DNA of 62,722 nt, the filler included, from Guillardia theta CCMP2712 (lineage: Eukaryota; Protista; Cryptophyta): NCBI RefSeq assembly GCF_000315625.1. It is 3 parts of 3 records of this genome, joined end to end, with 100 filler letters (N's around TTAATTAATTAA, not from the genome) between each part and the next. Parts side by side here need not be neighbours in the genome. Positions count along the whole stretch, not along the records: positions 47,004 to 62,722 come from NW_005434321.1; 2 more parts are not named here. One strand, given 5' to 3'. The notes beneath the pieces were generated by a model. That model ran no database searches. It was given only the letters and a program-made list of their open reading frames with translations, and was not told the origin of the DNA. Below, one piece after another: positions 1-62,722 of the stretch (the stretch's first letter is position 1; each line of letters starts with the position of its first letter). Both the position numbers and the translations under genes were made by a program.

Positions 1-59
1 AGGGAGGATGGGGATCAGGTCTTGGGAGGGAGCGGAGGAGGAGGCAAGGAGGAAGAGGA

Positions 60-850
60 TCATGGTTCAGGGTCATCGGAACGGGTGGTGATCAAGTGAT
101 TTGATTGGAGGGGGTGGGGGTAGTGAATCCCTTCCCTCGTCATGTCGCTCACTTTCATGCTGTCTGCGGAGCGCAGGGGCGAGACAGGGAGAGGAGGGGA
201 GGGGAGGGGAGAGCAGAGGAGGGGAGAGCAGAGGAGAGGAGAGCAGAGGAGGGGAGAGGAGATGGCAGGACAGGACAGGACAGGGGAGACAAGATTAGAT
301 GAGACAAGGGCAAGTGTGCAAAGGATAGGAGAGGAGTATTGCAGTACAGCAGGAACTGAAACGACTTCGAGCAATCTTATTCATCTCCTCGAAGACGAAG
401 CTTCCCCTGGTGCAGCCCGAGTCTCTGACTTCTTTCACTTCCCCGCACACTGCGAGGAGGAGGAGGCTCCACACAGACACGAAAATTCCAACCAGGAGGA
501 AGGCAGCGGGAACCGTCCTGTCGTCTCTCCTCACCATCGGTGGTTTCAAACAGTTCTGATCGGCCGAGGCAACGGTGAGCATGCGGAGCATGTCGAAGAA
601 GCTCCCGACCGCCTCCCAGGGAGCGAGCAAGAGACTGTACAAGTCGGCGTGTGGATACCAGAGATGAAGTGAGTCAGGCAGGTAGCTTAAGGAGCTGACG
701 TCATGGCAGCAGGTTGAAGGAGCTGTGCGACGATCGATCGTTCCTCCCGTCATGGAGGATCTCAGCAAGAGTGCGAGAGGCTGCGGAGGAAGCGATGAAG
801 CTGAGGATGAGAGGATCGCAAGTTTGACCAGCCATTGCGTAAGGGGAACA
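60..850 (-). CDS. Hypothetical membrane protein, structure uncertain
   Basis: ORF 295..768 has a hydrophobic helix (VPAAFLLVGIFVSVWSLLLLAVC) followed by an intron-like purine microsatellite (180-310). No family recognised. Confidence 0.3.
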
Positions 851-969
851 TGAAATTTACTAGATGCGCAGACAGGCGTCTGTGCTAGTGTACATATGCA
901 TCATGTGAGGAAGGGGAGTGAAGGAGGAACTCGACCTGCTCCCTCCTCTCCTGCCATCTCAAGAACCCA

Positions 970-8387
<7,418 letters not shown>

Positions 8388-8679
8388 ATCAGACCTGCTT
8401 TTTTAAAAGATAACTGACTTGACCTGCTTTTTTAAGATGAGTGGGTGGGGTGGTAAAGCTGTGTACCCTACCTCCCAAATGGATAAATTTTAGGGTAATA
8501 TAGCCGGTATATTGGCTTCCCCGACCTCCGAAGGTACCCACCCCTCTCCTTACCACACAAAGTACACAAAATTCCGGAGATCACTTCACCGTCCGATCAG
8601 TTCCGACGCCGACTGGGCCCCCCTCAGTAGTTTGTAATTACAGGCAACACCGTGACATCGTGCTAGTGAGCGCAAAACC

Positions 8680-10250
8680 ATGCTGGGTTTTGGGCGCATG
8701 GGTTGCAGCGCAATGCGCATGAAGGTGAGAAGATGACGAGAGGAGGGAGGGAAGAAGAAGAAATAAAAGTGACAGGGGGAGGAGGAAGAGGAGGATACGT
8801 TATAAGAGGAAGAGGAACAGGAAGAGAAAGTAGAAGAGGAAGAGGTGGATGGAACGGAAATCAGGATTAAGGGTAGGAAAACAAGAGCCGTACGAGGATA
8901 CGACGATGTTAGCGGGAAAAGTGGAGGGAACAAAACTTACAAGGAACACAACTGGGGGACCCTCCCAAGGAACGCCGTTCTTCCAGTAGTCGTAGATGGA
9001 GTGATAATTGATGGCGAAGCATGTAGAAGTAGAAAAGTCTGGTCGAATCAACCAAGTGTGTCAGGGGAGTCAGCGTGGAGAAGATGCTAGACAGTGGAAC
9101 CAGGTACACGTATGAATGCAGTTTGAAGGAGTTGTTGAATCATTGTCCTGAGAACGCATTGATGAATCGATGTAGAGCATGCACTTGCATTGCAATAATC
9201 CTGATGACCAGACCCGGCTATTTGGACACCGTTCCTTCTCAGAAGCGAACCGAGCCCTGAGGGATAGACGATCTTTGATCCTCGCCTCCAAACTTCCGAG
9301 GTAGGACAAAGAATGAGAGCGTCCTTGTCTCTCACAGGCTGATGCAGTGCTGAACAACGTGTGAGCAAGGACGAACTGAGGAAAATGTGTCAGACGCTGA
9401 GCCTCCCGGTCACGGGTGATATATATGCTCTTGGTGACGTAGGTTTGATAGGAGTGCAGGGAACAAACAGGAGCTGGTGGACAGAATCAGGAACAAGGAC
9501 GTGGAGCTTGCTGCGGCGATCGATGCCTTGGAAAAGATGCCGAAGCAAGCGAGAAAGCGCCCGGCGAGGGAGGAGCGGGCTCTGAATGAGAGCGTACAAG
9601 GAGCGGAGCTTTCAGACTCGAAGCGAGCGATCGGGCGGGTAGTGAACCAATTCTACGATGCGCTTGAGGCTGGGGACATCAAGGCCATGATGAGATTATG
9701 GCGCAATGCAGACTACGTGAAGTACAGCCACGAGTCCAATAGGCTCGTGATGGGATACGATAAACTGCATGAGTTCTGGTTGACGGTGTTCGCTCACGTG
9801 GGCTGACTTGGTGGGCCGTGCATGCCTAACTGATGCTTGCAGAAACCTGACTGGCTCGACAAGTTTTCAGTGCAGGACATTCGGATAGGTGAGAAGAGGA
9901 GGAGATGACGAGTTTTAATTCATGATTGGCAGTGAGCAGCCAAGACTTTGGTTGGGTGACCTGTCTTGTGCGGTATGACAACGGATCAGGCAATGCATTC
10001 CTCTTTGCCATCATCCCCTCCCTCTTCATTCGTTTCATCCTTTTTGATTCCTTTGCGTTGCCTCCTCCAGTCAGCTGACTCGATCGCTACAGAGCTGGTT
10101 GACCTGCAAGCTCTGCATGTGGTGCGCAAGTACATGGTCGGTTATGTTTGAATGTGAGGGCTGTCACTGACGCTCTTCACCGAAGGATTCCCAGGAATGG
10201 CTGATAGAGAGCAGCGTCAACTACCGGCTAGCGATAGACAGAGTTAGGTG
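8680..10250 (+). CDS. SAP domain + SnoaL/NTF2-like domain protein (multi-exon)
   Basis: SAP: VSKDELRKMCQTLSLP|GNKQELVDRI. SnoaL-like: VVNQFYDALEAGDIKAMMRLW..MGYDKLHEFW..GWVTC. Probable end WLIESSVNYRLAIDRVR*. 5' exons are uncertain. Confidence 0.65.
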
Positions 10251-10299
10251 AACTCGGATGACGCAGTGAGACAGAGCGTTACAGCGGCGTGCTCCTACC

Positions 10300-10820
10300 C
10301 AGTAGCCTAAGCTGCCAGTGTAGTAATTCGACCGGTCACTGGGAAAAGCGATCGATGATCACCGCATTCAACACCGCCGATCCTCCGGCAGGCCCGGCAG
10401 TAGGGCCTCGCCGCTCTTAGTGAGCCTCCACTGATCATCAGATCCGAGCCTCGGACTCGGAGGCGGCCCGAGCGGACTCGTACTCCGCCGGAGAGGCTAC
10501 CCGGTAGTAGGCTGAGGCCCCGGCGGCCCGGATCATCCCGAGTCCCGCCGCCGCCGACTCGGACTCCCGGGGGAGCCTCAGGCCTCCGAGGAGTCCGAGC
10601 CTGAGGGCACACGGCGCGTCCGGCCGCTGTGCGGGCCGGCCTGGGGCCCAGGTCCGAGGCAGAGGCAAGTTGTCGTCACACGCCGGGCCCAGGTCAGACT
10701 CAGTCACGGTAACACGCCGGGCCCGCCCCATGACTCCGAGGCTGGCTCGGATCCGGGCCGGCGTGATTCGAGGGCCCGGCAGCACTGATCGGATCGGACT
10801 CAGTGACTGTTGCCATGGGT
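10300..10820. repeat. GC-rich low-complexity island (CCGG/GGCC/GACTC/CAGT motifs)
   Basis: Scrambled short palindromic motifs with no credible ORF. Similar islands at ~21130-21620, 24470-24805 and 50810-51250. Confidence 0.55.
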
Positions 10821-11107
10821 TATACCAGGGGGTCATATTCCTGGTTACAGCAGGGGTAGGTGGGGTTTGCTGTGTTTCACTAGAGATGGAGAATAGGACT
10901 TGAGGGCTTAGCAGAGGCCCTAGCGAAGGCTGACAAAGGAAAGGAGCCTGTGCAAGAGAGGAAGAGGACGGGGGGGGGGGGGGGGGGGGGTGGGGGGGGG
11001 CCGGGTCNNNNNNNNNNNNNNNNNNNNNNNNNNNNNNNNNNNNNNNNNNNNNNNNNNNNNNNNNNNNNNNNNNNNNNNNNNNNNNNNNNNNNNNNNNNNN
11101 NNNNNNN

Positions 11108-11967
11108 TCGACTGATCGTTTTCTCCTCATGGTTCAGTTACTATTACGTAATCAACCAACTCAAATAGTTTCATGGCGTGACACGAGTCTGCAGGTTCTC
11201 ATGATATGTATAAATGTATTTGCTATTGTATACAGCTTCTACAAGTACGACGAGGCTCCACACATCGTGTGGTTTCTGGTTGGGGACGTTGCAACCTGAC
11301 ATCTTGTGACGTCATGTGTTGCAGTTGTTGGAGGTTTTCATAACAGTTGCGCTATTGGTGGAGGTCATGATTCGGGTGAGCAAGTGATGCAAATAGGAGG
11401 ATGGTGTTGATGCCTTCCTTTTCTTTTTCAGGCCTTCGCTGAAGGATTTTGGAATTTCTGCTCAAATCGTTCCAACGTATTCGATGCGGTATTCGGAACG
11501 TCTTTGCCCCAGGAATTTAAATTGGCGTGTACAGGTTCTTGCTGTGATGTGTGTCGGAGCGCTCTTTGCGTTTGTTTATAGGCCGGTATGGAATTTTCAC
11601 AAGTGCGATGTTTTGAAACAGTTAGCCAGGCAATCTCAGAGACCTTGGAAGAAGATTTGGCCCTTCTCATGTATCCGTGTGTTTCCATTGCTCTTGTGCT
11701 GACTCTCTGCCGCCCAGCCGTGTGATAAGGGACATTGTAATTTTGGGGGGGGGGGGGAGGAGGAGGAGGACGAGGAGGAGGAGGAGGAGGAGGAGAGAAT
11801 GAAGGGAGCAAAGAAAGGTAGACAGTGAACAGTGGATGAGATGCTAGCGCCACAATGACGCGATCCTCCCTCATTCCTACTCACAACTCTGATCTGTTCT
11901 CGAGTTTTCTGAGTCAGGAAATGTTCGAATGGTTTTCAAGGATGAGAGGATAAAACGCCCACTATGA
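11108..11967 (+). CDS. Ion-transport/voltage-sensor-like membrane protein (5' end in gap; micro-exons)
   Basis: Manual GT-AG splicing gives RLIVFSSWFSYYY|VLMICINVFAIVYSFYKYDEAPHIVWFL|LLEVFITVALLVEVMIR|AFAEGFWNFCSNRSNVFDA|VLAVMCVGALFAFVYRP|AISETLEEDLALL. This has an S2 E..E..R pattern and an S3 N-x-FD motif. The 3' end is uncertain. Confidence 0.65.
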
Positions 11968-12022
11968 CCTGAACGTTCATCGCAGTGTATGAATTAACTA
12001 CCCGAGGAGAGATTCATCGATC

Positions 12023-12845
12023 ATGTCGGTTGCTGAGGCTGCATCACTTCAAGTGCAAGGCGCGTCGTCTGGAGCGGATGCCTCGTCTTCCAAGGAGGAC
12101 GTTGTTGTCAAGGTAGATAATCTCAGACATCAACTCCTCCTGATGCTGATGTGGAGGTTGGAATGGTTGGAGATGCCCAAATCGGCAAGACGAGTTTGAT
12201 GGTGAAATATGTAGAGGGTTCGTTTGATGAAGATTATATTCAAACATTAGGTCAGTTGTTATAAATCGACCATTGCTTGTGATGTCTGTGCAGGTGTAAA
12301 TTTCATGGAGAAGACAGTGAGCATTCGGAACGCGAACATAACATTCTCTATCTGGGATCTGGGAGGGCAGAAAGAGTTCATCAACATGCTGCCATTGGTG
12401 TGTAATGACGCTGCTGCCATCCTCTTCATGTTCGATCTATCGCGCGTTGGAACACTCAAGTCAGTCAAGGAATGGTACAGACAGGCGAGAGGATTCAACA
12501 AGACAGCTGTCGCTATCCTCGTCGGAACCAAGTATGACATCTTCGCCTCCTACACCCCCGAAGAGCAAGCAGGTGCATGGATGTAGATTCACTCGAGTCT
12601 CCCTCACATGCGCATACAAGACATCACGAAGCAGGCGAGACGCTACGCCAAGGCCATGAAGGCTCCTCTCATTTTCTCGTCGGCATCGCACTCCATCAAC
12701 GTGCAGAAGCTGTTCAAGATTCTTCTCTCGCGAGTGTTCGACCTCAAGGTCAGCGTCGTCTGCTCTTGTTCTTGCTCTCCTGAATTGCTTTCAGTGTAAC
12801 ATCCCTAAGATCGTCAACGATGGAGAGCCCATTCTCGAGTACTGA
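12023..12845 (+). CDS. SPG1: Septum-promoting GTP-binding protein Spg1/Tem1 (Ras-like GTPase), 5 exons
   Basis: [99 protein letters not shown]. Confidence 0.95.
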
Positions 12846-13038
12846 GGGAGCTGAGAGCTGGTTGTTTGCGAGGAGACGCCTCTCCTGTGCGGGTGAATGT
12901 AGAAATAGTGAAAGTGTGCAGCAGTGATACAGATTAAACTCGAAATCTTTGATAGGGGTAATGTGCGAGCATGGACTTCCATTGCTTGCCGTGCCGAGGG
13001 AGCGAGTACGGATCAGGTCTGCACAGCGTCAACGAACA

Positions 13039-15259
13039 TCAGGAAGCGAGAGGAACGTACAGATCAGCTGGGTTGTACTGCCCTGGCCCGGGTATCGAAG
13101 GATCAATTGCGAGGTAAGAATCTCGCTTCAATTTGCCTGCCGGCCTGTCACAAAGGCACTCGAGCATGCGACTGAGGTACCAGGCATGTAGCGCCACCCT
13201 CCCGAGCTCGCGAACGTCTTCACGTTGTACTCTCCTGACGCTCAAGGTGAGGGACGGCCGAGGGTCTCGCAACTTGCCTGGCCCTGGCAACTGGTCGGCC
13301 TCGTGGAGGGGGACGTGACCCACGCCCGACGACAAGTTGACGCCCGTTGCGCGAGTTGGGGAGAAGATTCCGTAGGAGCCTGCGGAGGAGGATGACTCGG
13401 GCAGCACGGGAAGCACGCAGAGCACCAGGGCCAGGAGATCGACTGCTCTTCTTCGATCGGCTGTCGGCGCGCGGGAACGAAAAGAAACGTCGTGCATGCC
13501 CAGCTCGAGTCCTGTAGGATCCTGGGCCTGGAGTGGCGCCAGAACGCGCTTGGTTGGCATGCATCGACGCTCGTCCGATGCTGCGACCTGTCACGAGCAG
13601 CCGGGGGGGGGGGAGGAGGAGAGGCTTCACCTGACTCCCGCCTGCGTCCTCGACCAGGAGGGCTGGTGGGTGGTGCAGTAGTCGAGAGGCCCAGGCATGG
13701 AAGAGGAGCGTCGCAGCTCAGCGTCAAGGTAGAACGAGCGAGGAAGGAGAGGCCTTTGCTGCGCCTTCTTCTTTTCCTCCTCCTCCTCCTCCTCCTCCTC
13801 TTCCTCGTCTTGCCCGTACGCCCCCGGACCAGGCACGTTCGGCTCCACGTTGCTGAGCCGTCCCCGTCTAGCTTTGCCGAACTTGCTTCCCACCGAGCGA
13901 GAGAGATTGACGGTCTCGGGCTGATACTCGCCGGGCCCCGGCATCTCCTCCTGCCTCGTCCTTCACGTCTTCCCTCCACAACAAGGCAGCACCTGCTGCG
14001 ATGCTCCAGCGAACCTCTTGGATCCTCCGAACGACCACAGACCCTGCTCCAGGATGAGGAAGGAGCAGCTGAGGAGGAGGCAGGGGGAGGAAGAGAAGAC
14101 AGGGTGAGGAGGAGGGGGCAGTGGAAGGAGGAGCTGAGGAGGAGGAGGAGGAGGAGGAGGAGGAAGCTAGCAGCACTGACCTTGCTAGATGACTGAAGTC
14201 TCGTCACGTCGTACTGGCCGACTCCAGGCGTGTCCTGTCAGGCGATGAGAGCACGCGGGGGCTGATGCTTCACTCGCTCACCGAGGAGGAGACGCCAAAC
14301 GTCCGCCGCTCAGATCCGAACTTGAACCCCCCGGTCAAGCGAAGGAGAGGAGGGGGAGAGTATCTCCCGACTCCTGGCACCTGCAGGGACGTCAGGGCAG
14401 GACTGGGGTAGAGCTCGACTGACGTCCTTGGATAGAGCGAGAATCTCTTCTATGTGCCCTCCCCTCTTTACTCCCTTCCTTCTCCTTCCCGTCTGTCTCG
14501 GCAGGGAGTCTGTAAACCCGTCACAAGCTGTCAACTCGCCTGCAGCCGCTTGCCTGACGTCCCCTCCTCTGCCTGTCGCTGCTCTGCCTGGCACTGCCGT
14601 GAGCTTGACTCTCCCCCTCCCCCCTCACCTCCTTGAGCTTCATCTCAGGGACTCGCGACGCCTTCGGCCTGCTTGCCTGCTCGGCTGCATCCTGTATCAT
14701 GCGTCAAGCCTGCGCCTTCATGCTGGCACCTCACCTGCAGTGACAACCCAAGCTCATGGGCGTCAATCCCCTGCCAGCACATCATGAGCCTCCTCCTCCT
14801 CCTCCTCCTCCTCCTCCTTCAAGCCCTTGCCTGCTGCACTGTGATGATGGAGAACCCCACGGCAGTGCTACGCGATGAAGTCGTAGGTCTGAGTCGAGGG
14901 GGTGTGAGCGACTCCAGGAGGAGAGGACAGTGAGACTACCTGGACATGCTGGTGCGAGGACGAGTCGAGATTGTTCGCTCCTCTGCCGACCCTCAGCCTC
15001 CTGCACTCACTTCGCACACGCGCGAACCTGGACTGGGAGCAGCTTGACTGCTGCAGAAGGCGATCAGAAAGTCTCTTATCCTCGAGTGAACATCCCACCT
15101 GCCCTGCTCCGACGTGGGCGAAGAGTTCGCCTCCTGCTCGCTGAGTGAGCAAGACAAGCAGCTCAGGTGCCCTCACCTCGTCGATGTCAAAGAGATGGAC
15201 CAGGATGTCGTTGGGTAAGGACAAGGAGGAAGCAGCCCTGTGAAGAAGAAGTCACAGTA

Positions 15260-15295
<36 letters not shown>

Positions 15296-15967
15296 TGATG
15301 ATGATGACGGTGACAATCGGATGGTGGTAGATACAGTGATGGGAGCAGGGAGGGGCTAGTCTTGGGTGATGGTACTGAAGGAGGAGAGTGACGAAAGGAA
15401 GGCGCTAAGATGGGGAGCAGAAGACGCAAATGAACCTTGGAGCTGCAAGCTCGTCCTCATCAGAAAACTGCGAGGGCGAGGAGAGGAAGGGTCTCTTCCC
15501 TCTCATCCCCCCTCGGATCAGCCTCACATATCTAACAGCATCCTGCCCTTGTCGTCGATACCCGATCTTCCCATGCTCGTCAGGGCAGCAGCAGCAGGTC
15601 GTCGACTGACCTCAATGGGCGTCCCTGCCAAACCGAGGACGAGGGGGGCGATGGAGAGGGAGGAGGAGGAGACGTCTCTCCCGTCGATGGAGCAGATCAC
15701 ATCGCCTATCCTCAGCGTTCCTGTCAGCTTGTCAGCGCGAGCCGCATGTTTCTTGCCCTTACCATCTCTGTGCGCTGGGCCCTTGACCTTTAGGTTGGTT
15801 ATCACGTACCCGCCCTTGCCGTACTCGACAGTCACTCCAACCCCGCATGCAGACATGGTGACCTGCTCTCAACTTCTTCCTTGTGATTCACTCGATCCTC
15901 CTCCTCTCCTCCTCTCCTCCCCCTCCTCCTCCTCCACTGCCTCCGCCCCTCTCCCTCCCCCTGCCAT
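13039..15967 (-). CDS. SHIPPO (PGPGxY, ODF3/STPG-like) repeat protein with a probable N-terminal PDZ domain
   Basis: Exon pieces carry PGPGQY, PGPGSY, PGPLDY, PGPGAY, PGPGEY and PGVGQY. A PDZ-like exon at 15524..15856 reads GVGVTVEYGKGGYVITNL..GPAHRDG..LRIGDVICSIDG. That both parts form one gene is inferred. Confidence 0.7.
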
Positions 15968-16289
15968 GCCAAATCGACCGCCAACGGCCCGGCCCTCCTC
16001 AGAGCTATTGAGTCTGGGATCAAGCGCGGGAAATGCGTCCAGGCTGAGGCAGAGGAAGCGAACAAGAAGCAGAGAGGGAGAGGAGGAGCAAGAGAGAGAG
16101 GAGGAGCAGTAAGAGGAATAGCACCACCAGAGAGAGGAAGAGATGGGGAGGGAGAAAGAAGCAGAGAGGTTGACGGGAGAGGAGTAAGAGGAGGGATGGA
16201 GAGAGGGGTAGGCACACAGCAATCAAGGGCACAGTGTCTGTTGTAAGGAGCTTCTTGCTTACTCGAGGGGCTCGAGGATCGACCAGCGC

Positions 16290-17680
16290 ATGTTCGAGCC
16301 ACTGCTCTCGTTCTGCGATGATGCGGATCAGTGCAACTCGTCAGGGGAGCTCCTGCTGAATCAAACATTCGACGAGGAGGATGAGGAGGAGATGCTGGCG
16401 GAGAAGCCTTCCTTCTGGAACGAGTGCATGCAGGAGATCGTGGCGCTTCAACGGCGAAATGAGCGAAGCAAGCGAGAGCTGCAGGCAGAGCGAGACAAGA
16501 GCCAACTCTTGTCGAGACTCACGTGGGAGGTCTCGTCAGTCTCGCATGGCAATGCTCCATCCTTCATGGCCTACATCCGATTCTTTCAGACGTACCGCGT
16601 CGAACGCTGGGTCTCAAGCTACGCGTTCTCGCGATGGAAGGAGAAGAGCAGGCGCGCGAGAGTCTCGGAGAAGGCGGACATGAATGTGGTTCTTTGCATG
16701 CTGGACAGGAGGAGGAGGCAAGGCATCGCCAGGCTCTGCTTGCAGGCTTGGCACTGCATGGCGCGAGTGCGACGTCTGAGATGGGTCGTGGTGGGGAGTG
16801 GGAGGAGGAGGAGGAGCGTTCAGATCAGAGCGCGTTGCCTTGAGCGATGGCGCCGAGCTCTGCGTCTTCAACAGCTTCTGTGGAGCTTGACAGACAAGCA
16901 GCAGGCACGGAGCAGGCGGCAGACCCTCCGCCTCTGGACTCGCTGGCTCCGGTTTCACTCCCTCCTATGCAGCACCATGGCACGCATGAGCAGACTCGCC
17001 TGGTCCTCCTGGCGGCGACGTCAGCTCCTCGACCTGTACCGATCGTTCCGTGAGCAGCAGGGTGATGTGACCGCCCGGCCCACTTCCTCCCATGCTCCTC
17101 GTCATGCGATCTTCACAGCTGATGGGGATATCGACATTCTGCTGCACGCTCACAAGAACTCAAGAGAAGACGAACATGAACAGAAAATCTACGAGAGGAA
17201 GGAGGGGACTAGAGACAGGCAGAGGGAGAGGAGTAGAGAAAGGGAGAGGGAGGAGAGGAGTAGAGAAAGGGAGAGGGAGGAGAGGAGTAGAGAAAGGGAG
17301 AGGGAGGAGAGGAGTAGAGAAAGGGAGAGGGAGGAGAGGAGAAGAGAAAGGGAGAGGGAGGAGAGGAGTAGAGAAAGGGAGAGGACAGAGGAGAGCAGGG
17401 AGAGCGCAAGGGGCTGGGACTCGTATCTCTCTGCTCCCTTGTCAAGCTCCCACGTAGAGCAGAAGGACCTCTCATCTCTGCACATGCTTGTGGAGTCAAC
17501 ACTGACGGTAAATGACTCTTCTCCCCCTCCCCTCTGACTCAGATGCAGCGCTACGACATAGTGCGGGGAGGTGCGATCATCATGACGACCTCACTGGCAG
17601 AGACAGCTCCCAACTCAGCAAGGCTCGCATCGTTGCTGGACAGGATGGAGGCGAGCAGAAGTGCGGAGGTCTCGTTCTAG
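16290..17680 (+). CDS. Sfi1-like Trp/Arg-rich helical repeat protein (putative centrin-binding)
   Basis: Periodic motifs AFSRWKE, CLQAWHC, CLERWRR, TLRLWTRW and AWSSWRR, with an N-terminal coiled coil and an RE-rich repeat. Confidence 0.55.
17220..17385 (+). repeat. 24-bp tandem repeat (GAGAGGAGTAGAGAAAGGGAGAGG-type) encoding ERSRERER
   Basis: About 6-7 copies seen directly. Confidence 0.85.
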
Positions 17681-17713
17681 CGCGAGGGTTTACTTGTTAG
17701 CTCTACGTCGTGC

Positions 17714-20104
17714 TCAAAGAGACTTCAAACGCCCGCGAAGCTCCGACAACTCCCGCAGGTTCGCGTCCACCCGCTGCTTCACCTTAGTCCATCGCTCCGC
17801 CTCCACCGAGACGGCATCCACGTAGGGAGCGAACGCCTGCTCGATCTCGAAGGCCGAGGTTCTGGCCGCCTGCTGGAAGAGCTTCTCCACGTCCTCCTTC
17901 ACCGCTGCCTTCCACTTGGCCGATCGGGAGTCGAGATCATCCGCCACCTCATCCTGCAAGATGCTCGGGTAGACCCCCAGGGAGTAGGCGAGGCCTCCGC
18001 CGGTCGTCAGGAAGGCCAGGGCGTCGAGGAGGCCGGCATTGAAGACTTCCAACGCGAGCAGACCTCCTCCGGCTACTGACGCAGTTGCAACCGCCACGTC
18101 AAACGCCTTCTGCGTCACCGACTGACCAAGGACCATGCGCTCGATGCGGGGATCGAACTGAGCGGAGATGCCGGCGCTGGGGCTCTCCAGGGTCTCCTGC
18201 ATGGAGCGGAGGGCGAGAGAGGTGTCGGGCTTCTGGAGGCTGATCTGCTTCCATTGGCGGCTGCGAAGCCTCTGGTCGATGAGAGCAGAGCACAGGTTCC
18301 ACTGAGCTTCCTGCTTGTCTCGGAGGATGCGCCCGAAGTCTTCCGCAAGCTCCTTCACCTCCTTGTCGAGATCAACGTCCATAGCAGCCTCCAGCTCGCC
18401 TTCGATCGACTTGCTCTTGGTGAGGCAGCCGACGATGTTGCTGGCGATGTAGGTGCCGCTGAGCACCTTGGAGGTGGTCGTCTTCGCCCTCTGCTGGACG
18501 GAGTTAAGGATGGAGTCGAGGCGCTTCAACTGGAAGTTCATCTCGGACTCGATCTCGGCCTCGTAGACTTCGATGCTCTGCTTGATCTGGTTCAGCACCT
18601 GCTTGTCGTCCTCCGTGATCTGATTCCCCAGCTCCGAAGCCTTCTTGTAGTTCACGAGGAACCTCTCTGCGACCCCGAGGGGAGATTCCAGCTTGAGCTT
18701 TGCCGCCTCCTTCTTGTCCGTCAGCGTCCGGACGACGTAAGACTCCAGCTCCTCGAACCGGCTCTCCTTCCACAGATCCTCCGCAGCTTTGGGGTCAGCA
18801 CTCTTGTCCGCTTGCATCAGCTTCGACTGGAGGGCAAGACGACCGGCGATGCCGAAGACAGGAGGCTCCACCCCGAGGATCCTCGCAGCATTCTCGCGAA
18901 CGAACTGTTTCACCTTTTCGAGGTTCTCTTCGCTGTCGAAGAGATCAACCTTGTTCAGCACCATCACAACCTTCTTGCCCCACTCTCGGATGTACTCCAG
19001 CAGCTTCCCTTCCGTCTCTGTTATGGGCCTCTCGGCGCTTGTCACGAAGATGATGAGGTCACTCTGAGGGATGAAGCCCTTCGTCAGCCGCGTCTGCTCT
19101 TTGATGATCGCGTTGGTCCCCGGGGTGTCCACGAGAGTCACTTGGCGCAGAAGCTCCACAGGCAGGAAGAGCTCTTGGTAGTCCTTGTTCCTCTGTTTCT
19201 TACCGCTCTCCTCCCCAGTCCCATATCGAAGCATGTTGATGGTTGTCGTAGTGGGAACTACACCCTCCTCGCAGAACTTCGACCCCAAGATCGCATTGAT
19301 CAGGGATGACTTGCCAGCGTTGAATTCACCCACCACAACCACGGAGAAAAGCAGCACCAGCCGGTCCTTCATGTCCAGCAACAGCGTAATGTCCCTGTCC
19401 TTGGCGTCAAGCTCGGCAAGCAGCTCGCACATGGACTCGATGAAGGCCGTCTCATCCCTCACCAGCGCGTCCACCTTGTCCCCCTGCAGCGGTGCTGCTG
19501 TCGAGCTGCCCGCAAATCGCACAGCGTCCTCGAACGACATTTCCCTCATCATCGTCTTCGTCCTCGACTCGCTCACTGGGGCTGGCGCCGCCGGCTCTAC
19601 AGCCTTCTGCTGTCCCGCTGATCCTTGCAGGAGCACATCCAGTCTCTGCCAGAACTTGAGCCGTTGCCCGACAGGCTTCGGGATGCTCATCGAGTCCAGC
19701 ATCATTGGGTCCTTGAGCAGGGAGAGCGCCTCCCCGTCAATGTCGTTCTGCAGGAACGCGTTTGTCCACTCCTCATTGAAGCCCTCGCTTTTGAGCCACT
19801 CCACAACATCTTCCTTAGTCCACACGACAACCTCCTGCTTCTGAGCCGAAGCAAACAAGCCGAACGATGTTCTGCTCATCCTGGCCGCACGGGGATGCAG
19901 CGATCGAAGGGGGCAAGGCCTGATGAAACTATCACTGCGGCAGAAAAGCTCAAGCAAGCGAGCATACCTCCTTCCTCCGGGCATGTTTCTCAGCGTCGTC
20001 TTGATGGCAGGCTTCCAAGGAGCTGTAGGAGCGAAGGCGATGGTTCCTGAAACGAAGGCGAGGCAGCAGAGAGCTTGAAGCTTGCAGAAGAAACGGGAGA
20101 ACAT
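17714..20104 (-). CDS. FZL: Plastid-targeted FZL-like (fuzzy-onions/bacterial dynamin-like) GTPase with a SAM domain, single ORF
   Basis: Signal peptide plus IA-FAP. SAM: WTKEDVVEWLKSEGF..FLQNDIDGEALSLL. G motifs: GEFNAGKS, GVVPTT, DTPGTN, NKVD. Also KLKLESPLGVA and a C-terminal hydrophobic hairpin. Confidence 0.85.
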   Translation of the reverse strand: MFSRFFCKLQALCCLAFVSGTIAFAPTAPWKPAIKTTLRNMPGGRRYARLLELFCRSDSFIRPCPLRSLHPRAARMSRTSFGLFASAQKQEVVVWTKEDVVEWLKSEGFNEEWTNAFLQNDIDGEALSLLKDPMMLDSMSIPKPVGQRLKFWQRLDVLLQGSAGQQKAVEPAAPAPVSESRTKTMMREMSFEDAVRFAGSSTAAPLQGDKVDALVRDETAFIESMCELLAELDAKDRDITLLLDMKDRLVLLFSVVVVGEFNAGKSSLINAILGSKFCEEGVVPTTTTINMLRYGTGEESGKKQRNKDYQELFLPVELLRQVTLVDTPGTNAIIKEQTRLTKGFIPQSDLIIFVTSAERPITETEGKLLEYIREWGKKVVMVLNKVDLFDSEENLEKVKQFVRENAARILGVEPPVFGIAGRLALQSKLMQADKSADPKAAEDLWKESRFEELESYVVRTLTDKKEAAKLKLESPLGVAERFLVNYKKASELGNQITEDDKQVLNQIKQSIEVYEAEIESEMNFQLKRLDSILNSVQQRAKTTTSKVLSGTYIASNIVGCLTKSKSIEGELEAAMDVDLDKEVKELAEDFGRILRDKQEAQWNLCSALIDQRLRSRQWKQISLQKPDTSLALRSMQETLESPSAGISAQFDPRIERMVLGQSVTQKAFDVAVATASVAGGGLLALEVFNAGLLDALAFLTTGGGLAYSLGVYPSILQDEVADDLDSRSAKWKAAVKEDVEKLFQQAARTSAFEIEQAFAPYVDAVSVEAERWTKVKQRVDANLRELSELRGRLKSL

Positions 20105-21886
20105 GGTGACGATGGAGAATAGATGTCGAGATCTCTCTTGTCAAAACTCAGTGAAGTTCTTGCAAAATATTAATTTGCAGAAATCAGGCCTGCATGTCAG
20201 CCCTGGCTCGAGACGGCAACCTGCATCCAGAAATTAAACAGATCCAGCACTTGTAGAACGCAAGTATGGTGGAATCCATTCAAGACTGGCATTGCACTGG
20301 CAGGCATGTACAGGTGCACAAATAAAAAAATGAAAGCAATAGAAGCAGTAGCAGTACAAGTGTCTTTTTGATATTAATGTGCATGAATACTAGCATGCCA
20401 TTCAGTCACGGTGCATGAAATTTGAAATGGAACCACTTCTCTTCCCCACAGAATGCAAGATTTCCTATCTTCTCATCTTCCTTGTATGATATCATTCCTT
20501 TCATGACGTCTGTCCCTCAATTGCTCCTTCAACCGGTCGCTTCCTCCTCCTCTCCTTTTATCCTCCTGCATATGCCTGGACTCTCCCGCCATTAAAGATT
20601 ATACCCCATGTACCCCATCGGACCCCCCCTCGGTCTCTCACACAAGTAACAATACCTACCCCTTCAATTAGCAATAACTACCCACCTTTTGTAAGATAAT
20701 TGGATACCCCCACCCCACCTTACCCTCCTCTACACAAAACTCTCGTTGAACGAAACAACCGAAAACTGTTCGACCGAAGGGGTGGGGTAGGGTAATGAAG
20801 GTGGGTGCAATGCTGTAATTTCACTTCATATGGGGGGTAGGGGTAACTCATGTATTTGTAGGGGGTGGGTACGACTGTGTCTTTTGTAGGGCTTGGGAGC
20901 AGCAACAAGTAACAAAATTTGAATTCAGTGCGGAAGGAAAGGGGGTGGGGGTACACCCACCCTATACTAATAATTCTGAGATTTCCTTGTTGATCTCAAA
21001 AACAATCTGATATATCACTTAAAATTTCAAACTTAGAGATAAAAAACACCTGGACAACAGTGATTGAGTGGAATAACGGGCTCGTGGATTCAAAAATGTC
21101 ACTGAGGGAGAAGGTGGGGTAGGGTGGTTTACAGCATGCAAGTTCAAGCCTCGCCGAGCCGCCTGGCCGCACTCACCGTACTAGTGGCTACTAGTGACTC
21201 GCCCGGGTCTCGGACACCGTCACCGCCGCAGTGTCGGCCGGGTCTCCGATCGGACCGTCAGTCACGGCGGAACTTCGGAACTTGCGGCCTCCCGGCGACG
21301 AGGGCCGAGTCTGAGCCGCGTTGAATGAGAGGCAGGGCCGGCAGTGGCTACCGGGCCGCCGCCTAGCACGGACTCGCGTGCCAGTGAGCCTAATCATACT
21401 ACGGTACCCGGCGTCCCGAATCGCTCGCGAGTCGCCGGGACCGGACCGTACCTGGGTGCCGCACACCGCCATCAAGCCTGGGGCTGAGTGCCCGGCGGCG
21501 CACTGGCGGCATCGCGGGGGCCGGCAGGCGTCCAGTCCGACTCTCCGGCGTGGCCCTCGGCGAGTCGGACCCAGTGGGTGCCGCACTCCGCCGTGGCCGG
21601 GCCGGGCCCGCCGCTAGTAAACCCGGCTAAACCCTGTATGTTTACTTTTGAGTAAAGGTTTAGTGGCGCGGCGTGCCACGGATGAATATGTTTACTCAAA
21701 GTTAAGTGAAGATGAAGGCCTGTAAGGCCGTGGCTGACGGCAGGGTTACGAGGGCGTGCTAGATCTCGTGATGTCATCTCGTGGTCACATGGGTACGAAT
21801 CTTGAGATCACACGACCCTGTAAGCCTCACCACATCCACCCCCTTCAAGTCCTTAGCAAGGAACTCTGCTGTCTACGTGGAACGGA

Positions 21887-22250
21887 ATGGCGGACAAGCG
21901 CTCGCATGAGTTGATGGCGATGGCGTTGAAGGAGAGCTTCAAGATCGATCTACGAGCAAGCCTGCCCATCGTCCACGAGAAATCAGAGAAAGAACAAGTC
22001 ATTCAAAATCATGTGGCAGCACCTCCTCCCCAACGATATTCCAGAGGAGCACAAAGGCACAGGGAGACGGAGGGCGAACGAGAGGAACGTGGTGAAAGCG
22101 ATGAAGGTCACAGAAGGAACAGAAACAGACAGGTTGGCTTCGAACTTATCCGGACCATGGAGGCACGACGACCCATACCATTTCTTGTGTTCATGTTGTC
22201 GAAAGGGAATTCTACTGTTTCGCCCGGTTGAGCCATGTGTACAGCTCTGA
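21887..22250 (+). CDS. Small hypothetical protein
   Basis: ATG at 21887 with a possible GC-AG intron joining ORF 21887 to frame 22011..22250. No family recognised. Confidence 0.35.
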
Positions 22251-23110
22251 TACTATAGACTCTCTCTCGACATGTTCCATATCGTTTTGCTCATTGATCA
22301 TTGACGTTATTCCTTGTATTGATATGACACCGTGATTAGTTATAAAAGTGATTGAGGTTAATAAACTTCTTGTTTTCTGTTCAAACCAATCGTTTCGATG
22401 ACAAATTGTTCTGTGTCATTGCATAGCAATTTCGATTCTTTTGAATGCGCGTATGTGACTTCTAAACAAATGTGATTATTTTCACCTCCTATGCTAAGAT
22501 ACTCGACATGAACATGTAAAAATAAAGCTCTGATCAAAACCAAAAAAAATGTTCTTGTGGAAGACAGGAAACTGCTTGACCTGTCTCAGAAACTAGTCCG
22601 AAAGCAATAAAAAAACCTTACTGCATGAGAGTGAGAAACAGACTAAGTAGAGAAGTTCTATGCCGTCTTTCCGGGATGTTCCAATACCACGTTACTCGTT
22701 AATAAAACTTACGCTTTTGACAATTCCTTAGCCGTATTTCCTGCAAACCAAGAATGTCGAAAGATTGTACCAATCCTCTCACTGATCTTACGAACTTCTT
22801 TACGCATGCAGTCATCGGATAGCTTGCTAGTTCCTATTGCTCCATCGTCACACTTGATCGCATGATCGCGGTTACACAGTCTGTTATTTTCGTTCTGGCC
22901 ATTCTGAGGTGAGCTTTCAAATTGACTTCAGTTTTAATTATTACGTCCCCGTGACCTGCTGACATCTCGCTGTAAGACTCCGACAACCAGAAGATCTCCG
23001 GATCTTTACCACTCTCCGTTCCTCCCTTCCCTGTGACCTGCTGACCGTCCCCCTCGCCTTCTATAAAGCCGTCCCATCCGCCCGGGCGTTGAAGTACAAG
23101 CACAACCACC

Positions 23111-23434
23111 ATGCACTCTCTTCGTAGCGATATCAAGCTCAAGCATGCCGCTCTCCCGGCCAACGAGCACACAGAGCTGATCGCAGACGTCTCCGAGGAC
23201 GAGGACGAGCTGCTGGTAGAGCTCGACTTCCCTGCGGTGAACAGCCAGTTCGAGACCTCCACGATCCTGGCAGAGGCAGCGCCGCCGCGCGTCTTTCGTC
23301 GATCGCAGAGGACAGGACGCGAAGCGATGGAAGTAGACACTGTTCGAGGTCTTCGCAATCGCCAGGTTGGAAGAGATCTCAACAGGACAAACGAAGCAAG
23401 GCGTCTGGTGCAACTACGTGTTGTGCAGCTGTGA
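23111..23434 (+). CDS. Small orphan protein, copy A (107 aa unspliced)
   Basis: accATG start, TATAAA at ~23062, and synonymous differences from copy B. Confidence 0.75.
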   Translation: MHSLRSDIKLKHAALPANEHTELIADVSEDEDELLVELDFPAVNSQFETSTILAEAAPPRVFRRSQRTGREAMEVDTVRGLRNRQVGRDLNRTNEARRLVQLRVVQL

Positions 23435-23908
23435 GCGTATGAGGGAGGGTATTAGGATTGTAAATTAAGTGTGAATACATTATAAGTCGAATTCAACCTG
23501 GAATTCAATGCGTGCGCTTTTCTTTGTCTGTGATTGTGCACTATCGCTGAATAGTCCAGCATGGCCACCTCAGTACCATCAGAGGGTCGTTGATTACAAG
23601 ATACTCACTTCGAGCTGTCATGTTACTGAGATTACATGAGAGAACCTTGCCATAACTGGATTTGAACGGAATCAAAGGAAAAAGTAAGTAACCTTGTGTG
23701 GATTTGCGTGATTTTACAACTCATATGTCATCGTTGAATCATCAAGCGGCAGTAGTGATTTAGGTCGCTCGAAGTCAATGCTCACACATCATCAACGTAA
23801 ATGAATTGAAAGCATATCATCTTATCTCCCACTTAGGCAACAATGTTCGATTCATCTTGTATTCACACTTAATTTACAAAGCTACATCCTCTCTCTCTTG
23901 AACGCCGC

Positions 23909-24250
23909 TTACAGAAGTACGACACGTAGTTGCACGAGTCGCCTTGCTTCGTTTGCCTTGTTGAGATCTCTTCCAACCTGGCGATTGCGAAGACCTCGAT
24001 GCAGCACATCGCATTGACGCCTTGACCCTGATTTGACTTCACGTCCTGTCCTCTGCGATCGACGAAAGACGCGCGGCGGCGCTGCCTCTGCCAGGATCGT
24101 GGAGGTCTCGAACTGGCTGTTCACCGCAGGGAAGTCGAGCTCTGCCAGCAGCTCGTCCTCGTCCTCGGAGACGTCTGCGACCAGCTCTGTGTGCTCGTTG
24201 GCCGGGAGAGCGGCATGCTGGAGCTTGATATCGCTGCGAAGAGAGTGCAT
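23909..24250 (-). CDS. Small orphan protein, copy B (113 aa unspliced)
   Basis: Near-identical paralog of 23111..23434. Probable 48-nt GT-AG intron in the divergent segment. Confidence 0.75.
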   Translation of the reverse strand: MHSLRSDIKLQHAALPANEHTELVADVSEDEDELLAELDFPAVNSQFETSTILAEAAPPRVFRRSQRTGREVKSGSRRQCDVLHRGLRNRQVGRDLNKANEARRLVQLRVVLL

Positions 24251-24804
24251 GGTGGTTGTAGTCGTGGTCGTGGTTACACCGTGGAGAGTGGGAGGGCTTC
24301 TTAAAGGAGTTACGAGCTGTCAGCAGGTCACAGGGAAGGGAAGCATGTGGAGTGGTAAAAATCCGGAGATCTTCTGGTTGTCGGAGTCTTACAGCGAGAT
24401 GTCAGCAGGTCATGCTGAAATCTTACACAAGAGGCATCTCTTGGCTCCCTTGCACGGACGTCCTATCCGAAGTCACGGTACCACTTGGCCTGGGCTCCGA
24501 CGACCGCTACCGCCGTCACGTGCCACTAGTACTGTGACCGACGGTCATCCGATCCGGGAGCCTCCCCCCGGCGGACTCCGCCGACAGTGAGGCGATGCCA
24601 AACTGTGACTCGCCGGACATCACTAGTGACGCCCGCCGGCCGCCCGGCCAGTGGGCGGCCCGCCGGCGGGCCCCCGGGGAGCCCAGCCCCGCGGCCGGCA
24701 CCAGTGATCGGACCAGGGCCGGCCCCGGTACGGTACGGGTCGGGGTGACCGTCCGACTGTACGGGCCAGTGATCGGACGGACGGTGACGGTGACAGTGCC
24801 ACCG

Positions 24805-27800
24805 TATTGGAATCAATTCCTGACTCCTAGAGTCTGTGCACAGATGAATGACTAGTAGAACAGCTCAACAGCTGACTGATAAGTCCAAAGACCAAGACTC
24901 ACAGATGATGTGCGCACGAAGACACCAATGACTTTCACAGCCAACCAAACACCTCAGATAACTCAGATCAACTTCCCAACAATCCCCAGCACTTTATTCC
25001 CAACACTCGTAGCAGCAAGACCAACCAAACAGCTTCCCTTCACACACCACCGCCTTACTTCCACCACTGTACGAGTGCTGCCTCTTCGACAGCCGGCGCC
25101 TCTTGATTCCTCCGGCGCCGCCTCAGCTTCCCCAGGCTCCAACCAACCGGATCTTCTAAGTCACAGACTAAGCTCCAGCCCACTAGCTTGGACCTGCAGG
25201 CTTCACTTGGTTCACAACCTGATTAGACGCATCCCTTGAACTTATCGCGTCTGAAAGAACTTCTGAGAGGTTTGTCAGAACCTGAGTTCTTACACCCTCC
25301 CTTTGGGAAGCAAGTCAGAAGTCTGCAACCTTCTCAGCTTGTCAAAATCATCTGCTTAACAGCTAAGCAGCTGTCCCTTGCGATGTCCTCCTTTCCAACG
25401 CTCGCTCAAGCTTTACAAGCTGACTTCCATGCTGCTCTCCTCTCCAAGGTCATCTTGCTGCTACCACTCCATCAACCGTTCTGCACAGGCTCATCCCCCA
25501 TCTTGCATGCCTCCTGCGCTCCTCCTTCGCTTCAAGTGTGCACCCTGGTGCACCTGCGTTTCTCCTCCTGTGACACCTGCGCTCCTCCTCCGCTTGCGCT
25601 GCGGATGCAGTGCAGTCGCACCCCGCCAACAGTGCACCTGTGCTGCTCCTCCACCTGCGCTGCGGCTTCTCCCCACCATCGTAGGGCCTGCGCTGCTCCT
25701 CCAGCGCTTGCGCTTCAGCAGCACTCCTGCAGCACCTGCGCCGTCCTCCTCTAGCGCATCCTGATGCTCGTGCACTCAGCTTGTACCATCCGCATGCCAC
25801 TAGAGACGCTCCTCATCCGCCTGCGCTGTCCGCATGCACCTGTGCTCCTCCTCATCTTCCATCATAAACTCTTCCTAGCTGCCTGCAGTGTCAGCTCAAG
25901 ACTAAGTCCTGAACACATCTGCATCTTTCAAGTCAGACAGCTCCTCCTCCTCTTCAACCTGATCCTCATGATGGGATTGGTCATCATGTGACCTCTCTGA
26001 AGCGTGCACATTGAGCAATTGAATGAAGACGTCTCCACCCATTGATGATGCCAAGAATTTAGAATTCCAATCAAGCTCCAGAGATCAGGTTCAGAATTCT
26101 TGCAATTCCTTGATTGATCTCTGATTGTTTTGAACACAATTTTCTCGTTTCTAATCTATGGGCCCTTTCTATCCTATCTACCCCGGGGATCATTGTTTTG
26201 CCAAGGCACAATCATTTTTGACGTCAGCGCTTTCATTTCAACCACATGACTTATCGATCTCGACTCATCCGTCATTTCTTTCTCATTTTTCATTTTTTTT
26301 TTTTTGGCCATTCAATTTCATCGTTCACTACCGTCATGGGTTCCATAGATCAGGATGAGCGAGTTTCTAAGATACTAACCTAGAACAGATGTCTTGGTTG
26401 CAGCTAGCCACAGGCTTGAGGAAGACGTGTCTGTCTTTATCCTCCTTCCGATTCATCCGATTCCTTCACGTTCTCCATGAGAGTCTCCTCGGTGACATCA
26501 CCCGAGACACCCTCCCTGAATCGGATAGAAGACGGAAGACTGACAATTCTCGAGCGACACGGACTCGGTGGCAAGGGTCCGAGACACCCTCCCTGAATCG
26601 GAGAAAAGACGGAAGATAAAGCCTGGAAGCCACCGCAGCAGGATCGGTTGAATCTCCTTGTCGAAGACTGGAGCTCGGATCACCGTCAATCACACACGGG
26701 GCATACAACTTTGGCGACTGACGGCATGGGAACAGAGTAGCACTGTCCCCGACAGAAGCGCAGAGAGCATGACAGGCGAGCATCCTCAGAGCAGCATATC
26801 CGGTAAGGGGTCTCCGAAGAGAAATTCACCAAGGAGCCTCCACCGATTCAAAGGCAGAACTTTCGTCAGCAAATCACCAGGCTGATAAGAAGTATGAATC
26901 TTTTCTGGATAGAGCTCGTCCTTTTCTACCAAATCAACAGCATACTTCGTTCGAATATCAATGTGTTTGAGTCGACTATAACTTCGCTTGTCCCACAAAA
27001 GCCTCAGACATGGTTCATTGTCGATTAGCAAGAGAGTAGGACGAGTCTGCGTAAATCCCATCTGACCCAAGAGATTTCTATAAAGCTTGACTAGTTTCGC
27101 GCATGTGGTGGCAGCATAAATTTCAGCTTCTGAAGAACTCAGGGCAACAACCTTCTGCATTTTCGAACCAAAGACGACTACCCCACCATTCAGAACGATT
27201 CCATATCCGCTTTGACTCCGTCTCGTAATAATCTCGGTACCCCAACCAGCATCACTGAATGCAATCATCTCATTGACAAAACACTCCTGGTGGTAATATA
27301 CTCCGTGACAATGGTATACGATCTGAACCTCCCGAGTAGTGTAAAGGTACTGTAGAAGATGAATTAAGGCATCCATATCACACTGCCGAGGAGCACGAGC
27401 AAAGCGACTAAGGACGCTCGTCGCGAATGCGATATCAACCCGCGTACAATTTGCCACGTAGAGAATGGACCCCAGAAGACTCTGATAAGTGCGGACTTCC
27501 TTCTTGTTCAACAACTTACCCTCCAAGTGATAAGTCTTGAGATAGTGACCAGGTAATACCGTTTTGACACCCCTGGCAACGATTTCAAAGCGTTCAACAA
27601 TCTTTTCAATGAAATGCTGTTGTGACAAAGTTATCCGACCCTGATCGTCATTCTGTTCTATTTTAATGCCCAAGAAGGTACCTGTTGCCTCACTCCCCGA
27701 AAAGTCGAATACTGTGTTGAGCTTCTCAAGAAACTCAATCTTAACTGCTTCAGTTTGAGAGACAATGAGTAAGTCATCCACGAAGACAGTCAGAAGCAAG

Positions 27801-27982
27801 ACGTCCCCCGCACAGTTGGAGTATCGGTAGATGATCTCATCATGTCCTATCCCACTTGCTCCCACCGTCTTCAACACCTGCGTGAACTTAAGATACCATC
27901 TCCTTGGTGCAATGCGAAGTCCATAGAGCGACTTCAAGACTTTGAGGAGGCACTCAGGAGGAAGACTCATGATATCTGGAGG
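24805..27982 (-). mobile_element. Ty1/copia LTR retrotransposon, 3' portion (truncated at gap)
   Basis: RT/RNase H ORF plus a candidate 3' LTR at 24805..24981 (minus strand TGTTGG...CCAATA) preceded by a short purine tract (GGGGAT). Confidence 0.8.
26786..27970 (-). CDS. pol: Copia pol fragment: reverse transcriptase + RNase H
   Basis: LKSLYGLRIAPRRWY, FVDDLL, YQSLLGSILY..TRVDI, FSDAGW..RRSQSGY, VALSSSEAE, KHIDIR, DLLTK. Confidence 0.95.
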   Translation of the reverse strand: MSLPPECLLKVLKSLYGLRIAPRRWYLKFTQVLKTVGASGIGHDEIIYRYSNCAGDVLLLTVFVDDLLIVSQTEAVKIEFLEKLNTVFDFSGSEATGTFLGIKIEQNDDQGRITLSQQHFIEKIVERFEIVARGVKTVLPGHYLKTYHLEGKLLNKKEVRTYQSLLGSILYVANCTRVDIAFATSVLSRFARAPRQCDMDALIHLLQYLYTTREVQIVYHCHGVYYHQECFVNEMIAFSDAGWGTEIITRRSQSGYGIVLNGGVVVFGSKMQKVVALSSSEAEIYAATTCAKLVKLYRNLLGQMGFTQTRPTLLLIDNEPCLRLLWDKRSYSRLKHIDIRTKYAVDLVEKDELYPEKIHTSYQPGDLLTKVLPLNRWRLLGEFLFGDPLPDMLL

Positions 27983-28082
27983 NNNNNNNNNNNNNNNNNN
28001 NNNNNNNNNNNNNNNNNNNNNNNNNNTTAATTAATTAANNNNNNNNNNNNNNNNNNNNNNNNNNNNNNNNNNNNNNNNNNNN
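27983..28082. other. Assembly gap with artificial TTAATTAATTAA linker
   Basis: Six-frame stop linker at 28027..28038 embedded in Ns. Confidence 0.9.
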
Positions 28083-33178
<5,096 letters not shown>

Positions 33179-33399
33179 GGTTGGGATGTGTCGATCCTCT
33201 ATGCCTTACAAGGCCTGCACTCTAGGTTCCGCTCGAATCCAAAGGCAACAGACAGTTCAGAGGTCAGGTAGTGTGGTGGGGAGGCGAGCAGAGAGACTGG
33301 CATAGACGGGGATCAAAGACAGGACTGAGGAGAAGAGAGAAGGGAAACAAGGAGGAGGAGGCGATTAACAGCCTTTCCTCCTCTCCCGCACGCCCATAC

Positions 33400-34570
33400 C
33401 CGCAGCGGCGCTCATGCCCATTGCAAAATCCTGGATCGAGATAGCTGGGTGACGTAACGGGGTGGGTCCATATTTGGGTGGGTGGTAGGTAGTGGGAACA
33501 CCGGTGGTCAGGTGAGATGGGGTACTATTTTCCCACGAGGGTAGTGCAAAATGTTTCCAAAATGTACATGGGGGTGGGTACAGCATGGGGATAAATAGGG
33601 GGTATTAAAGGAAGGTGAGACGTGACACGTTCGCATAGCATATGTGGTCAGGAAGAGGGTAGGGTGGTGGGTTTTGGGGTACTCTCATTTGAAAAGGAGG
33701 GTAAGGGTACGGGATTACCCGTTAAGTACCCCTAGTGTTTACATATGCATGGGCCATAGTGGGGTGGGGGTGTGGCATATAAGGGCTCAAGGGTTTTTTA
33801 TTAGGAGCGTCGACAGCATTGGTAGGGTAGTCTAGGTGGGTAGGCAGTTGTTCGAGGGTGAAAATTAGAGCAGGGGGTAGGGTGTTTTTGTGTGCTGGAT
33901 GGACTGAAAACAGAACAAGGGGTAGGGACATAAAGGTGGACAGGGGTGGGGTGATAATTTTAAGACATCGCGGTGTCTTGAGAGCTTGGTGGGTAGGGGG
34001 TCCACTTGGATTCGGGGGAGGGTGGGTGGTAGAAAATCCGGGGTGGTGGTGGGACCAGCAACCCGCTGTGTAGTAAAGACTTTCTGGATGTTGTAAAGAA
34101 CTTTCTGCGTAAAGCAGAGGACTGCGAATCCGAAGTAGGGGTAGGGGGTATAATCGGACTTAGCAAATACCCCTCCTCCGTCCACCAATTAGAGCTGGAG
34201 TAGACGGGTTATGGAGTTGATGGAGGGGTCACAATTGTGGGTCTGTGGGGTGGTCGGAAGTGTCGAGGGTTGCAATAGAATTATGAGAAGCAGGGGTAGA
34301 AGATTTCACATACGGGTACATCTTCATTTGTGATGGTAGGGGGTGCATCAAGAAAGGAAAATGACCTGCTAAATACACAGAAATAGAGGGGTACTTATCC
34401 TTTGGGTGTGGTGGGGGGGTTCATGAACAGGGGTACATCAATAGATATCCTCATGTTGAGGGTGGGGATCCTTCGGGCGACTCGCGTCCTTTCGTTGCAG
34501 GAAACTTTTCTTCAGGTACCCACCCCTTGTTTTGATGGAGATGGTAGGGGTAGGTTTAAAAAAACAGCAA
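33400..34570. repeat. Degenerate GGGGTA(G/C)-rich intergenic tract
   Basis: Many ggggtaggg, ggggtac and gtaccc motifs. Similar tracts at ~8440-8580, 20590-21130, 38600-38830, 42520-42565 and 53350-53800. Confidence 0.5.
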
Positions 34571-35662
34571 AAAAAGATTTTTGGGAAAGTCCAAAGGAAC
34601 GACGGGATAATCGCGATGGGCAGGGAACGAGTGCGAAGGAGGCAGGGAGAAGAGCGAGGTTTGAGAGAGGGGAGGGGAGAGAGTGAAGGAGAGGAGAGGG
34701 GGAGAGAATGGGGGGGGAGGACAGGAAGAGAATGGGGAACAGAGGGGAGGGAGGGAGGGAATGGGGGATAATAGGGGGATAGTGAAATCGAGAGGTGCAG
34801 TATGGGTCAGTGGGGAAAGGGGCGAGGAGAGAGGTAAGGGAGATGGGGTGTTGTTGGGGGTCGGAAGGCAAGTAGCAAGTGGCGAAAGGGGAGAAACGGG
34901 AGGAAAGGTGTAAGTTGGTGAAGGGAGGAATGGATAGTAAAAGGACAAAGTAGAAGAGGAAATGTTACAAGTGAGCGCAGAGATGATCGTTGCAGATCAA
35001 TGAAACAGGCAGAAAGTCATCAAAGTGGATGAGAAACCCATGGAGGAAAGAAAATGGTGCAAAATGGATGGAGGCCAAGTGGGACAGAGTGTCGAGTGAA
35101 GGTCACCGGGGAGCTAAAGAAGGCAGCGGAGGATGCAAGGAATTTATGACGCAAGGTAGAGAAATAAATTGAAAGAGTGAGGATTAGGATGGGGGGGAGT
35201 AGGTACGAATGGCTCGTTTATGGGTAGTCGGAAGGTGATGACGACGACGACGTGTTATGGTGCGTTCGGATAGCATGTTTTAGGAGTCGGTGCGAATGTT
35301 TTAGATTGGTCAGGCATGGTGAATGTTATGGACCGGGAAAACGCAACTCAACAAAAGTCTCAAGGACACCGATGTTGATGCGAGGATAGAGCAGAGGGGT
35401 TGACCAGCGGCGATAGTGTTTTCTTCACGACTTGCAATGTATTTCTAAATGTCTTTCTTGTTTTCATCAACCTTGTTTTACTCAACCTTCAACACACTCA
35501 CGTCTTTCTTAAATTTTGTTGCCTCTGCCCAATCATTGTCGATTGGTAAATTGTTCCCGGATCTTGCGATCTGGTGGGCATTTCAAACCTGCGGTGGCGT
35601 AAGAATCTTGCATGCAAATAAAATTGCGCAACGCGAGTTTTGCAATCACGAAGGGCACCTGT

Positions 35663-38065
35663 TCAGGCAGAAAGCATCTCAAGCAGCTCGTTCCCAAGTC
35701 TCTCGATATCTTGATGGTTCAAACTCTGCATCCCGTGGGCGATGATGTCTCGTCCTCGCATCTGCCGCATGGCCTGCAAGCTCTCCGGGTCATCCCGGCC
35801 GATGTTAACCAGCGCAGTGCATGCAGCGAAGAAGAACTCTTCGTCATAGCAGTGCCTCTTCGCCGCTGATAGGATACATTCCAGCCCTTCCCGCCATGCC
35901 GCCTGCTTGACTGGCTCTCCAGCGCCGGCGTTGCTTACGAGGATGCAGAGGTTTTGCTGGATTTCCAGGGAGCCGCGATGAGAAGAGGCGATGGCGATCA
36001 GAGCGCGGATGTCTTCGACGCTGAGCTCGGAGCAGGTCAGGTCCGCGTCGGCGAGGTTGACCAGGGAGTGCAATCCCTCGCTCACGAGAGCTTGGTTCCC
36101 CCGGAACTGCGCGACGGCGAGCAAGACTTCCTGGATGACAAGCTGGTCCTGCAGCTCGTCGACCACACCCTGTGACGTGGAGCTAGTGAGGTAGGAGAGG
36201 ACTCCGAGGCCCTCCTTGAGGATGACAAGGCTCTGCCGATTGTTTCTGATGCAGCACATCACACAATCGATGTGGGACGGCTGGAACGCGTCCGCTGCTT
36301 CAGGCTGGTGGTAGAATATCTCGCACAGCACCGCAAGAATCGACGCCTTCGTTGTATCCAGATCCCTAGCGGAAGCATGCCTCTCCAGCTCCCTGAGAAC
36401 CATCGGCAGCACGCTCAACCCTTCCTCCTCTATCAGGATGGAGCACATCTCAGCTCCCTGAGGGCACTTGAGGCAGCTATCGATGCAAAGGAGCCCGTCG
36501 CCGAGGGATTCAACGCCATGATCGAAGTTTGCGGTCTGGTTCAAGATAGTTCTTACTGCCTCCTGCCTCAGCCCGTTGAAGCCGCTACAGCTGCAAACGT
36601 CTTTCAAGACCTGCATGACGGTGACCGTGCTCTCGAAGCATCTGGGATTCTCGTCCATGACCGCACACAATCGGCTCACCAGCCCCGTCTCGTCTATCAC
36701 GCTGTACTCGATCGCTCCATCCTCTCTCTGCAGCACTCCAGAAAGCTTCACGCACTTCTCCAACCATGTCGAGTCAGGCCGCTGAGATTCTTGCACGATC
36801 CTGTCGCAAATATCCTTCACAGCCTCGCCATTCGCTCCCTCCCCCCCCGACCGTCCGGTGCTCCCTGCTCCTTGAAGTTGCATCTCTCCTCCTGGCCCAG
36901 CTCCTCTTAGCATCATGCTCACATAGTCGAACCCCAGCTGGTTGGACGTTGACGTGTCGGTGTCAAGACTCTCCTGATCCGCCGTGCCCGCTGAAAGATC
37001 CTCCGAGCTTCCTCGCCCTCCTGAGCCCGGGGTGTTGTCACTGACTTGGTCACCGTCAAGCACCACGAAGGAGAACAACTCGGCTGCTGCCTCCTTGATC
37101 GCCAAGTTTCCTCCCAGCATCCCAACCACTAGATCAACGAGGCTGAGGCGCTGCTGCCTCACGATGTTTCGAAGCAAGGGGCTGACGCGAGCAAGAGCTC
37201 TGAGTCCGTTGAGCCCTGCCAGGAGGACCTCCGGGTCGTTCTTGTGGAGGCGAACGCCCAAGATGAAGGCAAGAATGTTCTCCTCATCACAGATTCGCTG
37301 AGCCGCCTGCCGATCGCTGGCGACCCACTCGATGAGCTTGCAGGCAGACTGAAAGATGCCTCCATGCTCCTGGTACCCTCGCACCCCCTCCATGGCCAGT
37401 CCGCTGATCTCCTCCCTCAGACTCTCCCCGCACTCTCCCACCGCATATCCTTCCATCTGAACCGCAAGCGCTTTCATTCCGGGCGCCACAGCGCGCTCGT
37501 TCTTGCCAAACCTGCGCAGAGCTTGCACTGTTCTCTCCGGCCCGCCACTCTCCCGCATCAGCTCAGCCATGCCACTCGACGGGTGCATGGAAGCCAGTAG
37601 CTCGCACACGGCCTCCTGCACGGCCTCGTCCAGCACGTCTCTCATGATCGCAACCACTCGCTCCCCCAGCCCTGACCTCGCCATCTTGTGGTAGAACAAG
37701 AAGCTGTCGCACAGCTCCTTCGCACTCAACACGCTGGAAGGCGAGGTTCTTTCGGGGATGAGTGAGACTAGCGCTCTGACCAGCATCCTCGCTGATTCTG
37801 CCTGCTGAGTCGAGGGCAGCGTTGCATCCAGAGCATCCTCCTCCTCTCCCTCCATGATCTTTGTGATGATCTCCTTGATCTCCTCCTCTGAGAAGGTTCT
37901 CACCTCTGCCGCATCCTCCGCTTTGCACACTTTTCTCCCGCCGTCGCAACCGCAAGGATCTGCGCTAAGATCCTCAAATCTGCGCTTCCTCTCGCTCCCG
38001 CTAGTCTGCTCGCAGTCACTGCCATTGATTGTGCTGGCGGCGCTGGCCGTCAGGATGTTGTCCAT
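35663..38065 (-). CDS. Armadillo/HEAT-repeat protein (800 aa, single ORF)
   Basis: Long ORF with ARM-like helical repeats: EGLHSLVNLA, IQQNLCILVSNA, AACTALVNIG, IIAHGMQSL. Confidence 0.8.
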   Translation of the reverse strand: MDNILTASAASTINGSDCEQTSGSERKRRFEDLSADPCGCDGGRKVCKAEDAAEVRTFSEEEIKEIITKIMEGEEEDALDATLPSTQQAESARMLVRALVSLIPERTSPSSVLSAKELCDSFLFYHKMARSGLGERVVAIMRDVLDEAVQEAVCELLASMHPSSGMAELMRESGGPERTVQALRRFGKNERAVAPGMKALAVQMEGYAVGECGESLREEISGLAMEGVRGYQEHGGIFQSACKLIEWVASDRQAAQRICDEENILAFILGVRLHKNDPEVLLAGLNGLRALARVSPLLRNIVRQQRLSLVDLVVGMLGGNLAIKEAAAELFSFVVLDGDQVSDNTPGSGGRGSSEDLSAGTADQESLDTDTSTSNQLGFDYVSMMLRGAGPGGEMQLQGAGSTGRSGGEGANGEAVKDICDRIVQESQRPDSTWLEKCVKLSGVLQREDGAIEYSVIDETGLVSRLCAVMDENPRCFESTVTVMQVLKDVCSCSGFNGLRQEAVRTILNQTANFDHGVESLGDGLLCIDSCLKCPQGAEMCSILIEEEGLSVLPMVLRELERHASARDLDTTKASILAVLCEIFYHQPEAADAFQPSHIDCVMCCIRNNRQSLVILKEGLGVLSYLTSSTSQGVVDELQDQLVIQEVLLAVAQFRGNQALVSEGLHSLVNLADADLTCSELSVEDIRALIAIASSHRGSLEIQQNLCILVSNAGAGEPVKQAAWREGLECILSAAKRHCYDEEFFFAACTALVNIGRDDPESLQAMRQMRGRDIIAHGMQSLNHQDIERLGNELLEMLSA

Positions 38066-39483
38066 TCTGAAACCTCAGCTGGCTCGGAGAAAATGTTGAG
38101 CAAGAGTCTGCGGTGCAAGTGAAAACGCTGAGAACGGAACGAGTCAATGAACAACATCTTTGAACAGAACGAACACAAGCAGGGAAAACGATCGTTGTAT
38201 CACGTAAACTACTGTGGATCATGCAAAGAACAGGTACAAGGAGGAGAGGGAATACAGACAAAAACTTCACCTGCTTTGGAAAAGACAAGATATCTGCTCC
38301 AACTGTAGGGTTGAAGACAGGAAGACGAGAAGGCTTCTGCAAAAGAACAGAGAGAAAGGAAGCAAGAAAGACTTGTACTTGTTCGAAGGGAATGGACAAG
38401 AGGAGGCTGAGAAGAGGAGACGGAGCGAGGGGGAGGATAGCTTTCGCTTGTTCGAAGGGGATGGAGAGGGGGAGGCGGGGAGGAGGAGATGGGGAGGAGG
38501 GACGGGGAGGAGGAGATGGGGAGGAGGGACGGGGAGGAGGAGATGGGGAGGAGGGAGGAGCGGCAGGCTGAAGAACTGGGAAGTGAGGGGGCCCGGGACC
38601 AAAACACTACCCCACCCTGCAAATCAGATATTACCCCCTGTTTGTAGTGTTAAATGCTCTGAAAGTACCCCGTTGTTACTAGAGGTCAGTATGCCCTACC
38701 CACCCTATTGGCATGTTCAACAAACAACTTTGAGATTTCTTAGCACAAATGGAAAGCACCGGGTCCTTTTCCTCATATTCTTAGGTTTTACTGAGGGAGG
38801 GGGTAGGGTACTGGCTGTCAAAGACTGGGTGAAGGGTGCAGCTTTCAAATACTTCTCCTGGATTTGAAATATTCATAAATATAAATTATCAATTTTAATT
38901 CAACATCATCAATCTCAAAGTTTCACATTCCAAGCCTCAAAGTTTCGAAGCAAATTTCTCAAAGTTTTCTAGTAAAGTCTCAAAGTTTGCTAAAATGTCC
39001 CTGCCGTCTGGTGGCAGCCTGTTCAGAAATGTAGCGAGATGGAGGGAGGCGAGGAGGAGACGAGGAGACGAGGAGAGGAGGAGACGAGGATAGGATACGG
39101 GATGATAGGAGGTTGTGACAACATGCATGTCAAGGGAAGGACCCTGACTCTGTTGCTCACCATGAACTTGGGTTTTTAACCCCGATGAATATACGTCCCC
39201 TTCAGTGTGTGTACATTTGCAACATGGCGTGTCCGATAGCATGATGCCGATGTTGCATCCGCAGTTCTTGTGTGAGAAATCAAAGTTGTGTTGTTCCCCC
39301 ACTTTCTTCCAGTGACCGAGATCTTCCCCCGACACTTGCAATTAATGTATTTCAACATCAGGCAATTGGGGTAAATCTCAGGCGCGACACGGTTGGATAG
39401 CAGACGGACACACTTTGGAAGACCTGTTCTTGCATCGCAAGGCGCTTTTTGGAACAGAGCTGGGATAGATTGCCAGCCCTCGA

Positions 39484-40660
39484 ATGATCTCTGCATGCTC
39501 CAAGATCGGAGTGCAATGGGCGCGGCATGCGGTGGTTGCTGGGGTTGGGGTACTGTTCGCCTCGTACCTGGGTACAGCAGCCGCTCTTTTCATGATGCTG
39601 TCCTGAGATGATCTGCAGCTGAGAGGCTGATGCTGTCGGGACGACTCGAGCACTTGAAGGAGTTCCTGTGCTTCTCGGTGATGGAGGGTGTGGGAGAGGA
39701 AGGTTGGATCTGACGAGGAAATAAGATTGTGCGGCTGGCGAAGAGGTACGAGCGGAGGTGCCGTCCGAAGCGCATCTTCGTCGTCAGGCACGGGGAGGTG
39801 AGAGCGCGGGCGCAGGGAGGAGGGATGCTGTTGAGTAGATTGCTGGCAGAGTGAAGGGAATGTTGACAAGTCCTTGTTCGAATGCAAACCGGACAACGAG
39901 CATTCGCTCACAGAGAAGGGGAGGAGGCAGGCGAGAGAAGCAGGTATCCCTTCCTTCTTCCCCACGGGTTCTTGTTGCCAACCAGACGTTGCCCAAGGCA
40001 TGCTCCTCAAGTCCATCATCGGCGACGAGGCCGTCTACTTCCAAGTGTCCCCGTACCGTCGGACTCGAGAAACCTTGAAGGCAAGGAGGCGACGGCTGCT
40101 GCTGTGCCTGACGGGCCCAGCAGGAGATCATCAGTTGCTTCATAGACATCGAGACCGAGTGCAACTGCAGCGCGGCGAGCAGGAAGGGAGGTAGGGACGC
40201 ACTTTCCCAGCTTCTCCCCGCCTGTGACGCCCGAGGCCGCAGGCTCGCAGTCTGAGAACCAGAACCAGTGCATCAGCGACTTCCATCGCATGAACTGCAA
40301 CCCTGCCGGGAGGGCTGCTGGGCTTTCGGTGGACGATGGCGGCGAGGAAGACTGCGGGGGGGAACTGGGCAAACTGTCGTCAGAGGACAGAGGAGCGAGC
40401 ACGTTAGTACCATGCTGCGCTACCTTTCCGAGGATGCAGCTGACTCGCCGCACCTGTAGGTGCTATCTCCGCTGCCGCTCCAACTCTCTGCAGAGCCTCT
40501 TCTCCTCTTACAACGACGTGTACGTTTGGCCCCGCTCTGCCATGTACAAGGTCCGGGAGGACGCCAGGCTGAGGGAGCAGGACTTTGGCAACTACCAGGA
40601 TCTCCTGCATGTGAGTTGCCTGTGAGGAGAAGACACACGTTGCCAACAGATTTGCTTCTT

Positions 40661-40732
<72 letters not shown>

Positions 40733-41968
40733 TTGTTCTTGCTCTCGCTGACGCTTTCCTGTTCCTCCTCTTCCTCCCTCTCTTCTTACTTCGCATCCTC
40801 AACAGATGCAGAAGTCTCTCCAGGATCGCCAGACCTACGGGCCGTTCTGGTGAGCACCGGAAGCTGATTTCTTCAATCCTCCTTGACGCCTTTCCTTCAG
40901 GTATCGATTCGAGCACGGAGAGTCAGGGGGGGACGTGTGGGATAGGTGCGACTGAAAGTCATCTGCCTCCTTCCTTCTCCTCGTCCCTCCCTCCTCCTCC
41001 TCATCCATTCTCCTCCATCCTGCTCCTCCTCCCTCTTCTCCTCCTCATCCATTCTCCTCCATCCTCCTTCTGCTCCTGCTCTCTCATCTATCCTCCTCCT
41101 CCTGCTCCCTCATCTATCCTCCTCCTCCTGAGACGCCCGGCAGGATCTCGGGCTGGTGGGCTTCTGTCTTCCGCGACATGGCGAGGTATCGATATCCCAA
41201 CTATGTCATCGTTACCCATGGAATCACCATGAGGCTCTTCTGCATGGTATGGAGCTCCCTGCCGGCCGGCCGGCCGGCCGACCCGCCTCCCGCCCTTCCT
41301 CCCGCCTGCCCGCCCTTCCTCTCGCCCTCCCGCCCTTCCTCCTCCTTTGCCTCCTCCCCGTCCATTTCCTTTTCCTCCTTTACCTTCGCCCTTGTTCATC
41401 CTTTGGTCACCACTTCACTAATGTCTTCTTCATCCTATTCATTTCATCTTCGCTCTCCCGCCCTCCCCTCCTCCTCCCTCTTCTCCTCTCATATGATCAC
41501 ATGCTCTGGCAGTACTACTTCAAGTGGTCGGTGGAGGAGTTTAGTCAGGTAACCTCCTGTTCTGTCTCCCAACCCTCATCCCCCCAATCCCTTCTCTCAC
41601 TTGTTCTCGCTGTCCTGCTCCTGCTCCTCCGCCCCTCCTCCTCCTCCCTCTCCTCCTCTTCCGCCTCTTCCTCCTCCCTCGCCTCCTCCGCCTTCCCCCC
41701 CGCCATCTCCCTCTCCTCCTCCTCATCCTCTTCCTTACCACTCACTTTCCTCTCCTCCACCTCATCCTCCTCTCCCTCAGGTCCGAAACCCTTCCAACTG
41801 CGAGGTCTGGGAGCTCAGGAGGGACGCGAACTTTCAGTACCGTCTGGTGCTCCTTTCTCCCTCCGCCTGCTGCCAGTCTCATCCCCTCCTCAGGTGTCGC
41901 CAGTCAAGTTGCACAACGGTCAGATCATACCAGAGCACATGACGGTTCCCGTCGACAGCTTGTGCTAG
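39484..41968 (+). CDS. Histidine phosphatase / phosphoglycerate mutase family (Det1-like), multi-exon, N-terminal hydrophobic anchor
   Basis: RPKRIFVVRHGE|SEGNVD, LTEKGRRQA, VSPYRRTRET, DARLREQDFGNYQD, YRFEHGESGGDVWDR, VIVTHGITMRLFCM, NPSNCE. Confidence 0.9.
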
Positions 41969-42586
41969 TCTCGCCCTGCCCCTTGTGCTAGCAGCTCTCA
42001 TCGAGAAGTCAGCGGTCAAGTGCCCATGAGGAGAGAGGAAACTTGAGCAGGAAGACGAGCGATGTTGTCCTCTGATGTTCCGATGGAAAGCATTGTCTCA
42101 TGCATACTAGAAGTTGTCTCAGACAATTGTAACTTCTAGTTTGCATCTTAAAATCTCAGAAGCTCTACAGGTCACGCTGTTCTGTTGGTTCACAAGATTC
42201 TAGATTGATGTGGTGTTTTCAACATGCTTCTGATCTTTACCGTCTCGCTGCTCTCCACGATTTCGCGAAAATTTGTCGACGGTGTGAAGACCCTCCTTGA
42301 CTTGTCCGCCAACGAACTGATAATGCCGTCAATATCCCCGTGTCCTCCTCCTCCTCCTCATCATCATCATCACCATCATCATTATCATCCTCCTCCTCCT
42401 CCTCCTCCTCCTCCTCCTCCTCCTCCTCCTCCTCCTCCCTCTTCTCCTCTCCTCTCGCTTCCTTGCTACCTCTACTCAACTCTACTTCTTGGTTTTCATT
42501 TTTTTTTCCCAGCGGGGCGAGAAGGGGGTAGGGTTCAATTTCGTTATTACTAGGGGGTAGGGTGGTGACCTGCCTCTTGGGGAACG

Positions 42587-43057
42587 ATGCAGCAGGCAGT
42601 GCTAGGTACGGCGGCGAGGAGGATGACGACGACGATGATGGCGGCGACGATGCTGATGCTGTCGGCGATGATGCTGATGATGATCACAGACACGAGCAGC
42701 TACAGCAGCGTCGCCAGCGTCAACCATGCACCGAGCAGAGCGGCCCGTGCTGGGATGTTGCGGCAGAGAGGGCTCATGGGGACCGTGCTCGACGCCTCGT
42801 TCCCTGGAGATGCGGAGGACGACGATCTTGTCTCCGATGCTCCTGTTGCTCCTGTTGATGATCCAGAGGAGGCTGACGGGTCAGGAGCTGTGTATGCCGA
42901 TGTGAGGGATGGAAGCGACGGGAACGAGATCATCGGGCTCAACGACGACCCAGCCATGGCGTACGTTGCGACGGGGAGAGTTTACGATGTACAACGGCAG
43001 GGAACACTCACAGCAGACAAGACGAAGACGAGGAACTACGAGTTTCCTGTGTTCTGA
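42587..43057 (+). CDS. Small hypothetical membrane/secreted protein (156 aa)
   Basis: Hydrophobic Met-rich N-terminal segment, acidic body and coding-like codon usage. Confidence 0.6.
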   Translation: MQQAVLGTAARRMTTTMMAATMLMLSAMMLMMITDTSSYSSVASVNHAPSRAARAGMLRQRGLMGTVLDASFPGDAEDDDLVSDAPVAPVDDPEEADGSGAVYADVRDGSDGNEIIGLNDDPAMAYVATGRVYDVQRQGTLTADKTKTRNYEFPVF

Positions 43058-43551
43058 TGAGATGCTGAGGAGGGGAGGGGGAGGAGAAGGGGCGGGCAGA
43101 GGGGAGTAGGAGTGGAGGAAGTGTAAAATTGTTAAGGTGGTGAAGAAGGAATAGAAGAGAACGATGTTGATGGTCAGATGCAGAGGAAGATTCTTGAAGA
43201 TACAGAGATTCGACAGAGAGAAAGAGAAGGCAACAGAGAGATAACTTTCTCTCTCATCGATCTTGCGGCAGAATGATTTTTAAACCCCGCACGTTGAAAT
43301 GAATAACAGGAAGCTCGCTTGCTCGGCTGCTGCTCTTTCTACCTCACCACCGTCCTCATGAGTTCGATCAGGGCACTTGACAGGACAAGCAAAGATCGCC
43401 ACTTGCTCGCTGGCTGCTCCAGTTGCAAGGATGCCTCCGCGTTACGATGCCGTCTTAGCCGCTCCCTTGGTGTTGCTGTATCCTGTCTTGTCTTGTCTTG
43501 TCTTGTCTTGTCTTGTCTTGTCTTGTCGCTTGACATCTCTTCCTCGCTCAT

Positions 43552-46517
43552 CTAAGTGTAGGAGCTTCCTTCTGTGCTCAGACGAGTGTCAAGTGTTCAA
43601 TCAGGTCTGACACGCGTCACCTTCGAACGTCCCGTATGGGCTGTCTTGGTTGGAGAACTGCTCATACTCGCCCAGCTGAGAGATCAAAGTTAGAATAGCG
43701 AGGAATGCAATCCTTTCTCTGCTGCTGCTGCTGCTGCTGCTGCTCCCCCTCCTCCTCCTCTTCACTTTTCCCCCACCAACTCGCCTCACCCTCCCTCCCT
43801 CCCTCCCTCCCTCCCTCCCTCCCTCCCTCCCTCCCTCCCCATCCCATTTCCTTGTTCTGTGCCATCTCCTCCTCCCACCCTCCCTTCTCCGTCTCCTCCC
43901 CCTCCTCTTCTCTCTCCCTCCCTCCCTCCCTCACCTCCTTAGGGCGAAACAGGAGCATGGCCCAGCAGATCATGAGATAGGCGATGACGATGCTGAGGAT
44001 AAGGGGGATGACGATGATGGTGAATGAGAGGATCCAGTGCAGGCACATCCTAAGGCACAGCAGGAGAACTGAAATCCTGCAGAAGGTTGAGAGACGGGGA
44101 GGAAGGAGAGGAGAAGGGAGAGGAGGGGGGAGAGGGGAGGGAAGTGGAGGAGGAGAACGGGTGGGAGGGAACGCGAGAGGGATGCGAGAGGGAGGATGGG
44201 AAGCGGAGGAGTGGAGGGGGGAGGACAAAGACAGGAGGAGAGGAGAGGGAAAGGAAGGGTACGATGGGGACGGGAGGGAAGGAGCGAAGAGGAGGAGGGG
44301 AGGAAGGGGAAGAGGAACATAGGAGAGGAGGAGGGGAGGAAGGGGAAGAGGAACATAGGAGGGAGGGAGGGAAAAGTGGCGTAGGAAGGAGAAGGGGTAG
44401 GGAGCAGAGAGGAGGAGGGTCATACAGGAGTCCGAGGGCGAGGGTGGCGCGAAGAGCGAAGAAGAAAGGAGCGTATCTACTCGCTTCCTCTTCCAAGGTC
44501 ACGTCCTGCAGGTAGAGTGAGGGAGGGAGAGGAGGGTAGAGTGAGGGAGGGAGAGGAGGGAGAGAAGGAAAGGAAAGGGGGAGCAGGAAGCAGGTTGTTG
44601 ACCTTGTTCTTGCTCTTCGTCTTGAGCCGGCGATGCTCGATAACGTCCTTGAGCATGAGGATGATGGAAAGTCCCGACCAGACGAGCAGCGGGCAGAGGA
44701 CAAAAAACCTGGAGCGACTGAATGAGATGGAGCATGCGACGTTGATGGGATGAGGAAGGGAAGGGGAGGGGGGCGGGGGGGTTAGGGGAGAGCAGAAGAG
44801 CGGGGAGGGCAGGAGACGGGACGGGAGAGGAGAGGAGGAGATGCGAGGGGAGGAGAGAAGGGGAGAGGTGTGGGGGGGAGCAAGGACGGACCATCCGATC
44901 TTAGTGCCATCGAGCTTTAGCGCAAGGAGGACCTGCAAGGAGTATCAGCGGAATAGAGTTTCATAGGACAAGCAGAGATCAGGGAAGGGAGGGGAAGCTG
45001 GTGGAGGTTGAGGAGCAAGAAGGGAGGAATGGAGGGAGGAAGAGAGGAAGAAGGAGGGAGGGGGGGGGGAAGGGGGGGGGGCAGTAGTGAGGAATAGGGG
45101 AAGAAGGTTTTGCCCTGACCAGGAAGGAAACTCTCAAAACTTTCCAGAGGAAGTTGATGAGGATTAGATGACGTGGCATGCCCAGGAGGGATAAAGCCGT
45201 CAAGCCCTCCACGACGAGGATCTGAGAAGAGCCGAAGATGAAGATCAGAAAGATAAGAACATGTGTTAGTATGAACATGTACATAAGTGTTGATATGAAC
45301 ATGTACATAAGTGCTGGTATGAACATGTAAGACGAGAACTCTTGTGCACTGAGGTACATAATCTTGTTGCACAGTCATGACATGACCATGTAACTTAGCA
45401 CCAACAAAAGAGAGAACAACAAGAACATGTTTGACATGACACCCTAAGATGTAACATGACGGACATGAAGTGACGACTCACAGGTNNNNNNNNNNNNNNN
45501 NNNNNNNNNNNNNNNNNNNNNNNNNNNNNNNNNNNNNNNNNNNNNNNNNNNNNNNNNNNNNNNNNNNNNNNNNNNNNNNNNNNNNTCCCCCTCCCTCCTC
45601 CCCCTCCCCCTCCCCCTCCCCCTCCCCCTCCCCCTCCCCCTCCCTCAACCTCCCCTTGCCTCTGCCTCTGCCTCTGCCTCTGCCTCTCCCTCTCCATCCA
45701 ATCAGGCCACCTGCAGCGCCGCGAGCAACGGCAAGACGATACACTCCATCACGATGAGAAACAGGAAGCAGAGGAAGCAGATTTTCTGCCGCTGATTTCA
45801 GACGGCATGCGAAGAGGAGTCGACATCTCACCTGCCCGCTCTCCCACATGAGGATGTTGAGCAGCAAGTGGTCCATGTTGATGTTTGCTAGCCCCTCCTC
45901 TTCCTCCAGCGCCTGTGCACCTCCCATGTCGTAGATCTTTCGCTTCTCCGAGTCGGACAAGACCTGAGAGGAGCAGAGTTGAGGAGGGAGCGAGAGGGAG
46001 GGAGGGAGGAGGCAGAGTTGAGGAGGGAGCGAGAGAGAGGGAGGGAGGAGGCAGAGGAAGGAAGAGAAGAGGGAAAGGAGGAAAGGGTGAAAAGGAGGAA
46101 GGAAAGGAGAGTAAGGGGAGAAAGGAGGGAGTGAATCACTTTGTAAGCATATCCAATCTGCTTGAAGGTGTCGTCCGATCCTTCAGGATTGTTCGCTCGC
46201 TTGTCCGGATGGTGAACCCTGACAGAGAGATCAGCATCGAAACAACCACAAGCACAAGCACAAGCACAAGCACAAGCACAAGCACAAGCACAAGCACAAG
46301 CACAAGCACAAGCACAAGCACAAGCACAAGCACAAGCACAACAGGAACAACATCATCATTATCACCACCACCACCGCCACCACCACCATCATCACATTGC
46401 AAGCTTGTGATAGGCGCGCTTGATCTGCGAGTCGCTTGCATCCTTGGGAATCCCGAGGATCTCGTAAAGATCTTTGTTGGCAACAACGGCCGCCTCGGGG
46501 TCGTCCCACTGGTTCAT
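43552..46517 (-). CDS. DnaJ (J-domain) protein with multiple C-terminal TM helices
   Basis: MNQWDDPEAAVVANKDLYEILGIPKDASDSQIKRAYHKLAM|VHHPDK..FKQIGYAYK|VLSDSEKRKIYD. TM exons include VLLALKLDGTKIGW, CPLLVWSGLSIILML and CLHWILSFTIIVIPLILSIVIAYLMICWAMLL. Confidence 0.85.
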
Positions 46518-46903
46518 CCTTCCGTTTCACTCCTTCCTCTCTCCTCGACCCTCCTCGCCCTCGTCCTCTCCGCCTGCGTTCCGTCGTCTTTAGCCTCCAA
46601 CTCAAGATACTCCTCCTCCTGCTCTTTCACCGGAGGACCGGACGATGTCACCGGGGGTTGTGAAGCGAGGTGGTGAAGGTGATCTTAAGGAACCTTGCAG
46701 ATCGGGTAAGTCTCGTTCCAGACATTCTTTGAATCCTTTCCCCTTCCCTCGCTCACTTCACCCACTATAACCCAGTCCTGTAATCTTACTTTGATCCGCT
46801 CCCTGCCCACCCCTCTCTTCTTGCCTCCCTCCCTTCTTGATCTCTGGCTCTCTTTATCCCTCCCTCCCTCCCTCCCTCGATCCCTCCCTCCCTCCCTCCC
46901 TCC

Positions 46904-47003
46904 NNNNNNNNNNNNNNNNNNNNNNNNNNNNNNNNNNNNNNNNNNNNTTAATTAATTAANNNNNNNNNNNNNNNNNNNNNNNNNNNNNNNNNNNNNNNNN
47001 NNN
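46904..47003. other. Assembly gap with artificial TTAATTAATTAA linker
   Basis: Linker at 46948..46959 embedded in Ns. Confidence 0.9.
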
Positions 47004-47477
47004 AGCCGCCTCCTCCATCACGATCCCTCGAATCTCTTCCCATCTCTCCTCCTCTCCCTCTCTCTCCATCCTCTCCCTCTCCCTCTCCCTCTCCCTCTCC
47101 CTCTCCCTCTCCCTTCTTGTCCCTTTCTGCTTCTCGACTCTCTCCCCTACTGTCCCCTCTTGAACGACGCGTGGCCAGCCCTTGATCCCCACCTCCTTGC
47201 ACGCTCGCTTCAGCGCCGTCAGCGAGATCCCCTGCCCCTCACGCGTCAGCTCCTCCTCTCCTCCTCCTCCTTCTCATGCCCGACAACGTGAGGAACGAAG
47301 GCTTACCAGCAGCCTGGTGGCGTCGACCTGGCGGAAGCAGAAGCGAGCGGCGATGTCCTCATAGGAGAGAGAGACCGGGGGCTTCTTGTGCTGGGAGCGC
47401 ATCTGAGAACTGTTGCGACGGGGAAGGACGACGGCTCGAGGTTTACGATCGCTGGGAGGCTTATGTTCGCTGCTCAT
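47004..47477 (-). CDS. RWP-RK transcription factor 1 (3' end in gap)
   Basis: MSSEHK..VLPRR..KKPPVSLSYEDIAARFCFRQVDATRLL|GISLTALKRACKEVGIKGWPR. Confidence 0.88.
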
Positions 47478-48019
47478 GGTCGTCGGATAGATCGAAGGAA
47501 GGGGAGGACAGGGAGCTTGGGAGGAGACGAGCAAGGTGAGAGGTGAGCTGTTCTGAGCAACTCCCTGGTACTAAGGGGCGGGAGGTTTGGGGGGGAGGGG
47601 GAGAGGAGGGGGGAGGGAAGGGAGCGACGTAGTGAAAGATGGGAGCAAAACGTGGCCTTTGCACCTTATCGTTGAGAGGAAACCATGGAGGATCGGAAGC
47701 AGCGGAAGGAGGAAGAAGGAACGAGAGGAGAAGAAGGTGCAGCGGCAGCGGCAGCGGCAGCGGCAGCGGCAGCGGCAGGAGGCGGAGGAGGCGGAGGAGG
47801 CGGAGGAGGCGGAGGGGAAGGAAACCAGCGCCTGCCAATTTTTTTCATCATCGCAGCCTTGCTGGTGTAAATGTGAGTTTGTGACTACCCGAGAGCGAGC
47901 TCGCCTCGGGATATATATACCAATGTGATCAAGGCATTAAATACTGAATAGATCTCTCTGCTGTTGCAGCATTTCTGCCCCGCATACTAAAAGTTGTGGT
48001 GGTGACAAAAATGATGATG

Positions 48020-48028
48020 ATGAGCAGG

Positions 48029-48100
<72 letters not shown>

Positions 48101-48293
48101 AGAAGGAGGAACTGGAGCAGGAGCAGGAGAAGGAGCAGCAGGAGCACGAGCAGGAGAAGGAGCAGCAGGAGCAAGGGCAGGAGCAGGAGCAGGAGCAGCA
48201 GGAGGCAGGAGCAGGAGCAGGAGCAGCAGGAGCAGCAGGAGAAGCAGGAGCAGGAGCAGGAGAAGCAGGAGCAGGAGCAGGAGAAGGATGAGA

Positions 48294-48352
<59 letters not shown>

Positions 48353-48389
48353 AGGAGCAGCAGCAGGAGCAGGAGGAGAAGGAGGAACT

Positions 48390-48423
<34 letters not shown>

Positions 48424-48424
48424 A

Positions 48425-48458
<34 letters not shown>

Positions 48459-48496
48459 AAGGAGCAGGAGCAGGAGCAGGAGGAGAAGGAGGAACT

Positions 48497-48569
<73 letters not shown>

Positions 48570-48575
48570 CAGGAC
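48020..48575 (+). repeat. (GCAGGA)n microsatellite array, followed by GAT/GAC/GGA tracts to ~49150
   Basis: Seen directly. Confidence 0.95.
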
Positions 48576-48773
48576 GAATAAGGAGGAACAAGTTCAGGAG
48601 AACGACCAGGGAAGGAGTGCTGATGATGCTTATAAGAACGAAAGGGAGAGGCGAAAAGAGGCGGGACGATGATCATGATGATTGAGAAACGACAACATGG
48701 CGGAGTGATAATGATTATGAGGATGATGGAAATGACGACAATGAGTTGGATGATGACGACGACGACGACGTCA

Positions 48774-48804
<31 letters not shown>

Positions 48805-49842
48805 TGATGAAGACGACGAAGAAGACGACGACGAAGGTGGTGGTGGTTGTACCATGATCAGGATCGTCGTGGTCGTCATTATATCTCCATCATAATCTCA
48901 ACCATGATGATGATGATGATGATGATGAAGAGGAGGAGGAGGAGGAGGAGGAGGAGGAGGAGGAGGAGGAAGATATCATTGACGATGACGACGACGACGA
49001 CGATGATGACGACGACGATGATAATGATCTTAATGGTGTTAAGGAGGAGGAGGATAGTTGTGGTGGCGATGATGATGACGAGGAGGAGGACAAGAAGGTG
49101 GAGAAGGTGGAGGAGGAAGTTGAGGTGGAAATGTGGCAGTAGTGGAGCAGGAGGTAGAGGATAATAAGAACATAATTGAAGAGACAGCAGTGTAGAAGAT
49201 AAATTTCAATGAGAACAAGAAAGAACAAGAATGCCGATGATTGTAGAACGACGACTGGGAATTCTTGCAGATTGATATTTTACCAATTCTGCAATGCCGT
49301 TGACGTGCTTCGTCTGAAACAACATTGCAGATGAGTTGATGATAGTGACGATAAAGAAGATGCTGAGGGCTGAGGGCATGAGAGGCCAGAATTACCAGCA
49401 CCAGCACCAGCACCAGCCGTGACCAGCTCCAGCTCCAGCTCCAGCTCCAGCTCCAGCTCCAGCTCCAGCTCCAGCTCCAGCTACAGGAGAGGCAGGGGCC
49501 GCAGCATTGATATCGAAGCCTAGAGAAAAGAGACGGGAAGACGGACAGGTAGAGAGGCGAGGCGGTGACAGGAGCGAGCTGAAACATCTGATTCATGAAG
49601 GTGAAGTCGAAGTGTGAAATGAAAGCTGCAACAGAAGACTTGAAGGCTATTTGTTATGATTGAAAACCATGAAGTGAAGAAGGATCTTGAGCAAACAGGT
49701 GGTGAGTGGTACATGCAGCGTACAAGGCCAGCATATGAGATACAAAAGAAGGAAGAGCGAGAGTGAGATGGAAGGAAACGGCAAGGAGGAGAGGAGCAGA
49801 GCAAGAGACAGGGACTTGGGCAGGGGGAGCAACAGATTCCGG

Positions 49843-49898
<56 letters not shown>

Positions 49899-50023
49899 TA
49901 GACCACATCAGACGACTCAGGGGATGTTTCAGTCGCGTCAGCTAAAACATCTTGTCGTTGGGATAGCTCAGATCATAAGGTTTTATTCTTCGATTTAAAC
50001 TTGTACTTGATACAATCCAGATA

Positions 50024-50456
50024 TCAAAACTCAACCCTCCCTCCGCACTTTCCTCGCCCTCTCGCCATCTCCTGCTCTACATGCTGCAGGGCCTCAGCAA
50101 AAAGCTCACTCCTCCATCCTACTGCTGCCTCCTGCGTCTTGTTCCTGTCCTCGTCCGCTGTCTCCTTCCTCTCGCTCCCTGGCGACCTCAAGTATGGCCA
50201 TCTCTCGACCCCGATGCTCCTACAAGCACGCTTCAGCGCCGTCAGTGAGATTCCCTGCCAGACATTCCTTTAGAGCCATCCTTCCCTCCGCCTCCTCTGT
50301 GAAACTAACCAACTGTCGAGCAGCATCGGTCTGGCGGCGGTAAAAGAGAGGAGTGACGGAAGCGAGGGTCAAGACCACTCGTGGCTTCTTGTTGAGGGAG
50401 GAGAGCTGCGTTCGAGATCGTCGAGGAGAGACAAATGCCTTGGTAGCTGCTACCAT
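50024..50456 (-). CDS. RWP-RK transcription factor 2
   Basis: MVAATKAFVSPRR..KKPRVVLTLASVTPLFYRRQTDAARQL|GISLTALKRACRSIGVERWPYLR..ELFAEALQHVE..RVEF*. Confidence 0.9.
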
Positions 50457-51339
50457 GTTGCTGCCTGCAGTATCATATCTTCACGGCGGGCCTTGTCTCA
50501 CAGAGGCAGGGGCATAAGGAAGGAGAAGAAAGTTCCGACCCCGAGGCCATGAAAGGAAGCGTGTTCATGTGATACTTTGTGGTAGGTTGAAAACAAGCTT
50601 CCTCCCGCCTCCTCCTCCGCCCCCCGTTGCGACCCTGCGGCTGACCGTACCAGAAGATTTGGAAATGGTCTTAACTACTGGAGAGGAGTCGCATCGGGGT
50701 GCCGGTCATGACACGTCAGCAAGCGTCTCCTAGGGAAGAACTCGTCTCTTTTCGCTGGTCTCTGGTGGCTGGGTGGCTGGGTGTCGACAATCAGGAGCCT
50801 CCGAGTGCCGTAGTACAGTACTGCACTCGTGGCGTGACTGGCTTTTGAGTAAACACTGGCCTACTCAGATGGCCGGCCCCCGGCCCCACCCCGGGGGCCC
50901 GCCGCGGCTCACTGAGTCAGCCGCCGGCCGGGCCCCGCCCCGGCCCCACACCGCACCCGGTGACCGTTGAAAAGTTGCCGAGTCACACGGTACGGTAAAG
51001 TTTTACCGTGCTCAAAGCCTTTAACGGTCAGAACTTGAAAATCAGTACGAGGACAACTTGGCAATCACTGGCAGGCCCGAGCCTACCGTAGTACCGTACT
51101 CGGAGTAGATGAGGCTTGCCGCCGTCCTGATGATGAACCCTCATTCCGGGGCCGCGGCGGCCCCGGGCAAACTTAACTTAACTGATAAACTGATAAACTT
51201 ACTGAACTAAGGTAAAAACTTGGGCAACACAAGCCTCCTCGCCGGAACATATGAGACTCAGCGGACGCATACCGCGTGCCAGGACGGCCACCTGCGATGA
51301 TGGCCCGGCCGGTGATCAGCCGGGCCCGCCGCGGGCGGC

Positions 51340-52130
51340 ACTGCGGCAGACCGTGACGGTGAGGCTGAGACGGCCCGAGTCTTGCGGCAAACGCATCCGG
51401 TCCAGGATCTTTCATCAGCTCAACGTCTTGCGAGGCCGAGAGACCATCCAGCGCTGCCGTTTCCTTGTTCGCCGAGCGATCCGCCAGCCTCCACAGAAAG
51501 CGCAACGCATCATCCTGCAAGAGTCCATCAGTGCTGGCGATGATGGGAAAGAAGGCCTTGCCCTCGGATCTTCCTCTGTGCCACTGTCACCATCTCGTTC
51601 AGCCCCCGTGACAGGTTGACCGAGCGCTGAGCCGCGAGCGGCCGGCCGCGGGCATAACTGGCCCTCAGCCTAGTAGGCCCGCCGCCTACGGCGCACGGTG
51701 GCGTGTATGCCGCTGACAAGTTTCTTCATGGATTGCCGGTTGACCTCCCGCCGCACTGCGATAAATGCCATCATCTTCTCCGTCATCCTGGGGGGACCAC
51801 ACACATGGCAACCTGCAGGCACCGCAGCCCGTTATGGACTGATGCGCATGAGAAGTGCAATGCCGTCCTCAGTACCCTCATCAAAGATTCAGGAGTGAGA
51901 TGCCGTGTCCACGTGCAAGGCGTACCCGGCACCAGGCAGAACGTTTCCCAACATGGCCCTGAAGATCATCATGTAGGGGACTTTGAACTTCCGCAATTGC
52001 AGGCCACTGGTGGCTGATGGCATGGGTTCATCCTGGACTTCAGCATGTCACATGTTTTTACTGCAAGCAGCAGCAGGTTAGGGCAGGTACTAGCGCTGAG
52101 CACTGGCCACATTGTCCCACCAGGGCCAAT
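51340..52130 (+). mobile_element. Decayed non-LTR retrotransposon 3' fragment (CRE/R2-like CCHC + restriction-like endonuclease)
   Basis: CDKC..HMATC..AHEKCNAVLSTLIKDSG..GDFEL, then frameshifted FILDFSMSH, matching the RLE layout (CCHC, H/N, GD, D-x-S-x-x-H). Upstream frames are broken. Confidence 0.55.
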
Positions 52131-52572
52131 CACTGTTTCTCACAGATCTTCCAAGTTTATCACTTGCTCCGACTCGGCCAATGGGCCAACCGGGTTCAAG
52201 TTTGAGTCTCACTGAACCACGGAACATTCAGAGAGCATCGCTCACCGCTGTATCGCATTAGGAAGCCTGAGAGAATAGTAGTTGATACGGGACTGCAAGC
52301 TGTTCTCACTTGTTGTATGAGAGCCTTAGTTTGAAAACTCAGTCGACAGTATCAACATGTTAACTCGGATTAAGTTCGTATCTTTAAATTACAATAATAA
52401 CTATATGAAAGGACAAGAGCACTGCCATTATTTCATCTCTTGAAAGAAGGATTTGATCAGATATGTTCATCTTGATCACATCTTGTCTCAGACGATCTTG
52501 GCTACCTCCCTCTCAAGTAGTCCCTCTCAAAAACAATTACACTGTATCTTGTTGCCTGTGTTGCGATCTCTC

Positions 52573-53203
52573 TCATCGATCCCGTCGTTCAAGGCGACGC
52601 ATGGGACAACACTCAACTTGCAGTGCACGGACCACTTTCCCTTGGACATGCTGTAGCGCCTCTTCAAAGACTTCATCGAGTACGCTCCCTCCACTCCTAC
52701 TCCCTCCCCATCTCCACTCGTCTTGGTTCTTGCGCAAGCATCGAGAGTCTTCTGCCTCACTGCCCTCCTCCATCCATCTGCTCTCCTCATCTCCCTCCTC
52801 AGGCGCTTCCTGCGACGCAACGCCCTGAGTGGGTGTCCCAGGGCTTTTCTGTGATCTTGAGTATGGCCACTTCCCTGCCCCGACCTTCTTGCAAGCTCTC
52901 TTCAACGCTGTCAGCGAGATCCCCTGCATGCCCTCGTCAGTTCCTCTGCCCCTCCCCACCACCACCACCACCGCCACCAACTTCTCCCCCCAACTCCTCT
53001 GATCCTCATCTCAAGCTTTTGTGCTGATGCAGGCAGGCGGCTCTTCTTACCAGGCGATGGGCAGCCTCGGACTGACGGAGGTGGAAGAGGGCGGTGATGG
53101 ATTGAAGGGAGAGGAAGATCTTTGGCTTCTTATGCATGAGGGAGAGCTGGTCGTGGGAGCGACGGGGCACGACGAGAGCGACTCTGTCAGGAGCAACAAC
53201 CAT
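52573..53203 (-). CDS. RWP-RK transcription factor 3
   Basis: MVVAPDRVALVVPRR..KKPKIFLSLQSITALFHLRQSEAAHRL|GISLTALKRACKKVGAGKWPYSR..DEVFEEALQHVQ. Confidence 0.92.
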
Positions 53204-54102
53204 GTCCCTAGTGAAACAGTGGCGGCTCCTCGGTGATCAGTGAAAAGGATGGTTTTATCGTGTGGTTACACACCTGATTGCTGACTAAAAGTATATTGAT
53301 GTCCTGGTGACCGGTACCTGGTTTGTGCAAGAGTCCAAGAAGTCGCTTTCGGGGGGCAAGTCTACGGAGAAGAGGGGGTAGGAAAAGTTACCCTGGAAGA
53401 GCATATCCCCTGGTGATAAACCTCAGAGATAATAATAGTCTCAGGGGTCATTTGACTGTCACGTTACCGTCGCTCCTAACCCCGACGGATGCAAGAAGGC
53501 GAAAGAATAGTCTCTGAATTGTTGACTGAAAATTAAGACCACGGTGCTTTCGTAACGGCAGTTTAACGACTCAAGGGAAGTTGACTGATTCAGAAGATAT
53601 TAAAACTGTGCTGACCGTTCACTTACCGCCCCCTAAAAGGCTCCACGTGACCTGCACGCTGCGCCCACATGACCAGGACCCACCCCTTGGGCTGAGCTAC
53701 TATCCCTCGTACCCCCCGTCATAGTGACTATATCCGTATCCCTGCAGGGATAGCTTTGCTCTTTAGCATACCTTAGGCCCTGGTACACCTTCCTAGGACC
53801 TCAATGAACTACAGTGAATCAGCTATCGTGCCGGATCTGGTTCTGAAAACATGTATTTTGAAGAAAAGCTCTTTTCAGCTGACAGGATGATGACCCCGAG
53901 TGAAGACTGGTTAAACCCAGGGGGGAGACGGGTACACAGCAGGGTACACAGGTAGAGGAGAGTACTGATAGGGGAGCTCGTGGAGGAGGCAGAAGCATCG
54001 TCGACACGAAATCTAAAGGAGAGGGGACCAGGGAGGAGGACAAGTGAAATCGTACTCAGGAAGAGTGATAGTTGACACAGAGCCGGCAAGATACTAGCGG
54101 GG

Positions 54103-54547
54103 ATGCTCGAGCCGAAAATTGCGCGAATCGTTCCGAGGCGAAAGCATCAGCAGCTCGGCCTCGTAGCCAAGAAGAGCGAGATCGCCGTGACGTCTGACAG
54201 GATCCGTTCTCTGCTCCATCTCAAACAGGCGGATGCGGCGCACGAGCTGGTGAGATGGCCAGCCCTTGTTTTTCAGCAGAGCAGCTGACTGTGCCCAGGG
54301 GATATCCCTGACGGCGCTCAAGGGAGCGTGCCGTTTGCTGGGTGTAGGGAAGTGGCCGTACTCGAGGACGAGATACCCGCAAGAGACAAGAGGAAGAGAG
54401 GCAGCGAAGAGCGACGAAAATGAATCCTTGGGGGAAAGTGAAGAGGGTGATGTGGAATGGGGGGAGGTCAAGGGGGAGGGAGAAGAGGGGGGTGGAGGGT
54501 TTGGGGAATTGTTCATGGAGGCTTTACGGCATGTCGAGAATCGTTGA
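54103..54547 (+). CDS. RWP-RK transcription factor 4
   Basis: MLEPKIARIVPRRK..KKSEIAVTSDRIRSLLHLKQADAAHEL|GISLTALKGACRLLGVGKWPYSR..ELFMEALRHVENR*. Confidence 0.92.
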
Positions 54548-54769
54548 GAGTTTATGAGTTTGTAAGTGGAGTTGCTATAGGAAGAATGATTGATGTTATT
54601 TAGAAAAGAGATTGATAACGCACACCGAAATCCTGGAGTATACTGGAGAAGATGGTGTGTTGTTTTCTTGAGGTTTTGTACCAAAATAAATTTGAAAAGA
54701 CACTATCGCTACGTTCACAACGCCTTGATCTCATACGATTCTTTATCGGAAACAGAACTCTCGTAGCAC

Positions 54770-55830
54770 TCACAACTTGGCCTGATATAGAACTTTTCTG
54801 CACCTCAGCATCATTCCAGACAATTGAGATGACAAGGCAAAAATGATCACCTGTTGAGCACATACTGAATGATATTGTCAACAGCCATACAGGCCATCTT
54901 CTCGCGCGTAGGAACAGAGGCGCTACCTTTGATTGCTGTTGGAACCGAGACAAGACTCTATCATGCTTACCAATATGCGGGAACACAACGCAGTTGGGTA
55001 GGAAGAGCAAAGGATGGTCGACAGGCAGAGGCTCTGGCATAGTAACATCGAGGCCAGCCCTGTGACCGGCACACGTCAAGGGCTGGGAGAAGGAAAGGAT
55101 CACAGATTTCCTACCCCGCTATAGTCCCATCCTTCAGTGCCTCGACCAGATCGTCCTACCAATTTGTTCAGGAGGGTGGTGGGCGGGGACAAGGCTGGTA
55201 TGGACGAGTGAGTCTACCTGAACAACCGCCTCTCCTCGAGTAGCGTTGATGAAAATCGCTGTCTGTCAGCCTGACTGAGTTGGTCCTCCGACTTGTCACC
55301 TCCTGCACCTCCTTCATCTGTCGGAACTTGTCGCGTCCGAAGTACCCTCGTGTCCTACGAATCTCGTCATGGTCCTTGTAAACCCTTGCACGCTCATGGA
55401 CTTGTCGTTCAAGGGGAACATGGGGACGACATAGTCGCTGGTCCTGTAGAGATCAGAAGGTGAGGAGGGCGGAGCAAGTCGACAGCGAGCATGCAGCACT
55501 GACCGCAGCAGCTCCTCCTCCGACACATATCTGTGCAAGCACATAATCCATCCAGGGTTTTCAAACACGATCGTGCTACCTGCAGCCAAGTTTGTCTGCT
55601 TCCTCCTTCTTGTTCGGCCCCGAGTACAGCACGTCACATCCAAACGCCTGTAGGGTCTTGAGATAAGAAGGTCGCAAGTGCACTTGTCAAACTTTCAGTC
55701 GGCGTGCAACGGCTTGTCCAATCCTGCCACATCCGACGATTCCAACGGTCGAGCTTTCTCGCAAGTCACCGGGGAACTTTCTCGTTGCGCAGAGAAGACG
55801 AATAGAAAGAAAGCAAGGTAGGTAGGCAGG

Positions 55831-55861
<31 letters not shown>

Positions 55862-56843
55862 GCAGGCAGCCAGGAAGGCAGGCAGGCAGGAAGGAAGGCA
55901 GGCAGGCAGGAAGGCAGGAAGGCAGGCAGGCGGGCGACTGGAGTCAAGAGAAGGCGAAAGGAGGCAAGGCAAGACAAGGGAAGCAACATTGGTGAGCATT
56001 TGATCGTGAGAACCTGTGTACATCTTTCCCGCACATCCAGAGGGGGTCCCATGTCCCCCACGTTCCATTCCTGACCGCCTGCAGAGCCTGCAATGTCTTG
56101 AGGGAGGAGAAGGAAGAGGATGGAGATGATGACAGTCGTACTTGCTCAATCTTCCTTGCTGTCACCAGCATCAGAGCCACCTGAATTGCAAAGTGAGAAC
56201 AGCTGGTCATGAGACATGAGGGATTTGTGGATGACAGTGAGGATTGTACACATATGTAAAGAGCTCTTTGTCTATACATGTCATGAAACCAAACATCAAC
56301 CATCAATCATCAACACACAACAAATCCACATTGCACACGATGAAAGCAAGGTGTCGATAGGATCATGTCAAGGAAGGCATAACAACAGCAGGATGATCGG
56401 AAGTCAGTCTGTTTACGGTCGTATCCGCAGTAGTCTCAGTCAGGCAGTCAGGTGTATAACCGAGCAGGATGTTTGCTCGAGAGAGAGCCTGAATGGATGG
56501 AATGAGCAGCTCGCTCAGCAACAAGTTATGTCCTGACTGACCTGTACATCGATATGATTGTACCCGACACTCATGGTTGAGACAATCTTCAGGTTTGGCC
56601 CGGCGGCCTGGATAATTTCCTGATTCACCTGATGAATATCAGTTTGACCACCATTGCTGACGTTCTCGCCTCTATCCTCTCCACCGTTTCCCCACAAGCA
56701 TCTCATCATCAACATCGTCTTTGTAGCTGTTGTCATTGATGTTGCTTTTGAAATCATGATAACAATCGGGAGAGAATTATCGTCGTTGTCATCGTCCGCG
56801 TCACAGCCTTCACCGCCTTCATCATCATCATCATCATCACCGC

Positions 56844-56938
<95 letters not shown>

Positions 56939-57296
56939 CCACCACCACCACCACCACCACCACCACCACCATTAGTAACAGCAGCATATTTTCCACCTCT
57001 CACCTTGTCCGTCAGCATCACCAGCATACCATCAACGCCACGTGCTCTTGCTCGAAACTCTTCTGGCGGAATAGCTACATCTGCCTTGTCAAACAGGTCG
57101 TAGACGATCCCTGGTGTCTCGGACAGTTTCTTGAGCGCGACTTCAGGAATCCTGGAAGGCAAGTTGAGTGGAAGAGGATGAAGAGGAAGGTGAGTCAAAG
57201 GAGGTAGAAGAAGTGAAGATGGGCAAGCAACTGTAAGAAGACAAGCAGAAGTAAATTTGGAATGAAGAGAACGAGGACTAGGACGAGTAAAAGAAA

Positions 57297-57351
<55 letters not shown>

Positions 57352-57467
57352 CTCGACGTCGCACCTCCTTGTCACGAGGAGCTTGAAAGGAGCAGTAGCT
57401 AATCGGGGCAGGTAATTCAGCCTAAACCTGTTCAGCTCAACATTCTCATCCTACCTCCAGTCGACAT
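54770..57467 (-). CDS. GRHPR: Glyoxylate/hydroxypyruvate reductase (D-2-hydroxyacid dehydrogenase), many exons
   Basis: [90 protein letters not shown]|SAS. The start may extend upstream. Confidence 0.92.
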
Positions 57468-57829
57468 GAACGTCTTCTGCAACCCTGACATCCCGTCAGT
57501 CCTCCGACTCGTCTCCAGCTGACTCCCAGCTCTCACCCGCACAATCGATGATGACTCTTCCTGCAACGATGCCTTGGCCTGCCCTCCTGCAACCAAGGGG
57601 GTAAGAGCCGTTCAGCTTCCTTCTCCTCCCTCGCCTCCTCCCTCGCCCCAGTCAGATCTTCGTCCGCGATTGAGCTAGATGTCTCCCCTTCATCGGTCTC
57701 AGTAGGTGTCTTCCTCCTTCCTGCTATTTCCTCCCTTCGTCCTCCCTTCGTCCTCCCTTGCTCCTCGACACCATCCTCATGATCCCGCTCCTGATTCTTC
57801 TCCTCATCTCATCTCCTCCTCCTCCTCCT

Positions 57830-58370
<541 letters not shown>

Positions 58371-59440
58371 ATCAATCTCCTGCTCCTGATCCTCCTCTCC
58401 TCCTCCTCCTCCTCCTCCTCCTCCCATCATCCACTTACAGGGCTCTGAGCATAGAGAAATCCTTCGAATGGCGGGCCAACCCCTTTAGTTCTAGAATCGA
58501 CTAGTCAGTCTGCTACTAGTCAGTGGGCAGCTGCTCCGATCATTTCCCCGGGCCCCGGCCCTGGCCAGTGCACGTGCAATGGTCGAAGCACGAGGATCGT
58601 ATCATGGCGGAGCGCGACAGTTGCGGAGAGGAGGAGGAGGAGGAGGAGGAGTGTAGTAGAGGAAGCAGAGGGGCGGCAAGATGTCTTCGGATCTCAAAAA
58701 TGCATGCGAGGATAGGAAGGACTCTATGGCTCCTCCCCCAGCAGCAGCATGCGATGCAAAGGCATCTTTGCTTCTTTCTGGGTAAACATGCAAGTGCGAG
58801 CAGCTGAGAGGGAGCTCTCAACCTAAAGGAGACTGGATCTCTAGCTAATGGCAAGCGCCGAGGAATTTTGTTGCAGGTAAGGAGTGTTGAATGGCCTGTT
58901 GTTGTTCCATGCTTCCTATGTAGCGGCAGCGGTCAAATGATGCACTTTACGTCAGTACCGACTGAATCCTCTCAGTCTCAGACTGAAGATTCTGAAGTCA
59001 GCTTTGTAAATGATGACTCGCTCTCTCTCCCTCCTCCGTCCCTTTGGACCCTCTGCTTCACGCTGATACCTCGGACAGGTGGCGCGTGAGGGGTCGATTG
59101 CTAACAGCGTGCCATGCCCAATGAATCTTGTAGAAGCATGTAAACACTTTGAGTATGGACGATAGATGTTGCAGTTCAATCATACAAATTTTTATGAGAT
59201 GTGATCAATGTTTGAGCTCGAATGAAAGTCGACAAATAAACACATTCAAAGTCATGCTAGGGTGACGTCAAAGCTTTACAGTATGAACGCACTTTAACAG
59301 TGTTGAACCATAGTTTATGTACATCAAACAACGCTTTTATCGGAAGACATCTCTGTCTTCTCACCTTACCCGTTGTGAACATGCTCAGTGCATACAAATC
59401 GTGACTTCAGCTCTAGCGATATCGGCACCCGCGTGCCTGT

Positions 59441-62062
59441 TCAGAAGCTCCTCCCTTTACTTGTTGTAGCTGCGAAGCTTTGCCAGCCGACTCTGAAGCT
59501 GGGAGATTCGGTCTGAAAGAGCCACCTCCCACTCCTTACAAGTCCCGTAGATCGAAGGGGGCTGAGTAGCATCCATCTTCTTGTGCTCCGGGACGCTGCT
59601 GTTAACGCTGCCGCTAACGCTGCTGTTGCTGTTTCTTTCTGCGCTGACGGCACCTGCATTGCACTGTTCTTGACTTCCATGTCCTTGGAGCTCGGCCGCT
59701 TCACCGAGACTGTATGCTGCTCGCTCTGCCTTACCAGGTTGGACTGGACCGTCTCCGTGATAGAGTGCCTATGGGGAACCTGCGACAGGGTTCAGCAAGT
59801 GTTTTCTCACAGCGACATGCTATCAGTACATGATGACGCAGCACGTGTTGACTTCTGTTAACCTCGGGGCCTCGAGGCGACTCAACCTTGCAGGCTGTCT
59901 CACGGACCCGTTCGATGATCGACTTGCTCCTGTCCTTGCACTGGGCTGCTGATGCTGGGGGAGCCTTGCTCGAGACCACCACCGAACTTGCTTCCCGACT
60001 TGTCTCCACCTTGCTCGGATGACTTGACTTGCTACTTCGCTCATCCTCCTCAGCTGTCCCAGAGAACTCCGAGGCATCCGCGATGGTATTCGAGCTTCCG
60101 GCAGACTCCGACGCAGCCTTCGTGCTGCAGAGGCTTAAGGGCGTCTGCGAGGAGACCTGCCCAGGAGAGTACATCTCGTTGGATTCATTGCTGCCTTGCG
60201 ATAGCTCGATCCGCAGCCGGGTGACCCCGGGCTCGTGCTTGCTGCTCTCGCCGTCGGCAGCTTCCTCGTAGCAACCGACGCCAAGGGGGATGTTCGGGAT
60301 CTCCGAGTAGTCATCAAAGGTATTGATCTCCTCGTCATCCATGTAGCTCTTGGAGGCGATTTCCAGGCAGCCAGTATCGTCAGTCCTCTTGGAGTCGAAG
60401 TTGCTAGGAAGACGCAGCGTCAAGGGATGAGGGGCACAGCAAAGGCGCAGCCTTACCTGTCAAAGAAGAAGGGGTGCTTCTTCGCATCCGTGGCGTTGAT
60501 ACGTAGGTTGGGGTCGAAGGCGAGCATGTCCTCAAGAAGCGAGAGGAGCTGCGCGTCGTAGATCATGTCTGACAAGACCTTCTTGACCCTTGACCCCGCA
60601 GACAAACTCCTGACCGGTCGGGTACAGTCGGATCTCAGCCTGTACTTGGCAGATGCCTTTCCTTGCCGAATCAAGTCAGGAGGAAACGAGTTCTCCGTCA
60701 CGAAGGAGATGACGCTGAGATATTCGGCTTCGTTGCATGCAGGAAAGAGGAAGTCTCCGATACAAAGCTCCGCCAGCACACAACCGATCGCGTACATGTC
60801 CACAGGATACGACCAAGCTGAAGCAGTAGAGGTTAAAACAAGCAGATGGCAGCACAACATGAGCGGCTACCTGCTTGTAGAATGATCTCTGGCGCTCTGT
60901 ACTCCAACGTTCCGATGACTGGTGGGTGCCAGTCATTGACAAAGATAGCGGAGCCCAAGTCAACGACTTTGATTGTAACTGCACCATCAGGGCCTGTCGT
61001 GCAAGTTACCAACAGCAGTCCATGAAGCAGGTATGATAAGCACCATGCGCGAGTAAAATGTTCTCAGCTTTTATATCAGTGTGGATAACGCCCTTGTTGT
61101 GCATGTAACAAGTAGCATGCACTATCTGCAGACCAATATCCTTGATCTGCACAACTAGATCAAAGAGAGATCAGAAAACGCTTGGCTCTAAAACACCTCC
61201 TGGATCTTGAAAGGTTTCTTGTTCCGTCTCATGTAATGCTGAATGTTGTCTCCATACATTTCCAATGACATGCATATGTGCCCGTCGTGAACGAAGTCTC
61301 GCAGAAGCTTCACCAGGCCATGAGTTCCACCTGAGAGTGTGGTAAGGTGGACCGGATCAAACTACCGCCTTCCAATCACCGAGGTAACGGAGCACTTTGA
61401 TCTCCTTCTTTGCTGCTTCTTTGTAGATCGGAGGATCTCTCCGTACAATCTTGACCGCAACTGGCAAATTGTATTTCTTGTCCGTACATTCCAAAACCTT
61501 GAGGGTCATGTCACCAGCGGCATGAAAGCATTCAGCTATCAACCTTTCCATAGGTTCCCGCACCCAGTTTTCGCTTGATGATATACCTCCCGCTAGGGAA
61601 ATCTTTGGAGCGATTGATAGAATCTCCAACGTACCCCACAAAGTGACCGGAATCTTGCTATGGGATACAATCATCAACCCGGACGTAACAGGTGGGGTTC
61701 TGTCACAGTTACCGTGGGGGTGGGGACTATTTTCACCGGAGGCACCGGATTTGCAACTCGTGTGCGGATTCTGTCGTCCATCACCTCCTGTTCAACCCGC
61801 TGTCAACCGACGAGGATAAGAGTTGTTCAACAATGTATCACAATGTTCTTTGGAGATGCGACAGTGGAGTAGTCTTTCGCCTGAGATGGAGTTAGTCACC
61901 GCAAATAATCGTCGTTGAAGATCACATTTTGAGTCTGCCCTCCATTCGCCGTCTTGTACGCCGTTGATGGCGATAGTGGGAAGTAGGCTCCTCCTGTAAA
62001 ACGTCTCAGGTCAGGGTAATCAAAAGGTCTCATCGCACAAAACCTGCTTGGTAGCCGTACAT
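59441..62062 (-). CDS. CMGC protein kinase, CLK/LAMMER-like, with a long S/E-rich C-terminal tail
   Basis: RYIIKRKLGAGTYGK|VLECTD..VAVKIVR..EAAKKEI, IHTDIKAENILL, VVDLGSA..GTLEYRAPEIIL, WSYPVDMYAIGCVLAE, DMLAFDPNLRI..HPFF. Confidence 0.88.
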
Positions 62063-62722
62063 ATTATAATGTCGAAGCTATCTGTTCGGGAGAAACGTCA
62101 GTCATTCCACACCATCACAAAATCAGAAGAAAATCATTTCATGATGAAGTGAAATTTTCATAATATATTGAATGCACAAAAACTGATCTCCTATCTCTCA
62201 AAACTGGTGGCCATGCTCAAAACAATGAGCTCGGTTCTACGCATTTGCAGATAGACAACACGAAGCGACTTTTCCCATCTAAATCACTCCACATCTGTTA
62301 TCAACAAGGCTCATTTTTTTCGCACCCTTCTTGTGCTTTTCTTCTATACCTTACTCACTGTGACCGTAAGAAATCAAAAATCCTACGCAGCAATCCACTA
62401 GATCAACCTTGGAGGAAACACGCTCGGACTTGATTTTACACCAACTTGTCGCCTTCATATTCTGGTCTACATATTCTCACTGCCCAGCATTCTACTCATC
62501 CTCTCCGCATGCTCCGCACTCGCCAGCCATCCTCTCGTGAACTTCAAGTGAGGTTCATCATCGCCCAAGGTCATCCGACTCTCGTTACCTGGAAGGGTCC
62601 CTCCGAAAAGCACTAAAGGTTAATATTCAATTATTGTTTCATTGAAATTTGAATAACATCGATCAAATTTGGATTGATTTTGATACTTCAGGACCTCTTA
62701 ATTAACCGAAGGGTGAAAGTAC

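What the first reader, a model, noticed from the sequence alone, without database searches (positions are those of the whole stretch)
47004..54547. Cluster of four short, diverged RWP-RK genes with a shared intron and novel flanking motifs
Seen in sequence: four mini-genes (~125-180 aa; gene 1 is cut by a gap) within ~7.5 kb. Each has a phase-0 intron at exactly L|GISLTALK, an N-terminal PRR-x(9-10)-KK motif and a variant core (GWPR, RWPYLR, KWPYSR) lacking the final RK. After an acidic linker there is a C-terminal amphipathic motif (ELFAEALQHV, EVFEEALQHV, ELFMEALRHV; gene 1 reads IVMEEAA at the gap). Linkers and introns have diverged, so the copies look old and retained. Established: RWP-RK-only proteins include volvocine MID (mating type) and plant RKD (gamete fate); NIN/NIT2 control nitrogen response. 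Inference: a lineage-specific TF subfamily, possibly for sex, life-cycle or nitrogen control, whose EALxHV helix may bind cofactors.
Basis: partly seen in the sequence, partly recalled or inferred. Interest (0 to 1): 0.8.

Follow-up and report, generated by a model that had tools for sequence, protein, structure and literature searches.

The report
Old cluster of cryptophyte RWP-RK mini-genes
Four small, anciently duplicated genes for RWP-RK-type DNA-binding proteins sit together on a short Guillardia theta scaffold, but they belong to a large cryptophyte expansion in which such arrays recur, so the locus is real without being special.

Summary
The piece is Guillardia theta CCMP2712 scaffold JH993317.1. 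It carries four two-exon mini-genes: g1 (at least 133 aa, cut by the scaffold end), g2 (125 aa), g3 (167 aa) and g4 (131 aa). Each has a GT..AG phase-0 intron just before GISLTALK, a PRR-x9-KK motif, a WPYxR-type core (GWPRVV in g1) and, in g2-g4, a C-terminal E[LV]FxEALxHV.

g4 is the annotated GUITHDRAFT_122531 and passes Pfam RWP-RK (46.2 bits, cut-off 29.3). Spliced contigs in two studies confirm its intron. g1-g3 are unannotated.

Selection is purifying: dN/dS is 0.05 in the g4 domain and 0.31 for g2, each against an environmental ortholog about 10% diverged.

The flanking motifs mark a subfamily, not this locus. About 35 of the top 150 exhaustive-search hits carry the C-terminal motif, and every one I could name is from Guillardia or Hanusia. 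At least 24 annotated G. theta paralogs exist, and arrays of 2-4 copies occur at three other loci I fetched.

Most likely these are minimal helix-turn-helix transcription factors with an acidic linker and a short C-terminal cofactor- or activation-type helix. A role in sex or nitrogen control is untested.

The parts
47004..47477 (-). g1. Unannotated RWP-RK mini-gene: exon 1 47307-47477, intron 47232-47306, exon 2 47004-47231, cut by the scaffold end. PRR..KK lies at 47382-47423 and the core at 47160-47231 (GWPRVV). It is the most diverged copy.
   Evidence: Exon 2 gives Pfam RWP-RK 24.8 bits. The family HMM gives 92.4 bits. It departs from the family at two nearly invariant positions (AA to AT, WPY to WPR). 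dN/dS against the other copies is 0.45-0.88.
50024..50456 (-). g2. Unannotated RWP-RK mini-gene, 125 aa: exon 1 50310-50456, intron 50255-50309, exon 2 50024-50254. The core lies at 50183-50254 (RWPYLR) and ELFAEALQHV at 50078-50107.
   Evidence: Exon 2 alone gives Pfam 31.7 bits, above the 29.3 cut-off. The environmental ortholog L003 is 89% identical in nucleotides, keeps an intact ORF and GT..AG, and gives dN/dS 0.31. About two raw RNA reads were laid here.
52573..53203 (-). g3. Unannotated RWP-RK mini-gene, 167 aa: exon 1 53051-53203, intron 52924-53050, exon 2 52573-52923. The core lies at 52852-52923 (KWPYSR) and EVFEEALQHV at 52645-52674.
   Evidence: Exon 2 gives Pfam 25.2 bits. The family HMM gives 129.7 bits over the full length. 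It groups with g2 and GUITHDRAFT_152911/152912 (92/90). No ortholog was found. About two raw reads were laid in its 3' region.
53947..54547 (+). g4 = GUITHDRAFT_122531, 131 aa. The 5' UTR starts at or before 53947. Exon 1 is 54103-54249, the intron 54250-54298 and exon 2 54299-54547. The core lies at 54299-54370 (KWPYSR) and ELFMEALRHV at 54506-54535.
   Evidence: P0002 is identical to the spliced model. Pfam RWP-RK gives 46.2 bits. Spliced contigs occur in X6 and X7 and a 5' contig in X8. The orthologs are Hanusia phi P0006 and environmental L002. dN/dS is 0.05 in the N-terminal part plus domain.
53204..54102 (.). The 900-bp region between the divergently oriented g3 and g4 start codons, presumably holding both promoters.
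   Evidence: The g4 transcript contigs begin at 53947-53966. No promoter test was made.

Best explanation
The four genes are old paralogs of a large family of minimal RWP-RK transcription factors. So far the family is seen only in the cryptophytes Guillardia and Hanusia and in close environmental relatives.

Each protein has four parts: a short N-terminal strand ending in PRR; a three-helix helix-turn-helix RWP-RK domain whose signature reads WPYxR instead of RWPxRK; a fast-evolving acidic disordered linker; and a conserved C-terminal amphipathic helix of the form hydrophobic-hydrophobic-x-E-A-L-x-H-V.

Shown: the genes are real. g4 is transcribed and spliced. g4 and g2 are under purifying selection concentrated on the domain and the C-terminal motif. 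The cluster is ancient, not a recent tandem burst.

Inferred: the domain binds DNA. The acidic linker plus terminal helix act as a short activation or cofactor-docking module. The many paralogs give different target or partner specificities.

g1 may be decaying. g2 and g3 are probably functional but silent or very low in ordinary cultures.
For: Identity: the piece equals GCA_000315625.1 JH993317.1.

Domain: Pfam PF02042 gives 46.2 bits for g4, and exon 2 alone hits in all four.

Expression: spliced g4 contigs occur in two studies, with the joint at 54249|54299 GT..AG.

Selection:
- g4 against L002: dN/dS 0.34 overall, 0.05 in the N-terminal part plus domain, 0.97 in the linker, and 1 change in the 12 C-terminal codons.
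- g2 against L003: dN/dS 0.31, with ORF and splice sites intact and indels only in intron and UTR.
- Paralog pairs among g2-g4: 0.30-0.40 with dS above 1.

Family:
- 1980 hits at E<=1e-3 and 281 at E<=1e-10.
- About 35 of the top 150 carry the C-terminal motif.
- All 20 such proteins I looked up are from G. theta or Hanusia phi. P0098 is also G. theta.

Age: g4 is sister to Hanusia P0006 (100/99), while g2 and g3 sit elsewhere in the tree.

Structure: AlphaFold2 gives mean pLDDT 75.5, helices at 31-36, 42-49 and 53-63, low-confidence residues 75-115, and a C-terminal helix 117-129 with pLDDT about 87. The nearest folds are all helix-turn-helix DNA binders, at weak scores.
Against: No DNA binding, activation or partner has been tested for any member.

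Structural matches are weak (Z at most 4.2; Foldseek E above 0.7).

g2 and g3 are absent from the annotation, from the G. theta transcript-derived proteins in the database, and from three RNA-type assemblies. Only about two raw reads each were laid.

g1 has lost two nearly invariant residues and is truncated by the scaffold end.

The dN/dS values rest on 21-35 substitutions each.

The taxon range is a lower bound: unnamed hits could not all be looked up, so presence in other cryptophytes is not excluded.
Confidence: 0.8

Rival explanations
1. The cluster is, or lies in, a mating-type or life-cycle locus. One or more of these MID-like proteins would act as a sex or stage determinant.
For: The proteins are small and carry only an RWP-RK domain, like MID. 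The scaffold is short, rich in repeats and unplaced, as hemizygous regions often are. g2 and g3 appear silent in ordinary cultures. Elsewhere in the genome two family members flank a TALE homeobox gene.
Against: There are at least 24 paralogs, with arrays at several loci. The architecture is the reverse of MID, which has an N-terminal interaction domain followed by RWP-RK. g4 is expressed in ordinary culture samples. There are no data on strain presence or absence or on coverage.
Confidence: 0.07
2. Only g4 is a living gene. g1-g3 are unexpressed relics of old duplications.
For: g1-g3 are not annotated and were not found among transcript-derived proteins or RNA-type contigs. The g1 core is degenerate and its dN/dS against the other copies is 0.45-0.88.
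Against: All ORFs, start codons and GT..AG sites are intact despite dS above 1 between copies. The g2 ortholog in a relative about 10% diverged keeps its ORF and intron, with dN/dS 0.31 and very high linker and C-terminal conservation. The terminal motifs are kept in g2 and g3.
Confidence: 0.15
3. They are nitrogen-response regulators in the manner of NLP, NIN or NIT2.
For: They share the RWP-RK DNA-binding domain.
Against: No GAF-like or PB1 domain is present; the proteins are 125-167 aa with only PF02042. No expression data under nitrogen stress were available.
Confidence: 0.08
4. The C-terminal helix is not an activation motif. It would be a dimerisation element, or an autoinhibitory element that packs on the helix-turn-helix domain.
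For: The helix has a high pLDDT of about 87 in a monomer model, which is unusual for a free helix. RWP-RK factors MID and VSR1 act as dimers through regions outside the domain.
Against: The model's coordinates and contacts could not be inspected. An acidic linker followed by a short hydrophobic and acidic helix is the classic pattern of activation motifs; this rests on established knowledge, not on a test here.
Confidence: 0.3

Closest known systems
Volvocine MID (minus dominance), a small RWP-RK protein
   Same: Small size and a single RWP-RK domain, with no GAF or PB1 domain. Geng et al. 2014 already call the cryptophyte proteins 'small Mid-like'.
   Different: MID has an N-terminal partner-binding domain and a C-terminal RWP-RK domain. 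Here the RWP-RK domain is N-terminal and a conserved helix is C-terminal. MID is one sex-linked gene, whereas here there are at least 24 paralogs. The signature reads WPYxR, not RWPxRK.
Plant RKD proteins (RWP-RK domain-containing, gametophyte and egg-cell regulators)
   Same: RWP-RK without PB1; presumed DNA-binding transcription factors.
   Different: The Guillardia/Hanusia N-terminal PRR strand and the C-terminal xEALxHV helix were found only in cryptophyte proteins among those I could name. The one plant protein looked up (P0065, Vaccinium) matches the profile only from about position 26, so it lacks the N-terminal extension. No joint phylogeny was made.
NLP / NIN / NIT2
   Same: The RWP-RK domain (PF02042).
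   Different: Those proteins are long and carry GAF-like and PB1 domains, which are absent here.
Other Guillardia theta RWP-RK mini-gene arrays (GUITHDRAFT_152911/152912; 117244/117245 with neighbours; 155398/118089)
   Same: The same family and motifs, in arrays of 2-4 genes within a few kb. 152911 and 152912 have a 69-nt gap in their gene models; its position before GISLTALK is inferred from the relative P0008, whose read-through insertion lies there.
   Different: Those arrays are recent duplicates at 89-99% nucleotide identity, and some are intronless. The copies in this cluster share only 38-59% amino-acid identity in the conserved block, and g4 predates the Guillardia/Hanusia split.

Membership tests
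RWP-RK domain family (Pfam PF02042) | Score at or above the Pfam gathering cut-off of 29.3 bits | tested here: met
   Full-length g4 gives 46.2 bits over profile positions 2-46 of 49. g2 exon 2 alone gives 31.7 bits. g1, g3 and g4 exon 2 alone give 24.5-25.2 bits for only the second half of the domain. Spliced g1-g3 have no reference, so they were not scanned whole. Against my own family HMM they score 92-130 bits.
RWP-RK domain family (Pfam PF02042) | Literal RWPxRK hexapeptide | tested here: not met
   The cores read KWPYSR (g3, g4), RWPYLR (g2) and GWPRVV (g1). W and P are invariant and Y nearly so across 67 family members. The basic residue sits one position later. This is a subfamily variant, also common among the top 150 hits.
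MID (volvocine mating-type determinant) | Conserved N-terminal MID domain upstream of a C-terminal RWP-RK domain | tested here: not met
   The RWP-RK domain occupies residues 29-73 of 131 and is followed by a linker and helix. The MID architecture is taken from PMC4086717 and PMC10629530.
MID (volvocine mating-type determinant) | Presence in one mating type only (sex-linked, hemizygous) | not testable with these tools
   Reads were laid on RNA runs. No multi-strain DNA comparison was available.
NLP / NIN-like proteins | GAF-like N-terminal domain and C-terminal PB1 domain | tested here: not met
   Only PF02042 is found in g4 and its relatives, and the proteins are 125-167 aa.
Guillardia/Hanusia mini-RWP-RK subfamily (defined here) | N-terminal xPRR strand, GISLTxLKxAC...WPYxR core, variable acidic linker, and a C-terminal helix of the form hydrophobic-hydrophobic-x-E-A-L-x-H-V | tested here: met
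   g2, g3 and g4 have all four features. g1 has the first two in degenerate form, and its C-terminus is cut off.

The most novel reading that the evidence does not exclude
The Guillardia/Hanusia mini-RWP-RK family is a combinatorial switch for the poorly known cryptophyte sexual or haploid-diploid life cycle. This old four-gene cluster, with three members silent in culture and sitting on an unplaced repeat-rich scaffold, would mark a hemizygous mating-type-like region.
Probability: 0.06. Interest if true: 0.7.

Novelty: new variant of a known kind. Interest (0 to 1): 0.3.

Why it matters
Cryptophytes have no known sex- or stage-determining genes. RWP-RK factors fill that role in green algae and plants.

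A defined, expanded subfamily gives concrete candidates and a simple domain map for experiments: a helix-turn-helix domain plus a conserved terminal helix. The census also shows that the G. theta annotation misses members: three here and one more in L005.

The cluster itself is ordinary within this genome. Its value is as an entry point to the family rather than as a special locus.

Tried and rejected
- Rfam found nothing in the piece.
- Pfam found nothing in the ORFs of the repeat at 51.2-52.0 kb.
- Two metagenome scans for g3 or family relatives found nothing, so conservation of the cluster in a relative could not be tested. L002 shows synteny only from g4 into the dehydrogenase gene.
- Foldseek against PDB gave no significant match, and VIA-align gave Z of at most 4.2.
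- The Curtis 2012 genome paper is not held.
- Spliced g1-g3 proteins were not sent to Pfam, structure prediction or the database searches. They have no reference and I did not type them. I used exon-wise scans and an HMM built in the sandbox instead.
- I considered that the cluster arose as a recent tandem duplication and rejected it.
- I considered that the g4 spliced contigs could be DNA. That is unlikely: they remove exactly the GT..AG intron and otherwise match the locus with no mismatches. A processed genomic copy was not formally excluded.
Full report
**What is there.** The piece (window 47004-62722) is identical to Guillardia theta CCMP2712 scaffold JH993317.1, 15,719 bp, assembly GCA_000315625.1. 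Reading and six-frame translation give four two-exon genes:
- g1 (-): 47477-47307 and 47231-47004.
- g2 (-): 50456-50310 and 50254-50024.
- g3 (-): 53203-53051 and 52923-52573.
- g4 (+): 54103-54249 and 54299-54547.

The introns are 75, 55, 127 and 49 nt. All are GT..AG and phase 0, and all lie between L and GISLTALK.

The proteins share PRR-x9-KK and GISLTALKxAC...G..WP. g2, g3 and g4 also share E[LV]FxEALxHV near the C-terminus. g1 runs off the scaffold end at IVMEEAA. No fifth copy exists in the piece.

**Family membership.**
- Exon 2 alone matches Pfam RWP-RK positions 23-47 in all four genes. g2 scores 31.7 bits, above the 29.3 cut-off.
- g4 is the annotated GUITHDRAFT_122531 (P0002), identical to my spliced model. 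Full-length it scores 46.2 bits.
- g1-g3 are not among the three genes annotated on the scaffold. Those three are g4, a 2-hydroxyacid dehydrogenase and a protein kinase.
- Against an HMM built from 67 family proteins, g3, g2 and g1 score 129.7, 108.1 and 92.4 bits. Shuffled versions score at most 5.5.

**Expression.**
- In runs X6 and X7, from two studies, contigs of 429 and 456 nt cover 53947/53966 to 54443/54451. They skip exactly 54250-54298 (GT..AG) and show no mismatches.
- X8 has a 278-nt contig over the 5' UTR and exon 1.
- g4 is therefore transcribed and spliced as modelled.
- g2 and g3 have no contigs in these runs. In the raw-read run X17 only 12 reads were laid over the whole 4.6 kb, about two near each of g2 and g3. 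Their strand matches that seen for g4. This is inconclusive.

**Selection.**
- Metagenome contig L002 is 89.6% identical over 1.4 kb and continues into the downstream dehydrogenase gene, so it is a g4 ortholog from a close relative.
- For g4 against L002, dN/dS is 0.34 overall, 0.05 over the N-terminal part plus RWP-RK block (56 codons) and 0.97 in the linker. There is 1 change in the 12 C-terminal codons. Intron and 3' flank are 87-88% identical.
- L003 is a g2 ortholog at 89.3% identity. It has an intact ORF, conserved GT..AG, and indels only in the intron and UTR. dN/dS is 0.31.
- Among the paralogs, g2, g3 and g4 give 0.30-0.40 with dS of 1.1-1.3. Pairs involving g1 give 0.45-0.88.
- Nucleotide similarity between copies is confined to 35-80 nt encoding GISLTALK..WP.

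**The family.**
- An exhaustive profile search found 1980 proteins at E<=1e-3 and 281 at E<=1e-10.
- About 35 of the best 150 carry the C-terminal motif.
- All 20 motif-bearing representatives I looked up are from G. theta or Hanusia phi, or are metagenome contigs clustering with them. P0098 is also G. theta.
- Counting the names returned, at least 24 annotated G. theta genes belong to the family.
- The alignment shows a constant architecture: an xPRR strand, the RWP-RK domain, a variable acidic linker, and a terminal helix of the form hydrophobic-hydrophobic-x-E-A-L-x-H-V.
- Longer environmental proteins of 500-600 aa share the N-terminal extension but lack the terminal helix.

**Arrays elsewhere.**
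- L004 holds two mini-genes on the arms of a 531-nt, 98% inverted repeat that flanks a TALE homeobox gene.
- L005 holds four copies in 8.6 kb, one of them unannotated. Three are direct repeats at 89-99% identity.
- L006 holds two convergent, near-identical copies.
- Scaffold JH993085.1 carries five members.
- Some of these genes are intronless. 152911 and 152912 each have a 69-nt gap in the gene model. Its position before GISLTALK is inferred from the relative P0008, whose read-through insertion lies there.
- What distinguishes it is age. In the tree, g4 is sister to Hanusia P0006 (100/99), and g2 and g3 group with 152911/152912 (92/90). g1 is unresolved and the backbone is weak.

**Mechanism.**
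- AlphaFold2 on g4 with 67 homologs gives mean pLDDT 75.5. It predicts strands 6-9 and 27-30; helices 31-36, 42-49 and 53-63 (pLDDT 90-95); a low-confidence linker at 75-115; and a C-terminal helix at 117-129 (pLDDT about 87).
- The nearest shapes are an RWP-RK cluster in the ESM Atlas and bacterial helix-turn-helix DNA binders (NtrC/Fis-type, GcrA, LuxR/GerE, sigma region 4). All scores are weak.
- Inference: the proteins bind DNA through the helix-turn-helix domain.
- The acidic linker plus short amphipathic helix has the pattern of an activation or cofactor-docking motif. That reading rests on established knowledge of acidic activation motifs and was not tested. Dimerisation or autoinhibition are alternatives.
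- In volvocine algae, MID works by heterodimerising with the RWP-RK factor VSR1 through regions outside the domain (PMC10629530). This makes partner binding plausible here.

**Literature.** Only two held papers mention both RWP-RK and Guillardia. Geng et al. 2014 note small Mid-like proteins in cryptophytes, citing the G. theta genome paper. A Rhodomonas salina preprint counts 56 RWP-RK-like genes. I found no description of the terminal motifs.

**Verdict.** The feature is real and correctly described. It is a set of members, three of them unannotated, of a Guillardia/Hanusia variant of a known transcription-factor family. Biological role is unknown, and the mating-type or nitrogen readings are untested and a priori weak for this particular locus.

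Noticed in passing
window 51386-52155: A multi-copy element. Contigs of the RNA-type runs match at 95-99% with summed depths up to about 16,000, show strand-switch joints and run on into unlike sequence. Its ORFs have no Pfam hit and there is no Rfam hit. It is probably a highly transcribed repeat or transposon relic between g2 and g3.
   Followed up: partly
L004:6871-10531 (G. theta JH993003.1): A 531-nt inverted repeat, 98% complementary. Each arm carries an RWP-RK mini-gene (GUITHDRAFT_152911 and 152912), and the arms flank a TALE-class homeobox gene (PF05920). Both gene kinds control the sexual cycle in green algae.
   Followed up: partly
L005:5900-14600 (G. theta JH993071.1): Four RWP-RK mini-genes lie in 8.6 kb. 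The copy with its core at about 6045 (+) is not annotated. Three copies are direct repeats at 89-99% identity and are intronless.
   Followed up: partly
window 47540-49900 and 56800-58420: Dense microsatellite tracts of several units: GCAGGA, GAC/GAT, GGA, CAGCTC, CAGG, CAT, CAA, CTA. The annotated 2-hydroxyacid dehydrogenase gene (about 54847-58452, minus strand) spans such tracts and a 100-N gap, so its model may be unreliable.
   Followed up: no
P0006 (Hanusia phi) and P0008 (ENA contig): The Hanusia g4 ortholog has 7 extra residues (VEGRDCL) exactly at the intron position. P0008 is a prokaryote-style ORF call that reads in frame through a 69-nt intron, beginning with V and ending with Q, at the same position.
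   Followed up: no
G. theta scaffolds of 15.7, 9.4 and 6.6 kb: Three family members (GUITHDRAFT_122531, 122732 and 122818) sit on very small unplaced scaffolds. This suggests the family tends to lie in regions that are hard to assemble.
   Followed up: no
window 47232-47264 and 52924-52955: Similarity between g1 and g3 extends about 30 nt into the 3' end of the intron, covering a CTGAC branch-point-like motif and the acceptor site. Three of the four introns carry CTGAC.
   Followed up: no
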